This document shows positions 1 through 64,000 of a stretch of 64,000 nucleotides of DNA, piece after piece. The notes beneath the pieces were generated by a model. The model worked only from the letters and a program-made list of their open reading frames with translations, searched no databases and was not told where the DNA came from. Where the stretch lies: positions 32,001 to 96,000 of the forward strand of contig OY771587.1 of NCBI GenBank assembly GCA_963674825.1, written 5' to 3'. Source of the DNA: Candidatus Cloacimonadales bacterium. Its GTDB lineage: Bacteria; Cloacimonadota; Cloacimonadia; Cloacimonadales; JAIOQZ01. Positions within the stretch are counted from its first letter, which is position 1. The number at the start of each line of letters is the position of its first letter. The position numbers and the translations under genes were made by a program.

Positions 1-1
1 C

Positions 2-802
2 GAAAAGCGGATTCTGGAATGGGACGGCGACCCCAATCGCGTTCCGACTGCCGACAAGAAATATATCTGGATCGATATTTTTGCTCGTTGGCGCATCGCG
101 GACCCATTGACTTTCTTCCAGTCTGTTAACACCGAGAACGTAGCACACAGCCGCCTGGACGGTATCATCGATGGTAAAACGCGTGACATCATCGCGAAGA
201 ATACGCTCATCGAGATCGTACGGAACTCCGACCGTCAGATGGAATTCGCTGTTGACGATGTTCCGACATTCGAAGAGATGATGAAAGAACAGGATCAGCG
301 AGAAGGCAAAACCGCGTCGGATATGGAAGATCAGAACTTCAATTCTTCTGAAGGAAGGCGACATCAGATCGCGGTGGAGATTCTGGAAAAAGCGAAGATA
401 GACGCAGAATTGCTTGGCATTGAACTTGTCGATGTTCGCATCAAACGCGTAAACTACGAAGATCAGGTGCGTCAAAAAGTATATGACCGCATGGTCTCTG
501 AACGACAAAAAATATCCGCATGGTACCGATCTACTGGTGAAGGTGAAAAAGCCCGTATCCTGGGTGAGATGAAAAAGGAACTGGATCGAATCGAATCAGA
601 AGCCTACCGTGAAGCTCAGGAGATACAGGGTCGTGCAGATGCAGAAGCCACACGGCTATACGCTGAAGCATACGAGAAGAATCCTGAATTCTTCGAATTC
701 ATCAAGACACTCGAGTCTTATAAAAAGACCATGAACGAGAAAGGGACGCTGATCCTTTCGACGGACAGCGACTATCTGCAAGAACTTAAAGAAGGTAAAT
801 AA
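2..802 (+). CDS. hflC: Protease modulator HflC (5'-truncated by window edge)
   Basis: Open frame from position 2 ([35 protein letters not shown]); HflC motifs [34 protein letters not shown]. Confidence 0.92.
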
Positions 803-818
803 AGCATTTGGAGGAAAC

Positions 819-2156
819 ATGAAGATCGCGATAATCGGAACAGGATATGTCGGTCTGGTTACTGGCACCTGTTTTGCCGATGTTGGCAACAATGTCATAT
901 GCGTGGATAACGATACAAGCAAGATCGATCGTTTGAACAATGGCGAGATCCCGATCTACGAACCGGGCCTTGATCGTCTGGTTATCCGTAATTTCAAAGA
1001 AGGTCGCCTTACGTTTACGACCGATATTAAAAAAGCTGTGGAAGAATCACTGATTTGCTTCATCGCGGTGGGTACACCTCCGGATGAGGACGGATCTGCC
1101 GACCTTAGCTATGTTCTCGCTGTTGCGAAAGATATCGCAACCTACATGAACGATTATAAGATCGTTGTCGATAAATCTACGGTACCGGTCGGAACGGGCG
1201 ATAAGGTCAAAGCCCTGATTGATCAGGTTCTGAAAGAACGCGGAGCTGATTACGAATTCGACGTGGTTTCCAATCCCGAATTCCTTAAAGAAGGCGCAGC
1301 GATCGACGACTTCATGAAACCCGACCGCATCGTGATCGGAAGCGACAACGTTCGCGTCCGTGAGCTCATGCGCGTTCTCTATTCACCGTTTGCCCGTGCG
1401 CATGAGAAAGTGATTTTCATGTCGCTTCGCTCTGCCGAGATGACCAAGTACGCCGCCAACTCAATGCTGGCAACAAAGATCTCATTCATGAATGAAATCG
1501 CGACCCTTTGCGAGAAGTTGGGCGCTGACGTGGGCGAAGTTCGCCACGGTATCGGCTCTGATTCGCGCATTGGCTATAAATTTATTTATCCGGGTGTCGG
1601 CTACGGTGGAAGCTGCTTCCCAAAAGATGTCAAAGCCCTGATCCATATGGCGAACAAGAATGGTATCCTTCCACAGCTCATGCAAGCCGTCGAAGATGTC
1701 AATGCGCGCCAAAAAATGCTTCTCGCTGAAAAAGCGATCGCGCACTTCGGTGGCGATATCAAAGGCAAGAAGCTTGCACTGTGGGGTCTCTCATTCAAAC
1801 CCGAGACCGACGATATGCGTGAAGCACCTGCAATCATCATTATTGAAGCGTTACTTGAAGCTGGAGCAGAAATTGTCGCGTACGATCCGGTTGCAATCGA
1901 AGAATCCAAGAGACGCTTTGGTGAACGCGATGGCCTCACCTATGCGGATAGCAGCTATGCTGCGCTTGAAGGTGCAGATGCACTTCTGCTGATTACCGAA
2001 TGGCACCAGTTCCGCTATCCCGATTTCGAGAAGATTAAATCGCTGCTGAAGACTCCGGTCGTATTCGATGGAAGAAATCAGTACAGCTATTCGAAGCTCA
2101 AAGCGATGGGCTTCACCTATTACGGAATCGGCCTTGGAGACCAGGCAAACTCCTGA
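819..2156 (+). CDS. ugd: UDP-glucose 6-dehydrogenase
   Basis: GTGYVG Rossmann motif, [17 protein letters not shown], catalytic [18 protein letters not shown]. Confidence 0.96.
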
Positions 2157-2595
2157 CGAATACTGGATGGGACTTGCCCTCGAGGAAGCTCGCAAGGCGG
2201 CTGCGCTGGATGAGGTTCCAATTGGGGCAGTAATCGTAAAAGATGAGAAAATTGTCGCAACCGGTTATAACCTGACTCGCAACTGCGGCAATCCTTTAGC
2301 TCACGCCGAGAAGATCGCGATCGAAAAAGTTATCGATTCGGGTGAGAAATTCCTTTACGATTATACGCTGTTTGTGACGATTGAACCTTGCCTGATGTGT
2401 GCGGGAGCAATCATCTGGAGCCGGGTTGGACGTGTTGTTTTCGGCGCGTACGATGCCAAGGCAGGAGCGGTTGGTTCGATCTACAATGTCCTTCGGGACA
2501 AGAGCGTGAATCATCACCCGGAAGTCATTTCCGGTGTCAGAGAAGCCGAATGCTCTCAGCTGATTCAGGAGTTCTTTCAAAACAAACGTAATTGA
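2134..2595 (+). CDS. tadA: tRNA adenosine(34) deaminase
   Basis: [38 protein letters not shown]. Start uncertain (TTG 2134 chosen; ORF open from 2068). Confidence 0.9.
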
Positions 2596-2608
2596 TATAA
2601 GAAAATGC

Positions 2609-2698
2609 GGAGAGGTGCCGGAGCGGTTGAACGGGGCGGTCTCGAAAACCGTTGAATGCTTACGCATTCCCAGGGTTCGAATCCCTGCCTCTCCGCCA
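2609..2698 (+). tRNA. tRNA-Ser (anticodon CGA)
   Basis: Acceptor stem GGAGAGG/CCTCTCC, anticodon arm GCGGT-CT CGA AA-ACCGT, long variable arm GAATGC/GCATTC, GTTCGAATC T-loop, discriminator G and encoded CCA. Confidence 0.96.
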
Positions 2699-2724
2699 TT
2701 TTTGTAGCTACAATTCTATATGAA

Positions 2725-2751
2725 GCCACCTTTTATGGTGGCGTTTTTTTT
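2725..2751 (+). terminator. Intrinsic terminator after tRNA-Ser
   Basis: GCCACC-ttttat-GGTGGC followed by a T8 run. Confidence 0.75.
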
Positions 2752-2787
2752 GGGGGGAAAAAGTCCCTGTGTCTGCCCGTTTCTCTT

Positions 2788-2954
2788 CCCTAGGAACGCG
2801 GACGTCCTCGTCCGCATTGGTTTTCAGATCCCCTGAAATCATCTTCTGAATGTGCCGAACAGCGTGAGGCTCTTCCGATTGTTGGTTTCATGGGTTGTGT
2901 ATTATTGAAGAAGAATTGGGATATTGATGCCAAGCTGGGGCTTGGCGCTCCAAA
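2788..2954. repeat. Inverted pair of REP-type palindromes
   Basis: 2788-2816 ccctaggaacGCGGACGtcctCGTCCGCa matches the reverse complement of the unit at 46958-46990. 2927-2954 atGCCAAGCtgggGCTTGGCgctccaaa is identical to 46847-46874. Confidence 0.8.
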
Positions 2955-3194
2955 TGGATTGTAGGTGCTAATCTCCGAGCAGCGCTTCCTCTGGCTCGCT
3001 ATCGTTTCACTCGGGATTCGTGTTTGCAAGCAAACACACAGGAGGTCGAGCAATACAAAGCAATACTTGAGGCATCATCGATTGCCGTGTCGTCCTTCGA
3101 TACAATCCGACACGTCGGGTCACTCAGTGTGATACGGGATGAAGGCGAAAGGGGATGCGTCTCACCCTCACCAACTCGTGACTCTTTACGGGTA

Positions 3195-4997
3195 CTATTT
3201 CTCCTCACTCAGCGTTACCATCTTGGTCTCATGGCTATAGAAATCGAAAACGTACTGATTACTTTCCCGGTAGCGTTCCAGAATCTTCTGGATGCGATTT
3301 ACGGAGTTGTTCAAGCGCTTGAGATAGGTTTTCTCCTTTTCAGTGAGATTCCTCTCCCCCAGCGACGCAACAAGCAGCTCCAGATTACCCTGAATGACCA
3401 TCAGCGGTTGATTGATTTCATGGTTGGCCGTGACCGCCATCGCCAGCGCTGAGTTACGCCGTTCAAGATCGATCATTTCATTGCCTTGCTGCATAAGCCT
3501 CTTGTTGGCTTCCTTCAGGTCGGTGTTGATCTTCTCAAGTTCTTCGGATTCCTTTTTCTTGAGCTTGAGCTCGAGCTGCGCGGTAACTTCCTCGACCTTC
3601 TTCGCCATGCTCTCGCCGGTATGTTGATCTCGCAGCATGTTCTCATCGCGTAGAAGATCGGAAGATTTCCTGAATACTTCGCACGCTTCTTCAAACTGAT
3701 TCAGGCGCATTAAGGTGAGGCCTTTGCTGTCCAGCATATCCGCGTATGCGCGATAATGCCACAGTATAAGCTTCTTCGCCTGAATCTCGTCGATGAGCTT
3801 CCGGGCTTCCTCAAGTCGCTCTTCAATCCAGTCGAATGTCTTGATGTCTTTACGGTTATGGGCGTCTTCCGCCAGCATATAGCTCATGACGTTGATGGTC
3901 TCAATGAGCTCGTATTTGTTGCCGTGCTCCAGCGCTGTGTCATAGGATAATCGCACATAATCCACGGCTTTATTGATCTGCCCAGTATGCTGACAGACAA
4001 TGGACAGGTTGTTCAGCAGTGGCACTGTCTCCCGTTTCAGGTTCCCCTGAAGATATACGCCCAGTGCTTTCTCGTAGTACTCACGAGCTTTCTCCGACTC
4101 ACGCATCTTCATATAAACAAGCCCGACATTATTCAACGAAGACGCATATCCACCAGGGCTACCGAGCCTGTCGTAGATCTCCGCGGATTTCTGATAATAC
4201 TCAAGCGCCAGTTCAGAATGATTGTTGTCCATGTAGATATTGCCAAGGGTGAGTAAGTTTCCGGCGAGTGTTTTTTCCAAATTGTGCTGTTCACAGATAT
4301 CTCTTGCTTTTGAGAGGCAGTTGATCGCTTCTTCATCCTCACCCTGCCGATTGAGGATATTCCCCATCTTGCTCCAGGCGTTTGCTTTGGCATGAGGCGT
4401 CATGATATCCTGATAATCATCAAGAATACGCTGCAAATAACGGCGACAGACGACGTAATCGCCCTTGAGCCATTGTAGTGTCACCTGAAGGTGTAACGTC
4501 TTGAGAATCTCGATTCGATTCCCTGATGGCTCATAATATTCCTGTGACTGGTCAATAAAGGGTTCGGCTTCTTTGTCGCGGTCTTCGTGTAAAAGTAGGG
4601 TGGCCGTCAGCTGGTTCAGCTTCGCAGACAAGTCGTCTAGATTTATTTCTTTCACTTTGGGTGTGATATCCACCAGCAAATCGAACGCCTGTTTATAATC
4701 TTCGTTTCGGATAAGCTCATAAATCCACAGAAACTCAAAACGAACTACGTCCCCAGCTGTACCGTTGCGACGGACGAGCTCACAGATATCCTCATACAGC
4801 TCGATATCCGGCTTCTGTGCTCTACGATCCTGGTAGTAACTGCTGGCATCGAACAAAATCCTGTGGAGTTCTGTTATCTGGTTCTGTACTTCTGCTTTTT
4901 CCAAAGCAGATTCAACCTTTTTCATGAAATCACGCAGATCAATCTGATCAAAGTCTGCGGTTCTGAGATCTTCCATAGCTTGGATGAATGTGTTCAT
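3195..4997 (-). CDS. TPR-repeat protein with C-terminal HisKA (DHp) helix pair and no kinase ATPase domain
   Basis: Multiple TPRs (ASSLNNVGLVYMKMRESEKAREYYEKAL), coiled coil, H-box AVTANHEINQPLMVIQGNLELL. Confidence 0.8.
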   Translation of the reverse strand: MNTFIQAMEDLRTADFDQIDLRDFMKKVESALEKAEVQNQITELHRILFDASSYYQDRRAQKPDIELYEDICELVRRNGTAGDVVRFEFLWIYELIRNEDYKQAFDLLVDITPKVKEINLDDLSAKLNQLTATLLLHEDRDKEAEPFIDQSQEYYEPSGNRIEILKTLHLQVTLQWLKGDYVVCRRYLQRILDDYQDIMTPHAKANAWSKMGNILNRQGEDEEAINCLSKARDICEQHNLEKTLAGNLLTLGNIYMDNNHSELALEYYQKSAEIYDRLGSPGGYASSLNNVGLVYMKMRESEKAREYYEKALGVYLQGNLKRETVPLLNNLSIVCQHTGQINKAVDYVRLSYDTALEHGNKYELIETINVMSYMLAEDAHNRKDIKTFDWIEERLEEARKLIDEIQAKKLILWHYRAYADMLDSKGLTLMRLNQFEEACEVFRKSSDLLRDENMLRDQHTGESMAKKVEEVTAQLELKLKKKESEELEKINTDLKEANKRLMQQGNEMIDLERRNSALAMAVTANHEINQPLMVIQGNLELLVASLGERNLTEKEKTYLKRLNNSVNRIQKILERYRESNQYVFDFYSHETKMVTLSEEK

Positions 4998-5190
4998 TAT
5001 TATCTGCTTCCCGACAAATTTTCATATAGATGAATCAATAGGATATCATCATATATCTTGTCAATCATTACCCATTTTATGCATTGAACTCATGCGACAC
5101 ATTTTCCTGTAAGATATTGATAACCGCTATTTTACTTATTCGGTAAATTTTGCGTATAGCTTGCTATAGCTGGATTCACTTTTTTCCAGA

Positions 5191-5619
5191 TCAATCGTAG
5201 AGGAAATACTTCCTCGAGAAAAAATTCCAGATATAGACGAACGGGTTGGTCAGAATGTTAGAGATGACATAATAGATACAAAGCTTGGATGTGAAGATCC
5301 ACAGGAAAAATTCATAGATGATCAAGCCGAAGAGATTGATCACAAGGAACGTGGACAGCTCGTAGAGCTTGCTATGATGCTCCCTGCTGTGAAACACCCA
5401 TTTCACTCCGATGATGTAATTGATCACCAGATACACGGAAAATGCGATTGCACCGGCGAACATATAGTGAAGATTCGCCAATTCCTTGAGCACAACCAAT
5501 ACCGTGAGCTCGATAAACCACGTCAGCGCTGCTGTAAGAGCGTAGCGGATCGATTGAACCCATGTGTTCTTCGTGCGTTTTCGAAAGACTCTGTGGAAGA
5601 TTTTTGCGGGTGAAATCAC
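5191..5619 (-). CDS. GtrA family membrane protein
   Basis: Four TM helices; Q.IRY, INY...KWVF, WNFFSRKYFLY pattern. Confidence 0.85.
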   Translation of the reverse strand: MISPAKIFHRVFRKRTKNTWVQSIRYALTAALTWFIELTVLVVLKELANLHYMFAGAIAFSVYLVINYIIGVKWVFHSREHHSKLYELSTFLVINLFGLIIYEFFLWIFTSKLCIYYVISNILTNPFVYIWNFFSRKYFLYD

Positions 5620-5634
5620 GACCTCCCGTCAGGC

Positions 5635-7362
5635 TCATTCTTTATCAGGAAAGTATCTCCGGTATGACTTTGCGCTCAGCTTCTGCAAATCGAACAGACC
5701 AAGCCCGTCAACCGTGTTGGAGAAACTTTCGTCCACTCCAAAATCTATAAAGGTCAAACCACCGTAATCGCATAACCTCGTATATTCCTTGTAAAGAACC
5801 GGAATAGTGAATCCCATTCCCTTGAGCGCGATCTTCATATTCGTAAATTCTTCGGTGTAATTTTCGCCGTTGAGAGTTGCTTCGGCTTCCTCTTCGGCTT
5901 TTTTTGACAGCACAAACTGCTTCTTCGCAACCGCCAGATTCTGGTCATTACCGTACCATTTCTTGTAGTAATAAACCATCATGGATTTCGCAAGTTCATT
6001 GTACGAATCGCTGATGCTGATACATCCGAACATCCAGCGTATCTCGGGGTTGCGGGTCAGGAATGCGCCGATTCCCTTCCATAAATACTCCAGCGCATGG
6101 CTCTTCCAATACTTGTATTGCACGAAGCTGCGCCCAAGTTCAACACAATTTGCCAGAATCGGATGAAAATCCTCGCTAAAATCGAATAGCGATGCCGAAT
6201 AAAAAGCATCTGGACCGAACTTCTGCATGATCTCGCGTCCATCGCCGATGCGATAAGAGCCCATAATCTCGAGGTTCTCATCGTCCCAGACGACGATATG
6301 CTTGTAATAAGCATCGTATTCATCCGTATCCAGCTTACCGCCAGTACCTTCACCAACCTTGCGGAAGGTTTGCTCGCGAAGGCGCGAAATCTCGCGGATG
6401 ATATGAGGAGCTTTGTCCCCATGCACCAGATAGACATGCTTCTTCTCTTGCGGTTTCACAAGAAATTCTGCGTCAGCGAGCTCTTCACGCAGGTGATGCT
6501 TTGGAACTGGATGTATGATCGTCTTGACCGTCTTGAAGACGCCCTTACGTCCCTGACCTAACCGATAAACATGCTTCTTGAGCAGCTTCGTCACGTCATT
6601 CAAATTCATACCGGATGCCTTCAAAACGCTAGGCGGAATCGGGTCACCGATCTTGAAAGTTATATTGTGGTTCCGCTTTCGGAAGATTTCATCTGCCAGC
6701 AGGAACGTGGAGAAATTTCTATGTAGCAGCGAGAAGCAATAGAATCCTGGGGAATTAAAGCCTTTCACGAACACAGGCAGAATAGGTGCATCGAATTTCT
6801 GCGCGAACTGCACAGCGCCTTTCTTCCAATACCCGTCACGGATACCTTTGACACCAAAACGCGAAACCTCGGCAGCCGGGAAGAAAATCACCGCTTCTTC
6901 GTTGAGAAGCGCATTACGGATACGATTTACCGATTCCTTCTGATTCTTCGTTGAAAAAACATCGAATGGTATTGCGAATTCCTGCAGCGGTTCGAACATC
7001 ATCAGAAGATCGTTCAGGACGATTCTTACGTCCTTTCGTATCTCGTAGATCATCTTGATCAGCGCAACGCCGTCCATAGCTCCCAGCGGGTGGTTTGCCA
7101 CGATTACGAGCTTTCCTTCCGAAGGGATTTTCTCACGGTCGCTGTTGGAAATCAAGTATGAGAAGTTCAGGTATTCAAACATCGTCTCAATGAAACGAAT
7201 TCCCCGCTTGTCATGGTGGAGATCGACAAATTCGTTAACCTCCCGAGCATGCACAACGCGTTCAAGGAAGTGATACACCAACGATCTCATGAAACCAGGG
7301 TAGCGACTCATGAAGTTTTCACTCTTCGCGTTAATCGCTTCTCTGAGGTCGATTTTCTGCAT
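5635..7362 (-). CDS. PlsC-type acyltransferase / OlsB-like GNAT fusion (OlsF-like ornithine-lipid synthase)
   Basis: N-terminal VANHPLGAMDG and FFPAAEVSR; C-terminal EISRLREQTFRKVGEG, DTDEYD, GSYR, ELGRSFV, LWKGIG. Confidence 0.8.
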   Translation of the reverse strand: MQKIDLREAINAKSENFMSRYPGFMRSLVYHFLERVVHAREVNEFVDLHHDKRGIRFIETMFEYLNFSYLISNSDREKIPSEGKLVIVANHPLGAMDGVALIKMIYEIRKDVRIVLNDLLMMFEPLQEFAIPFDVFSTKNQKESVNRIRNALLNEEAVIFFPAAEVSRFGVKGIRDGYWKKGAVQFAQKFDAPILPVFVKGFNSPGFYCFSLLHRNFSTFLLADEIFRKRNHNITFKIGDPIPPSVLKASGMNLNDVTKLLKKHVYRLGQGRKGVFKTVKTIIHPVPKHHLREELADAEFLVKPQEKKHVYLVHGDKAPHIIREISRLREQTFRKVGEGTGGKLDTDEYDAYYKHIVVWDDENLEIMGSYRIGDGREIMQKFGPDAFYSASLFDFSEDFHPILANCVELGRSFVQYKYWKSHALEYLWKGIGAFLTRNPEIRWMFGCISISDSYNELAKSMMVYYYKKWYGNDQNLAVAKKQFVLSKKAEEEAEATLNGENYTEEFTNMKIALKGMGFTIPVLYKEYTRLCDYGGLTFIDFGVDESFSNTVDGLGLFDLQKLSAKSYRRYFPDKE

Positions 7363-7377
7363 GAATTCTCCTGTAAT

Positions 7378-8739
7378 CTACAGATTCTCGATGTTCTTGA
7401 GCGGTTTTGGCGCGGTTCCCGGCGTTACGCCGTCACCAGAAAGGTAACCAAGAACCGGTTTTCCTTTGGGATTGCCATCATCGTCAATACGATAGAACTC
7501 GAGCGGAATACGGATAGCCTTTCCATCCTTCTCCAGGATGTCTTTGCCTTCTGCGTCGGTCTCGAACGGATTGTGTTTGAACCAGCCAATGCCGATCGCC
7601 GCAGTACCGTTTTCTTCGTTAACAGCCTTGCGCTTGGAGCCGATGAACTGGCGTTTTTCCAGCGGAACATTAGGTGAATTAATACTTGAAGTAACCACAC
7701 CCAATTCTTTGCCATCAAGATAGATAGCACGATCGACAACAATACCCTCCGTAATGACGATTGCCAAGCGCTGATCGTTATTTTTATCCTTCACAAGTGC
7801 GTCTTTACCGACGAACGATTCCTTGATCAGATCGATCGCAGCACCATAAAGCGGGGTATTGGTCGGGATCCAATCGGGGCGATATTCCTGGCCCATAAGC
7901 GGTAAACCGAATGGCCCGGCAGACATGCGGTTCTCGTCTCTTCCTCCAAGGCCGACAAGCATTCCGCCCATCTCCAGAGCACTTTCTACGATCCGCTTGA
8001 ATTCCTGCTCGCCTACATTAATCGGCACATAGAGCTCCCAACCCCAGCGGTTGGTGTAACCTGTGCGACTGATGATATAGTGATTACCGTCGTAATCGAA
8101 CTCGTTGAAGTTAAAGAAGCCCATATTCTTGTCGGGCTTGTTGCGATTTCGAAGCACATCCACACCGTATAGTTCGGAGATTAATTTATACGAATAGGGG
8201 CCTTGTATATCGATCTTGACCAGCTCGTCGGAGAGATCTTTAACAACGACATCTTCCCTATCCTTCTTGTAGCGCAGGATGAAATCGGCGTCGGACACTT
8301 TGCCTACAGACTCATCGGTGAGGTCATGTCCAGCGTTGATAACAGCGATCACCCGCTGTTCGTCCATGCGCATCAGGATCATATCGTCCATGACGCCGCC
8401 GTTTTCGTTGATCAGAAGCGTATATTTACACTGGCCGATTTTCATCGATGTGACATCGGTAGGAAGAACCCGATCCAGCAGCGCGATCGCGTCGCTTCCG
8501 CTGAATTCGATCTGCGCCATATGGTCGATGTTGAATACGGCAACCTTCTCGATCGCCTGAGCCTCTTCCAAAACGGATGTGAGGTAATTCACCGCCATAT
8601 CGTATTCGCCGAAATTGCTGCGTTTGATCGGCTCGTATTCTCGTCCGAGTCGTTCCGCAAGTAATTTCTGATACCATTCCTCAGCTTCGAAAAGCGCTGT
8701 TTTTCTGGGGGTATCCGGGATGTTCCAGCCAATAGCCAT
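7378..8739 (-). CDS. gcvT: GcvT-family aminomethyltransferase
   Basis: RKTAL, NFGEYDMAVNY, GQCKYTLL.NENGGVMDD, IQGP, ISRTGYT..WGWEL, GLGGRD; AGGAG RBS before ATG 8739. Confidence 0.8.
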   Translation of the reverse strand: MAIGWNIPDTPRKTALFEAEEWYQKLLAERLGREYEPIKRSNFGEYDMAVNYLTSVLEEAQAIEKVAVFNIDHMAQIEFSGSDAIALLDRVLPTDVTSMKIGQCKYTLLINENGGVMDDMILMRMDEQRVIAVINAGHDLTDESVGKVSDADFILRYKKDREDVVVKDLSDELVKIDIQGPYSYKLISELYGVDVLRNRNKPDKNMGFFNFNEFDYDGNHYIISRTGYTNRWGWELYVPINVGEQEFKRIVESALEMGGMLVGLGGRDENRMSAGPFGLPLMGQEYRPDWIPTNTPLYGAAIDLIKESFVGKDALVKDKNNDQRLAIVITEGIVVDRAIYLDGKELGVVTSSINSPNVPLEKRQFIGSKRKAVNEENGTAAIGIGWFKHNPFETDAEGKDILEKDGKAIRIPLEFYRIDDDGNPKGKPVLGYLSGDGVTPGTAPKPLKNIENL

Positions 8740-8880
8740 AACCAGTCTCCTTTTATGCATTTTATTTATTTTCAACATCATTACAACCAGACCACATTCG
8801 CTCGAAAAAGCTCTTTTTGTAAAGAGAATTATCTGCGTCCGGTCATACTTCATCACATCCTAAAAATCGGACAGAATTCA

Positions 8881-9777
8881 TTAATTCGGATGGGATACCA
8901 ATTTCCCGCGATTACGTCTGGCTGCATGCAGGATTTTCGGTATTTGAAGCGTAAGTGTTCCCAGCAATATCAGCCCGCAGCCAATGTAGCTTCGCATGCT
9001 CATTATCTCATGCAGGATCAGCATTCCACCGATCAAAGCAAACACGCTCTCCAGGCTGAACAGCACTGCCGCATGGGATGGAGGAGCATCGCGCTGCGCC
9101 ACGATCTGCAAGCTAAACGCGATACCAACCGACATAATACCGCCATAGGCGATCGTAATCCATGCCTCGCGTACGCCATCGAGCTGGATTTCGCCAAAGA
9201 TCATCGCTGCAATCAAGCTCAGAAAACCACACGTTATAAAGCTGTAGAAAGCAAGCGCTGTCTGGTTTCCCAAACGTGCATGACGATCGATAAACTGAAT
9301 CTGAACGGCCCATACAACCGCGCACAGGAGCACGAGGATCTCGCCGTAAGAGATGGTGAATCTTTCGTTTACACTGAGGAGGTACAATCCGATGACAGCC
9401 AACAGAACACCCATCCAGGCAAAGATACCAATGCGTTGCTTCAGAAACAACCCCAGCACAGGCACAAAAACAACGTACAAGCCTGTAATAAAACCTGCCT
9501 TGCCGGCTGATGTATAGACCAACCCAACCTGCTGGAGCGACACCGCAGTAAAAAGAATCAAGCCGAGGATAACTCCGGGAAGCGGCTTGTTCCAGCCACT
9601 CTTCTTACCCCGCAGTAGAACAATGATGTAAAGCGTCAACGCACCCAAAAGAAACCGGATCCCATTGTAGAAATACGGACCGATGAAATCCATCCCCTTG
9701 CGCTGGGCGACGAATGAAAAACCCCAGATAACCGCTGTGAACAATAACAGCAAGTCCGCCTTGATCGCTCGATTCAC
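8881..9777 (-). CDS. DMT/EamA family transporter
   Basis: IWGFSFVAQ, TSAGKAGFITGLYVVFVP, LESVFA; about 10 TM helices. Confidence 0.92.
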   Translation of the reverse strand: MNRAIKADLLLLFTAVIWGFSFVAQRKGMDFIGPYFYNGIRFLLGALTLYIIVLLRGKKSGWNKPLPGVILGLILFTAVSLQQVGLVYTSAGKAGFITGLYVVFVPVLGLFLKQRIGIFAWMGVLLAVIGLYLLSVNERFTISYGEILVLLCAVVWAVQIQFIDRHARLGNQTALAFYSFITCGFLSLIAAMIFGEIQLDGVREAWITIAYGGIMSVGIAFSLQIVAQRDAPPSHAAVLFSLESVFALIGGMLILHEIMSMRSYIGCGLILLGTLTLQIPKILHAARRNRGKLVSHPN

Positions 9778-10057
9778 GTCCTCTCCTCGATTTTTGAATA
9801 AGCCTGTTTTTCCTATATGCCATTCGTTTGCAAGGAAAAAGAAGTGTGTACCAAAAATATTTTGAGCTGGACATTGAAGCTATAGCAAGGCATTTTCAGT
9901 GTGATTCAGTTTTCCAATAGATTTTTCTGGACAAATGCCTGTCAATCATATACAAATATCCCCATAAACATCACCCTAAAACAAAAGAAAGCAGTAAGTT
10001 AGATTAGTTTCGGAACAGATTTTGCATCTTTAATATTTCACCACAAGGAGGTGTGCA

Positions 10058-11272
10058 ATGAGAACGCTTATCGCATTACTAACCATATTTTTCGTTGTGT
10101 CGCTCAGCGCACAAGACTGGACACCGTTTACTACGGTAGAGGGCAATATTCTTTGCCTGTTCTTCAACCTCGAAAACCCCTACTACACCATGGCTGGAAC
10201 AGATGATGGGCTTTACATCGATCCGGAATTCAACAGCACGTTTCTGGAACTCAATCTGCCAGTCAAAAGCTTCGCACCGATGGACGCTACCCACTGCCTA
10301 TTCATTATGGGCGATGGAAGCTGGTCCGACGGTATTTATGAACTCGATATGGAGAGTCAATACTATGACGTGATGGTCTACTCGCCATGGCCTTATTTCA
10401 TGGAGAAGGACCTCTCAACCGGTATATACTATGCCGGAGCTGAATATGGCCTCTACACATCTGAAGATGGAACAAACTGGGACGCTCCGGGAGACGATGA
10501 AGGTGCTCGGTACGATATCGCTTTTTGGGATACTCATATTGCAATCGCCGGAGAATATTGCATCTACCACTCAGCCGATGGGGGTGAGAACTGGGATACA
10601 TATCCGATCAGTCTTGATATCCGAGCTATAACATACGATCCATCAGGTATTCTGTACGGAGCATTCGGGGATGTATCTGATTCATCCGGATTATGGTCTT
10701 CAACGGATAACGGAGAGAACTGGACTGTCGAATTCTATTCCGAGCATCTCAACACCGTTGACTGGAACTGGAGCGGAGAGATCTTCGTCGGCTGGAATCC
10801 ACCAACCGGAACAGAATCGGAAGGTATCGCGGTATGGTTCCCAGATATCTGGGATCTGGTAAATATTACCAGCGATCTCCCCAACACGAGGATCAATTCG
10901 ATCACAACTCATCCGCTGATCGACTGCGAAAACGTGATTGCTTGCACCGAAGACGGTGCATACATGAACACCTCATGGTTCAATGATACCGAAGAAGTGA
11001 CCGACCCAGAAGCCACACTGCGCCTGACCAACTACCCCAATCCCTTCAACCCCGAGACGACAATCAGCTTCACGCTCGATAAGCCTTCCTTCTGTGAGAT
11101 GAGCATCTACAACGTCCGCGGACAGCGGATCGTAACGCTGGTTCAGGAAAGACTTGAGGCCGGACCACATGCGATCGTATGGGATGGTGATAGTGCGCCT
11201 TCGGGCATGTACCTTTGCCGCCTGAAAACAGATAGCGACGAGGTCGTTCGCAAGCTTGCGATGATTAAGTAG
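10058..11272 (+). CDS. Secreted Asp-box/BNR beta-propeller protein with FlgD-Ig/T9SS-type C-terminal domain
   Basis: Signal peptide; S.D.G..W repeats (SEDGTNW, SADGGENW, STDNGENW); tail NYPNPFNPETTI...RKLAMIK; RBS AAGGAGG. Confidence 0.85.
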   Translation: MRTLIALLTIFFVVSLSAQDWTPFTTVEGNILCLFFNLENPYYTMAGTDDGLYIDPEFNSTFLELNLPVKSFAPMDATHCLFIMGDGSWSDGIYELDMESQYYDVMVYSPWPYFMEKDLSTGIYYAGAEYGLYTSEDGTNWDAPGDDEGARYDIAFWDTHIAIAGEYCIYHSADGGENWDTYPISLDIRAITYDPSGILYGAFGDVSDSSGLWSSTDNGENWTVEFYSEHLNTVDWNWSGEIFVGWNPPTGTESEGIAVWFPDIWDLVNITSDLPNTRINSITTHPLIDCENVIACTEDGAYMNTSWFNDTEEVTDPEATLRLTNYPNPFNPETTISFTLDKPSFCEMSIYNVRGQRIVTLVQERLEAGPHAIVWDGDSAPSGMYLCRLKTDSDEVVRKLAMIK

Positions 11273-11361
11273 ATTAGGTAGTTAACGGTTTTTTGCTGGA
11301 CATGACCCGTGAGGTTTTGCATCATCTGAACGCACAATAAAATTGCGAGGTAAATACAGCT

Positions 11362-11802
11362 ATGTCGAAGCTCTCGGATCATTTCCAGCAAACGCTCCAT
11401 GCCCATCTGTTCACGCCGAAAGAGATGAAGCGATACAATCTCCTGCTCATACCGAAAATCATCGACCGGATGGAGCAGCAGAAGGATTGCCAGGAATGTA
11501 GAGATCATTTGCAGAAAGTACCCGAGCTGGTCGCCATGCTTCACGAAATCCGTAGCGATCGATCAATTCGCAGAAAATTCAGAAAGGTACGCAACATCAT
11601 GGAGCGTCACTTGGCCTCGAAGCATAAAATCGTGCGAAAAGGCTATTACGCAGGCATGTTTATAGCGTTTGGCGTCGCGATGGGAACCAGCTTTATGGCC
11701 GCTCTTGACAGCCCCGCCGGTATCGCGATCGGTATTGGTATTGGCGTTGCCATAGGCAGCAGCCTGGATAAAAAAGCGGAGAAGGAAGGCAGGGTACTGT
11801 AG
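11362..11802 (+). CDS. Hypothetical membrane protein with CxxC and C-terminal Gly-rich TM hairpin (paralog 1)
   Basis: CQEC, HLASKHKIVRKG, GIAIGIGIGVAIG; clear paralog of the next gene. Confidence 0.8.
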   Translation: MSKLSDHFQQTLHAHLFTPKEMKRYNLLLIPKIIDRMEQQKDCQECRDHLQKVPELVAMLHEIRSDRSIRRKFRKVRNIMERHLASKHKIVRKGYYAGMFIAFGVAMGTSFMAALDSPAGIAIGIGIGVAIGSSLDKKAEKEGRVL

Positions 11803-11885
11803 AGACCTACACAAATATTCTCTGGACACACCCCACCCATAGTCATTTACATGTACTCATCATTAGAAAAGAGGATCAAACGACT

Positions 11886-12326
11886 ATGGCGAAGCTCTCC
11901 GATCAATTCACGCAAGCATTGGACAACCACGGCTTCACTCCCAAAGAAATCAAGCGCTACAATTTACTGCTTATGATAAAGATTGTCGATCGAATGGAGC
12001 AGCAATCAGCTTGCTCGGACTGCACAGAGCATCTGCAGAAAGCTTCGGAATTAGTTGAAGCGCTACCCGAAATTCGCACCAGCCGCGAAGTGCGGAAGAA
12101 GTTCGAGAAATACCTCAATGCGATGGAGCAACACCTCGCTTCAAAACACAAGATCGTGCGCAAAGGGCATTACATCGGCGCATACATGATGGGAGGATTT
12201 ACTCTGGGCGCACTTGCTCTGATATTCTTCGATTTGTCTTCGGGTATGGCGATCGGCATGGTTTTGGGGTTGGCAATTGGAGCCGGTGTTGATAAAAAGG
12301 CTGCAAAAGATGGAAAGGTGATTTAA
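11886..12326 (+). CDS. Hypothetical membrane protein with CxxC and C-terminal Gly-rich TM hairpin (paralog 2)
   Basis: CSDC, HLASKHKIVRKG; same length (146 aa) as paralog 1. Confidence 0.8.
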   Translation: MAKLSDQFTQALDNHGFTPKEIKRYNLLLMIKIVDRMEQQSACSDCTEHLQKASELVEALPEIRTSREVRKKFEKYLNAMEQHLASKHKIVRKGHYIGAYMMGGFTLGALALIFFDLSSGMAIGMVLGLAIGAGVDKKAAKDGKVI

Positions 12327-12420
12327 ACTATTGCAAATGCCTGATGTTTGACCTTCGTTCTGTAGGCTGTTCAATTTAAACTCGGAAGAGTTACTCCATA
12401 ACACATTCAGAAGTTGATTG

Positions 12421-12458
12421 AAAAAGCCGGAGAATCTACTTGAGACTCACCGGCTTAA
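12421..12458. terminator. Probable terminator between convergent genes
   Basis: AAGCCGG...CCGGCTT stem with an A-run on the left (U-tract on the minus strand). Confidence 0.55.
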
Positions 12459-12476
12459 TCTATTGCAATTCAATGA

Positions 12477-13676
12477 TTATCTGTTACGATACGCCTCGAG
12501 CGCTTTCTTGAAGATGTTCATCGCTTTGCGAAGGTCGTTTTCGTTCAGGATATAAGCAAGACGGACTTCGTCCTTACCCATTCCCGGTGTCGCGTAGAAG
12601 CCTTCAGCAGGAGCAACCATCACGGTTTCGTTATCGACCGAGAATTCCTTCATCATCCAGATGGTGAAGTCTTCCGCGTCCTCGATGGGCAGCTTGGCAA
12701 TGATATAGAATGCGCCGGCGGGTTTCTTGCAGATCACGCCGTCGATCGTCATCAATTCATCGAAAACGATGTTGCGACGCTTGTCGTATTCCACAAGGAT
12801 CTTCTCGAAGTATTCCTGCTCGATATCGATTGCGGCGTTGGCTGCCAACTGATCGATGGTGGGCGGGCAAAGACGTGCCTGCGCAAACTTGAGCGCGGCT
12901 TTCATAAGTTCCTGGTTCTTGCTGACGATGCAGCCGATACGAGCGCCGCACGCGCTGTAGCGCTTGGAAATACTATCGACCATGATCGCGTGTTGCTCCA
13001 TGTTCGGAATTTCCATGATGCTGGTGTGCTTCTTACCGTCGTAAACAAATTCACGATAGACTTCGTCTGCGATGATATAGAGGTCGTGCTTTTTGACGAT
13101 CGCGCAGAGGCGTTCGATATCCTCACGGCTATATACTGCGCCAGTTGGATTACCCGGATTACAGATCATCAGAGCACGGGTCTTATCGGTGATCTTGGCT
13201 ACAATCGCGTCATCCTTGGGAAGCGCGAAACCGTCTTCCGCATAGGTTGTGAGCGGAACAAGGTTAACGCCGGCCTGGGTCGCGAAGCCATTGTAGTTGG
13301 TGTAGAACGGCTCAGGAACAAGCACCTCGTCGCCAGGATTACAGGTTACCAGCAGCGCGAAAATGATCGCTTCCGATCCCGCGGTGGTGACGATGATTTC
13401 GGTCTTGTCAGTATCATCGAGCATGATATTGTGGCGCTTGTAGTAGCGTACCAGATTCTTACGGTATTCCAGCAGACCCTGGGATGGGCCATACGCCAGA
13501 ACCTTGTCTTCGTAGTTTGCATAGACGTCGAGCATCTCTTTCGGAGTCTCGATGTCGGGTTGTCCGATATTCAGATGATAAACATGGATGCCGGCTTCCT
13601 TCGCAGCAGTAGCATAGGGATAGAGCTTGCGGATGGGAGATTCCTGCACCTGGTGGGCTCGTGTCGATATCTTCAT
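12477..13676 (-). CDS. PLP-dependent class I/II aminotransferase (aspartate aminotransferase-like)
   Basis: LNIGQPD, CNPGNPTG, ADEVYREF, DSISKRYSACGARIG. Confidence 0.93.
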   Translation of the reverse strand: MKISTRAHQVQESPIRKLYPYATAAKEAGIHVYHLNIGQPDIETPKEMLDVYANYEDKVLAYGPSQGLLEYRKNLVRYYKRHNIMLDDTDKTEIIVTTAGSEAIIFALLVTCNPGDEVLVPEPFYTNYNGFATQAGVNLVPLTTYAEDGFALPKDDAIVAKITDKTRALMICNPGNPTGAVYSREDIERLCAIVKKHDLYIIADEVYREFVYDGKKHTSIMEIPNMEQHAIMVDSISKRYSACGARIGCIVSKNQELMKAALKFAQARLCPPTIDQLAANAAIDIEQEYFEKILVEYDKRRNIVFDELMTIDGVICKKPAGAFYIIAKLPIEDAEDFTIWMMKEFSVDNETVMVAPAEGFYATPGMGKDEVRLAYILNENDLRKAMNIFKKALEAYRNR

Positions 13677-13701
13677 AACACACCTCGCTAATAGTATGAT
13701 C

Positions 13702-14367
13702 TTATTCAGGCAGGTTTTTAAAGCGGTTGATTCTTGTCAACTCCAGCATTGCGCTTTGTACAAGATTATATTTCGAGCTGATCTCTTCTTTGGTTTCGAT
13801 GTAGATCGGATCGCCGTACCGGATGCGGATTCGGGCGAACGGTTTGGGCAATCGGAACCGGTCCCACGATTTGAATTCGATGACGCGATCGACATCAATA
13901 GCCATCGGGACAAGCGGGAGCTGCGTATAGTACGCGAGGAAAAGCGCACCTTCTTTCACCTGGTGTGCTGGGCCTTTGGGACCATCGGTTACGATCAGAA
14001 CCGAGCGTTCCTTCGCAGTACGAATGATTTGCTTCGCAGCCTTCATCCCACCGCGTGCGGCTGAGCCGCGAATCGCCTTGAAGCCCATCATCTCAGCTGG
14101 TCCGATTACATAATCCCCATCTTTGGAAAGAGAGACGAGAAACGCCATGCCTTCGAATTTCCGGCTGATCATCATCAGGATATTTTGATGCCAGAGCAGG
14201 TAAAGGGTATGCAGGTCTTTATCTTCGTTGATGCGTTCAATGCGCCATGTAAGGCTGTAAAGGTAGAGTAGAAGCGTGCCGAGATATTTCGCGATCAGCG
14301 ACAAAGTGGCATGAACGAAGCGGCTCTTGAAGAACCGCCGCAGCGGCCCTTTCTTCTTACGGGACAT
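13702..14367 (-). CDS. DUF374 family acyltransferase (LpxJ-like)
   Basis: WHQ, VSLSKDGD, IRGS..RGG, TDGPKGP, SWDRFRLPKPF; overlaps the end of lpxB. Confidence 0.85.
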   Translation of the reverse strand: MSRKKKGPLRRFFKSRFVHATLSLIAKYLGTLLLYLYSLTWRIERINEDKDLHTLYLLWHQNILMMISRKFEGMAFLVSLSKDGDYVIGPAEMMGFKAIRGSAARGGMKAAKQIIRTAKERSVLIVTDGPKGPAHQVKEGALFLAYYTQLPLVPMAIDVDRVIEFKSWDRFRLPKPFARIRIRYGDPIYIETKEEISSKYNLVQSAMLELTRINRFKNLPE

Positions 14368-15526
14368 CGATCCAGCTCGGATCCTGCAATAGTTTGAGGG
14401 CGATATGGGCTGTCTCGACAGACGCTTCCTTCTCGCCCAGCAGTTTATGGATCTCTCGAAGTCGGCCTCTCATTTCGTTGTAGAGCGATTCGTCGGTCAT
14501 ATAGCGTTTGATTGTTTCGGAGATCGTCTTGCCATTTACATCTTTTTGCAACAGCTCGGGGACGACATCGTCTTCGAGGATGATGTTCGGCAGGCCGATG
14601 CGCTTGATCTTGACCAGGCGCTTTCCGAGTTCGTAGGAAAGCCAGCTTGTCTTATATACAATAATGAATGGTGTACCGATAAACGCGGTTTCAATCGTCG
14701 CAGTACCGGATGTCACCACCAGAAAATCACAATGCGCCATCAACGAGTAGTTGCCCTTTTCGATCAGACGGAAATTGCGAAGGCTCGATTGCTTGGCCAT
14801 ATGCATGTATGTCTCGGTCGGAATATTGCTGGTGGTCGAGACGAGGAACTCGTATTCGTTGGGATCGAGACGCTTTATCGCCTGTAGAAACGGTGGGAGC
14901 ATCTTGTTGACCTCGATCTCACGGCTACCGGGAAAGAATCCCAGCCACTTTTTATTGAGGTCGAGGTTATGAGCTCGAGCGAATTGCTCACGAGTATTGT
15001 CGATAGATATCTCTTCCGCAATGGGATGCCCGACATAGGTGCAGTTGACCCGGTGAATATCCAGCAATTCCTTCTCGAAGGGCAAGATCACCGCGACATG
15101 CCGCGTATAGTCTTTGAGTTGATGCACACGTTTGTGTTTCCAGGCCCAGAACTGAGGGCTGATGTAGTAGAGCACCGGGATTCCGAGATTGTCGGCCATT
15201 TTGGCAATGCGCATGTTGAAGCCGGGGTAATCGACCAGCACAACCAAATCAGGTGCGCTTTTTTCAAACTCCTGCTTGATGCGTTTTTCGACCTTCATGA
15301 AGAACTTGAGGTGTTTGACTACTTCCACGAACCCCATCACCGCGAAACGATTAAACGGGAAGAGGGTCTTGAGTCCCTGTTTTTGCATAAGGGGACCGCC
15401 GATACCCACATGGTAGTATTCGTATAACGATTCCTTCATTGCCTTCATGACATTGGATGCATGAAGGTCGCCCGATCGCTCACCGGCAATCCAGAAGATT
15501 TTTTTCTTATCGACTTCGATTGTCAT
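14357..15526 (-). CDS. lpxB: Lipid-A-disaccharide synthase
   Basis: AGERSGDLH, VMGFVEV, VDYPGFN, SPQFWAW, VGHP, FPGSR.E, SGTAT.E. Confidence 0.96.
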   Translation of the reverse strand: MTIEVDKKKIFWIAGERSGDLHASNVMKAMKESLYEYYHVGIGGPLMQKQGLKTLFPFNRFAVMGFVEVVKHLKFFMKVEKRIKQEFEKSAPDLVVLVDYPGFNMRIAKMADNLGIPVLYYISPQFWAWKHKRVHQLKDYTRHVAVILPFEKELLDIHRVNCTYVGHPIAEEISIDNTREQFARAHNLDLNKKWLGFFPGSREIEVNKMLPPFLQAIKRLDPNEYEFLVSTTSNIPTETYMHMAKQSSLRNFRLIEKGNYSLMAHCDFLVVTSGTATIETAFIGTPFIIVYKTSWLSYELGKRLVKIKRIGLPNIILEDDVVPELLQKDVNGKTISETIKRYMTDESLYNEMRGRLREIHKLLGEKEASVETAHIALKLLQDPSWIDVP

Positions 15527-15644
15527 GATGTGAACATGAAAACCATTAGCAAAATTGTCCAGAAAAATCGGTGTTCAAAAGTCCTTGACGTAATCACGCT
15601 GTAATGCAGGTTTCATAATACCGATGACGGATAAGGGGAATTGA

Positions 15645-18584
15645 ATGATCGACAGGCAATTGATCGACTTCTACACACGTTTCAAGTTCGGCGAAGACAA
15701 CTTCCACAACCTCATGCAGAAGCGCGTGAGCAATGTCCTGTTGGTTGCCAGCTACTACGACGCTTATATTCTGGAACAAGATGGCCGGTTATCGGAACAG
15801 ATCGTTGGCGAATACCGGCAACTCGACCTCAGCATGAGTCCCATGATCACGACCATGATGCTTGACGACGACATCATTTCGGCTGTTCTGGATGGTGATT
15901 TCGACATGGTCGTTTTCATGATGCGTCTGGACAGTCGTCGAATCTTCGATCTCACGAGTATAATCAAACAGCATATACCGGATCTGCCTGTTGTTCTGTT
16001 GCTCAACCGCTATTCCTATAACATCGCGCTGTTCCGTCGGCCCGACCTCAATATGTTCCACGACCTCTTCCTTTGGATGGGAGACGCCCGTCTTTTCGTG
16101 GCGATTATCAAGTCGATCGAGGACATGCGAAACGCGCAATATGACACTACCAACGGCAACGTACGCGTCGTATTGTTAGTGGAAAATACCGTCTATCAGA
16201 CATCCAAAGTGCTGCCGATCCTCTATTCGATGATCATGGAGCAGACCCAGGAATTGATTAAATCCGAACTCAACGACGTCAACAAGAGGCTCTTGATGCG
16301 CACCCGTCCCAAGGTGCTACTCGCTCATACTTACGACGATGCGATCAGGCTTTACGAGCAATACAAAGACTATCTGCTTTGCGTGATCTCCAACGTAAAC
16401 ATGCGTCACGCAGGTAAGTACGATGCGAATGCTGGTATCAAGTTGCTACGTAAAATCCGTAGCGAATCAACTAACTTACCCCTTCTGATGATGTCCGTTG
16501 ACCGCGCCAACCGCGAGTATGCGGACCAGGTGCAGGCTGCTTTCATTGACAAGAGTTCTCAGCGCTTCAACGTGAAGCTCAAGCGCTTTATCGAGCATTA
16601 CCTCGGGTTCGGCCCGTTCATCTTCCGCTATCCGGATTCCACCATCATCACACGGGCGCACAGCCTGCCGGAATTCCAGCAGCGGCTTCACGACATCCCT
16701 GACGAATCGCTGATCTATCATTCACAGCAAAACGACTTCTCCACCTGGCTTACCGCGCACGGTTTTTATCACGTAGCGCAGGAGATCCGCAGCATCACCG
16801 TCGATGATTTCGCATCGGTGAACGAGCTCCGGGCTCACCTCATCAACATCTTCGACGATATCCGCCACAAGCGCAATCGTGGTAAGGTCATCAACTTCGA
16901 CGAAGAAAGCCTCGACGAGCAGGATCGAATTCTGCTGCTTTCCACCGGATCCCTCGGTGGTAAAGGGCGTGGCCTGGCATTCTTGAATGCGCTTCTGACT
17001 ACACTCGACCTTGAGAAAGATTTCCCGGGGATCAAGGTGAAAGTACCGCGTACCGTGATAATCGGAACCGACGAATTCGACTGGTTTGTGGAACACAACC
17101 ATATCCATCAGGAAGCGCTGAATTGTGCCAGTGAAGACGTCACCGGCTTCTTCATGAGAGGAAGCCTCAGTCCGCAAATGATGCAGCGACTAACCATCTT
17201 TCTCAAGCACGCGCGCTACCCGTTGGCCGTGAGATCCTCCGGACTTCTCGAGGACTCGCAGTCGCAGCCATTCGCCGGTATTTACGATACATACATGCTG
17301 CCCAACAACCATCCCGACGACAGTGTCCGACTCAAGCACCTCGCGGATGCCATCAGAATGGTTTTCTCTTCTCCATTCCAGAAAGATGCACGCAACTACA
17401 TCGAGAGCATCAGTTACAAGCTCCAGGAAGAAAAGATGGCCGTGGTTATCCAGGAGATTGCCGGAAAGGAATATATTGAAAGAAACCACTTCCCTCTACT
17501 TTCCGGTGTAGCGCAGTCACACAACTTCTATCCTGTTTATACCGAACCGGAGGACGGCGTGGCACATATTGCGGTGGGACTGGGAAAGATCGTGGTCGAA
17601 GGCGAAAAGAGCTTCCAGTACTCACCCGGAAAGCCCAACATCGATATCCTCAAGATCGAGGATGTAGTCGAGAGCAATCAGGATAACTTCTATGCACTCG
17701 ACCTCTCAGACTCCGATTTCGACATCTCAATTGGCGAAGACGTCACAATGAACCGTATCTCGATCACCTCCAAGCTCAAGGAAAGCGTATTCCTCCCTGT
17801 CACATCCGTTTACGACTACGAACGCAAGCAGTTCCTGGATGGCAAATACGCGCAAGGGCCACGCGTGATCACCTATCGCAACCCCATCCGTTACGGTAAT
17901 TTCCCGCTGTCTTCCATCCTGAGCCGGGTACTTGACCTCGGCGAAGCAGCGCTGGGCGTGCCGGTGGAGATCGAGTTCGCCGTTGATCTCGAACCCGCCA
18001 CCTTCACCCTCTTGCAGATCCGTCCGCTCTTCGTGCAGCAGGACACAATCGATATCGACTTGAACCATCTCGACCGGGAAGGATTGCTGCTGCTCTCCAC
18101 GCGCTCGCTCGGAAATGGCGTCATCAATGATCTGCACGATATCGTTTACCTCCGCAACGACCGGTTCGACGTCACCAAAACCGTCGAGATGAAGGACGAG
18201 CTGGAAGCAATCAACCGCATGATGAAGGAGCAGGATCGGCAGTACATCCTGATTGGGCCGGGCAGATGGGGTTCCCGCGACCGCTTTCTGGGCATCCCCA
18301 TCAAGTGGACGCATATCGACATGGCGAAGGTCATCGTCGAGGCCGGTCTTCCCCACTTTCAGGTGGAGGCATCGCAGGGAAGCCACTTCTTCCATAACCT
18401 CGTCGCGCTCAACATCGGCTACTTCAACGTTCCCCACGAAACCGACGACAGTTTCATCGACTGGCACTCGCTCGAAAACAGCCCCGTCGAGCAGGAATGG
18501 CACTATTTCCGGCTTGTCCACCGCGAAAAACCGCTCAAAGTAACGATGGACGGTAAAAAACGCCTTGCGATCGTGACAATGTGA
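15645..18584 (+). CDS. Receiver-like domains fused to a PPDK/PEP-synthase nucleotide-binding domain
   Basis: GSLGGKGRGLAF, PLAVRSSGLLEDS, PFAGIYDTYMLPN, EEKMAVVIQE, LIGPGRWGSRD, SQGSHFFHN; N-terminal receiver-like segments. Confidence 0.85.
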   Translation: MIDRQLIDFYTRFKFGEDNFHNLMQKRVSNVLLVASYYDAYILEQDGRLSEQIVGEYRQLDLSMSPMITTMMLDDDIISAVLDGDFDMVVFMMRLDSRRIFDLTSIIKQHIPDLPVVLLLNRYSYNIALFRRPDLNMFHDLFLWMGDARLFVAIIKSIEDMRNAQYDTTNGNVRVVLLVENTVYQTSKVLPILYSMIMEQTQELIKSELNDVNKRLLMRTRPKVLLAHTYDDAIRLYEQYKDYLLCVISNVNMRHAGKYDANAGIKLLRKIRSESTNLPLLMMSVDRANREYADQVQAAFIDKSSQRFNVKLKRFIEHYLGFGPFIFRYPDSTIITRAHSLPEFQQRLHDIPDESLIYHSQQNDFSTWLTAHGFYHVAQEIRSITVDDFASVNELRAHLINIFDDIRHKRNRGKVINFDEESLDEQDRILLLSTGSLGGKGRGLAFLNALLTTLDLEKDFPGIKVKVPRTVIIGTDEFDWFVEHNHIHQEALNCASEDVTGFFMRGSLSPQMMQRLTIFLKHARYPLAVRSSGLLEDSQSQPFAGIYDTYMLPNNHPDDSVRLKHLADAIRMVFSSPFQKDARNYIESISYKLQEEKMAVVIQEIAGKEYIERNHFPLLSGVAQSHNFYPVYTEPEDGVAHIAVGLGKIVVEGEKSFQYSPGKPNIDILKIEDVVESNQDNFYALDLSDSDFDISIGEDVTMNRISITSKLKESVFLPVTSVYDYERKQFLDGKYAQGPRVITYRNPIRYGNFPLSSILSRVLDLGEAALGVPVEIEFAVDLEPATFTLLQIRPLFVQQDTIDIDLNHLDREGLLLLSTRSLGNGVINDLHDIVYLRNDRFDVTKTVEMKDELEAINRMMKEQDRQYILIGPGRWGSRDRFLGIPIKWTHIDMAKVIVEAGLPHFQVEASQGSHFFHNLVALNIGYFNVPHETDDSFIDWHSLENSPVEQEWHYFRLVHREKPLKVTMDGKKRLAIVTM

Positions 18585-18649
18585 AGATATTCGCTGACAT
18601 CGAATTTTGCGTTAAAAAGGTTGAAATATTCTTCACTGCTGGAGGTACT

Positions 18650-20302
18650 ATGCGTACTGTTCACATTTGCATTTTTCTGTTTGTTATATCTTGCATGGGG
18701 TTTGCTGATGCGCCGACATGGATCTGGGGACAAAGCATTGGAAGTGCCGGCACCGAATACGGTCTATCAATGGTTGATCAGAACGGTAGCGTCATTGTCT
18801 GCGGATCTTTTGAAGGTTCCTTACAATGTGGCGATTTCACATTAAACGGAAATGATGGTCTGACATTCTACGTCGCAAAATTCGACGCGAACGAGCAAAA
18901 CTCATGGGCTATAAATACCGGGGGTTGTGGTGACCAGTATTTGAATTATTTAACACTTGATGGAGATGGAAATATCTACCTTTTGGGAGGATTCGAGAAC
19001 ACCATCGTATGTGGTGAGACGACCTTATCAGCAATCGGTGGCGAGGATATCGTCGTTGCCAAGATCGATACAGATGGAAATTGGCTTTGGGCAGTAAGGG
19101 CAGGTGGGTGGAATTGGGATTATCCTCAAGGTGCAGATGTTGATCAGAATGGTGATGTCTACATTACAGGCAAGTATGAAGGTCTGGCAACATTCGGTCA
19201 AATACAGATACAATCCTTCGGCGAGAATGATTTATTCGTGGCTAAAATCAGTTCCGATGGAGAATGGATATGGGCAAACGGTGCTGGTGGTGAAGATGAT
19301 GACAGGGGTCTACGCATTGCGGTTGACAGCCAGAACAATAGCTTCATTACAGGCCATTTTTCCAACCAGGCAACATTTGACGATATTACAATGAATTCGG
19401 GGACCGCCAACTCGGCGTTCTGTGCACAAATCAGCCCGGATGGAGATTTCATATGGGTTAAACAATTAGGAGTTATCTGGGGTGAATATGGTGTATGGTA
19501 TCCAATCGAAGTTGATCATACCGGAAATCCAATCATTGCAATAGGATTTTCCCAGACAGCGGAGATTGGAGATATCACATATATAAGTGCTGGTGGACTC
19601 GATACCTGTATTGCAAAATACAACACAGATGGTGATGTGCTATGGTCGAAGCAACTTGGTGGATTGGGGGATGACAATCTCTTTTCGATTGCAGTCGATC
19701 CTGATGATAATATCTGTAGTACCGGCTATTTTGGTTTCTCCTTGATCCTCGGTGAAACCGAGTTATCCACGAATGGTGGGTCGGATATTATTCTTTCGGA
19801 ATTGTCGCCTGACGGAGAGTGGTTATGGGCTTCGTCGTACGGAAATGTCGGTGATGATGCCGGATACTTCTTACATAACTACAGTAATGACATGTTCTAT
19901 CTCAGTGGTATATTTACTGGCAGTATCACATTGGGAGAGATAACATTGCCAGGATATGGAGGTATAGATGCTTTCATTGCGAAGGGCGATGCTTCAACAG
20001 GAATAACAGATCAAACCTCGAAGCCTAATTGTGGCTTGTTGTGGAATTCCCCCAATCCGTTCAACCCGGAGACCACCATCAGCTATTCGCTCGCGAGTTC
20101 GAGCGAGGTGACGCTGAGCATCTACAACATCCGCGGCGAGAAGGTGACTACGCTCTACAACGGCTGGCAGAACGCTGGCGAACACAGCCAGGTGTGGAAC
20201 GGTCACGACGCCAATGGAAGACCCGTCGCCAGCGGCGTGTACTTCAGCAGATTGCAGTCTGAGAACAAAACAGCCGTCAGGAAAATGCTGCTGCTGAAAT
20301 AG
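18650..20302 (+). CDS. Secreted SBBP-repeat beta-propeller protein with FlgD-Ig/T9SS-type C-terminal domain
   Basis: GGAGGT RBS before ATG 18650; repeats D.FVAK.D.DG.W.WA...GG; tail PNPFNPETTI...RKMLLLK. Confidence 0.88.
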   Translation: MRTVHICIFLFVISCMGFADAPTWIWGQSIGSAGTEYGLSMVDQNGSVIVCGSFEGSLQCGDFTLNGNDGLTFYVAKFDANEQNSWAINTGGCGDQYLNYLTLDGDGNIYLLGGFENTIVCGETTLSAIGGEDIVVAKIDTDGNWLWAVRAGGWNWDYPQGADVDQNGDVYITGKYEGLATFGQIQIQSFGENDLFVAKISSDGEWIWANGAGGEDDDRGLRIAVDSQNNSFITGHFSNQATFDDITMNSGTANSAFCAQISPDGDFIWVKQLGVIWGEYGVWYPIEVDHTGNPIIAIGFSQTAEIGDITYISAGGLDTCIAKYNTDGDVLWSKQLGGLGDDNLFSIAVDPDDNICSTGYFGFSLILGETELSTNGGSDIILSELSPDGEWLWASSYGNVGDDAGYFLHNYSNDMFYLSGIFTGSITLGEITLPGYGGIDAFIAKGDASTGITDQTSKPNCGLLWNSPNPFNPETTISYSLASSSEVTLSIYNIRGEKVTTLYNGWQNAGEHSQVWNGHDANGRPVASGVYFSRLQSENKTAVRKMLLLK

Positions 20303-20339
20303 CAGCCTCGATATAATTCTCGAAGCTACGACACATTAT

Positions 20340-20369
20340 GCCCAGTGCGCAAGCGCTGGGTTTCTCTTT
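20340..20369 (+). terminator. Intrinsic terminator
   Basis: CCCAGTGC-gcaa-GCGCTGGG followed by tttctcttt. Confidence 0.65.
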
Positions 20370-20791
20370 GCGCACATCCTACCACATGCAGCAGATTCGT
20401 TCGATCACGGGCAGCCGTGTTCATCCACTTCGAAGACGTGGTGTTATACAATTTCCGCTTTGATAGATCATAAATAGGGAAATATGTGGAGGCGGAAATT
20501 GTTTTTTAGAGAGGATTTTCCGATTGAGGTATCAAATAAATTCAGGGCATCTCAATCGAAAAACCGTATTACACGGCGTCGCGAGGAGATCGGGCGAAGA
20601 TGCAATGTGACGAACATAAACCAACAGCACTCTCCACCCCTTCCCCTTTTTCCAAAGGGGAAAGCCGGAGTGAGGTTCTCTCTCATAACTCGTAACTCGT
20701 AACTCCTCCCCACCCCCAATATTCTTTTCTTGACGAAAGCGATTGCATATTGCCATCATTACCTAAATAATCTTTAGAGCAGGTTCATGGG

Positions 20792-21958
20792 ATGAAACGC
20801 TGGCTTTTCAAGAAGTTCAACAGGCTGATGATAAGGGTATTCCACGACAAGGAGATCCCCCGTTCATTCATGTGGATCATCGTATCCATCATCCTGCTGG
20901 TCTTCCTTAGCGCGGTGCTGTTCCAGGCTCTGGAAAAGTTCGGGCATTCCGAGGTCAACTCACTACGGTCGTTCATGGACGCGGTATGGTGGGCGATTGT
21001 TACCATCACAACCGTCGGCTATGGCGATGTGGTACCTACCACCTTCCCCGGTAGAATCCTCGGCATCGTGCTGATCTTCGTCGGCTTCACTCTGTTTTCT
21101 CTGCTGACTGGTTTGATTGCATCCCTCATGGTGGAAGATAAATTGAAAGGAGCGCGTGGCGTGAAACCTATCAAAGAGCGTGGACATATAATGGTCTGTG
21201 GCTGGAACGAAACCGCAGCGGCGATGCTGACCGCATTCGCTGAACGAAACATCGACGATACGATCGTCTTGATCGGCAACTATGTACCGGAGTTCTTCTC
21301 CGAGCAGGAAGCCAAGTACCCCAATCTGGTACTGAAATATATCCGCGGCGATTACTCCCAGAAGGAGATACTCGAACGCGCGAACGTCGCCAAAGCCCAA
21401 CACGTGATCGTCATCGCGGACGAGAATCTGCCCCGCCAGACAGCGGACGACCGTGCTGTAATCGTGGCTAACGCCATCCGATTCTGCTCACCCTCGGTAC
21501 CGCTGACCATCCAGCTCCTCAACGCCATGAATAAAGGCCACCTCGATTCCGCTCGAGTCGATAACATTGTCTCGTTCGACGAGATGGGCGGCTACATGCT
21601 GGCAAGCAACATCATCAGCAAGCACACACTCAATCTCTATAACAATCTGCTGCATCACCCGGAGAAGAAGTGCCAGGCTTTGGCCATCCCACAGCAATTC
21701 GTCGGAAGGAAATACCACGAGGTTGTCAGCCACTTCTACGAAGAGCGCGGCGTCATTCTGATCGGTATCCTCAACGAACGCCCTCAACTTGCCATCGAGG
21801 ACATCTTCTCCGCTGACACATCCCCCATCGACGCCTTCATCAAGCAAGCGCTGGAGCAATCGCAAAGCAAGATCCCGGATCAGCGTTTCACCATCCACAT
21901 CAACCCCGAGAAGACCTACATGATCCAGGAACGCGATCAGGCACTGGTCATCGATTAG
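20792..21958 (+). CDS. Two-TM potassium channel with RCK (TrkA-N) domain
   Basis: DAVWWAIVTITTVGYGD selectivity filter; GHIMVCGWN RCK start; RGD...EILERANV. Confidence 0.92.
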   Translation: MKRWLFKKFNRLMIRVFHDKEIPRSFMWIIVSIILLVFLSAVLFQALEKFGHSEVNSLRSFMDAVWWAIVTITTVGYGDVVPTTFPGRILGIVLIFVGFTLFSLLTGLIASLMVEDKLKGARGVKPIKERGHIMVCGWNETAAAMLTAFAERNIDDTIVLIGNYVPEFFSEQEAKYPNLVLKYIRGDYSQKEILERANVAKAQHVIVIADENLPRQTADDRAVIVANAIRFCSPSVPLTIQLLNAMNKGHLDSARVDNIVSFDEMGGYMLASNIISKHTLNLYNNLLHHPEKKCQALAIPQQFVGRKYHEVVSHFYEERGVILIGILNERPQLAIEDIFSADTSPIDAFIKQALEQSQSKIPDQRFTIHINPEKTYMIQERDQALVID

Positions 21959-21966
21959 GAGAAGGC

Positions 21967-22488
21967 ATGGAAGAACGTAAGGATCAAATCAGCGTCGATC
22001 ACAGTTCTCTGGGCGAGTTCCAGACATTCAAAGGCTTATCTACTGACCAGCTCGAGGCCATCGCGTCGTATCTTGTGCCAGTTGTCTATAAGATGGGTGA
22101 ATACATTATCCGCGAGAATAGCAGCGGTGATTCGCTTTATATCCTCTACAAGGGCCGGGTCAACATTACGCGCACGCTGACCATGCAGATTCAGGGCTTA
22201 AACGCTGAAGAAAAGAAGCTAACATCGCTCTCAGAGTCGGACATGGCTGCTTTTGGTGAGAATGGTTTGGTGGGAGCCGGGAAAAGAACCGCAAACGTTA
22301 TCGCTGCATCCGATTGCATTATGTATCGTCTATCCAGCGAAAGTTTCAAAAAGATAGTGGAGCAGGATATTCAAGCTGGATACCGGATCATGCACAATAT
22401 CTCTAAAGCTCTGGCAACTCGTCTTGCGCATACAGATGAGGACCTCGTGAAGTTGGCTACGGCATTTTCTATCGCGTTACGAAGGTAA
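21967..22488 (+). CDS. Stand-alone cyclic-nucleotide-binding domain protein
   Basis: GEYIIRENSSGDSLYILYKGRV, FGE, RTANVIA; no HTH. Confidence 0.88.
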   Translation: MEERKDQISVDHSSLGEFQTFKGLSTDQLEAIASYLVPVVYKMGEYIIRENSSGDSLYILYKGRVNITRTLTMQIQGLNAEEKKLTSLSESDMAAFGENGLVGAGKRTANVIAASDCIMYRLSSESFKKIVEQDIQAGYRIMHNISKALATRLAHTDEDLVKLATAFSIALRR

Positions 22489-22493
22489 ACAAA

Positions 22494-22793
22494 TCAATCA
22501 AGATCTTCAATAAACAGGTCATCCTCAGGTGCGGCAGCAATTTTAGCGGTTGGGGCAATAACACCACTTTCCTGATCTTCTTCGTCATTTCTCGGAAGTT
22601 TGAACAATTTAAACGTATCGAACAGAACGGACATCAGGATAATTGTGAAAAGTACTGATCCAATCGCAGTAAGAAGATACTGCAGAATCGTGCTGTACTG
22701 AAACGCTTCCGATAGCTTGAAAACCATCATCCCATCGCCAAAAGCAATATTGACGATCAGAAGAGCAAGCAGAAGCAATACAACAAGTTTCAT
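22494..22793 (-). CDS. Small hypothetical membrane protein
   Basis: Signal-like N-terminus, second TM helix, acidic tail; AAGGA RBS. Confidence 0.6.
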   Translation of the reverse strand: MKLVVLLLLALLIVNIAFGDGMMVFKLSEAFQYSTILQYLLTAIGSVLFTIILMSVLFDTFKLFKLPRNDEEDQESGVIAPTAKIAAAPEDDLFIEDLD

Positions 22794-22851
22794 CGTTTAA
22801 TCCTTTATCCCGGTAACACGTACTCCGATTCTTATATCGACAGGAGCAGGG

Positions 22852-23991
22852 TCACAATTTAGATAAATCGGGCTTCAGGTCAGGAATACAGATAAAAAAC
22901 TCGGTTCCATCCTCTTTTGTGCTTGTGACACCCACCTCGCCATTGAGATATCGCTCTGTCAGAAGCTTGATACTATACGTACCAAATCCACGTCCTGATC
23001 CTTTTGTCGAAAAACTTGGCTGGAATAACTGGTAGAAAACCTTCTCCGGAATAACTTCTACATTACGAACACTGAAACGAACCATATCATGGGCTCTCTG
23101 GCTCCCAATCCGCACAATACCACTTCCAGCCTCCAGTGCATTCTTGATCATGTTGAAAAGCACACGAACCAGTAGCGTTTTGTCCGTATAAACCTGCAAG
23201 TCTTCAAAGGATGATTCCAGCACTATATCGCGATTATTAAACCGTTGATAATTGCGAACATGACTCAAGACCTGCTGAACAACCTTCGTTGTGTTCAGCG
23301 AATAGGGTGAAACTTCCAAGTCGTTCTGCTCGGCCTTGATCAACTGCTGCTGATCGGCAATTTCCTCAATCAGTCGCTGCGCTGTCGACGGCATCGAAGC
23401 TTTGATTTCTTCCCGATACTCGGTCGCTTCGTCATCGAAAAGTAGCTCAAGACCGGATGATATTGCATACGCGGTGTTCAGGATGTCATGAAAGAAGATT
23501 CTCTCAAGCGCCTGCTTGCGAACAACCGCACTGATATCCTCAATCGTAAGCATGAAAAACTGATGTTCTCCTACAATGAGCGGAGCAGAAGTAACTTGCA
23601 GATTGAGCGCTTCAACAATCTGGTCTTTCCGAACAAGCATACGGCATTCTTTCGTACTCGGTTTACCGCTCAGGCCATCCAGAATCGATGTAAGCGCGCC
23701 GCAAAAACGACAGTAGTTCGTCGTACCACATCTGTGCTCGGTATGATACAGGTGGTTACACTTGAATAACTCACCGAAGTATTTACCTATGACCTCATTA
23801 CGATCGGTAATCTCGGTGAACTCCATCGTTGAACGGTTAATATAGAGCACCGAGCGCTTGTCATCAATAATCACAACATGCACCGGTATCGCATCAAGCG
23901 CATCGGTCAACAGGCGATTATTCGTTATCGCCAGCAATTTGTCTTGAACAGCCTTTTCCATAATCTGGAAGTTCGTGTTTTGAATACCCAA
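22852..23991 (-). CDS. PAS-domain sensor histidine kinase (soluble)
   Basis: H-box FFHDILN, N-box NMIKNALEA, FSTKGSGRGFGTY; Cys-rich PAS. Start could be ATG 23961. Confidence 0.9.
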   Translation of the reverse strand: MGIQNTNFQIMEKAVQDKLLAITNNRLLTDALDAIPVHVVIIDDKRSVLYINRSTMEFTEITDRNEVIGKYFGELFKCNHLYHTEHRCGTTNYCRFCGALTSILDGLSGKPSTKECRMLVRKDQIVEALNLQVTSAPLIVGEHQFFMLTIEDISAVVRKQALERIFFHDILNTAYAISSGLELLFDDEATEYREEIKASMPSTAQRLIEEIADQQQLIKAEQNDLEVSPYSLNTTKVVQQVLSHVRNYQRFNNRDIVLESSFEDLQVYTDKTLLVRVLFNMIKNALEAGSGIVRIGSQRAHDMVRFSVRNVEVIPEKVFYQLFQPSFSTKGSGRGFGTYSIKLLTERYLNGEVGVTSTKEDGTEFFICIPDLKPDLSKL

Positions 23992-24002
23992 AATCAGTCC
24001 AT

Positions 24003-24989
24003 TCAGCTCTTTAATTCGGTAATAAGTTTTTCAATAATGTCACGTGCTCTCAGGCCTTCCGCCTCGGCTGTGAACGATATGACAATACGATGTTGTAAAA
24101 CGATCTCCGCAACGCGAACCACATCTTCGATCGAAGGCGAAGGCCGGTTCTGCAGAGCGGCTCTTGTCTTCGCAGCAAGGATGAGATACTGCGATGCTCG
24201 AGGACCTGCTCCCCAGTTCACCCAACGCTGAATAAACTCCGGGGCGTCAGCGCTCTTCGGCCTGGTCGCACGAGCAAGTCTGACAGCGAAATCGAGCACA
24301 TGATCGCTCACAGGCAAGATTCTCACGGCTTTCTGAATCTCCCGAATATCCCTTGCACTCATCATTGGCTTCACTTCCGGCATCTCCAACGAAGTCGTCG
24401 TTCTTACGATCTCCTTCTCTTCCTCGAAATCCGGGTAATCGATATTGATGTTGAACATGAAGCGATCAAGCTGCGCTTCCGGGAGCGGATAAGTTCCTTC
24501 CTGCTCGATCGGATTCTGCGTGGCAAGCACAAGGAATGGACGATCCAGCTCAAAGGTCTGATTTCCCGCAGTCACCTGAAATTCTTGCATCGCTTGCAAG
24601 AGTGCTGCCTGCGTCTTGGGCGGCGTTCGGTTGATCTCATCTGCAAGGATGATGTTCGAGAAGATGGGACCCTTGATATACTCGAAGTATCGCCTACCGT
24701 CCGCCTTGTTTTCCGCCAGAATATCCGTACCCGTGATGTCGGATGGCATCAGGTCGGGCGTGAACTGGATGCGGTTGAATTTCAGATCCAGTATCTGCGC
24801 CAGCGTCGAGACCATAAGCGTCTTCGCCAGGCCAGGAACACCTTCGATGAGGCAGTGACCACCCGCGAACAGTGCGATGAGAATTTCTTCCACGACGCGT
24901 TTCTGCCCGACGATAATCCGGCCAATTTCCGTTTCGATCTTCTGTCTTGTATTTGCCAGTTTCTGTAACAATTCCACATGCTCGTTCAT
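24003..24989 (-). CDS. moxR: MoxR family AAA+ ATPase
   Basis: GVPGLAKT, RIQFTPDLMPSDITG, ADEINRTPPKTQAALL, ATQNPIEQEGTYPLPEAQLDRF. Confidence 0.96.
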   Translation of the reverse strand: MNEHVELLQKLANTRQKIETEIGRIIVGQKRVVEEILIALFAGGHCLIEGVPGLAKTLMVSTLAQILDLKFNRIQFTPDLMPSDITGTDILAENKADGRRYFEYIKGPIFSNIILADEINRTPPKTQAALLQAMQEFQVTAGNQTFELDRPFLVLATQNPIEQEGTYPLPEAQLDRFMFNINIDYPDFEEEKEIVRTTTSLEMPEVKPMMSARDIREIQKAVRILPVSDHVLDFAVRLARATRPKSADAPEFIQRWVNWGAGPRASQYLILAAKTRAALQNRPSPSIEDVVRVAEIVLQHRIVISFTAEAEGLRARDIIEKLITELKS

Positions 24990-24991
24990 AG

Positions 24992-25861
24992 CTATAAACT
25001 ATCCTTCCTTGCTTGGTTTACCAATTTTTTCTCGTTAACAAACAGCACATAACGATGGTGCGCCCAGAATCGCTTCACAAGCCACGGCATGCAGTTCTCA
25101 AACCATGCGTGACGAAGCATCTTACGCTCGAAATCGGGATCTTTTCCCGTATAATAGTCCAGAACCGTCAGAGGCTCCGGCTTGACATTATCGTTTACAA
25201 GAAATCCGAGCCCGAATTTCTTCAGGAATTTTGCCTTGGGCATACCGATATCCGGCCACGGAGGACAGTCGATGAAATTACCTTCGACCTTCTTCCATCC
25301 CAGTTCACACATGATTTTTGTGAACCTGCGCGGCTTGATGTAATCCTCTTTCAGGTACTTTTTAAGGTCGTCCTTTCCGGTATATTTTTGGCTTAGATAG
25401 CCAACACCCAGACGATTCGGTACACAGAGCACAATCGCCTTGCTGGTCACACGCGTAAGCTGCTTCAGAAAGACCTCAAGATCCTCAACGAACCACAACG
25501 CAGAAAAGTTCCAGCTTACATCGAAAGTATTGTCCTCGAATGGTAGATTCACATAGTCGTCGGTAAGCAGAACATCCGCCTCGAGCCCAACTTGCTTCCA
25601 CACTTCGCGGATCAGATCGACACGATCCGGCTCGTGATCCAGAATCGTCACCTCGATTCCACTCTTCGCAAGCGACATACTGTTGATTCCCGAAGTGCCG
25701 GTAAACCCAAACGATGGCGCTTCAAGAACAGTCTTTGCCTCGAACCGCCGACAGATTTGTACCATCTTGTGATTCAGGATAATGCGCTCATAGGATGATC
25801 CAAGGCCTTCATCCGGCTCGGAAAAGTATTTCTTCCAGAAATGCAATATAGGAATCGCCAT
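24992..25861 (-). CDS. Class I SAM-dependent methyltransferase-like protein
   Basis: VLEAPSFG (variant motif I), LPFEDNTFDV, L..LTRV; ATG 25861 lies 4 nt after the upstream stop. Confidence 0.75.
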   Translation of the reverse strand: MAIPILHFWKKYFSEPDEGLGSSYERIILNHKMVQICRRFEAKTVLEAPSFGFTGTSGINSMSLAKSGIEVTILDHEPDRVDLIREVWKQVGLEADVLLTDDYVNLPFEDNTFDVSWNFSALWFVEDLEVFLKQLTRVTSKAIVLCVPNRLGVGYLSQKYTGKDDLKKYLKEDYIKPRRFTKIMCELGWKKVEGNFIDCPPWPDIGMPKAKFLKKFGLGFLVNDNVKPEPLTVLDYYTGKDPDFERKMLRHAWFENCMPWLVKRFWAHHRYVLFVNEKKLVNQARKDSL

Positions 25862-25865
25862 ATCA

Positions 25866-26840
25866 TTACTTCCTGTAAAAATCAAGAACGGACTTAAATC
25901 CTGCGAGCGTACGCACATGGCGCACGTTAAAAACCTCGTAAGTCTTTTCGACATCGTAGAACCACGACTGCGAAATCAGCCGGAAACGCGCCAGCCAGAG
26001 GTCGTTTTTCATGAACATTGCGATTCGCTCACCCAGCCGGAACCACATCGCTGAAATGATACGGTTGCGAGGATAAGGCTTACCATGCAGCTTCTCGTGG
26101 ATCTCGTCAGCAAGCTCAAGCAGCGAAACAGGATGCCGGTCTGCTACAATGAACGCAGAACCGGGTGTCATTTGTGCTTCAAGACTCTTCACAAAAACAT
26201 CAGCGAGCGTATTCACTTCCGTTAAATGGATGCGTACTGTGCGATCGGGCAGGAAAAGAAGCCGCTTATCGACCAGCTTGGTGAGAGTGTACGGGAATCC
26301 GTAGTCGCCGGGACCGTAGGTGATCGCTGGTCGAATGATGTAGCCATCGAGACCTTCAAGTACCATCTTCTGCACGATGGCTTCGGCGTGAATTTTCGTC
26401 TCGTGATAATAGCTGTCAAACTGTCGTTCGGTGTGGTCGTTGGCAGGAAGTTCGTTTGGAATCGCGCCAAAAACACCCACTGACGAGCAAAACACAAATC
26501 GCGCCTTGGTTCGCCACGCGGCCAGCATAAGCTGCTCGGTCGCAAGGACGTTTGCTTCGTAGTATTTCTTCTTGGGAAATCTTCTTCCACCGCGAATCGC
26601 ACCGATATGCAGGATCGCGTCAAACTCGTTTTCCTGCAGAAACTTCGTGAGTGAGGAAATATCAGAGAGGTCGATCTTGACGATCTTCATGAAACCTTCA
26701 AGCGATTCGAGACGTTTCTTTGAGGTCTCGGGACGGGCAAGTCCCACCAGATGCAGCTTTCGTGGAGCCAAGCGCTGTGCGACATGCCTTCCGATAAAGC
26801 CGGTTACACCGGTGATCAGTACTCGATTTATCTTTTCCAT
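25866..26840 (-). CDS. NAD-dependent epimerase/dehydratase (extended SDR)
   Basis: ITGVTGFIG, SSVGVFG, YHETK, IRPAITYGPGD. Confidence 0.9.
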   Translation of the reverse strand: MEKINRVLITGVTGFIGRHVAQRLAPRKLHLVGLARPETSKKRLESLEGFMKIVKIDLSDISSLTKFLQENEFDAILHIGAIRGGRRFPKKKYYEANVLATEQLMLAAWRTKARFVFCSSVGVFGAIPNELPANDHTERQFDSYYHETKIHAEAIVQKMVLEGLDGYIIRPAITYGPGDYGFPYTLTKLVDKRLLFLPDRTVRIHLTEVNTLADVFVKSLEAQMTPGSAFIVADRHPVSLLELADEIHEKLHGKPYPRNRIISAMWFRLGERIAMFMKNDLWLARFRLISQSWFYDVEKTYEVFNVRHVRTLAGFKSVLDFYRK

Positions 26841-27625
26841 AGGAAATCCAGAACCTTCTTGATAGGATGACGACCGTCTTCCTTATCCACCTCCGCAACA
26901 CTGAGGTAGAAGTGGTCGATATCCTCTCCTTGCAGCATCTTGCGGGGATTTATTTTCGTCAGAAGCTCCGCAGTATATGCGTCGTACCGCTCGGTAAGAA
27001 GCGCCACCGCCTCCTGGAGAGAATTGGTCTCTGAGCGGCAATGGTTATCCGAAGCCAGGAAATGCGCGAATCCCGCATCAATCAGCTCCCACGCAGTGCG
27101 TTCGACATTGTTGCCATAACCACCAGTAAGGCTGCCGGAATTGATCTGCAAATACACATTCCGGTGTAGCAGATCTTCGGCCATGCCAAGATTCATCTGG
27201 ATGTCCATATAGCGTTCCGGATGAGCCAGAATGGGTTTGTAGCCGTTTCGCACGAGGTCGTACAGCGCTTGGATAAAGAATCCTGGAAAGCCGTTCATGC
27301 TGGATTCGACCAACACATATTTCGTGTCCGCAAGGTGCAGATCGTGCTGCGTGATATCGTCCAGAATATTGGTATCCAGCATCACCTCGGCTCCAGCGTG
27401 GAACTTCATCTCGATACCAGCGTCCTTGACCGCTTTTTGCAGGCCAGGCAATATCTTCAGCAGCTTTTCGCGTGGGTTGTCGTAGCTCCCACGCAGGTAG
27501 TGTGGCGTGAGCACGATTTCGGAAATACCGGCGTCCTTCGCAGCCTGAACAGAGGCAACAGAGGTCTCGATATCGGGCGAGCCATCATCGACACCGGGCA
27601 AAACATGTGTGTGAATATCGATCAT
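26828..27625 (-). CDS. CpsB/CapC-type PHP tyrosine-protein phosphatase
   Basis: MIDIHTHVLPGVDDG, LTPH, PILAHPERY, ASDNH. Confidence 0.92.
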   Translation of the reverse strand: MIDIHTHVLPGVDDGSPDIETSVASVQAAKDAGISEIVLTPHYLRGSYDNPREKLLKILPGLQKAVKDAGIEMKFHAGAEVMLDTNILDDITQHDLHLADTKYVLVESSMNGFPGFFIQALYDLVRNGYKPILAHPERYMDIQMNLGMAEDLLHRNVYLQINSGSLTGGYGNNVERTAWELIDAGFAHFLASDNHCRSETNSLQEAVALLTERYDAYTAELLTKINPRKMLQGEDIDHFYLSVAEVDKEDGRHPIKKVLDFLWKR

Positions 27626-28410
27626 CTGGTAATCCCGTGTAAAGCGTCAGCGAAAGCACGCACAAGCGACGTGTCCTTCTTGTCCTCAATTACAGTGCCA
27701 GTCACAATGTAGTCAGCGCCGGCTTTCGCAAGTTCGACGGCTGTTTCAGGTGTGCGGATTCCTCCACCCACAATCACCGGGATCTCGACGGCATCTTTGA
27801 CCGCCTTGATCATGTCCGCAGACATCGGTTCTTCCGCACCGCTTCCAGCGTCCATATAGATCAACCGCATACCAAGATATTGTGCTGCCAGCGCATGCGC
27901 GACGGCGATATCGGGCTTGTTGCGCGGGATGGGAATGCTATGACTCATGTACTGCACCGAAGTCAACTTGCCGGATTCGATCACCATATAACCGGTTCCA
28001 ATCACCTCCAGGTTGCAACTGCGGATAAGCGGTGCCGCGCGGACTTGTTCGCCGATCAGCATTTGCGGATTGCGGCTCGAAACCATGCTCAGAAGCAACA
28101 GCGCGTCGGCGTGCCGTGAGACGAAATTGAAGATGCCAGGGAAGATCAGCACGGGGATATTGACCGCCCGGCGGATCAGCTTGAGCGACTTCTCGAAATT
28201 ATCGTGGATCATCAGGCTACCGCCGATCAGAAGCGCGTCAGCTCCGCTTTCGGCACAGCCAACAGCGAGATCCACTGTTTCGTTGATATCGAATCGATCA
28301 GGGTCGATCAGGCAGAAATAACCCGCTCGTTCAGCGGCATGTTTCGTCAGTCTGTTGTAGATTTTCTTTTTCACAGCATTCTCCAAAGTACCCTTATAAC
28401 GTTTATGCAC
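27622..28410 (-). CDS. Geranylgeranylglyceryl phosphate (GGGP) synthase, group II type
   Basis: LIDPD, IGGS, IFPG, ADALLLLS..S.RNP..LIG.QV, GYMVIESG..TSV, AAQYLGMRLIYMDAGSGA, VGGGIR. Start uncertain (28410 or 28386). Confidence 0.9.
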   Translation of the reverse strand: MHKRYKGTLENAVKKKIYNRLTKHAAERAGYFCLIDPDRFDINETVDLAVGCAESGADALLIGGSLMIHDNFEKSLKLIRRAVNIPVLIFPGIFNFVSRHADALLLLSMVSSRNPQMLIGEQVRAAPLIRSCNLEVIGTGYMVIESGKLTSVQYMSHSIPIPRNKPDIAVAHALAAQYLGMRLIYMDAGSGAEEPMSADMIKAVKDAVEIPVIVGGGIRTPETAVELAKAGADYIVTGTVIEDKKDTSLVRAFADALHGITR

Positions 28411-28483
28411 ATATCCCGTTTCGGCTTCGATTTGTCAATGTAGTTCTCAGGAGAATAGCTAGGCGAAGCGCAGTTGTGCCTGC

Positions 28484-29261
28484 CCTGGGTACGCAGACGT
28501 CTCGTCTGCATCTTCTTCTCTTGTATCTACCTCTGTTAGAACGCTGATGACCATTCCCACATTTCAGGTTTCTCGACCAGCCCTGCAGAAACCGGATTAT
28601 TCCTGATGTATCGACTTGTGGTTTGAAAGTGCTCTTCGGTTCGTATATATCGATCAAAGTAATCGTGCATCCAAAATTTACCTGAGCGATGCAGAGCCTT
28701 GTTCTCTTCGTGGGCGATGAATGATTTCCAGGATTGGATTATCTTCGGAATCGAATATCCGGATAATGGTTTGATCAAAGCGTGCACATGGTTTGGCATG
28801 ATACACCATTCAATGAGTGCGTATCGCTCTGAATCAAAAAACACAATCGCATTCTGAGCAATCTCAGCAATTGCCGGGATTCGCATGAAACAAGACCCAT
28901 ATCCCTTATCGGCATATTGCTGAATTAATTTTCTCAATACCGCTAACTGCTTAGGGTCTTTTTCTGATTTTTCCGTCCAATCAAATTCCATCTTCCATTT
29001 ATCAATAACATGGCTTGGAACTGAGTCGTACAAGCGTAACGTGATAAATTGATAGACTTCGTAACCATCGAAATGGGGGACGTATCCTCTTGAGTGCCAG
29101 CCTTTGTTAATCTTCATGAGGTAGGATTGTCGCGAAGATATGATTTGTCAATGAAAATAACGAGAACGCAGGCCGTTGTAGATTCCAGGTTTTATATAAA
29201 AACCTACAAGACGCCTGCGCTCCCAGAACAGAGATGCAGACGAGACGTCTGCGTACCCAGG
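28484..29261. mobile_element. REPtron: RAYT gene bracketed by a perfect 30-bp inverted REP pair
   Basis: 28484-28513 cctgggtacGCAGACGtctCGTCTGCatct is the exact reverse complement of 29232-29261. Confidence 0.85.
28536..29117 (-). CDS. REP-associated tyrosine transposase (RAYT, Y1 HUH)
   Basis: WHSRGYVPHFD, FITLRL.DS, WCIMPNHVH (HUH), FW..DYFDRYIR, YIRNNPV.AGL..W.WSS. Confidence 0.92.
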   Translation of the reverse strand: MKINKGWHSRGYVPHFDGYEVYQFITLRLYDSVPSHVIDKWKMEFDWTEKSEKDPKQLAVLRKLIQQYADKGYGSCFMRIPAIAEIAQNAIVFFDSERYALIEWCIMPNHVHALIKPLSGYSIPKIIQSWKSFIAHEENKALHRSGKFWMHDYFDRYIRTEEHFQTTSRYIRNNPVSAGLVEKPEMWEWSSAF

Positions 29262-29286
29262 AAGGAGAGGCGGAGCGCAGGCCCCT

Positions 29287-29796
29287 TTACAGCTCCACCC
29301 AGTACTGCCTGAACAATTTCCCTTCGTGGGTTGAGGTGGTGTAGGCCTTGCCGCCGTTGTTCTCGATGGTTTTCGCAGAGCCGATGTTGTCGTCTTTGCA
29401 TGTGATTAATACCCGTTCATAGCCCTTTTCACGAGCGATATCCATCATCAGCTTGAGCATATGCGTCGCGTAGCCTTTCCGGCGCTCGGATGGACGAACA
29501 CCATACCCGATATGCCCACCGAAGTGCTTCAGGAAGTCGTTCAGCTCGTGCCGGAAGTGGATTCCACCGAGGATACGCCCGTTGTCGTCCACCAGAAAGA
29601 ACATGGTCGCCGGCACCCATCCGTCCGGGCAGGTTTCGCGCTTCGTTTCCGCTTCCCATTGCGCGACCGTCTCGTCAAATGTACTGTTTCCTCGAATCGC
29701 TACCGAAGGAGAGATCATCTCACTCGATTGCAGCAACTCACGCTTGTAGTCTTTGTATTCCTTCTCGGTAATCTCGTCATATCGAACTAATCGCAT
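29287..29796 (-). CDS. GNAT family N-acetyltransferase
   Basis: GWVPAT, RHELN..L...GGHIGYGVRPSERRKGYAT, N.GSAKTIE.NGG. Confidence 0.9.
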   Translation of the reverse strand: MRLVRYDEITEKEYKDYKRELLQSSEMISPSVAIRGNSTFDETVAQWEAETKRETCPDGWVPATMFFLVDDNGRILGGIHFRHELNDFLKHFGGHIGYGVRPSERRKGYATHMLKLMMDIAREKGYERVLITCKDDNIGSAKTIENNGGKAYTTSTHEGKLFRQYWVEL

Positions 29797-29845
29797 GATG
29801 TCTCCCTTCTCATGGTGTTGATGTTATGGTCGTTAGGGAAATAGG

Positions 29846-29940
29846 GATGCAGGCAAGGGTGCCTGCGTACCCGGTGAGAGATGCAGACAAGAGTGCCTGT
29901 GCACCCAGGGAGAGATGCAGGTAAGGGTGCCTTTGTACAT
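29846..29940 (+). repeat. Three tandem degenerate REP units (34-nt period)
   Basis: gatgcag starts at 29846, 29880 and 29914, each followed by (c/t)aag.gtgcct..g.ac; related to the RAYT-flanking REP. Confidence 0.75.
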
Positions 29941-29944
29941 TAAG

Positions 29945-29972
29945 AAAAAAGGGGAGAACCTGAGCTCTCCCC
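29945..29972 (-). terminator. Intrinsic terminator of valS
   Basis: Minus strand GGGGAG...CTCCCC followed by T6. Confidence 0.75.
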
Positions 29973-29995
29973 CTCTATTTATCATTCGATGTTGA

Positions 29996-32644
29996 TTATC
30001 TCAGATCATCCAGAAGAGTCCGGGTTTTTTCGAGCGTGACACGCACTTCCTCGTACTTCTCCTTCTCCTTATCGACCACTTCTTGCGGTGCGCGGGAGGT
30101 GAAGCTTTCGTTATTCAACTTACTCTCGATGCGCCCCAGATCCTGCGCGAGCTTCGCTTCTTGCTTCTCCAGACGTGCGATTTCACTATCAATGTCCACT
30201 AAACCGGTCAAGGGCAGGTAGATCTCGATGTCGGTCACTACATCCGCGAGCGACGGTTTTGGACGCTCGACGTCGGTTCCGCAAGTCATCTCTTCCACCT
30301 TGGCCAGCTTGCTGAAGTAGCCCAGGTTATCCTCGATGATGGCCTTCTGCTCACCACGAGCGACCTTTATGGACACGTTCACCATCTTGCCCGGTGATAT
30401 ACCCATCTGCTTGCGCAGGTTACGGATACAGCTTATGCAATCCTGCACGAGCTGCATCTTCGCGTCCACATTGGCGTCGATAAGGCAATCATCCGCCTGA
30501 GGATAATTCGCGATAATAAGGGCTTCTTCTTCGATAGGCAGCATGCCTTTGAGGCTCTGCCAGATCTCTTCGGTGATGAACGGCATCAGCGGGTGAAGCA
30601 GGCGCATGGACTGCTCCAGCACGTGCAGAAGGATATACTTCGCGGTGCGCTGCGCCTTCGGATTGTCGTCGTTATAGATGCGATCCTTGCTGAGCTCGAG
30701 ATACCACGAGCAGAATTCTTTCCAGATGAATTCCTGGAGGAGCTGTGCGGCGTCGTTGAAGCGCACGGCCTCGAAGTGCTCGTTCGCTTCTTTCGTCACC
30801 TGGTTGAGGCGCGAAAGAATCCACTTGTCGGCGAGCTCGAGTTCGATCTCGTCATCGGCAGGCAGCCCTTCGATTTTCTCCACGCTCATCATGATGAAAC
30901 GATAGGCGTTCCATATCTTGTTGGCGAAATTACGCCCATGCTCGATGACGCCCTCGGAGAAATAGCTGTCCTGACCACGTGGCGTATTGAAGATCATGCT
31001 GAAACGGAGCGCGTCGGCGCCGTAGATCGCGATGAGGTCGATCGGATCGGGCGAATTGCCCAGCGACTTGCTCATCTTGCGACCCTGTTCGTCCAGGACC
31101 ATGCCGTGCAGGAATACCGTGTCGAACGGAATCTTGCCGGTAAATTCCAGCGTGGACATGATCATCCGCGCAACCCAGAGGTAGATGATACCGGGCGCGG
31201 TGACCAGCAGGTTGGTGGGCAGAAAATACTCGAGGTCTTCGGTCTTTTCCGGCCAGCCCATGGTCGAGAAGGGCCACAGCCAGCTCGAGAACCAGGTATC
31301 GAGCACGTCTTCGTCCTGACGCAGTTTATCGCTGCCACACTTCGGGCAGGTTGTTGGATCCTCTTCGGAAACGATCATCTCGCCGCACTCGCAGTACCAC
31401 GCCGGGATGCGGTGTCCCCACCATATCTGGCGCGAGATACACCAGTCGCGGATGTTCTCCATCCAGTGCAGATAGACCTTTGTCCAGCGCTCGGGGATGA
31501 ACTTCACCTCGCCCTTGTTCACCACGTCGATGGCAGGTTCGCCAAGCGGTTTCATGCGCACGAACCACTGATCGGAGAGGTAGGGCTCGATAACGGTGGC
31601 GCAGCGGTAACAATGGCCTACCGCGTGCTGATGATCCTCGATCTTGGCGAGCAGGCGTTGCTGCTGGAGCTGCTCGACGATCTTCTTGCGGCAATCGAAG
31701 CGGTTCATGCCCACGAAGAGCGGACCCGCGTTCTCGTTCATCACGCCGTGGTCGTCCATCACCAGGATGGGTTCCAGGCCGTGGCGCTGCCCCATCATGA
31801 AGTCGTTGGGGTCGTGCGCCGGGGTGATCTTCACGCAGCCAGTACCGAATGTCATATCGACGTATTCGTCGGCGATGATGGGGATCTCGCGGCCTATGAA
31901 AGGCAGTAGAACCGTCTGGCCGATCTTGTCTTTATAACGCTCGTCATTCGGATTTACCGCTACAGCGACGTCGCCCAGCATGGTTTCGGGGCGAGTGGTG
32001 GCTACGGTCACGAAATCGCTGCCATCGCTGAACGGATAGCAGATGTGCCAGAGTTTTCCGGTCTCGTCCTCGTGCTCCACTTCGTCGTTGGAGAGCGCGG
32101 TATTACAGCGCGGGCACCAGTTGATGATGTAGTTGCCCTTGTAGATCAAATCTTTTTCGTAGAGGTGCACGAACACCTTTCTGACCGCCTTGGAGAGGAC
32201 GTCGTCCATGGTATAACGTTCGCGGGACCAGTCGCAGGAAGCCCCAAGCTGCTTGAGCTGCTCGATGATGCGTCCGCCCTTCTGCTCCTTCCACTCCCAT
32301 ATGCGTTCCACGAGCTTATCGCGGCCCACGTCGAAGCGGGTAAGACCCTCTTTGGCGAGTTCTTTTTCCACCACGTTCTGGGTGGCGATACCGGCGTGAT
32401 CCACACCGGGCAGCCAGAGCGTCGGGTGGCCTGTCATCCGCTGATAGCGCACCATCACGTCCTGATAGGTGTTGTTGAGCACGTGGCCCATGTGCAAAAT
32501 GCCGGTGACGTTCGGCGGCGGAATCAGGATTGTATAAGGCTTTTTATCGGGATCGATCTTCGGCGTGAAATGGCCGTTGTCCATCCAGAATTTATACCAC
32601 TTTTTCTCTTTGGTCTGAGGTTCGTATATTTTGTCGATTTCCAT
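29996..32644 (-). CDS. valS: Valine--tRNA ligase
   Basis: PPPNVTGILHMGH, DHAGIATQ, DWCISRQIWWGH, KMSKS, C-terminal coiled coil. Confidence 0.98.
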   Translation of the reverse strand: MEIDKIYEPQTKEKKWYKFWMDNGHFTPKIDPDKKPYTILIPPPNVTGILHMGHVLNNTYQDVMVRYQRMTGHPTLWLPGVDHAGIATQNVVEKELAKEGLTRFDVGRDKLVERIWEWKEQKGGRIIEQLKQLGASCDWSRERYTMDDVLSKAVRKVFVHLYEKDLIYKGNYIINWCPRCNTALSNDEVEHEDETGKLWHICYPFSDGSDFVTVATTRPETMLGDVAVAVNPNDERYKDKIGQTVLLPFIGREIPIIADEYVDMTFGTGCVKITPAHDPNDFMMGQRHGLEPILVMDDHGVMNENAGPLFVGMNRFDCRKKIVEQLQQQRLLAKIEDHQHAVGHCYRCATVIEPYLSDQWFVRMKPLGEPAIDVVNKGEVKFIPERWTKVYLHWMENIRDWCISRQIWWGHRIPAWYCECGEMIVSEEDPTTCPKCGSDKLRQDEDVLDTWFSSWLWPFSTMGWPEKTEDLEYFLPTNLLVTAPGIIYLWVARMIMSTLEFTGKIPFDTVFLHGMVLDEQGRKMSKSLGNSPDPIDLIAIYGADALRFSMIFNTPRGQDSYFSEGVIEHGRNFANKIWNAYRFIMMSVEKIEGLPADDEIELELADKWILSRLNQVTKEANEHFEAVRFNDAAQLLQEFIWKEFCSWYLELSKDRIYNDDNPKAQRTAKYILLHVLEQSMRLLHPLMPFITEEIWQSLKGMLPIEEEALIIANYPQADDCLIDANVDAKMQLVQDCISCIRNLRKQMGISPGKMVNVSIKVARGEQKAIIEDNLGYFSKLAKVEEMTCGTDVERPKPSLADVVTDIEIYLPLTGLVDIDSEIARLEKQEAKLAQDLGRIESKLNNESFTSRAPQEVVDKEKEKYEEVRVTLEKTRTLLDDLR

Positions 32645-32700
32645 GCAAATCTCCTTTGTATGCCAATGATTACATCGGTTTCAAGAGGTCAATGTTTTTC

Positions 32701-32827
32701 CTCACCCCCCTGATAAGGGGGGACAAAGGGGGGGTGTTTTTTATTTCGGAAGAATTGGGAAACCCCCTTCAATTCCTGATGAGAGATCCGGGTTTACTTC
32801 GTAAAACCAGCACCTTATCAGCAGGAT
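32701..32827. repeat. C/G-run palindromic repeat doublet
   Basis: CCCCCCTGATAAGGGGGGacaaaGGGGGG followed by a degenerate inverted copy (cccccttcaattcc...ccttatcag) interrupted by a mini-hairpin. Confidence 0.6.
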
Positions 32828-32840
32828 GAATAAGGACTTG

Positions 32841-33371
32841 CTACGCCAGACCTTTGATCTTCAGCGCTTTCTGGATGAAATGGCGGTGGGAAGCAAAGGC
32901 GATTGGCGGCAGGTCGCTGAGAGGGACAAAACTGGCTTCTGCAGCGTCATCGCCTGCAAGAAGCCGACCTCCCTCAGCCTTCATGAGAAAGCCGAACGAA
33001 ATGATACTCTGGTAGATTGGCGATGATCCCACGAAGTAGCCCAAAAATTGCTCGTTGCGCCCGATGAGACCGGTCTCTTCCTCGAGCTCGCGCACGGATG
33101 TCTCTTCCGGCGTCTGTTCGATCTCGATGTAGCCGCTGGGAAGCGCCCACTCACCCGCCTTGGGCTCGTTTTTGCGCAGGATTACCAGCAGCCGGTCTTC
33201 TTCGTCGAACACCACGCACGCCGCCGCCGGAACCGGGTTCTTGTAGTAAACCCAGCCGCAGCTCTTGCAGTGCGGACGCTCGCGCCCTTCGTGATCCACC
33301 CGAATATCGAGCTCGCCACCGCACCGGACACAGTAGTTGATACCGTCGTAGGTTGGTTTCATCGTTTCCAT
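32841..33371 (-). CDS. NUDIX hydrolase with N-terminal zinc ribbon
   Basis: CVRCG...CKSCG..YYKNP; WALPSGYIE..QTPEE..VRELEEETGL. Confidence 0.92.
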   Translation of the reverse strand: METMKPTYDGINYCVRCGGELDIRVDHEGRERPHCKSCGWVYYKNPVPAAACVVFDEEDRLLVILRKNEPKAGEWALPSGYIEIEQTPEETSVRELEEETGLIGRNEQFLGYFVGSSPIYQSIISFGFLMKAEGGRLLAGDDAAEASFVPLSDLPPIAFASHRHFIQKALKIKGLA

Positions 33372-33585
33372 AGGCTAACAGCGTAAGGATGGGGTGTTTT
33401 TGTCAAGGGGGAAAATCACGAAAATCCTGAATAAGATGAAAGCACTTTTGAAATTATTCTCTTGACGTATTTAATCTCTTTTACCAAAGCTTGAATACAA
33501 TAAGATATGAGTAACCAATGTCTTCAGTCCATTGAACATGTATGGTTCGGAACTGGTTCAAGAAGAAGTATTAAGGAGAAAGCTT

Positions 33586-34182
33586 ATGCTCAATTTTCTA
33601 CGAACACCTAATCAGATTGACCCGGACACCCAAACTACTCTTCTTGAACTTTATCGATCATATGTTAACGACGAGCATGTCATGATCAACTCTATTTACA
33701 AATCCCTCAATTTCTACTCTGGGTTATGCACATCAATAATTGCTGGTGCTTTTTATGTTTTACTCGCCCACAAAAACAACAATCTCTCACCAATAATTGT
33801 TATTTCGGCAGGGATACTAATTTTTTTCATTGCATCTACTGGGTATAAATCATGTCAATCAAATTACAAACGGCAATTAGAATCTATTGTGAAGAGATTT
33901 AAAATTGAAGCTTTGCTTAACCTCGACGAGGAACCATATATCCATAAAAAATACTATGTCAGTGAAGGCTTATTACTCAAGAGGTATGAGGATACAAACA
34001 TGAAATTTAAGACCTCGAGTGACTTTGTGAGAGATAAAATGGATGCTGGCTTTGTCAGAATTGCAAAAATGCTCTTCATCGCCTATAAAGTTGCTGGGAT
34101 CTTCATCGCATTAATTGGATTATACCAAATAGTATTTCCAATACTCCCCAATACTATCCAGTTCATATCTATCATATTTTAA
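33586..34182 (+). CDS. Hypothetical 3-TM membrane protein, low GC
   Basis: AAGGAG RBS before ATG 33586; three hydrophobic segments; AT-rich. Confidence 0.7.
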   Translation: MLNFLRTPNQIDPDTQTTLLELYRSYVNDEHVMINSIYKSLNFYSGLCTSIIAGAFYVLLAHKNNNLSPIIVISAGILIFFIASTGYKSCQSNYKRQLESIVKRFKIEALLNLDEEPYIHKKYYVSEGLLLKRYEDTNMKFKTSSDFVRDKMDAGFVRIAKMLFIAYKVAGIFIALIGLYQIVFPILPNTIQFISIIF

Positions 34183-34233
34183 ATTCGCCACACACACATC
34201 CTCCCATGCATCTCCACGTTCTCCACCACCACA

Positions 34234-35058
34234 TCACACGCCGACGGGCATCTGCTTGATAAGCGCGAAACCTTTTTCGGCGACGCCGTGGCGGATCCGG
34301 GAGCGGTCGAGGTAGTTCTGGCAGGTATCGGCAAGCTTGTAGTAGGGCACAAAGACAATCCCCCCGCGGAATGGGAGCTCGAGATCGGGATCATCGCCGG
34401 TTTCTGAGATGACGAAGCGCCGGTTTGCCAGCAGATAGGAGCATCGGACGATCTCGAAGACCTGCGCCGGGTAGTAGTGGATGTTCAGGACGATCTTTGC
34501 CCGTGCGATCAAGGCGTCGCGCTCCGGGCCATAGACGTCGTACAGATGCCTTACCTCGAGTCCGCGCCGCATCAGTTCTTCCAGCACGTCGCGTCGTCGC
34601 TCGTTCATGGAACCGTAGTGCAGCACGTCGATATCCTCTTTATCGGGGTCGGACGGAATGCGCGTCAGCTCCGGCACATAGCCGATCCGGCAGAGCGTGA
34701 TATCGTGTATGCCCAGTTGCCTGAGCATGTCGATGTTGCGCTGGCTGTAATCCCAGACGCGGTGCTTGCGGAGCAGCTCGAGGTAACGCTCGGTTAGCCA
34801 GGGCGAACCGATGAAGATTTGTTCGAGATTGTAGATGATGCTGTCAGGCGGGATCTCGATATCTGGATAACGGGTGGCGAGGATCGCCCCCAGTACAATC
34901 GCCGTCCCTTGAATCTGACTGGGATCGTGGACGACCGGCACGTGCAGGCCTTTCTCGCGATAGGCGTAGTGCAGGCTCTCCGCGACTTCATCGAAGCTGT
35001 GCACCGCGTTGTTGCCCGGCGGTGAGATAATCCAGATGGTCAAGCGGCCATCAACCAT
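34234..35058 (-). CDS. Glycosyltransferase-like (GT-B, CgeB-like) hypothetical protein
   Basis: YNLEQ, VWDYS..N, DIDVLHYGS.NERR, AKIVLNIH, EIVR...LLAN..FVISE; start overlaps ribD stop. Confidence 0.7.
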   Translation of the reverse strand: MVDGRLTIWIISPPGNNAVHSFDEVAESLHYAYREKGLHVPVVHDPSQIQGTAIVLGAILATRYPDIEIPPDSIIYNLEQIFIGSPWLTERYLELLRKHRVWDYSQRNIDMLRQLGIHDITLCRIGYVPELTRIPSDPDKEDIDVLHYGSMNERRRDVLEELMRRGLEVRHLYDVYGPERDALIARAKIVLNIHYYPAQVFEIVRCSYLLANRRFVISETGDDPDLELPFRGGIVFVPYYKLADTCQNYLDRSRIRHGVAEKGFALIKQMPVGV

Positions 35059-36109
35059 GCCTTGCAGCCTCCACCACCACATCCTCACCAAGCTTCTGCG
35101 CCGATTCGATCGACCAGCGCTTTGCGTCGCCTATGGTGGCTGCGAGAGGGCTCTGGATGAAGGTGTGCGGTCCACCGAGAAGGGTGTTTCCGTAGAAGAT
35201 GACGAGCCGGTCGCAGAGGTTCTGCTCGAGCAGGGCGGTGACGAGCGTCGGGCCGGCCTCCACCATCACCATCATGATGCCGCGCTCGTAGAGGGTTGTG
35301 AATACGTCTTGCAGCGAGCTATATGGGAAGAGCTCCACTCCGGTGCCGGAGAGGGCGTTCGGCGTGCCCGGATCGGTGAAAATCCAGGTGGGCTGCTGCC
35401 CGGCGGTGGTAACAATCTGTGATTCGCGCGGAGTACGGAGATTTCTATCGAGGATAGCACGCACGGGTATTCCGCAGTTGCCCTCGAGTCGGACATTGAA
35501 CATGGGATCGTCGGCAAGCACGGTGCCGATGCCGGTGAGAATGCAGTCGGAACGGTCACGCATACGGTGCACGAGCTCGCGGGATTTTTCGCCGGTAATC
35601 CACCGTGAGGAGCCATCTTGCGCTGCAATGCGTCCGTCCAGCGATGCGGCGATTTTCAGGGTGATGTACGGGCGTTTGAGCTCCGATGAGACCAGGTAGG
35701 GCCTGAGCTGCCTGCGGATCGCGTCCGCCATGACACCGTAGGTGACTTCGATGCCTTTCTCGCGCAGGATGCCACCAGAAAGGTTGCAGACTTTCGGGTT
35801 GGGGTCTTCGATGCCGACAAACACACGCGCAATACCGGCCCGAATGATGGCGTCGGTACAGGGAGGCGTGCGGCCCCAGTGGCAGCAGGGTTCCAGTGTG
35901 ACGTAGATGTCCGCGCCACGGGCGTTCTCGCCTGCCGCTTTGAGCGCGACCACCTCGGCGTGATCCTGACCGCACGGCTGCGTGTGGCCCTCGCCGATGA
36001 TCTTGCCGTCTTTTACGACGACCGCGCCCACGAACGGATTGGGGGATGTTCGGCCAATCGCTTGCTCCGCCAGTTCCATGGCACGCTGCATGAAGTCGTT
36101 GTGTTGCAT
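35051..36109 (-). CDS. ribD: Bifunctional riboflavin biosynthesis deaminase/reductase
   Basis: TSPNPFVGAV, HAE, VTLEPCCHWGRTPPC, SLDGRIA, WITG, TVLADDP. Confidence 0.96.
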   Translation of the reverse strand: MQHNDFMQRAMELAEQAIGRTSPNPFVGAVVVKDGKIIGEGHTQPCGQDHAEVVALKAAGENARGADIYVTLEPCCHWGRTPPCTDAIIRAGIARVFVGIEDPNPKVCNLSGGILREKGIEVTYGVMADAIRRQLRPYLVSSELKRPYITLKIAASLDGRIAAQDGSSRWITGEKSRELVHRMRDRSDCILTGIGTVLADDPMFNVRLEGNCGIPVRAILDRNLRTPRESQIVTTAGQQPTWIFTDPGTPNALSGTGVELFPYSSLQDVFTTLYERGIMMVMVEAGPTLVTALLEQNLCDRLVIFYGNTLLGGPHTFIQSPLAATIGDAKRWSIESAQKLGEDVVVEAARHG

Positions 36110-36121
36110 TGCGAAGACCTC

Positions 36122-36805
36122 TTACGATACATCGTCGGGAGAAGCGTACGGAATGGGATCTTTCACGCCGGCACGTTCGAACGCCTTGAGCCTGAGATAG
36201 CAGCTATCGCAGGTGCCGCACGCGACATCGTTGTTGCGGTAACAGCTCCAGCTTAGCTCGAACGGCACCCCGAGATCTACGCCGAGTTTGATGATCTCGG
36301 CTTTGTTCATGTGGATCACGGGCGCGACGATGCGGATGTGGGTGTCGTCCTTCGTTCCGGCCTCTATGGCCTTGCCAAGATGCTCGTAGAAGACCTCCCG
36401 GCAATCCGGGTAGCCGCTGGAATCCTCTTCCACGGCACCAATATAGACGCTGTCTGCGCCGAGAACCTCCGCCCAACTCACCGCGATGCAGACAAGGTGT
36501 GCATTTCGGAAGGGAACGTAGGTGTCGGGGATCCCGTCAGCACCGGGCGTAAAATCTTTCACCTCGATGGACGCGTCGGTCAATGCAGAGCCGCCGATAT
36601 CGGCGAGGTAGGAGATATCCACTGATTTCGCCCCATCTGGCTGGAAGTAGTCGCACAGCTTCTCGAACAGCTCGAGCTCCTTGCGCTCAGTGCGCTGGCC
36701 GTAATTCGCGTGCAAAAAATAGACGCGATCGGAGTCGCGCTTCGCGATGGCGGCGGTAACCAGGCTGTCCATTCCTCCGCTCACCAGCACAATCGATTGT
36801 TTCAT
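36122..36805 (-). CDS. queC: 7-cyano-7-deazaguanine synthase
   Basis: SGGMDS, NYGQR, TYVPFRN, GYPDCR, WSCY, CGTCDSC; AAGGA RBS before ATG 36805. Confidence 0.96.
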   Translation of the reverse strand: MKQSIVLVSGGMDSLVTAAIAKRDSDRVYFLHANYGQRTERKELELFEKLCDYFQPDGAKSVDISYLADIGGSALTDASIEVKDFTPGADGIPDTYVPFRNAHLVCIAVSWAEVLGADSVYIGAVEEDSSGYPDCREVFYEHLGKAIEAGTKDDTHIRIVAPVIHMNKAEIIKLGVDLGVPFELSWSCYRNNDVACGTCDSCYLRLKAFERAGVKDPIPYASPDDVS

Positions 36806-36824
36806 AGTGTGTCCTTTGTCGTAA

Positions 36825-37054
36825 GAGATCCTCATCTCCGCCGTGTTGAGAGATCCAGGGTTTTCATTCATCAAACCCTACTCTTCTCCCATAAGTGGGA
36901 GAAGGAGCTAAAACAACCATCTCAACTTTAACGTCCCAACGATATCTCAGAGACCCTCATCCCCCGCCTTCTCCCACAAGTGGGAGAAGGAGCTAACAGC
37001 CATCTCAACTTTACCGTCCCCTCGCCCACTTGTGGGAGAGGGACAGGGTGAGGG
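36825..37054 (+). repeat. Two tandem BoxC-like palindromic units downstream of the DUF559 gene
   Basis: GAGA(C/T)CCTCATC.CC..., CTTCTCCCA.AAGTGGGAGAAG hairpin, and CCCTCGCCCACTTGTGGGAGAGGGACAGGGTGAGGG right arm; units 36825-36937 (truncated) and 36950-37054. Confidence 0.85.
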
Positions 37055-37061
37055 CTCTCCT

Positions 37062-37424
37062 TCACTGATCATGTCTTAGATTATCCAATGCATCGGCAAT
37101 CCTTGTCAACACAGAGTCAATATTCTGCAATACCTCTCCATTGGTGAACCGAATCACACGATAACCATTATCCTGCAGAAAATCAGTTCTTGAATCGTCG
37201 TGTAATCGATTGAAATCTTCGTCGTGATGTCCCCCATCCAGTTCAATCACAAGTTTCAGTCCAATACAAGCAAAATCAGCAATATATGTCTTAATAGGGT
37301 GCTGTCGCCTGAATTTGTATCCGAACAATCGCCTGTTCTGCAAATGGGCCCACAAATGTTGTTCAGCCCTTGTCGGTGCTTTTCTCATTTCCCGAGCAAA
37401 CGATAGTACATGTTTATTGATCAC
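37062..37424 (-). CDS. DUF559 (Vsr-like PD-(D/E)xK) endonuclease
   Basis: AREMRK.PTRAE..LW..L, KFRRQHPI..YIADF, LVIELDG..H, D..R..FL...GYRVIRF.N. Confidence 0.92.
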   Translation of the reverse strand: MINKHVLSFAREMRKAPTRAEQHLWAHLQNRRLFGYKFRRQHPIKTYIADFACIGLKLVIELDGGHHDEDFNRLHDDSRTDFLQDNGYRVIRFTNGEVLQNIDSVLTRIADALDNLRHDQ

Positions 37425-37438
37425 TGGATTTTCCTTTT

Positions 37439-37582
37439 GAGACCCTCATCCCCCGTGTTGAGAGATACAGGGTTTTCATTCTTCAAACCCTACACTTCTC
37501 CCATAAGTGGAAGAAGGGCGAGAACAACAATCTCGCAATTGCCGTCCCCTCGCCCACTTGTGGGAGAGGGACAGGGTAAGGG
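37439..37582 (+). repeat. BoxC-like palindromic unit upstream of the DUF559 gene
   Basis: Same arms and orientation as 36950-37054, with an inserted mini-hairpin. Confidence 0.85.
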
Positions 37583-37610
37583 CTTCCCATAATCATAACA
37601 AATGCTATAT

Positions 37611-37967
37611 CTATGCTTCGTCCTCTCTATGCCAGGGCGGCGAGACGATGCAATAGAAGATCAGGGTTTCGTCGGAGATGTTCTCGATCCACTGCTCCGC
37701 CCCTTTGGGAATATGTACGATATCACCAATGGAAACCGTATCCGTTTCGCTACCGATATGCACCCGACCCGCACCCTGCACAATAATGTACACTTCATCG
37801 GATGTCTTCAGGCTATGCGGCGTCGATTTCTCCCCGGGATCGAGCGATGCCAGCGCAATGCTGTATGGCGTGTCGATTCCCGTGTGTCGGGGATGGAAGA
37901 CCTCGCGGATCAGGGTTTCGTCGGTCGCGACAAACTCCGGTCGATCGGTGCCGCGAAAGATGTTCAT
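37611..37967 (-). CDS. Cupin domain protein
   Basis: PGEKSTPH.L..SDEVYIIVQG.G, GDIVHIP.G..QWIEN. Confidence 0.88.
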   Translation of the reverse strand: MNIFRGTDRPEFVATDETLIREVFHPRHTGIDTPYSIALASLDPGEKSTPHSLKTSDEVYIIVQGAGRVHIGSETDTVSIGDIVHIPKGAEQWIENISDETLIFYCIVSPPWHREDEA

Positions 37968-39397
37968 GCCTCTTCCCCATTGACCTGCGCCGCTGCATCA
38001 CGCATACTGAGCGGATCTACATACAGCGTCTTCTGGTCGGTGTAGGTGACGAATCCCGGTGCTGCACCGCGTGGCTTGCGTACGTAGCGGATTTGCGTCA
38101 TATCCACAGGCACGTTGCTCGATTTCTTCGCCTTACTGTAGTATGCTGCCAGTCGTGCAGCGAGGTTGACGATCTCGGGCGAGGGTTCCTTCTTCTTATA
38201 GTTGCGTAGAACCACGTGAGATCCCTTGAAGATGCGGCTGTGAAACCACCAGTCCCAAGGCTTGGCAAAACGGGTCGTGAGTTGATCGTTCTCCGTGGAA
38301 GTCCGTCCGATGAAGATTTCCCAGCCCTCGTCGATCCAGAGCCGACGATAAGGTGCTTTTTGGCCTTTTCCATCAGGCTTCGAGATCTCGTTTTTAGAGA
38401 AATCCTTCAGCGTGAGGTAGTCGGATTCGTCCTCGAGATCAAAGATCCAGCGGTCGAGCTCCTCGATTTCCGCTTCGGTTCGTTCGATCTGCTCCTGGAT
38501 AACCTTAGCCCCGTTCTTCGCCTTGCGGTACTTTTTCAGATACCGCTCGATGTTCTGCTGCGGCGAAAGCTCTGGCAATAGCGCTATTTCGATCTCTTTT
38601 TGCTCAGGATCGTAGTAGTCGATCAGGGTAATGCTGACCTGGCCCTTTTTCAGCGCGCGGTAATTGGCCTTGAGCAGCTCTCCTGCCTGCAGGAATTCGG
38701 ATTCCTTCGCGGATTGGATAAGCTCGCTCTGCTGTTTATCCAGCTTTCTGGCCTTCTTCTTGCGATCCCGCTGGATCGCCTTGAGGATATCGCTCTTAAG
38801 ACGCTCTGCTCGTTCGCCGAGTTGCTTCTTGTAGTAAAAATCATGCAGGTATGTGTCGATATCGTCGTACGAGGTTCCCAGAAGCGTCAAATCGGCATCG
38901 CTGTCATTCTGAGTAAAACCGGCAGGAGGCGGTTCGTAGACGACACCCGGTAAAATCTGGCGATGCTGATTCTCGGCATAGCTGAAGCGTCGAAGGGAAT
39001 CGAAGATGGTACCATCCTGAACCAGGATGAGGTTGGTAAATCGCGGGATCAGCTCGGCAACAAGGATTAGCTCCTCCTGCTGACCCTCGATCGAGGTACG
39101 GAAGAAATGAAATGAGACAATGCGGTCCGTTTCGCTTATCGAGACTGCACCCAATCTCGCATGCTGAAGTCTGTGGATAATCGGACTGATGTCTGTCGCT
39201 GGCTTGAATGGAAGCCGCGTCTTGCGGACGGAGAAACAGAACGGATTGCCGGAGAACAGCGATACCTGCAAGTCCTTCTTCGCCTTGGAGAAGGATAGCA
39301 GATACTGGTCTTCAAAGCGCATGATGTCCGTCAGCAGCGGCTTTGATGCGGTCAAATCCTGTTCATCGACCCATTTTTTCAGGTAAATGTAATCCAT
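37964..39397 (-). CDS. rqcH: NFACT family protein (RqcH/FbpA-like ribosome quality control factor)
   Basis: DRIV, ELI.R..NLIL, coiled coil, IGRT..END.LT..W.H....GSHV, AAYYSK, VPVD.T. Confidence 0.85.
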   Translation of the reverse strand: MDYIYLKKWVDEQDLTASKPLLTDIMRFEDQYLLSFSKAKKDLQVSLFSGNPFCFSVRKTRLPFKPATDISPIIHRLQHARLGAVSISETDRIVSFHFFRTSIEGQQEELILVAELIPRFTNLILVQDGTIFDSLRRFSYAENQHRQILPGVVYEPPPAGFTQNDSDADLTLLGTSYDDIDTYLHDFYYKKQLGERAERLKSDILKAIQRDRKKKARKLDKQQSELIQSAKESEFLQAGELLKANYRALKKGQVSITLIDYYDPEQKEIEIALLPELSPQQNIERYLKKYRKAKNGAKVIQEQIERTEAEIEELDRWIFDLEDESDYLTLKDFSKNEISKPDGKGQKAPYRRLWIDEGWEIFIGRTSTENDQLTTRFAKPWDWWFHSRIFKGSHVVLRNYKKKEPSPEIVNLAARLAAYYSKAKKSSNVPVDMTQIRYVRKPRGAAPGFVTYTDQKTLYVDPLSMRDAAAQVNGEEA

Positions 39398-39437
39398 CGT
39401 TATGCTGCTTTCGGTACTTTTACGCTACAAGGTTTCC

Positions 39438-39770
39438 CTAAATATCGTAGGCAGTTCCGTCTTTTACGACGCGTTCCACGATGAAACGATCCTCATCGTA
39501 GAAACCCGTGACTTCGATGAATTCGAATTTTACCAGCTTCAGGTCGTATTCTTCCAGTAGAAAATCGTCATTGGGCAAGCCAAGTTTGAGCTTCTGCTTA
39601 TTGGGAAGCTGAAGAATCCATGTCTCATCTTCATAGAGCAGCTTGCCCTTGAAGGTATAAAGCTTTCCGACATCCTCTTCGCCGTTCGGGCTCGATGCAG
39701 CAATAGCCATGAGCGCGCCAAGCTGGAAGAGAATCAACGCCGTCAGGACGATCGTGATGATCTTTTTCAT
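39438..39770 (-). CDS. Hypothetical exported protein
   Basis: MKK signal peptide, AGGAG RBS, beta-rich mature part. Confidence 0.7.
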   Translation of the reverse strand: MKKIITIVLTALILFQLGALMAIAASSPNGEEDVGKLYTFKGKLLYEDETWILQLPNKQKLKLGLPNDDFLLEEYDLKLVKFEFIEVTGFYDEDRFIVERVVKDGTAYDI

Positions 39771-39784
39771 AGAAACTCCTGTCG

Positions 39785-40159
39785 TTATTTCTTTTTCTTG
39801 AGCGAGATCACCAGCTCATACTCGTTGGGCGGACGATCCCAGATTTTTTTGTCGAGATAGGCGACCGGATTGTTCATCAGTTCGGATTCCTTAACCTCCG
39901 TAAACCGATTGTCGTCTTCAACGACCCAGTACACCTTCTCTTTCCTGGTCGGTTCAACCTTCTTCGTTGCCATAATTTCTCCTGCAAGTTCATATTCCGG
40001 GTGGTTTTCCACAAAGTCAAGCAAAGCTTTGATATCGACGTTGGATTTATAGATATGACACTTTTTTCGGCAATTGACGGCGCAGACAAAGATGCTCTCG
40101 AACCTGCGGGATCGAGGGCAAATGATGCTTGTCTTATCCTTATGGAATTTGCGCGCCAT
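39785..40159 (-). CDS. Hypothetical protein with a four-Cys N-terminal motif
   Basis: Fills the gap between dapA and the next gene with 13-14 nt spacers; C-x11-C-x3-C-x3-C. Confidence 0.7.
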   Translation of the reverse strand: MARKFHKDKTSIICPRSRRFESIFVCAVNCRKKCHIYKSNVDIKALLDFVENHPEYELAGEIMATKKVEPTRKEKVYWVVEDDNRFTEVKESELMNNPVAYLDKKIWDRPPNEYELVISLKKKK

Positions 40160-40172
40160 CGGTATTCCTGTG

Positions 40173-41048
40173 TTAAATCAGTTTATAATCTTTGAGAACC
40201 TTCTCCAGACGTTTTACCTTATCGTCATCCATGGGAGCTAACGGAAGCCGGATTTCGTCTTCGATCATACCCATCATCGCCAGCGCGGTTTTCACTGGGA
40301 TGGGGTTGGTATCGAAGAACATCGCAGCGTTGATCTCGATCAGCTCCTGGTGCAATTTCAACGCAGTTGCGTAATCACCCTTCAGGCAGGTTTCGGTCAT
40401 GTCGCTAACCTTTTTCGGCATCACATTCGCTGTAACCGAGATAACGCCCTTCGCTCCGCAGGCCATCAGTGGCATGTTGAGCGCATCTTCGCCGGACATC
40501 ACGGAAAAGTCGTCGCGTGTGTCGCGAGCAACGATGGAAGCCTTAATCAGGTCAGCACTCGCTGCTTTGAGCCCGATGATTCGCGGACATTCGTTAGCAA
40601 GCCGGAGGATTGTTTCGGTCGCCATGTTGACGCCGGTACGCCCCGGAACATTGTAAATGACAATAGGGATATCGGTCTGGTCGTGAACTTCTTTAAAGAA
40701 GCGATAGAGCCCTTCTTGATTGGGTTTGTTGTAGTAGGGTGTGATAACCAGCGCATACTGCACGCCGTAGTCTTTTGCACGGGCGGTCGCGGAGACGGTA
40801 TTGCCCAAGCTGTTTGTGCCGGTACCGAGCATGATCGGCAGCTTGCCGTCGATACGCTGTACACAGAAACGAACCATGCGATCTTTTTCATCGCTCGCCA
40901 GCGCAGGCGATTCACCCGTGGTTCCGTTCAGAAGGATGCCATGGGTGCCGTTTTGAAGGTGAAAATCGATCAGTTTTTCGAGGGCGTTGTAATCGATGCC
41001 ATTCTTTTTAAAAGGCGTAACGAGCGCTACGTAGGAACCTTGCAGCAT
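40173..41048 (-). CDS. dapA: 4-hydroxy-tetrahydrodipicolinate synthase
   Basis: ALVTPF, GTTGES, TPYYNKP, YNVPGRTG, GLK, SGED, NPIPVK. Confidence 0.96.
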   Translation of the reverse strand: MLQGSYVALVTPFKKNGIDYNALEKLIDFHLQNGTHGILLNGTTGESPALASDEKDRMVRFCVQRIDGKLPIMLGTGTNSLGNTVSATARAKDYGVQYALVITPYYNKPNQEGLYRFFKEVHDQTDIPIVIYNVPGRTGVNMATETILRLANECPRIIGLKAASADLIKASIVARDTRDDFSVMSGEDALNMPLMACGAKGVISVTANVMPKKVSDMTETCLKGDYATALKLHQELIEINAAMFFDTNPIPVKTALAMMGMIEDEIRLPLAPMDDDKVKRLEKVLKDYKLI

Positions 41049-41060
41049 GTATCCTCCTTG

Positions 41061-41546
41061 TTATCGGGGTGTTCCGCCGTCAAAGCCGATCTGACGCCAG
41101 GCTTCGTAGAGAATGACGGCGACACTGTTGGACAGATTGATGGACCGTATCGCGTCCGTCATCGGAACTCTGATGTTCCGTTCACGGTACGCGTCGAGAA
41201 GCTTTTCGGGTAGCCCGGAGGTCTCAGGACCAAAGACAAATACATCGCCCTGACGGTAGTCGAAGGCAGTATAAGACGTTTTTGATTTTGTGGTACAGAG
41301 GAAAATTCTGTCAACTGGAAATTGCTCCACGCAGGCCTTAAAAGAGTCGTGCAGAACGGGATCCAGTTCGTGCCAGTAATCTAATCCTGCTCGTTTCAAA
41401 TACTTATCGGTTATCAGGAAGCGCATGGGTTTGATGATATGAAGCCGTGCATTCATTCCCAGGCATAGCCGGCCGATATTGCCGGTGTTGGATGGGATCT
41501 CGGGACGATACAGCACCACATGGAAGTTTGGAGCGGCTACTTCCAC
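41061..41546 (-). CDS. trmL: tRNA (cytidine/uridine-34-2'-O)-methyltransferase
   Basis: PEIPSNTGNIGR, KRAGLDYW, FGPET.GLP, RSINLSN; GTG 41546 with GGAG RBS. Confidence 0.93.
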   Translation of the reverse strand: MEVAAPNFHVVLYRPEIPSNTGNIGRLCLGMNARLHIIKPMRFLITDKYLKRAGLDYWHELDPVLHDSFKACVEQFPVDRIFLCTTKSKTSYTAFDYRQGDVFVFGPETSGLPEKLLDAYRERNIRVPMTDAIRSINLSNSVAVILYEAWRQIGFDGGTPR

Positions 41547-42550
41547 TCTTTCTCCCACTTGCGGCGAAGGTAGTCCTCTGTCATATTCTCATCCTTGCCC
41601 CACTTGCGCGAAAAATCTTTCACCGGCAGTTCAACGACTTTGAACGCCTCCGGTAATTCAACCTTCTCGTGGATGGGGAATTTCCAGGCATGCTTCGGGA
41701 TTTGCTTCTGGAAAGGCTTGCTCATCATATACTCGATATAGCGCTTTGCGAGATCGTTATGGCGAGCCCCACGTACAACCGCGGCACATTCGTAGATCTG
41801 ATATCCGCCTTCCTGAAGATTGTAAAGCTTGTAGCGATCAGATTCGCCATCCGCATATAGCCGCGCATAGCGTGTAAGTTCGACCATCGAGATCGTTGCT
41901 TCACCCGCCATAAAGCGATTGAAAGCATCCTCTTCCGAATCGGTCATCATCCTGATATTCGGCTTCATGCTGCGCCAGATTTTGGGAAAACCGAAGACAT
42001 TGCCAAATGCAGCCGTGAAGCGGTAGAATCCCTTACCGATATTTGTCGTGAAAGGATCCGGAATGATGATGGAATCCTTCCAGTCATGATCGGTAATCTG
42101 GCCGAATGTGGTCGGCGGATTCGGCGTGGCTTCCGTATCGTAAATGAAACCCACATAGGTGTATTCGTAAGGCGTCATATAGCCTTCGGCATCGACTCGA
42201 TGCTTTACCGGTACCGCGTATTCGCGCTCCGGGATAAACGGAATCAGCACACTATCCGCCATCGCAAGCTCTTGAAACACATCTCCCAGCCCCACCACAA
42301 GGTCAGATTGCGGATGCTCCTTTTCCGCTCGTAACGTATCCAGAAGCGCTCCGGCGTTTTCGGTTACGCGAAAGAAAATCTTGCACTTGTGCTTACTCTC
42401 GAATTCAGCGCGGGTAAGTTCACCCAGTGTATCGACGTAATTGCGCGTCGCCAGGATATTGAAGACAGCCACACGCTGTTTCTGTTCCTGCTGTTGTCCG
42501 CATGAGACCAGCAGGATTGCAATCGAGATAATTATCAATATCTTGCGCAT
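41537..42550 (-). CDS. ABC transporter substrate-binding lipoprotein, ThiB/TbpA-like
   Basis: Lipobox LVSC; FE.KH.CK, DLVVGL, PYEY.YVGFIYD, PDP.T...G, FQKQIP...WKFP. Confidence 0.8.
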   Translation of the reverse strand: MRKILIIISIAILLVSCGQQQEQKQRVAVFNILATRNYVDTLGELTRAEFESKHKCKIFFRVTENAGALLDTLRAEKEHPQSDLVVGLGDVFQELAMADSVLIPFIPEREYAVPVKHRVDAEGYMTPYEYTYVGFIYDTEATPNPPTTFGQITDHDWKDSIIIPDPFTTNIGKGFYRFTAAFGNVFGFPKIWRSMKPNIRMMTDSEEDAFNRFMAGEATISMVELTRYARLYADGESDRYKLYNLQEGGYQIYECAAVVRGARHNDLAKRYIEYMMSKPFQKQIPKHAWKFPIHEKVELPEAFKVVELPVKDFSRKWGKDENMTEDYLRRKWEKEWK

Positions 42551-43299
42551 CAAACTCCTCCAAACAGAACGGATGCGACAACAAAGTCCATCAGCAGAAT
42601 CAATATCGATGTATAGACCACAGTCAACGTCGATGCACGGCCCACACCCTCAGCGCCGTTTGCCGCTCGGGAACCTATAAAACAGCCTATCGTAGTGATG
42701 ATCAGACCGAAGACAAACGCTTTAACCAGTCCGCCCCAAAGATCAGGAGAATCGAACATTCTGCGCATGTTGTTGAAAAACTCGAAAGTACTGATTCCAT
42801 AGCGGAACCTCGCCACCAGATAACCGGAAACGATTCCGATGAAATTCGAATAGATCGTAAGCATCGGCAGAACGATCATTCCTGCAATCACGCGCGGAAG
42901 ATAGAGGAAATCGACCGGATCGATAGCAAGCGATTCCAGAGCGTCAAGCTGCTCACTAACCTTCATGGTGCCGATCTCCGCCGCAATGGATGCACCTACG
43001 CGTCCGGCAAGAACAAGCGCGGTGAGAACCGGTGCGAGCTCGATCATCATCGATTTGCCTACCATCACGCCGATGAGCTCCGTCGGGATATAGCCACTGG
43101 TCTGATAGGATGCTTGTAGTGCAGTGACCATACCGGTGAAACCCGAGGTGACAGTGATGAGCAGGATGGAATCGAAGCCCATTCGCTTGACCTGTGTTAT
43201 AATCTGATAGGAGCGTTTAGGCAATTGGGGTATATGGAAAATCAGTGATTCGATAAAGAGGACGAATGCGCCGATTTTACTGAAGAAAGTGCGTATCAT
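42550..43299 (-). CDS. mlaE: MlaE family lipid ABC transporter permease
   Basis: ELAPVLTALVLAGRVG..IAAEIGTMKVSEQLDAL, GAEGVG. Confidence 0.93.
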   Translation of the reverse strand: MIRTFFSKIGAFVLFIESLIFHIPQLPKRSYQIITQVKRMGFDSILLITVTSGFTGMVTALQASYQTSGYIPTELIGVMVGKSMMIELAPVLTALVLAGRVGASIAAEIGTMKVSEQLDALESLAIDPVDFLYLPRVIAGMIVLPMLTIYSNFIGIVSGYLVARFRYGISTFEFFNNMRRMFDSPDLWGGLVKAFVFGLIITTIGCFIGSRAANGAEGVGRASTLTVVYTSILILLMDFVVASVLFGGV

Positions 43300-44666
43300 C
43301 GAAGTGGATCGTAATTACGGAAACTGACGATCTCGCCGATGAATTCAAGCTTCACCGTTCCGATCGCGCCATGACGGTTCTTCCCGATGATAATCTCGGC
43401 AAGCCCCAGATCTTCCGAATCTTTGTTGTAGTATTCGTCGCGATAGATAAACATCACGATGTCCGCATCCTGCTCGATCGCACCCGATTCACGGAGGTCG
43501 GCGAGGCGAGGTCGCTTGTCGTCGCGGTTTTCCAAGCCACGGTTGAGCTGCGAAAGTGCGATTACCGGCAAGCTGAGTTCTTTGGCGAGCACCTTGAGCG
43601 CACGAGAGATCTCTGAGATCTCCTGCTGACGGCTATCGCGGTTTCGCTTGGACGACATAAGCTGTAGGTAGTCGATTACAATCAGGTCGAGACCGCCCAG
43701 TTCCGCTTTGAGTCGACGGCACTTGGCACGGATGTCCAGCGCTGTGTTGGAACCGGAGTCGTCGATATAGATGTGCTTACCATGAAAAGCGTCGGCAACG
43801 CGAGTGATCTCGCGCAGCTTGTCCTGCGTCATGCCGTAGCCCTTGAGCATGTTGTCCATGCTGACCTCGGAGTTCGAAGAGAGCATACGCATGAGAAGCT
43901 CTTCGGCTTCCATCTCCATGGTGAAGATGGCTACCTTGAGGTTGTGATGCACCGCCGCGTTAAACCCGATATTCAGGGCGAACGCAGATTTACCCATCGC
44001 AGGACGGGCAGCGAGAACGATGAATTGACCGCTGCGGAAACCGCCGGTTGCCTTATCGAGGTCGTAAAAACCGGTGGGGACGCCCAAGACATTGGTCTTG
44101 TTGGCTGCGACATCCTCGATGTTCTGCAGAGTTTCGGGGATAATATCGGTGACCTTGACGAACGTCTTGAGGTTGGAGCGTTCGGCTATACTGAAGATGC
44201 CCTGTTCCGCTTCGTCGATGATATCATCGACCGGCAGATTCTGGTTGTAAGCACTCTCGATAATCTCGGTGCTTCTCTGGATCAACATTCGGAGCAGCGC
44301 TTTTTCGAGGACAATATTGGCGTGGTACTCGATATTCGCACCACTGAGCACAACGTCCGACAGCTCGATAATATACTGTTTTCCGCCTGCTTTCTCCAGC
44401 ATGTTGGCGGTCTCGACGCCCTTGCGAGTCTTGATTTCAGTGCGTTCAAGCCGGTTCATCAGCGTGATGACGTCGATCTCGGTGTTGTCCTCAAACAGCT
44501 CGCTGATAGCACGGAAAATATACTTGTGCGGTGTATGATAAAAATGCTCTTCACCCAGCTTTTCGATCGCCTTGGCTACTGCGGAGGGATCGATAAGCAT
44601 CGCGGAAAGCACGGCAGCTTCGGCGTTGAGATCCTTGGGGAGGGTGCGCTCCACTTTGGGTGGCAT
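43296..44666 (-). CDS. dnaB: Replicative DNA helicase
   Basis: AE.AVL, AARPAMGKS, IDYLQLM, ALSQLNR, DLRESGAIEQDAD, KNRHG. Confidence 0.98.
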   Translation of the reverse strand: MPPKVERTLPKDLNAEAAVLSAMLIDPSAVAKAIEKLGEEHFYHTPHKYIFRAISELFEDNTEIDVITLMNRLERTEIKTRKGVETANMLEKAGGKQYIIELSDVVLSGANIEYHANIVLEKALLRMLIQRSTEIIESAYNQNLPVDDIIDEAEQGIFSIAERSNLKTFVKVTDIIPETLQNIEDVAANKTNVLGVPTGFYDLDKATGGFRSGQFIVLAARPAMGKSAFALNIGFNAAVHHNLKVAIFTMEMEAEELLMRMLSSNSEVSMDNMLKGYGMTQDKLREITRVADAFHGKHIYIDDSGSNTALDIRAKCRRLKAELGGLDLIVIDYLQLMSSKRNRDSRQQEISEISRALKVLAKELSLPVIALSQLNRGLENRDDKRPRLADLRESGAIEQDADIVMFIYRDEYYNKDSEDLGLAEIIIGKNRHGAIGTVKLEFIGEIVSFRNYDPLR

Positions 44667-44680
44667 ATTGACTCCTGAAA

Positions 44681-45361
44681 TTACAATGCGTTATAGACAT
44701 CCCGGATGCGCTGTAAATCGACCCAGGCGGCTTTTTTAAAGCTGGGATTTCGCAGAAGCGCTGCCGGGTGATAGGTCGCAAACGTGCGGATGCCGCGATA
44801 CTGATGCTCGCCCTGGCGCATGTTGCTGAGCGTCGCGTGCGTTTCCAGCAGAGCCTGCGCGGCAACACGTCCCAGAAGGACAATAATCTGCGGTTTGATG
44901 ATATCGATCTGCTGGTCGAGCAGCGGACGGCATGCAGCTACTTCTTCCGGGTTGGGATCGCGGTTGTTAGGCGGTCGGCATTTGACCATGTTGCCGATGA
45001 AAATATCTTCGCGCTTGATGTTAATAGCAGCCAGCATCTTGTCCAGAAGCTGACCGGCAGCTCCGACGAACGGCTTGCCAACGCGGTCTTCGTTTGCGCC
45101 GGGTCCCTCGCCGATGAGCATCATCTTTGCGCGGGGATTACCGGCACCATATACGAATTTATTCCGACCTTCCGAAAGCACGCACTTTGTGCAGTTGCGG
45201 TTTGCCTCTTCAAGCCGGGCAAGCACTTCACCAGGTTCGCCGGTTACTGGCACCGTAGCAGGTTGCAGCGCTTGTTCGAAGACGCTTTTATCGATGAATA
45301 CTTCGTCGATGCCCGAAACCTTCAAATAGTCCAGGTAGTTCCGGATCGATTTCCGTATCAT
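44681..45361 (-). CDS. Uracil-DNA glycosylase family 4
   Basis: CTKC, GEGPG.NED..G.PFVG.AG, KCRPP.NR, TYHPAALLR. Confidence 0.94.
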   Translation of the reverse strand: MIRKSIRNYLDYLKVSGIDEVFIDKSVFEQALQPATVPVTGEPGEVLARLEEANRNCTKCVLSEGRNKFVYGAGNPRAKMMLIGEGPGANEDRVGKPFVGAAGQLLDKMLAAINIKREDIFIGNMVKCRPPNNRDPNPEEVAACRPLLDQQIDIIKPQIIVLLGRVAAQALLETHATLSNMRQGEHQYRGIRTFATYHPAALLRNPSFKKAAWVDLQRIRDVYNAL

Positions 45362-45373
45362 GATGTTAGAGCG

Positions 45374-45595
45374 CTATTCCGTTTCGAGTTCCGACTCGAG
45401 AGGCTCGTCCGCGATATAATCCGGGATTTCGTTTTCCGCTACGTGCTCAAGAGCGATCGCGGTAAGCTTTTCGTCGAATTTATCCTTAACTGTGGATGGC
45501 AGATCGCTCAATCTTCTTACTTCAAGGTTGGCAAGCTGCAGGAATAAATAGTTCATATTGTTTCTTTCGAGAAATTGGTCAACTTTCGGATTCAC
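45374..45595 (-). CDS. rpoZ: Probable RNA polymerase omega subunit (divergent)
   Basis: GGAGGT RBS 7 nt before GTG 45595; 73 aa; NYLFLQLANLEVRRL and KLTAIALEHVAENEI match the two omega helices; directly follows gmk. Confidence 0.65.
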   Translation of the reverse strand: MNPKVDQFLERNNMNYLFLQLANLEVRRLSDLPSTVKDKFDEKLTAIALEHVAENEIPDYIADEPLESELETE

Positions 45596-46229
45596 GATCC
45601 GTACCTCCGTAGAATTTATCTTCAATATTACGATACCGGCTAATCCGGCATTCTTCAGCCCGAATAATCGATTCAACTTCGAGAATCGCGTCTTCCAGGT
45701 CGTCATTCACCACCAAGTAATCGAAATGGTTCCGGTGCTCCAGTTCCATCCTGGCATTTTCGAGCCTGAGCGCGATAGTCTCTGCGGAATCGGTTCCGCG
45801 CTTTGTCAGCCGGTCTTCCAGCGTTGCGAGATCGGGCGGTATCATGAAAATCGTGACCATCGGCAAACCGCTTCGCATTACCGAAAGCGCACCTTGAACA
45901 TCGATATCCAGGATTACATGCCGTCCCTGCAAGAGCTGGCCGGTGATATAATCACGCGAGGTGCCGTACATGTTGCCGTGCACCTCTGCGTGTTCTAAAA
46001 AACGTTTCTCCTCGAGCAGCCTGTCAAATTCCTCGCGATCGAGGAAGAAATAATCCAAGCCATCCTGTTCCGCACCGCGCGGTTTACGCGTGGTGTAGGA
46101 GATCGAATAGACGATCGGAATCGCGTCTTCCCGGCGGCGCTGCATCACCTGGCGCAGAACCGTCGATTTGCCGCCTCCCGAAGGCGCGATCAAGATGATG
46201 AGAAAGCTGCTTCGCGGACAATCGGTCAT
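45579..46229 (-). CDS. gmk: Guanylate kinase
   Basis: APSGGGKST, SISYTTRKPR.E.DG.DY.F, YGT, DIDVQGA. Confidence 0.96.
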   Translation of the reverse strand: MTDCPRSSFLIILIAPSGGGKSTVLRQVMQRRREDAIPIVYSISYTTRKPRGAEQDGLDYFFLDREEFDRLLEEKRFLEHAEVHGNMYGTSRDYITGQLLQGRHVILDIDVQGALSVMRSGLPMVTIFMIPPDLATLEDRLTKRGTDSAETIALRLENARMELEHRNHFDYLVVNDDLEDAILEVESIIRAEECRISRYRNIEDKFYGGTDRESES

Positions 46230-46232
46230 GAT

Positions 46233-46610
46233 TTATTCTTCGATCATTTCCTTGTAATCTTCAGCATCCATAAGTTCGTCCAGCTCGCTGGGATCGGACA
46301 TCTTGATCTTGATGATCCAGCCCTTGTCGAACGCGGATTTGTTGATCAGTTCAGGCTCGTCTTCCAGCGCTTCGTTCACAGCGATAACTTCGCCCGAAAC
46401 GGGACAGATCAGGTCTTCAACAGCTTTCACGGCTTCAACGGAACCAAACGCTTCTCCAGCTTCGATTTCGTCTTCAACTTCCGGAAGCTCAACATAAACG
46501 ATATCACCAAGCTCGTGCTGCGCGAAATCGGTAATGCCGATAACAGCATTGCCGCCTTCTTTTTTCACCCATTCGTGCGATTCTGTGTAGTAAAGACCTT
46601 TCTTGACCAT
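46233..46610 (-). CDS. gcvH: Glycine cleavage system H protein
   Basis: YTESHEW, GITDFAQHELGDIVYVELP, lipoyl site VEAVKA. Confidence 0.96.
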   Translation of the reverse strand: MVKKGLYYTESHEWVKKEGGNAVIGITDFAQHELGDIVYVELPEVEDEIEAGEAFGSVEAVKAVEDLICPVSGEVIAVNEALEDEPELINKSAFDKGWIIKIKMSDPSELDELMDAEDYKEMIEE

Positions 46611-46780
46611 TTGTTCCTCCAGAACATCTTATTTTATAGCACACAGATATTTAGCGTATCGTATCAATCAAATCAAGTGCGCAGTGGTGTCAAGAAATTC
46701 CTGTCAGAATGTTGTGGTTATTCGTGCTGCTCCTTCTCTATGTCATCCCGAGCAGCGCAACGCGCGTAGCGATGGAGAAG

Positions 46781-46990
46781 GCAGATAGTTAATAATTCCA
46801 GGATTTGTACAAAAACTAACAAGACGTCTGCGTACCATGGAGAGAAATGCCAAGCTGGGGCTTGGCGCTCCAAAGGGAATAGATATGCAGGCAGTTTGGA
46901 AGATTCGAATTTCATGCAAATTCACAAGTGCCTGCGGTCCATGAGAAAAATTGAAAAGAGATACGGACGAGGACGTCCGCGTTCCCAGGG
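46781..46990 (+). repeat. Array of four same-orientation REP-type units
   Basis: Units at about 46781-46838, 46847-46877, 46885-46941 and 46958-46990, each ending in GCG-NN-CC(C/A); two carry inserted mini-hairpins. Confidence 0.75.
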
Positions 46991-46994
46991 CATT

Positions 46995-47028
46995 AAAAAA
47001 GCCCCTCTCCTCTTACGAGGAAAGGGGC
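46995..47028 (-). terminator. Intrinsic terminator of the redox cluster
   Basis: Minus strand GCCCCTTTCCTC-gtaa-GAGGAGAGGGGC followed by T6. Confidence 0.8.
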
Positions 47029-47060
47029 AATACTTCGGTTTGACTATGTCAAATCCGAAA

Positions 47061-49310
47061 CTATTTGATCAGCGCCATCTTTTGGATTGCGCTGCCGGTC
47101 TTTGTGGTCAGGCGAGCGAAGTAGATACCGCTCGAGACTTTCTTACCGTTATCGTCGTGACCATTCCAAACAACACTGGTTCCAGATTCGACCACGTCGT
47201 TATCGACGAGGGTACGAATCAGCTGACCCTTGATATTGTAAACAGCAAGGGTAATCGGCTGGTTGTCCGGGATGTTGAGCGAAATGGAGGTCTCAGGATT
47301 GAACGGGTTGGGATAAACCGCGATGGAAAGACCGTTCACTTCGGGAGCAATCGGATCTTCTTCGCTATCCATCCAGGGATTACCCATTCCACCGTAAGCA
47401 CCCATATCGGCTACAAGCGTGCCCATGGCAGGCCAGAGCGGTGAACCGGAGTTATCCGGATCTTCCATGTCTTGCTGATCGCCATTGGGATCGCCAGCAT
47501 CGATACAAGGTGACTCATCGGTCAGATACCATTCTGCTGCAAGGATATCATCAACGATACCAGCTTCGGCAGTTGGATTCGCGAAGAGCGGGTCCGCATC
47601 GATATTGCCGGTTCCGTCGTAGCCACCCGAAATACAGTTGTAGGTAGCGTAGAAATCGCCAAGCAGGTCGAGGAGCGGATCGTCTTCACCGATGATGATA
47701 TTGTTGGTGAGGGTCATATCCGAGTTGTACAGGAAGATGGTAGCGCCAGAGCTTCCTGCGCAGAGGTTGTTCGCGATGGTGTTATTGATAAGCACCGGAG
47801 CCGAATTCTCACGAGCACTGATCGCGCCAGACTGGTTAGCCTGGTTGTTCACGATGAAGTTGTTCGAAAGAACGGGCGAGGATGTTTCCATACCGATCGC
47901 ACCGGCAAGCGAACCGCCATTGTTGTTACCGAAGAAGCTCTTGCTGATAGAGACATCACCGGCGTTCAACATCTGGATCGCACCGCCCTGATCGGAAGCT
48001 GTGTTGCCGATGAAGCGGCAGTTCTGGATATCCACACCGGATTCTTCGATATAGATCGCGCTTTCGTCCGCGTTGTAGAACTCGCAGTTGTAAAGCATTG
48101 AAGTATTCTGGTTTGCGCCGATGAAATCGACACCGTTCCAAGTGTTGCGATCCGGTGTATTGAACATGATGGCGTCATCATCGGTAGCGTCAGCGATCAG
48201 CGTACCATTGACGATCATTCCGGTACCGGTCTGGCCGGTGATAACCGTACCCGGCTCGATAACGAGCTGAGATCCGGCTGGAACAACGATATCGCCAAGC
48301 AAGTGATACTCGCCGTACTGGGGATCCCAGTGACCGGCTACGTTACCGTAGATATTGCCAGTGTCCATCACATAGACGTAATCTTCCATGGTGATGGTGT
48401 CTGTTTGCTCACCGTCGGAAACGGTAAGGGATACAGTGTAAGAACCCGGTTCGGTATAAACCCATGCCGGATCTTCTTCTTCGCTATCGATTTCGCCGTC
48501 GCCGTCGAAATCCCATTCCCATGATACGAGGCCACCAGGAGGCATCGAAAGGCTGGTGAACTGAACGCCCAGCGCGGGAGGTCCGGACACAACGTCCGCC
48601 GTGAAATTCGCGCCAAACTGCATCAGTTCGCTCATCGCTGCCTGATGGATGGTGTGATCGCCGGAGATCGTCTGAATCAGAACGACGCCGCGGAGATCAT
48701 CAACACTGTCATATTCGAAATCGGCTCCAAGTGTCGCAGAGTAGGTTCCGGTCTCGCCTGTAACGGAGAGATCGAAATCCTGTGCTTCATAGCGACGCAC
48801 AACACAGAAGTAGTCGTCTGTATAATGCTGAGTGACGATGAACATGATCTTGTTGTTGTCCGTATCGATATCTCCAGTCATCAGAACATCAGCCTGAATC
48901 AGGAAGTTATCGGGATCGGACTGAACAAAAGCAACATTGATTTCCGCCGGAGCATCGTTACCGATTATCTGGTTGTATTTAACCAGATAACGCGGATAGG
49001 TCGTTCCGCCACCGACGTCTTCAAGGTAACCGCCGAACTGCGCATGCGGGATACCGCTTACGCCGTACATGCTTCCACGAGGGCTATAGTTAGGGCTCGT
49101 GGGGCAGGTTGCCTCATTGGTTCCACCATTCCAGATCAAAGGGATAACATTCTCGTTATCCGTGTTCAATTGAAGCAGCCCAGACCGAGCTGCGGGACAG
49201 TAGCCGCACCATGTCTGCGTAAACACTTCGCCGACCACCTGTATCTGGGTAGCCATTGCAAGTGACGCAGCAAGGAGCAGCAGCAAGAAGACGACTAATC
49301 TTCTAGACAT
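47061..49310 (-). CDS. Secreted protein: Omp28/thioredoxin-like domain (CGYC) + PKD + beta-helix + FlgD-Ig/T9SS-type CTD
   Basis: Signal peptide; EVFTQTWCGYCP; YGVSGIP; WEWDFDGDG (PKD); Asn-ladder repeats; YPNPFNPET...QKMALIK. Confidence 0.85.
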   Translation of the reverse strand: MSRRLVVFLLLLLAASLAMATQIQVVGEVFTQTWCGYCPAARSGLLQLNTDNENVIPLIWNGGTNEATCPTSPNYSPRGSMYGVSGIPHAQFGGYLEDVGGGTTYPRYLVKYNQIIGNDAPAEINVAFVQSDPDNFLIQADVLMTGDIDTDNNKIMFIVTQHYTDDYFCVVRRYEAQDFDLSVTGETGTYSATLGADFEYDSVDDLRGVVLIQTISGDHTIHQAAMSELMQFGANFTADVVSGPPALGVQFTSLSMPPGGLVSWEWDFDGDGEIDSEEEDPAWVYTEPGSYTVSLTVSDGEQTDTITMEDYVYVMDTGNIYGNVAGHWDPQYGEYHLLGDIVVPAGSQLVIEPGTVITGQTGTGMIVNGTLIADATDDDAIMFNTPDRNTWNGVDFIGANQNTSMLYNCEFYNADESAIYIEESGVDIQNCRFIGNTASDQGGAIQMLNAGDVSISKSFFGNNNGGSLAGAIGMETSSPVLSNNFIVNNQANQSGAISARENSAPVLINNTIANNLCAGSSGATIFLYNSDMTLTNNIIIGEDDPLLDLLGDFYATYNCISGGYDGTGNIDADPLFANPTAEAGIVDDILAAEWYLTDESPCIDAGDPNGDQQDMEDPDNSGSPLWPAMGTLVADMGAYGGMGNPWMDSEEDPIAPEVNGLSIAVYPNPFNPETSISLNIPDNQPITLAVYNIKGQLIRTLVDNDVVESGTSVVWNGHDDNGKKVSSGIYFARLTTKTGSAIQKMALIK

Positions 49311-49394
49311 CAAGTTCCTCCTTACGTTGCTGTTACGTTCTACGTAATAGTATATTTATTATGCAGAAATTTCAAAGATCGTTGCCGGAGGCCG

Positions 49395-51641
49395 TTACTT
49401 TATCAACGCCATCCTTGTGGTGACGGTGTGATTTCCGGCTGTCATTCGTGCGAAGTAGATACCACTTGAAACCGATTTACCTGCATTGTCGATGCCCTTC
49501 CATGTCAGATTCATCGACTGCGGTTTCTCGTTGTCGAGCAGCGTGTAAACCTTCTGACCACGAATGTTGTAGATCGCGACAGTCACTGGCTTCTGGCTCT
49601 CTTGAGCACTAAGCTGAAGCTGGATGGTCGTCTCAGGATTGAACGGGTTCGGGTAGACACTCATGCCGATCGAGCTGACGCTCGGCGGAATGGTCTCGTC
49701 TTCGTCGTTATCGACGTACGGAGCTCCGTCGCCGCCATACGCGCCCATATCGTTGGTCAGCGAGCCCATCGCCGGCCAAAGAGCATATCCTGTGTTGTCG
49801 GGGTCTTCCTGATCGTAGTAATCCTGCATGGGATTACCTGCATCGATACAGGGTGAACCTTCCTGAAGGAACCAGCGTGCCGCAACGCCGTCGTAATCGA
49901 CGCCACTGCCGGCAGACGGAGATGTGAACATCGGATCGGCATCGATATTCATCGTTCCTTCCCAACCACCTTCGATGTTCGAGAAATCAACCATCGGTGT
50001 ACTGTTGAGCGAATAGATGATCGAGCCTTCACCGCGCAAAATGCTGTTCATGATTTGCGGAGCTGCGTTGAACGTGAATATCGCACCACCGGATGTACCG
50101 GTATAGGTGTTATTCGCAATGGTATTGTTGTAGAAAATCGGTTCACTTCCACTCTTGAAGATCGCAGCACCGGCCGACATGCCTGTGTTGTTCACGAAAA
50201 TATTGTTCATGACTTCCGCTGAAGATGTCGTCATCTGAATCGCGCCGGAATTACTCGTACTGCTATTGTTCGCGAAAAGGCAACCGTTGATAGAGACATC
50301 AGGTGCGCTTGTCAGGTCAATCGCCGCAGGAACGCTTGCGCTGTGATTGTCATAGAACCAGCAGCCATCTACTTCCAGCGGGGCCGCATCGACGGTAATC
50401 ACCGTGTTCGTCGCACCGGAGAAACGGCAGTTGACAAACTGGTTATCCTGTTCCGTGTAGCGAATCTTCATACCCTTCCAGCTACCGTCTTCTATCGGAC
50501 GGAATACAATGGGATCACCATTACCGGCGTTCGCCACGATGCGTCCATTCACTTCGAATAGTGCGTTATTGGAAAGGATGATCTCCACACCAGGATTGAT
50601 CGTAAGCACCTCGCCTTCTTCGACTTTCACATCCCCGACGATCTCGTAGGGGCTGTATGTCGTGACCCAGGTACCTGCAACCGGTCCGGACGTGTTGCTG
50701 CCATCAGTGACCGTAATCAAGCCCTGAGCAACCGTTGTGGAGCTTTCATCATCTGTGTGGATGGTAAGACTTACGTCATAGACTCCAGGCGTGTCATAGA
50801 TCCAGAATGTGTTCTCATCCTGGCTGTCGATCGTACCATCGCCATTGAAATCCCATTCCCATGCGGTGATTTCACCAGCCGGGAAAGAATGGCTTTCGAA
50901 GCTTACAACCAGGTTCGCAGGTCCCTGCGTAATGCTGGCATCGATCACGGCAAGTGTTCCGGTGAACGGTGTCGAGACAGCCTGCAAGACTGGATGATTC
51001 CCTGAAAGACTCTGTACGACGACAACTGCTTTTACCCCCTGAAGATCCCAGGAAGAATCAAGTGTGACCGGATATTCGAAGTAGCCGGTTTGGCCCGACT
51101 GAGTAAGATCGAAGGTCTCGGCGTTATAATCCACTACGGTACAGAAGTATTCGTCGGTGAACGCATATGTGAGCATGTAGATGATACGATTGTTTGATGT
51201 GGTAACATTGCCGGTAAGCTCTACATTCGCCATGATAGCGAGCTCGCCGGAATTGTTGGTTCCCAGTTCGATATCGATATCGATCGGAGAGTTGTCATTG
51301 ATGATGCTGTTGTATTCAGTCAGATAGTAGGGATACATATCTGTACCGCCGCCGGAAACCTGTTCGGTTCCGCCGAAAACAGCAGTTGGAAGTCCGCTTA
51401 CACCATAAAGGTTGTACCGCGTACTATAACCGGGACTCGGATGTTCGCCATCACCCTCCCAGATGAGCGGAACGACGTTGTCGTTCTGTTCGAATAACTG
51501 AAGAAGCCCAGACCGGGCGTCAGGACAGTAGGGGCACCACGTTTCCGTGAAAACCTCCGCCAGTACCCCTATCTGCGTCGCCTGTAACAGCAACGCCGAC
51601 ATGAGCATCAGCAGGAGGAGCAGTAGTCGATTGGATATCAC
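49395..51641 (-). CDS. Secreted protein: Omp28/thioredoxin-like domain (CPYC) + PKD + beta-helix + FlgD-Ig/T9SS-type CTD
   Basis: AAGGAGG RBS before GTG 51641; EVFTETWCPYCP; YGVSGLPT; WEWDFNGDG; YPNPFNPETTI...RMALIK; paralog of the downstream gene. Confidence 0.85.
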   Translation of the reverse strand: MISNRLLLLLLMLMSALLLQATQIGVLAEVFTETWCPYCPDARSGLLQLFEQNDNVVPLIWEGDGEHPSPGYSTRYNLYGVSGLPTAVFGGTEQVSGGGTDMYPYYLTEYNSIINDNSPIDIDIELGTNNSGELAIMANVELTGNVTTSNNRIIYMLTYAFTDEYFCTVVDYNAETFDLTQSGQTGYFEYPVTLDSSWDLQGVKAVVVVQSLSGNHPVLQAVSTPFTGTLAVIDASITQGPANLVVSFESHSFPAGEITAWEWDFNGDGTIDSQDENTFWIYDTPGVYDVSLTIHTDDESSTTVAQGLITVTDGSNTSGPVAGTWVTTYSPYEIVGDVKVEEGEVLTINPGVEIILSNNALFEVNGRIVANAGNGDPIVFRPIEDGSWKGMKIRYTEQDNQFVNCRFSGATNTVITVDAAPLEVDGCWFYDNHSASVPAAIDLTSAPDVSINGCLFANNSSTSNSGAIQMTTSSAEVMNNIFVNNTGMSAGAAIFKSGSEPIFYNNTIANNTYTGTSGGAIFTFNAAPQIMNSILRGEGSIIYSLNSTPMVDFSNIEGGWEGTMNIDADPMFTSPSAGSGVDYDGVAARWFLQEGSPCIDAGNPMQDYYDQEDPDNTGYALWPAMGSLTNDMGAYGGDGAPYVDNDEDETIPPSVSSIGMSVYPNPFNPETTIQLQLSAQESQKPVTVAIYNIRGQKVYTLLDNEKPQSMNLTWKGIDNAGKSVSSGIYFARMTAGNHTVTTRMALIK

Positions 51642-51700
51642 TCCAGCCTCCTTTGTATTTGTTGACACGTAATTTTCGTACAGCACATATTTATGCTAAG

Positions 51701-53074
51701 CTATTTCAGCAGAAGCATCTTTTTAGCAGCGGTGTTCGTTTCCCCTTCGAGGCGATAGTAATATACGCCGCTGGTTACATCGTTGTTATTGTCGTCTTTG
51801 CCATCCCAGACCACGCTGCCCTGACCCTGATGTGTTTTCAGGCCGGTGATTCGTCTTACCTGCTGACCACGAACATTGTAGATTACAAGGTCGGTGTTCT
51901 GAGGATTGTCGTTTGTCAGCGCGAAGCGGATAGTTGTTTCCGGGTTGAACGGATTCGGTGAGTTCTGTCCAAGCACCACTCCTGCAAACGGGACTGTGTC
52001 TTCATTTGTGGGGCTGCCGGTTTCATAAGTGAAATGGATCGTATTTGTGGTTCCATGCTCAGGAACAATATTGAAATTGAAATCTGCAAGGCCATTGGAA
52101 TTAATGTTCGGGATGTTGAAATCCAATGCCATGGTTTCGCCCTGTGCCAGTGTGAATTCCCATTCTGTCGGGTGGCAGCCGCCTTCACCGGCTTCGTCAA
52201 CATGACAGAACATGACCATCCAGCTTTCCGGAGCTGAATTAACCTCGATCGAAGCCGTGAACGACATCTCGATGCCCAAGTTCTTCACAAAGAAATGTTC
52301 GCTTTCATACTGATACATCTCGCCAGCATAAGCCGGTCCGGTTACGTCAGTTTCAAATGGAACGCCGATGCGATAAGCATTGCTTGAAACAGCATAGTTC
52401 GAAGCAGTTTGAACGATCGTGTTGTCGTTATCCTGAACATACGCGATTATGTTCAAGTTTGTGGAAACCCAGCCGGCATCGATGGTGAATGTACCGGTGA
52501 ATGTCTGCTCGGAACCCTGTCCGGTAATTGCAATACCCTCATGAAGGATTTGACGAGCTACGTGGGTAGCGTTGGCCAGATCATCTTCAATAAGGATAAA
52601 ACGGATGTTTCCGGTAGTGATTTCAAATGTGTCAGAAAGCATCTCAACCGATACGCTGTACGCGCCGGTTGCTGCATCGAAACTGTCGATCATGATGTCG
52701 ATCGGAGATGCGTCAAATTTGCTTCCCTCAACGATCGCGGAATAATCCGTGCCATCAGCCACGGTATCGCCACCACCAACAACGGTTGACGCACCATTGA
52801 ATACCGCGGTGGGGAATTCGGTAAGGCCATACAGAGCGATCATCGCGTCCACATCCTCATTGCCCAATTCGCCATTGAAATATTGAACCGGTACCCAGAA
52901 GGATTTATCCCAGTTAGATTCAGTAGCAGCCATACCATCCTGAGCATCTTGCTGCTCCCCTGCGGTAAGGTCATTTCCAATCTCAGCCATCATGATCTTT
53001 GGCGTTGCCGTGAATGTGGCGAAAAGCCCGACCGCCATCAAGCTGATAATCATGATTAAATTCACACGCTTCAT
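51701..53074 (-). CDS. Secreted Omp28-like protein lacking CxxC, with FlgD-Ig/T9SS-type CTD
   Basis: GGAGG RBS; YGLTEFPTAVFNG, IRFILIEDD...HVAR, IIAYVQD; QNSPNPFNPETTI...KKMLLLK. Confidence 0.78.
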   Translation of the reverse strand: MKRVNLIMIISLMAVGLFATFTATPKIMMAEIGNDLTAGEQQDAQDGMAATESNWDKSFWVPVQYFNGELGNEDVDAMIALYGLTEFPTAVFNGASTVVGGGDTVADGTDYSAIVEGSKFDASPIDIMIDSFDAATGAYSVSVEMLSDTFEITTGNIRFILIEDDLANATHVARQILHEGIAITGQGSEQTFTGTFTIDAGWVSTNLNIIAYVQDNDNTIVQTASNYAVSSNAYRIGVPFETDVTGPAYAGEMYQYESEHFFVKNLGIEMSFTASIEVNSAPESWMVMFCHVDEAGEGGCHPTEWEFTLAQGETMALDFNIPNINSNGLADFNFNIVPEHGTTNTIHFTYETGSPTNEDTVPFAGVVLGQNSPNPFNPETTIRFALTNDNPQNTDLVIYNVRGQQVRRITGLKTHQGQGSVVWDGKDDNNNDVTSGVYYYRLEGETNTAAKKMLLLK

Positions 53075-53111
53075 TGTATCCTCCAATATCAATATATTAT
53101 TTTCAATTTAT

Positions 53112-53258
53112 CCCTCATCCCCCGCCTTCTCCCACTTCATGGGCGAAGGAGCTATAAGGATGCCCTTGGGGGCCGTCGCTACGGTCTCCATTGAACCCTC
53201 AACCCATCTCACATGTCGCGTTCCCTCTCTCGCTTGCGGGAGAGAAACAGGGTGAGGG
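53112..53258 (+). repeat. BoxC-like palindromic unit (solo copy)
   Basis: CCCTCATCCCCCGCCTTCTCCCAC identical to the 36950 unit; right arm CCCTCTCTCGCTTGCGGGAGAGAAACAGGGTGAGGG. Confidence 0.8.
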
Positions 53259-53262
53259 TTTC

Positions 53263-54759
53263 CTAAAACGTCGTCGTCAGTTCCAGCAAAACGCCTTCAA
53301 AGGCAGATTGCTGGCGGCAGATTCCATTACGGCAGACCTTGCCGCCTTTCTGCTTGCCTGCGAACAATGTCATATAGGTATCATCGGTGATGGGCGCGGA
53401 CACTTCTCCACCTACCCACCACGGTGCTTTGTCGATATCGCCCGTTTCTTCGTATTCGGTCTCGGCTGTCAGCGACATATTCCAGGAATTGATCGCCCAA
53501 TCGACCTGAAGAAGCGGTTCCACATGATCGGCTTCAACCTGACCATGCTTCTTGGTTACCATTTCGTATTCGGCACGCGCCATTACCGGCATTTCGAATA
53601 GATAGAAATCGAATGCCAGTGCGGGTGTGACTTCCTTTTCCCAAGTTTCGTTCACTTCGTTGCGATACTCGAGATGCTCGAAGTCCGCAGTAATGGTGAA
53701 CGATTCGAATTCGTGCTTCCCCTGCAGGAAGAGGTTCGCTTGCTGGTAGTCGTCATCCGAGCTCCAGGCTTCGGCGTAATTTACAAGCACTTCCGTCGCG
53801 TAATCCGGGATGAAACGGACTTCGCCCATAAATCCCTCTTCGTCCTCACCCGGCTTGAGTCCGCTTTCGGTAAGCGGCTCGTCGGCGTGGTTCATAGTGG
53901 GGATATCCTGTAGCGGCTCGATGGAATCGGTGCGGTAGTTGAAGTCTTCGTACTTCTTGTAAGCACCGGTGATGGTGAACATAGGAACGTAGATGGTCAT
54001 GTTGGTATAGAGGCCCTCGCCGTCACGGTTTTCGGTAAGCAGCTCGGTCTCTTTCATTTTAGCATATTCACCGTAGAAATCAATGATATCCATGTTGAAA
54101 TTTACATGACCGCCGATGGTGGTCAACTTCGAGAATTTATCGGTCTCGGAATTGGTCTCCGGATCGATCGTGGTGTAGCCCTGGCGTAATCCGAGCAAGG
54201 TCATGCCCATGCGCAGCGGCTTGGCGATCTTCACTTCGAGATCAGCACCGGAGACGATATCGTTCTTGTCGTCACCATTGCGTTCGATGGGGTAAGCGGC
54301 GTACATGCCCTGGACAGTAAAGATATCGCGGGTGTAGCGGACCTTGGCACCTTCGAGGCGTGTATCGTGATCAAGGTCGTCGTCTTCCCAACTGCGGAAG
54401 ATCATACCAGAGCCATAAGAGCCTTCCATCGTACCGGCATGCGCCATGAGGTTTTCGGTTTCATAGGTGATCCAGCGTTCGTCCCATTGGTAAGAGATAT
54501 CCTCTTCCTCGAGCTGATCGACCATCTCACCTTCATAGCTGCTGTACTTAGGATATCCGGCAATGAACGCCATGCCGAACGTCACATTCTTATAATTAAG
54601 GCGGAACGAAAAATCATCTTCGAAATAATGCTTCAAGGAATCGCCTTCCGCCTCGCGATAGCGGTATTCAATTTCATTCACGCCGGTGATGGAGAAGGTT
54701 TCCTCCGCGAAAATCAGAGCCGACGAGATGACAAGTAATATCAGAATCAAATATCTCAT
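53263..54759 (-). CDS. Outer-membrane beta-barrel protein with C-terminal CxxGxC motif (DUF6029-like)
   Basis: Signal peptide, amphipathic beta strands, terminal LLELTTTF beta-signal, YGSGMIFRS, GKQKGGKVCRNGICR. Confidence 0.75.
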   Translation of the reverse strand: MRYLILILLVISSALIFAEETFSITGVNEIEYRYREAEGDSLKHYFEDDFSFRLNYKNVTFGMAFIAGYPKYSSYEGEMVDQLEEEDISYQWDERWITYETENLMAHAGTMEGSYGSGMIFRSWEDDDLDHDTRLEGAKVRYTRDIFTVQGMYAAYPIERNGDDKNDIVSGADLEVKIAKPLRMGMTLLGLRQGYTTIDPETNSETDKFSKLTTIGGHVNFNMDIIDFYGEYAKMKETELLTENRDGEGLYTNMTIYVPMFTITGAYKKYEDFNYRTDSIEPLQDIPTMNHADEPLTESGLKPGEDEEGFMGEVRFIPDYATEVLVNYAEAWSSDDDYQQANLFLQGKHEFESFTITADFEHLEYRNEVNETWEKEVTPALAFDFYLFEMPVMARAEYEMVTKKHGQVEADHVEPLLQVDWAINSWNMSLTAETEYEETGDIDKAPWWVGGEVSAPITDDTYMTLFAGKQKGGKVCRNGICRQQSAFEGVLLELTTTF

Positions 54760-54768
54760 GCCTTCCGC

Positions 54769-55266
54769 CTATTCGCCTGTGACCGGCTCGGGATTTAGAG
54801 CTTTCACGATCTCTTCTTCCAGGTGCTTCTCGTCGCCCTTCTGGTAGCCTACATGCGAAAAGACGATCTCGCTGTCCTTGTTGATAATCAGCGTATGTGG
54901 CGGATTCTGCGCGTTGAGGGCTTTATAGACCTTCATTTCCGGATCGAGAAGGGTCAGGAATTCGAAGCGATTTTTCACATAGCGAACAGCGTCTTGCTTC
55001 TTGGAGGGCTTATCTACCGAGATACAGACAACCGTGATCTCGTCCTTATATTTCTTCTGGAGAACGTCCAGCTCAGGCATTTCCTTTTTACAGTTTTTGC
55101 ACCAGGTGGCCCAGAAGCTGATCACGACAGGTCCCTTTTCCAAAAGCTTGGAGAGAGTAACCTGATCCCCATTGATATCTTCAAGAGAAAAATCCTGTGC
55201 TTTATCTGCCGCGAAAAGTCCCGCAGACAGTGCCGCTATCATGATTGTGATTAAAATCGTACGCAT
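54769..55266 (-). CDS. Exported TlpA/ResA family thiol-disulfide reductase
   Basis: Signal peptide; DFSLED, PVVISFWATWCKNCKKEMP, PHTLII. Confidence 0.92.
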   Translation of the reverse strand: MRTILITIMIAALSAGLFAADKAQDFSLEDINGDQVTLSKLLEKGPVVISFWATWCKNCKKEMPELDVLQKKYKDEITVVCISVDKPSKKQDAVRYVKNRFEFLTLLDPEMKVYKALNAQNPPHTLIINKDSEIVFSHVGYQKGDEKHLEEEIVKALNPEPVTGE

Positions 55267-55280
55267 CGTAACTCTCCTTC

Positions 55281-56690
55281 CTATATACCTTCGATCGGAA
55301 CTTCGATCACGTTATAAACTTTGCAATCGTTCGCATATTCTGCATGCATGGTCTGAAGCCACATGACCAAAACCGCATCATCCGGCATGTCACCTTCGTA
55401 GTTGATCACGAGACTGTAGCCGGTACCGCCATCATACCCCATAAGCTCATCGATTGGGTTTTTTCCCTTCCAGAGCACCGCGTTGTGGTAATAACCACCA
55501 CTGTTAGACTGTGCGGTCTCTTCAATAATGGCGTAGCGGAGATAAAGATCGGTATCGTCAAAATATTCATCCAGTGAGTAATCGAGCCATACACTCAGTT
55601 CCTGCTCCGTAGCTCCCCACTTGGCTGTTGCTTTCGAGATCTCGGCCTGCGCATTGATTGAGGCGTAATCGAGAAGCGGTGTTTCATACTGAGATTGGTT
55701 GGAGATACCACCATTCTTGACGAGCTGTCCCTGAAATACCGCGGTCGGGCATTCGATGCTGCCGAGATAGTAATCCAGCAGATCGTCGTTGTCGTCATAG
55801 AAGCCATCATAGCTATCACTGATATGGTATTCAACGTAGTAGAAGATATCGCCATAAAGTTCTTTGAGGTCATGAAGCGCTTCTTCGGATGTCGGGCAGT
55901 TCGGGCACCAGGTACCGGTGAAGAGCTCGACCAGCACTTTCTGCTTGCTGGTGTCCGGTGCCTCGTTTCCATTGCCGCAGAATCTGTATTCACCACCGAC
56001 AACCGTATACGTGTCATCAACCCGCAGCGTATAGCCGGTGGAATTTTCTGTAAGCTCATATACAAACTTGCTTTCGTACTCGTCGTGATCGAGGACTTCG
56101 TAATCTACGCCAAGCGATGGTGACATATCGTCGAACAGGCCAAACAGCGAATCACGGTCAACACCATTATTGTAGTAGTCGTCTGTGAAGAAATATTCGA
56201 GTGAGGTGAAGTCGTTCGCGACAATCGCATCCAATAGATCTGTGAAATAGGCGGCCTGCCTGTCACTGAAAGATTCCACAGCACCATTGCCGACAAACTT
56301 GAATTCGCCGTTGATCTTACGAACGTAGTCGGTCATCGTTACGGTATTGTAGCCATCAATATTGATGGCATCCAGATACAGAACCCATTTCAAGATGGAA
56401 ACTTCACCCTCTTGGTATTTCTGGATTTGCACGGTGGACTGATACTGATAATCTCCGTAATTCTGTGCGAAAAGCGACAGCATATCCGAGTAGCTCTGGC
56501 CGTCGTTCATGTAGTCGTTATCATAGTATTGCATCAGAGCGGAAAGGTCATCGGCAGTACGGATCGAAGCAACCGCATCGGAAAGATCGTCGAAGAAATC
56601 GGTAAGGTTTTTGTCGAACTCATTGTCGAAACGATCACAGCCGGACAACGCCAGTAGCACCGCCACGACAAGCAAGAATAATCTCTTCAT
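55281..56690 (-). CDS. Lipoprotein with two NTF2-like repeats and C-terminal Omp28-like thioredoxin domain (CPNC)
   Basis: Lipobox LSGC after ATG 56690; repeats YDNDYMNDG / FTDDYYNNG ending GEFKFVGNG / GEYRFCGNG; KVLVELFTGTWCPNCP, VEYH, PTAVFQG. Confidence 0.82.
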   Translation of the reverse strand: MKRLFLLVVAVLLALSGCDRFDNEFDKNLTDFFDDLSDAVASIRTADDLSALMQYYDNDYMNDGQSYSDMLSLFAQNYGDYQYQSTVQIQKYQEGEVSILKWVLYLDAINIDGYNTVTMTDYVRKINGEFKFVGNGAVESFSDRQAAYFTDLLDAIVANDFTSLEYFFTDDYYNNGVDRDSLFGLFDDMSPSLGVDYEVLDHDEYESKFVYELTENSTGYTLRVDDTYTVVGGEYRFCGNGNEAPDTSKQKVLVELFTGTWCPNCPTSEEALHDLKELYGDIFYYVEYHISDSYDGFYDDNDDLLDYYLGSIECPTAVFQGQLVKNGGISNQSQYETPLLDYASINAQAEISKATAKWGATEQELSVWLDYSLDEYFDDTDLYLRYAIIEETAQSNSGGYYHNAVLWKGKNPIDELMGYDGGTGYSLVINYEGDMPDDAVLVMWLQTMHAEYANDCKVYNVIEVPIEGI

Positions 56691-56747
56691 ATCAGAACTC
56701 CAGTCATTATTTCCTAATGAAACCAATCGACAGCATCTTATCAAGGA

Positions 56748-58460
56748 TTATTTGCCGATTTCTTTTAATTCATCTTTGACCATCGGTTTTGTGATGATCT
56801 CCGGGAATACCACCGGTTCATCCTCGCCTGGCCTGTAGAGAAGATAAAGAGGAACACCTGCACGGTCAAACTTGTGCAGCCATTCAATGATAAGCGGATC
56901 CTTGCGTGTGTTGTCACCTCTTAGAAGTTCTACGCCATATTTCTCGAATTGCTCTTCCATATCTTCTGTGAAAAGGACGGTCTTCTCGTTGGCTTTACAG
57001 GTCATGCACCATTCAGCACCGAAATCCACAAATACCGGCTTACCGTCATCGATATATTCCTGAAGCAATTCCGGCGAGAATTTCTGCCAGCCTTCTTCCA
57101 CCTCGGCCCCGCCTTCAGTGCTTTCGAACCGTAGCAGGAACATTGCCGAGAAGACCACTACAGCAATTGCCGCGATGAGCGCAATCCACTGCTGTGACTT
57201 CTTGTGGTGAGGCTTCGCAAAGCTACCGTAGATCCAAGACGCCAGTGCCAAAGCCGCGATGAACCAGAGCACACGCATGAAGTTTCCGCCACCACCAACC
57301 AGCGCATAAACAGTGTTCAGCAGAAAGATGGTGGTTCCCATAAGAAGGAAGCCCATGAATTCTTTGAATACATTCATCCAATTGCCGGGCTTGGGGATTG
57401 CCTTGATCACGCCAGGCCAAAATGCCAGTAAGATGAACGGGAAGGCCAGGCCGAGCCCGATCAGCAGGAAAAAAACGATAATTAAGAGAGGTGGCTGGAT
57501 AAAAGCGAACCCGAGCGCTGCTCCAAGGAATGGAGCCGTGCAAGGTGTTGCCAGAAGAACCGCCACAATCCCGCTGAGGAACGATCCCCAGTGGCCGGTC
57601 TTGCCGGAAGCTTTCGAAGCCAGGCTCATCCCCGGTGCGGAGATGATGAAGACGTCGAACAGCGACAGGCCGAAAACGAAGATGAGCGAGGTCAGAACCA
57701 TCACGAACCCGAAGTTCTGGAACTGGAATCCCCAGCCCACCGACTCGCCCGAAAGCTTTATAATGATCACCACAGCGGCAAGCACGAGGAACGAGACCAG
57801 GATTCCCGCTGTGTAAGCCAGCGACCCTTTCATAATCTCTTTCTTGTGATGCTGGCTCTGGTTGACCAGGTGAATAGCCTTGATAGAAAGCACAGGCAGG
57901 ACGCATGGCATGATGTTCAAGATCAAACCACCGATGAATGCCATTAGCAGGAACTTGATAATATCGACTGCGGATGTTCCAGCTTTCGAGACAGTTTCCG
58001 GCTCTGCCGATTTCTCAGACACGACAGCGGTCAGCTTGAACGGTGCGGAAACTTCAAACTCCTCCGGAAACAGACACGAACCCTGCTCATTGCAGATCTG
58101 GAAACCGGCTGCCACGTTTAGTGTGTAATCTCCAGGAGCGACATCTTTTCCAAGCTGCATTGAACGCTTGACAACGACTGTTCCAGTATATTCGATGAGG
58201 CCGTCTTCGTCAGTGTGTCCATCAGGATATTCAGTTTTACCGAACGTAAAGCCGTCCATTTCCGTCGGCTCGATATAAAAATATTCTTCTTGAAATGTCT
58301 GATGCATCCCCTCAGGGAATATGTAGGTAACGTGAAGATACGCCTTGCCGTCGGAACCGATTTCCTGCGGCAAGATTTCCGCTTTGATAATTGTTTCCTG
58401 TGCAAAAAGAGCAGTAGAAAGGAGCAGGAACAGGAGAGTTATAATCCCCAACGACCTCAT
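56748..58460 (-). CDS. dsbD: Thiol:disulfide interchange protein DsbD
   Basis: N-terminal QICNEQGSCLFP; TM LNIMPCVLP and LATPCTAP; C-terminal DFGAEWCMTCK, GVPLY; GGAGG RBS before ATG 58460. Confidence 0.93.
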   Translation of the reverse strand: MRSLGIITLLFLLLSTALFAQETIIKAEILPQEIGSDGKAYLHVTYIFPEGMHQTFQEEYFYIEPTEMDGFTFGKTEYPDGHTDEDGLIEYTGTVVVKRSMQLGKDVAPGDYTLNVAAGFQICNEQGSCLFPEEFEVSAPFKLTAVVSEKSAEPETVSKAGTSAVDIIKFLLMAFIGGLILNIMPCVLPVLSIKAIHLVNQSQHHKKEIMKGSLAYTAGILVSFLVLAAVVIIIKLSGESVGWGFQFQNFGFVMVLTSLIFVFGLSLFDVFIISAPGMSLASKASGKTGHWGSFLSGIVAVLLATPCTAPFLGAALGFAFIQPPLLIIVFFLLIGLGLAFPFILLAFWPGVIKAIPKPGNWMNVFKEFMGFLLMGTTIFLLNTVYALVGGGGNFMRVLWFIAALALASWIYGSFAKPHHKKSQQWIALIAAIAVVVFSAMFLLRFESTEGGAEVEEGWQKFSPELLQEYIDDGKPVFVDFGAEWCMTCKANEKTVLFTEDMEEQFEKYGVELLRGDNTRKDPLIIEWLHKFDRAGVPLYLLYRPGEDEPVVFPEIITKPMVKDELKEIGK

Positions 58461-58772
58461 GAAAAACCTCCATGAATCCAATGTGTTTGGTTTTTTTCGA
58501 TCGGTCTCGATCTGGTTACAGTTGAAACGCAACATCGTCTATTTTGTTCACAGCGTCAATTATTTTTATTATCAAATGACGCCTCGAATTCAGTCGATAA
58601 TCCTAACCATTTCTTTAATAACGTGTTGCAATTCCAAACAATCTTCGCCATTTTCACGTAAACAGGCGTATAACTCCGTTTACGTCAAGAAAAAATATCT
58701 CTTGCATAAATCCCCGCGCTGATGTAATCGGGGATTCAATGATCTAGAAGGATTATGCAAAAAGGAGTCCAG

Positions 58773-60839
58773 ATGTCCAACTATTTTATGGAAACCCAGC
58801 ATCATGAATGGATTCTAACGAATCGACTCGGTGGCTATTGCCTTGGCACCGGGAATCTCGTCAACCAGCGCAAATACCACGGACTGCTCATCGCGGGATT
58901 ACGCAATATGGAGCGATGGCATCTGGTGGAAAGTATGGAAGAGAAGATTGAGTGGCGTGGCGAAGAGATATACCTCGATAGCAACAACTACAGCAACTGC
59001 ATCTATCCAGAGGGATTTCTTCACCTGGTCAAATCCTGGCTTCTGCCCTACCCAACCTTCCTCTATTCCACCGCGCACCACGACGACGCCATCCTGATCC
59101 TCAAAGAGATCATGATGGACAAAGAATCCAACACCGTGATGATCCGCTATACAAACCTCGGAGACCATCAGCTTCATTTCCAGCTGCGACCCAAGCTCTC
59201 CATGAGATTGCACCACGACCTGAATGCCCCTGGCACATGGGACAACGAACAGCTCAACACCATCATCGGGATTCAGGGCGAACGCTCCTTCACCACCTTC
59301 AGACCCAGCAACCGTCTGGAGCTGTGCGGCTGTTCATCCATGGGTGAGTTCCACTACGAAACGATTATCTACCGCAACGTATATTACCCATGGGAAGTGA
59401 TGCTCGGCTACAAAGGTACCGGCGACATGATCGCTCCGGTGCGGCTCGATTTCGACCTCAAAGTAGGCGAGCACAATTGCGTGCTGTTCAGTAACGAACC
59501 AGTCGAAGATACCGAAACCATGATCAAACGGATCACCAATTATCATGGAGATATGCCCAAGCCGTCAGACTACCCAGTACGTAAGCCGGACCACTCCATT
59601 CTTGAGAATCTCGACATGAAAGATTCGAAGCTGTTCAATGTACAAGACTACCGTAAGCTACTGCATCTGGCTTACGATGACTTCGTACTGGAAGCGGACA
59701 TCATCGCCGGATTCCCGTGGTTCGGAGCCTGGGGACGCGACACGATGATCTCGCTGGAAGGACTTTATCACACAGCCGATGGCATCGACACGGCCTGGGA
59801 AATTCTGAATCGCTACGGCAAGAAGATCCGGCGCGGCCTGCTTCCCAATGTACTGCCCGAATCGGGAGCAAAAGCGAATTACGACTCAATCGATGCGGCA
59901 CTTTGGTACGTTACGAGGTTGCATCAGGTAGCCAGCCGCAAAGCCGAAGCACTTACAACCAAGAAAGATAAGCGCGCGATATGGGAAACTGCTTTCAAAT
60001 ACGCCGACAAGGTTATTGAAGGTATTATGAAGCACAAGACCCACTATCACATCCGCGAAGATGGGCTGGTGGAGCTGCAGAAGAACTTCGCCAACGCAAC
60101 CTGGATGGATGCTCGTATCGACGGCAAAGAAGTCACGCCAAGGCACGGAGCGCCTATCGAGATCAACGCGCTATGGTTCAACGCTCTTAAGTTCTACGGG
60201 CTCATCCATGAAAGCCTGATGGAGCTGCTGCCCAAAAAGGAACGCTTCAAGCTCTTCATCAATTTGACCGAGATGATCGACAAGGTACACGCGGCGTTCG
60301 ATAAATTCTGGATGGGCGATTACCTCGCCGACCGATTGGAGGGTGATAAGCGCATCGAGGAAGTTCGTCCGAATGCAGTAATCGCGTGCGGTCTGCCCTT
60401 TGAGATCGTCGATTACGATAAGATGAAGATGGTCTTCGAACATGCAAAGAAGGAGCTCTACACCGAGTATGGACTCCGCACCCTTTCACCGAAGGACTAC
60501 CGCTTCAGAAAGAAATACATCGGCTCGCAGATCGAGCGCGACAAGGCATATCATCAGGGAACCGTGTGGGCCTGGCCGCTGGAAACCTACGCCAAATTGT
60601 TCGTCAGAATCTACGAGGAAGAACTTACCAAACAGGATTTGCAGGAGGGACTGGTGGATATTATCCACAAATTCCGCAACGGGTTCCTGCGAGGCCACAT
60701 CGCGTCGGTTGCTGAAGTATGGGACGGCGATAAACCGCACTTCCCCAAGGGTTGCCCTGCGCAAGCCTGGAGCGTGGCAGCAGTCTACAATATCGAAAAA
60801 ATGATCGAACACCTTAGCGATGAAGAGGATAACCAATGA
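58773..60839 (+). CDS. Glycogen debranching enzyme (amylo-alpha-1,6-glucosidase)
   Basis: EWILTN.LGGY, RKYHGLL, IIAGFPWFGAWGRDTMISL, TWMDA, YHQGTVWAW, QAWSVA; AAGGAG RBS. Confidence 0.93.
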   Translation: MSNYFMETQHHEWILTNRLGGYCLGTGNLVNQRKYHGLLIAGLRNMERWHLVESMEEKIEWRGEEIYLDSNNYSNCIYPEGFLHLVKSWLLPYPTFLYSTAHHDDAILILKEIMMDKESNTVMIRYTNLGDHQLHFQLRPKLSMRLHHDLNAPGTWDNEQLNTIIGIQGERSFTTFRPSNRLELCGCSSMGEFHYETIIYRNVYYPWEVMLGYKGTGDMIAPVRLDFDLKVGEHNCVLFSNEPVEDTETMIKRITNYHGDMPKPSDYPVRKPDHSILENLDMKDSKLFNVQDYRKLLHLAYDDFVLEADIIAGFPWFGAWGRDTMISLEGLYHTADGIDTAWEILNRYGKKIRRGLLPNVLPESGAKANYDSIDAALWYVTRLHQVASRKAEALTTKKDKRAIWETAFKYADKVIEGIMKHKTHYHIREDGLVELQKNFANATWMDARIDGKEVTPRHGAPIEINALWFNALKFYGLIHESLMELLPKKERFKLFINLTEMIDKVHAAFDKFWMGDYLADRLEGDKRIEEVRPNAVIACGLPFEIVDYDKMKMVFEHAKKELYTEYGLRTLSPKDYRFRKKYIGSQIERDKAYHQGTVWAWPLETYAKLFVRIYEEELTKQDLQEGLVDIIHKFRNGFLRGHIASVAEVWDGDKPHFPKGCPAQAWSVAAVYNIEKMIEHLSDEEDNQ

Positions 60840-62182
60840 GAATCCTAATGTACACATGGGAATTCCCGCCGCTTATCGCGGGAGGGCTTGGCATGGCCTG
60901 TTACGGCATGGTTAAAGCGCTCCTGAAGCAGAATGTAGAGATTGACCTGATCATTCCAACCCGGGAAGCAGTCTATTTCCCGATGCGCACGCCCGAGGAC
61001 GCCGATACCCTGCCGGTTGTGTTTCTCGACGAGAAGAAGCAGGAAGAATACTATACAACCACCTTTGAGGACGATAACCAACGTTTCAAGTACATCGGTA
61101 TCACCGAAGCGCCCGAGACCTATAAGCAGGTTGAAGAGATCAGCGAATCGATCCGGCTTGCTGTGGAAGAGCAAACCGATGAGGACGAAGAGAAAATTGA
61201 TCGCGAACCTGGCTACGAAGACATCTGGGACAACATCGCACACCATTTGATGGGAAGCGACGAGATCTTCAAACGGGTGCAGGAATACACCCTGCGCGCG
61301 GAACGCTACGCAAAAATCCTCCAATATGATGCCATCCATTCGCACGATTGGCTCTGCTATCCGGCAGGTATGATCGCACGAAAAATATCCGGCAAACCGC
61401 TGGTTTCACATATCCATGCCACCGAATTCGATCGCGCCGGAGGGCCGGGCAATCCGAACGTCCACAACATCGAATTCACCGGCATGACTTACGCCGATTA
61501 CGTGATCGCCGTCTCACAATACACCGCGGAAATGATCATCTCCCGCTACCGGATTGACACCGGTAAAATCCGTATCGTGCACAACGCCTACATCGTCGAT
61601 GACAACATCCAGAAATGCGAGAAGCGTCTCTTCCACGGCACGACGATTCTTTTCCTGGGGCGAATCACGCTGCAGAAAGGGCCGGAGTTCTTCCTCGACG
61701 TGGCCAAAAGCGTGTTGGAGAAGCATCCCGACGCGCGATTCATCATGGCTGGCAGCGGTGACATGGCACGCAAGATCATCCAGCGCTCAGCCGCGCTCAA
61801 GATGCGAAACCGCTTCCTCTTCACTGGATTCCTGAACCGCAAGGAAGTCGACGACATCCTGAAGATGTCCGATATCTATATGCTTCCATCCATCTCCGAG
61901 CCATTCGGTATCGCGCCTCTGGAAGCGATGGCCTACGGCGTCACGGCCGTGATCTCTAAGCAGTCGGGAGTATCGGAAGTTGTAGAGAACGCATACAAGA
62001 TCGATTTCTGGGATGTGCCGCGCATGGTGAAGGTGATCAACGACCTGATCGAGCACCCCGCAAAGCGCCGCAAGATCGGTATCGCGGGAATGCAGGAAGT
62101 CAATCAGATCCAATGGGACGACGCCGCGACAAAGATCAAGGCGGTCTATCAAGAAGCAATCGACGAATTTCAGCAGCAATAA
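60836..62182 (+). CDS. GT4 glycosyltransferase (glycogen synthase-like)
   Basis: WEFPP..AGGLG.AC, HSHDW, HATEFDR, GRITLQKGP, SEPFGIAPLEAM. Confidence 0.92.
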   Translation: MRILMYTWEFPPLIAGGLGMACYGMVKALLKQNVEIDLIIPTREAVYFPMRTPEDADTLPVVFLDEKKQEEYYTTTFEDDNQRFKYIGITEAPETYKQVEEISESIRLAVEEQTDEDEEKIDREPGYEDIWDNIAHHLMGSDEIFKRVQEYTLRAERYAKILQYDAIHSHDWLCYPAGMIARKISGKPLVSHIHATEFDRAGGPGNPNVHNIEFTGMTYADYVIAVSQYTAEMIISRYRIDTGKIRIVHNAYIVDDNIQKCEKRLFHGTTILFLGRITLQKGPEFFLDVAKSVLEKHPDARFIMAGSGDMARKIIQRSAALKMRNRFLFTGFLNRKEVDDILKMSDIYMLPSISEPFGIAPLEAMAYGVTAVISKQSGVSEVVENAYKIDFWDVPRMVKVINDLIEHPAKRRKIGIAGMQEVNQIQWDDAATKIKAVYQEAIDEFQQQ

Positions 62183-62194
62183 ACGGAGCGCATT

Positions 62195-63436
62195 ATGTTG
62201 AACATCGTATTTTATTTCCAGGTTCATCAACCCTACCGGCTTCGGCATCTGAACATCCTCAACGCCCGATCCGCCGAAGACTATTTCGATAACGGCCTCA
62301 ATCAGATCGTCATGCAGCGCGTTGCCGACCGCTGCTATCTCCCCGCGAATCAGCTCATGCTCAAGCTGCTCAGGAGGTTCCACGGCAAGTTCAAGATAGC
62401 CTATTCCATCACCGGATGCGCCATCGAACAGATGAAGCTCTACGCGCCCGAAGCACTGGAATCGTTCCACGCTCTCATCGATACCGGCCACGTCGAGATG
62501 ATCGGCGAGACCTATTATCACTCGCTTTCGAGTCTTTACGACGTCGATGAATTTCTGGAACAGGTGGGCCAGCACAAGAAAATGCTGAAGGAGGAGTTCG
62601 GCGTCACACCTACCGTCTTCCGCAACACTGAGCTGATCTACGACGACATGCTCTCAAACCTGATCTATGAGGAAGAGGGCTTCAAGGTAATCCTCACCGA
62701 GGGCGCTGACCGCATCCTGCGCTGGAGAAAACCGCTCCACGCTTACAAAAATTTCACCAAGGACATCTTCCTGCTGCTCAAGCACTACAAGCTGTCCGAC
62801 GACATCGCGTTCCGCTTCTCCGATCCTGAGTGGGACGAATATCCGCTCACCACGGAGAAATTCGTGGACTGGATCAACAAGCTCAACCTGAGCGAGACGG
62901 ATGACCGCAACCTGTTCCTCAATATTTTCATCGACTACGAGACCTTCGGTGAACATCAGTGGGCCGAAAGCGGTATCTTCAAGTTCATGGAGAAGCTGCC
63001 TGAGACGGTGCTGGTGCAGCCCAACCTCGGCTTTTGTTTCCCTTCGGAGGTGGAGAAATTCACCAATTACCAACCCGAGAGCATCACCGTACCCGAGCCG
63101 GTCTCCTGGGCCGATCTCGACCGTGATCTCTCCGCATGGCTGGAAAACGACATGCAGTTTAACGCGATCGAAACGCTCTACGAGCTGCTGCATAAGATCA
63201 AACAGGAGAATCGTACCGATCTGCTTCGAACCGCTCGACTCCTTTCGACGTCCGACCATTTCTACTATATGTCCACCAAGTATTTCCAGGATGGCGACGT
63301 CCATAAGTACTTCTCGCCTTACGACTCACCGGAACAGGCGTATATTTACTACATCAATGCGCTGGCGGACCTTGAGGAGAAATTGAAAGAGCCTTGCGAA
63401 TCGGTTGCTAATGACGCGGCAAATGCAACAGGATAA
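62195..63436 (+). CDS. Glycoside hydrolase family 57 (alpha-amylase-like)
   Basis: FQVHQP, ETYYHSL, FRNTEL, LSDDIAFRFS, DYETFGEHQ, SDHFYYM. Confidence 0.94.
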   Translation: MLNIVFYFQVHQPYRLRHLNILNARSAEDYFDNGLNQIVMQRVADRCYLPANQLMLKLLRRFHGKFKIAYSITGCAIEQMKLYAPEALESFHALIDTGHVEMIGETYYHSLSSLYDVDEFLEQVGQHKKMLKEEFGVTPTVFRNTELIYDDMLSNLIYEEEGFKVILTEGADRILRWRKPLHAYKNFTKDIFLLLKHYKLSDDIAFRFSDPEWDEYPLTTEKFVDWINKLNLSETDDRNLFLNIFIDYETFGEHQWAESGIFKFMEKLPETVLVQPNLGFCFPSEVEKFTNYQPESITVPEPVSWADLDRDLSAWLENDMQFNAIETLYELLHKIKQENRTDLLRTARLLSTSDHFYYMSTKYFQDGDVHKYFSPYDSPEQAYIYYINALADLEEKLKEPCESVANDAANATG

Positions 63437-63600
63437 ATTCACGGTGAATTGGAACAAAAATCGTAAAACATGGTTCTGTTATAAAGAACGTATAAGAGGT
63501 GTCGGCAAGATTCCGCACCGACTGGGCGAAAATAACGGTTGACGCAACAGTGACTGCGTTAAAAAATACGCGTTACGATCATGAAAGGTGTCTGAAGTTT

Positions 63601-64000
63601 ATGCTGAAAAGGTTTACATGGATATTAGCGCTAATGGCAATAGCTGTTTGTGCGCACGCAATCCATATCGATTATATTCCGAATCCCGATGGCGGGGATA
63701 TCGCCCTGCGCGACCAGCAGGATGTATATTACCACAACGAACGGGATGACCAGCACTGGTACGGAACCAACCGATGGGCAGTCTATTTCGACCTGCTGTC
63801 CTATTTCCCGGGAAGCGATACCGTGTCCATCATTCCGACTGAAGCTGTTTTCTTCTGTCCGAGCAATCTCGATGGTGATACCGTCACCCTGACGGTCTGT
63901 GGCAATAACGACAGCGACCAGCCGGATGAGACGAACATTTACGCGATAGCCACCGAGGAAGGAAACCTGTATGGCTGGAATACCATCGATCTTGACGGTA
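63601..64000 (+). CDS. Secreted hypothetical protein (3'-truncated by window edge; not in the ORF track)
   Basis: ATG 63601 opens MLKRFTWILALMAIAVCAHA-IHIDY..., with no stop to the end of the window; AHA signal-peptidase site. Confidence 0.75.
   Translation, partial: MLKRFTWILALMAIAVCAHAIHIDYIPNPDGGDIALRDQQDVYYHNERDDQHWYGTNRWAVYFDLLSYFPGSDTVSIIPTEAVFFCPSNLDGDTVTLTVCGNNDSDQPDETNIYAIATEEGNLYGWNTIDLDG

Follow-up and report, generated by a model that had tools for sequence, protein, structure and literature searches.

The minus strand of the window, the 64,000-nucleotide stretch of a Candidatus Cloacimonadales genome analyzed here, carries between positions 47061 and 58460 seven co-directional open reading frames (ORFs) in the order DsbD, lipoprotein, TlpA, barrel, and proteins A, B, and C (Table 1), which are well supported as a dedicated, so far undescribed outer-membrane thiol-redox module. 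The conservation of this operon and of its motifs exceeds chance by far. The reading that the operon forms one dedicated pathway, bringing cytoplasmic reducing equivalents as far as the outer membrane or past it, to heads that act as thiol oxidoreductases, is given a probability of about 0.42, and draws on the synteny, natural TlpA-barrel fusions, Cys conservation, selenocysteine (Sec) heads, a lone DsbD, an usher-sized barrel, the core of the type IX secretion system (T9SS), and the precedent of HBP35. An earlier note had proposed such a trans-envelope redox relay from the sequence, and its overall interpretation is partly supported.

Table 1. Features of the operon and its downstream hairpin (positions are those of the window)
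Feature	Position	Strand	Remarks
DsbD-type inner-membrane thiol:disulfide reductase	56748..58460	-	ORF open to 58535; likely start MRSLG at 58460
Omp28-like CxxC lipoprotein	55281..56690	-	ORF 55281-56744; likely start 56690; lipobox LSGC
TlpA/ResA-like periplasmic thioredoxin	54769..55266	-	Signal peptide; WCKNC at 55090-55101
DUF6029 outer-membrane beta-barrel	53263..54759	-	PF19494; Cys mini-hairpin at 53308-53343; terminal Phe
Protein A: Omp28 head without CxxC, middle domain, T9SS type A C-terminal domain	51701..53074	-	ORF open to 53092
Protein B: Omp28-related head, PKD domain, beta-helix, T9SS C-terminal domain	49395..51686	-	WCPYC at 51525-51536
Protein C, paralog of B: PKD domain, beta-helix, T9SS C-terminal domain	47061..49313	-	WCGYC at 49197-49208
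Intrinsic-terminator-like hairpin	47001..47028	-	33 nt past stop of C; 12-bp stem, 8 G-C pairs, loop of 4, T-run

The gene layout agrees with the description of seven co-directional genes ending in one terminator, as all ORFs were found and a hairpin with a 12-bp stem follows C. This hairpin (47028-47001) is the strongest terminator-like site of a scan in which such sites showed no excess as a whole (11 versus 10.7 in shuffles). The Cys motifs named earlier (WCKNC in TlpA, WCPNC in the lipoprotein, CRNGIC in the barrel, WCPYC in B, and WCGYC in C) can be read directly in the sequence. The CxxC attributed to the sorting-tail proteins is present in B and C and missing from A, whose Omp28 head lacks it.

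Synteny extends well beyond the window. Amongst the Cloacimonadota, DUF6029 occurs in 198 of 232 genomes (139 of the 151 high-quality ones), the order DsbD-lipoprotein-TlpA-barrel is kept in 49 of the 53 loci whose upstream flank measures 4.5 kb or more, and an Omp28/CTD gene lies no more than 1 kb downstream of the barrel in 68 of 70 loci. A distant set of 80 metagenome loci, with DUF6029 members ~20% identical to the window barrel, has TlpA on the same strand and immediately upstream of the barrel in 68/76 and an Omp28-like gene at +1 or -2 in 50/61, so that the co-occurrence predicted for these genes holds in both sets. Pfam bears out the TlpA/Omp28 neighborhood in 16 sampled distant loci, and the distant Omp28 neighbors match the Porphyromonas gingivalis Omp28 structure (PDB 2r2c, E 5e-10). 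The three-gene core is also found on Bacteroidota-type contigs, and the synteny spans two phyla. DsbD adjoins in only one of the 16 sampled loci (L149), which counts against the pathway.

DsbD was recognized by its membrane domain (PF02683 DsbD_TM, 67.5 bits; Pfam cut-off 27.1) and by a C-terminal thioredoxin-like domain with CMTC (Thioredoxin_7, 53.4 bits; cut-off 27); the DsbD_N score (20.2 bits) lies under the Pfam cut-off of 25, although the Cx5C of the N-domain is there, and NCBIfam PRK00293 gives 168.5 bits, under its cut-off of 330. The three Cys pairs ascribed to DsbD are all present in the sequence (Cx5C, two membrane cysteines, and CMTC), with the membrane cysteines in MPCVLP and TPCTAP, one in each half of DsbD_TM. 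In 61 full-length homologs, the Cx5C is retained in 58, and both the (S/T)PC motif and the C-terminal CxxC in all 61. No other DsbD_TM gene occurs in the genome (99.57% complete, one contig). The same 99.57% complete single-contig genome yielded no match to the Cytochrom_C_asm family and none to the DsbB, VKOR, or DSBA families; thus neither the usual clients of DsbD and TlpA nor an enzymatic source of structural disulfides was found. DsbD_TM is also found in 5/5 high-quality Cloacimonadota genomes without a DUF6029 hit, indicating that DsbD is not bound to the barrel alone, a finding that counts against the pathway.

The TlpA gene (Pfam AhpC-TSA, 75.7 bits; Redoxin, 69.4 bits) has PDB 2m72 as the best match to its profile (E 5e-30), with ResA and TlpA structures matched as well. 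Since its scores fall short of both equivalog models (TlpA 56, cut-off 230; ResA 79, cut-off 170), the gene is described as TlpA-like rather than as an equivalog. Its CxxC is present in 76/76 aligned rows. The distance from the TlpA stop to the barrel start is -95 to +16 nt in 70 of 75 loci, and natural TlpA-barrel fusions occur (P0034, P0048, P0053, P0066, L038, and L064), of which the first four run from a signal peptide through a WCxPC-bearing TlpA domain and a linker of ~15-25 aa to the barrel. The AF2 model of the P0034 fusion (pLDDT 91.2, pTM 0.88, versus a pTM of 0.76 for the window barrel alone) suggests a fixed arrangement of TlpA and barrel.

The barrel itself belongs to DUF6029 (PF19494, 90 bits; Pfam cut-off 27). 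Its only cysteines, C476 and C481 of CRNGIC, form a mini-hairpin in the loop preceding the last strand, and the pair proved conserved, as the earlier note required, in 29/29 and then, among the full-length members examined, in 160/160. The second Cys lies 17 residues from the C-terminal end in 155 of these 160 members, and the terminal residue is Phe in 144. The AF2 model (pLDDT 85.5) has 24 strands, and since strands and loops take up all 498 residues, the barrel probably has no plug of its own. The best structural matches to the model are the 24-strand ushers FimD (3ohn; Z 18.9 for the pore, 370 residues aligned) and PapC (2vqi; Z 17.4), both spanning model residues 22-498 in alignments of 370-377 residues; these scores and aligned lengths point to a similar barrel size, i.e., the DUF6029 barrel is predicted to be usher-sized. 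Unlike the ushers, it lacks a plug and N- or C-terminal usher domains, comes with no chaperone or pilin genes, and has as its hallmark the C-x4-C hairpin preceding the last strand. Lower scores were obtained for MtrB (Z 15.5), TonB-dependent/SusC-type barrels (Z 12-15), and Wzi (2ynk_A, Z 13.2). Strand parity assigns the Cys hairpin to loop L12, which shares its side with all the long loops, so the model predicts an extracellular position, opposite the TlpA tether and one membrane thickness away. C-x4-C is neither a classical redox motif nor of the thioredoxin type.

The N-terminal region of the lipoprotein belongs to no known family; its C-terminal domain is thioredoxin-like and Omp28-related, and here WCPNC lies at 55896-55907, residues 261-313 align with the thioredoxin active site (E 0.012), and two NCBIfam models score under their cut-offs (lipoprot_Omp28, 39.3 bits; Omp28_seleno, 27 bits). 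The C-x-x-C is conserved in 70 of 71 aligned rows. Downstream of the lipobox LSGC, the window protein reads CDRFDNEF, corresponding to a motif C-D-R-F-[ED]-H-x-F in 61 loci (C-D-K-[IV]-[ED]-x-P-[FY] in distant loci), which looks like a sorting or docking signal.

Proteins A, B, and C combine Omp28-type heads with secretion tails. Protein A matches Pfam Omp28 (36.1 bits; cut-off 34.9), FlgD_ig (38.7), and Por_Secre_tail (27.4); its homologs elsewhere have CxxC in 28 of 38 long forms, and a further 25 short forms lack the head. Protein B matches Omp28_seleno (48.3 bits; cut-off 200), PKD_4 (37.2), and Por_Secre_tail (40.1), and C matches Omp28_seleno (52.7 bits, also under the cut-off), PKD_4 (42.2), Por_Secre_tail (33.2), and NosD (20.3). 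With Pfam Omp28 (PF11551), B reaches 21.1, below the cut-off, and neither C nor the lipoprotein is hit; the NCBIfam Omp28 models (NF033782 and NF045500) match A, B, C, and the lipoprotein at 27-53 bits versus cut-offs of 150-200. Of the families named in the earlier note, DsbD (by DsbD_TM), DUF6029, and, barely, Omp28 in A score above cut-off; DsbD_N and Omp28 in B, C, and the lipoprotein stay below it. Shared profile hits, together with an alignment to Sec forms, speak for homologous heads. In all seven inspected B/C-type genes with a seemingly shortened ORF, from seven loci, an in-frame TGA replaces the first Cys codon of the CxxC (VGEVFTxxW-U-PYC); a signal peptide precedes it and a hairpin follows after 14-17 nt, although these SECIS-like hairpins are not significant one by one (z from -2.1 to +0.6). 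Over 756 columns, B is 43% identical to the L027 read-through protein, and Cys51 of B is aligned to the TGA. Such exchange of Sec and Cys marks the CxxC of the heads as a catalytic redox site. Window B and C use the Cys codons TGC/TGT and contain no Sec. The match of A, B, C, and the lipoprotein to the Omp28-related selenoprotein model NF045500 is likewise to be read with this difference in mind, and with scores far under its cut-off of 200, although B/C relatives carry a TGA at the CxxC.

T9SS tails are recognized in A, B, and C by TIGR04183 (31.9, 38.1, and 40.5; cut-off 23) and PF18962 (27.4, 40.1, and 33.2; cut-off 27). The expectation that the genome encodes T9SS core genes was confirmed by PorU (593 bits; cut-off 420) and SprA_N (44; cut-off 27), and a PorV-like hit scored 157 bits, under the cut-off of 250; the core search covered these three. 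At least 50 CTD-bearing frames occur in the genome.

If the operon is a single pathway, DsbD, as in other systems in which it takes electrons from cytoplasmic thioredoxin and reduces TlpA/ResA/CcmG, would pass these electrons to TlpA, and TlpA would be docked where the barrel opens into the periplasm. A barrel this wide and free of a plug could then give TlpA access to the Omp28 lipoprotein, either directly via the lumen or through the barrel Cys hairpin. The heads exported by the T9SS, with CxxC in the window and UxxC in relatives, would in turn be held in the reduced state by the lipoprotein, or by TlpA directly, while they turn over on an extracellular oxidized substrate. Several observations count against this pathway: the hairpin on the extracellular side, the type of the C-x4-C motif, the missing CxxC in A and the 25 loci with headless A forms, the insignificant SECIS-like hairpins, and the scores of B, C, and the lipoprotein under the curated Omp28 cut-offs. 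T9SS cargo could also receive one periplasmic reduction and then be released.

The proposed pathway shares with known DsbD/CcdA -> TlpA/ResA/CcmG pathways a three-Cys-pair DsbD followed by a secreted CxxC TlpA, and the same electron direction is expected. It differs in that the clients are not cytochrome c (no assembly gene was found), ScoI/CoxB, or Msr, the apparent clients being Omp28-type lipoproteins and T9SS cargo, and in the coupling of TlpA to an outer-membrane barrel, which in some lineages goes as far as fusion. By analogy, its architecture may resemble MtrCAB (6r2q), in which a large barrel joins a periplasmic redox protein with a surface redox lipoprotein; however, there are no hemes here, the carriers would be Cys/Sec pairs, MtrB has 26 strands, and its match to the model reflects a generic barrel likeness without a sequence relationship. 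A TlpA that sits in the barrel and touches a surface redox lipoprotein, as MtrCAB logic would have it, gains at most indirect support from the pTM of 0.88 of the fusion model. In P. gingivalis, the distant Omp28 neighbors have their structural match (2r2c), and HBP35 is reported to be a surface protein that bears a CTD and shows thioredoxin activity in vitro (PMC2907840). Unlike these proteins, the window heads score under the Omp28 cut-offs, except for A, and are mounted on PKD and beta-helix stalks.

An unlikely but serious alternative is that reduction occurs only prior to export, with DsbD and TlpA keeping the Omp28 CxxC/UxxC reduced in the periplasm, the barrel serving as a dedicated platform on which the Omp28 lipoprotein or cargo is exported, inserted, or anchored, and the Cys pair as a structural staple of a surface loop. 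Such a platform would be comparable to the plug-and-barrel LptD-LptE or to the partner barrels PorV and PorP. The predicted extracellular loop of the hairpin, the probable width and lack of a plug of the barrel, the conserved motif directly after the lipidated Cys, and the flanking of the barrel by Omp28 genes of both lipoprotein and CTD-cargo types would all suit a platform. It leaves unexplained, however, why fusions join TlpA to the barrel and why docking of the two is predicted, and why a staple should be invariant (160/160) where the genome has no DsbB/VKOR/DSBA match, and Sec heads imply catalysis with turnover and therefore a continuing supply of electrons.

Rather improbable is a substrate channel that imports an oxidized small substrate (e.g., a disulfide, polysulfide, selenium or metal species, or heme), which the heads would capture outside and TlpA and the lipoprotein would reduce or bind at the periplasmic face. 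The resemblance of the barrel to large transport pores and to TonB-dependent/SusC-type barrels and the modeled tethering of TlpA at its periplasmic mouth fit such a channel. So does HBP35, which is reported to couple its thioredoxin activity to the binding of hemin and the acquisition of heme (PMC2907840). Against import, the operon has no TonB box, plug, transporter, or conserved substrate-metabolism gene, an open pore of 24 strands would leak if no partner closed it, and the invariant Cys pair of the barrel has no explanation.

That DsbD and TlpA form a generic housekeeping pathway, serving periplasmic repair or the maturation of cytochrome c, and merely lie beside unrelated surface-protein genes is very unlikely, and for cytochrome c it was already disfavored. 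DsbD with TlpA/ResA/CcmG is the textbook pair of cytochrome c maturation, and the retention of DsbD in the genomes without a DUF6029 hit speaks for a housekeeping role; however, the near-complete genome lacks a Cytochrom_C_asm gene, and across phyla it is the barrel, not DsbD, to which TlpA is coupled or fused. Scarcely credible, and likewise already disfavored, is a Wzi-like polysaccharide export porin with incidental redox neighbors. This reading draws on PMC9603273, which reports an HHpred likeness to DUF6029 for Wzi-barrel-like hits near OPX genes and proposes a polysaccharide role, and on the Wzi match to the model. That match, however, ranks under many unrelated barrels, OPX, Wzx, and Wzy genes are absent from the operon, TlpA fusions exist, and the barrel has TlpA and Omp28 as its neighbors in most of the distant loci and almost throughout the Cloacimonadota set.

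No discussion of a link between Omp28/HBP35 and TlpA with DUF6029 was found in the searchable literature. If the proposed pathway is correct, reducing power would be delivered to the cell surface by a route so far undescribed in print.

Seven tandem minus-strand ORFs end in a terminator with a 12-bp stem downstream of gene C, which bears out the seven co-directional genes and single terminator described in the earlier note, and the operon that they form is well supported as an outer-membrane module dedicated to thiol redox chemistry. The host genome (Cloacimonadota) is a single contig of 3.89 Mb, 99.57% complete. The families proposed in the earlier note stood in part. In Pfam, DsbD (DsbD_TM 67.5 bits, Thioredoxin_7 53.4 bits) and the barrel gene (DUF6029, 90 bits) were over the cut-off, with DsbD_N (20.2 bits) under it, and the TlpA/ResA-like thioredoxin matched AhpC-TSA (75.7 bits) and Redoxin (69.4 bits). 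The Omp28 assignment was just reached by the N-terminal domain, or head, of protein A (36.1 bits, barely over the Pfam cut-off), while the heads of proteins B and C had the NCBIfam selenoprotein model as their sole match (48-53 bits; cut-off 200), and the lipoprotein gave weak NCBIfam matches (lipoprot_Omp28 39 bits, Omp28_seleno 27 bits) and no family in a Pfam search that included its N-terminal region. Its ORF carries the lipobox LSGC at 18 codons from the ORF start. Proteins A, B, and C each end in a type A C-terminal sorting domain of the type IX secretion system (CTD of the T9SS; Pfam/NCBIfam), and B and C additionally contain a PKD domain and a beta-helix. Among solved structures, the TlpA profile is nearest to 2m72, and 2r2c is matched by the Omp28 neighbours of the distant loci. 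All cysteine motifs previously reported were found, with the exception of A, which is without a CxxC. The Omp28 head of A has lost this motif in the window lineage and three close relatives (L003-L005), and only among these does the middle domain carry a C-H-x9-C-H stretch (FCHVDEAGEGGCH). The divergent genes flanking the operon, for a glycogen-debranching-like protein and a glycosyltransferase, are conserved only in the closest relatives (L003-L006).

Positions of the operon genes in the window and of related features (L-numbers denote related loci, followed by positions within them)
Feature	Location	Remark
Seven-ORF operon	47061-58535	minus strand
DsbD	56748-58460	minus strand
Omp28-like lipoprotein	55281-56690	minus strand
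Motif C-D-R-F-[ED]-H-x-F	56615-56639	directly after the lipidated Cys
TlpA	54769-55266	minus strand
DUF6029 barrel	53263-54759	minus strand
Protein A	51701-53074	CTD-bearing
Loss of CxxC in A	51701-53092	Omp28 head
Protein B	49395-51686	CTD-bearing
Protein C	47061-49313	CTD-bearing
Flanking genes	58755-62182	plus strand
Split barrel gene	L024:7839-9251	two ORFs
Selenocysteine-form B/C-type genes	L008:1996, L015:17001, L019:12319, L024:10124, L025:15889, L027:12329, L042:10204	Omp28-PKD-beta-helix-CTD; TGA at first Cys of CxxC
FFWGGxG-U-xxC heads	L007:6177, L010:12582, L011:8468, L012:11027, L017:9489, L018:11129, L020:9893, L022:6757, L023:2346, L025:18362, L026:2736, L026:11023, L029:13752	thioredoxin-like
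LGxY-CVGU-GTTPPG genes	L010:2491, L011:200, L018:2629, L033:881, L033:3815, L033:16409	in-frame TGA

In the proposed pathway, reducing equivalents would pass from DsbD to TlpA docked on the barrel. From there, travelling either through the barrel or along it, they would reach the Omp28 lipoprotein and the exported heads, and these would act on an external oxidised substrate. In a further-reaching form of this reading, DUF6029 would be the outer-membrane counterpart of DsbD: TlpA would plug a 24-strand barrel, whose invariant C-x4-C hairpin would hand electrons on by thiol-disulfide exchange to surface Omp28-type cysteine or selenocysteine oxidoreductases. Cloacimonadota, Bacteroidota, and relatives would then share a thiol-based route for electrons across the bacterial outer membrane, the first of its kind; this further-reaching form is tentative, with a probability of a little over one in four. 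The main rival places all of the chemistry in the periplasm, with the barrel as an export or anchoring platform and its cysteine pair as a structural staple. A polysaccharide role for DUF6029, suggested in a passage of PMC9603273 from HHpred similarity to Wzi, is disfavoured by the synteny results, which led to the rejection of the polysaccharide-porin reading, and a role of the operon in cytochrome c maturation was rejected on the lack of a Cytochrom_C_asm match in the genome.

The co-occurrence of these genes, which the earlier note set as a test, held both within and beyond the phylum. A scan using one genome per species yielded 80 loci, every one from Cloacimonadota. DsbD, lipoprotein, and TlpA genes lie immediately upstream of the barrel in 49 of the 53 loci having at least 4.5 kb of upstream sequence, the four remaining loci being L011 (a variant in labelling), L024 (barrel split), L033 (additional TlpA), and L064 (fusion). 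Where at least 1.5 kb of sequence follows the barrel (70 loci), an Omp28/CTD gene is found within 1 kb in 68 (both exceptions, L038 and L064, are of the fusion type), and the spacing from TlpA stop to barrel start is -95 to +16 nt in 70/75 loci. The two ORFs of the split barrel gene score 46 and 234 bits, and a frameshift, sequencing error, or pseudogene is possible. DUF6029 was found in 198 of 232 Cloacimonadota genomes (139/151 high-quality genomes). Outside the phylum, metagenome contigs scanned with an alignment of distant DUF6029 members gave 80 loci, in which a same-strand TlpA is the gene directly 5' of the barrel in 68 of 76 cases and an Omp28-like gene stands at +1 or -2 in 50 of 61. 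Pfam searches of 16 of these 80 loci, picked among the TlpA-bearing ones, confirmed AhpC-TSA/Redoxin at -1, with PF11551 over the cut-off; Omp28 heads with Por_Secre_tail occur among them too, and one locus contains the gliding lipoprotein GldD, which points to Bacteroidota. Since TlpA and Omp28 accompany the barrel in distant loci and DsbD adjoins them in just 1/16 (L149), the ancient core, judging from gene order, is TlpA-barrel-Omp28, and Cloacimonadota would have brought DsbD into the same operon. In five of the 16 sampled distant loci (L102, L106, L109, L114, and L120), genes +2 and +3, downstream of the Omp28 lipoprotein, encode a small OMP_b-brl_2 barrel and a PF02441 flavoprotein.

TlpA and the barrel are also found as a single protein, both among the homologous proteins collected (P0034, P0048, P0053, and P0066; 641-648 aa) and in the genes of L038 and L064, with frames of ~650 aa in some seven genomes from a single family in the phylum-wide DUF6029 survey. 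A signal peptide comes first, then a WCxPC-containing TlpA domain, which a short linker joins to the barrel. Because an outer-membrane barrel begins in the periplasm and TlpA is fused at the N-terminus, TlpA would lie at the periplasmic face. The AF2 model of P0034 has a mean pLDDT of 91.2 (below 50 solely in the linker, residues 174-177) and a pTM of 0.88, compared with a pTM of 0.76 for the window's barrel modelled alone. With the TlpA domain making up a quarter of the chain, a whole-chain value of 0.88 would be hard to reach unless the domain were held in one place with respect to the barrel, an arrangement that the model suggests. These fusions fit less well with chemistry confined to the periplasm.

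The barrel model (pLDDT 85.5) has 24 long strands by the author's count, with both termini and all connections of 2-5 residues on one face and all of the long loops (residues 69-88, 116-134, 272-306, 435-446, and 471-486) on the opposite face, where conservation among non-glycine positions peaks. The only two cysteines, C476 and C481, lie in a mini-hairpin of two strands, each of five residues, inside the last loop, predicted to be on the extracellular side or at the mouth of the lumen; an extracellular position, if the model is correct, fits the periplasmic-only rival. The top VIA-align matches are 24-strand usher pores (FimD 3ohn_B, Z 18.9, rmsd 4.5, 370 residues aligned; PapC, Z 17.4), with lower scores for MtrB (Z 15.5) and Wzi (Z 13.2); Foldseek returned generic barrels only (TMq up to 0.52) and a PDB sequence search gave no match at E up to 1. 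Ushers shut the pore by a plug domain of their own, whereas the window's barrel has no spare residues for one.

The barrel cysteine pair around which the earlier note built its relay proved to be conserved, being invariant in 29 homologs, two of them merely 17-21% identical. Among 1.84 billion cluster representatives, 1790 DUF6029 members were found by profile (E up to 0.001), and all 160 proteins of at least 440 aa in the set examined have C-x4-C within the last 45 residues, with the second Cys 17 residues from the end in 155 and a C-terminal Phe in 144. The CxxC is retained in 76/76 alignment rows of TlpA and 70/71 of the lipoprotein (the one deviating row comes from a truncated ORF), and 61 full-length DsbD homologs retain the N-domain Cx5C in 58 cases and the C-terminal CxxC in all. 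The motif directly after the lipidated Cys is strongly conserved in the window and in the lipoprotein genes of 61 related loci, and distant (Bacteroidota-type) Omp28 lipoproteins at +1 have C-D-K-[IV]-[ED]-x-P-[FY] in the corresponding place. This motif may be a sorting or docking signal, and its strong conservation fits periplasmic-only chemistry.

Among B/C-like ORFs of related loci, the CxxC is apparently missing in 21/34, and the seven of these that were inspected are all cut by an in-frame TGA precisely at the first Cys. Read-through, like a genome-wide pattern scan, gives a signal peptide and then VGEVFTxxW-U-PYC-P, so that, as read from sequence, these genes would encode selenoproteins exported by the Sec pathway and tailed for the T9SS. 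The L027 product (741 aa) matches Omp28_seleno and Por_Secre_tail and shares 43% identity with B of the window across 756 columns, its TGA standing opposite Cys51. A hairpin lies 14-17 nt past the UGA in 7/7 genes, none individually significant against shuffles. Exchange of selenocysteine and cysteine at one position is a classical mark of a redox-active residue; because it falls at the first Cys of the CxxC, the secreted Omp28-type heads are, by this mark, catalytic. Such heads fit less well with a wholly periplasmic system. Two further apparent selenoprotein motifs were observed: FFWGGxG-U-xxC-xAAAP in CTD-bearing genes of the operons (about 12 loci), which precedes PKD/CTD ORFs and takes the place of the Omp28 head on the same stalk, and LGxY-CVGU-GTTPPG in CTD-labelled genes near the operon (four loci).

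The operon contains the genome's sole DsbD_TM gene, its only Pfam Omp28 match, and its single DUF6029 gene. The Cytochrom_C_asm search found none of the usual clients of a DsbD-TlpA pair in the genome. Likewise, searches for the DsbB, VKOR, and DSBA families found no enzymatic route for making a structural disulfide, and an invariant cysteine pair in a genome without a match to known disulfide-forming families is a poorer fit to a staple. Core genes of the T9SS, the export route named in the earlier note, are present (PorU 593 bits, SprA_N 44 bits, and at least 50 CTD-bearing frames; a PorV-like match of 157 bits is under the cut-off). What counts most against a tight one-to-one link is that DsbD persists in 5/5 high-quality genomes without a DUF6029 match, and the argument that DsbD should vanish with the barrel was therefore dropped.

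To our knowledge, the known envelope reducing pathways reach no further than the periplasm. Searches of the open-access literature for Omp28 together with thioredoxin or selenoproteins found nothing relevant. A precedent is HBP35 of P. gingivalis, described in PMC2907840 as a CTD-bearing surface protein with thioredoxin activity, and Omp28 is named as lipoprotein PG2173 in a passage of PMC9722745. The findings bear on the possible recharging of thiol and selenol enzymes that Gram-negative bacteria secrete or carry on their surface. Synteny and gene fusion link an unstudied barrel family of 1790 cluster representatives to TlpA and Omp28-type heads, and in a complete genome the barrel gene stands in the same operon as the sole DsbD; together this makes the family a concrete, testable candidate for the missing link. 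The core of three genes also occurs in Bacteroidota that are tractable in the laboratory, which puts the idea within experimental reach; it would give DUF6029 and Omp28 a function, and it points to exported selenoproteins travelling by the T9SS.
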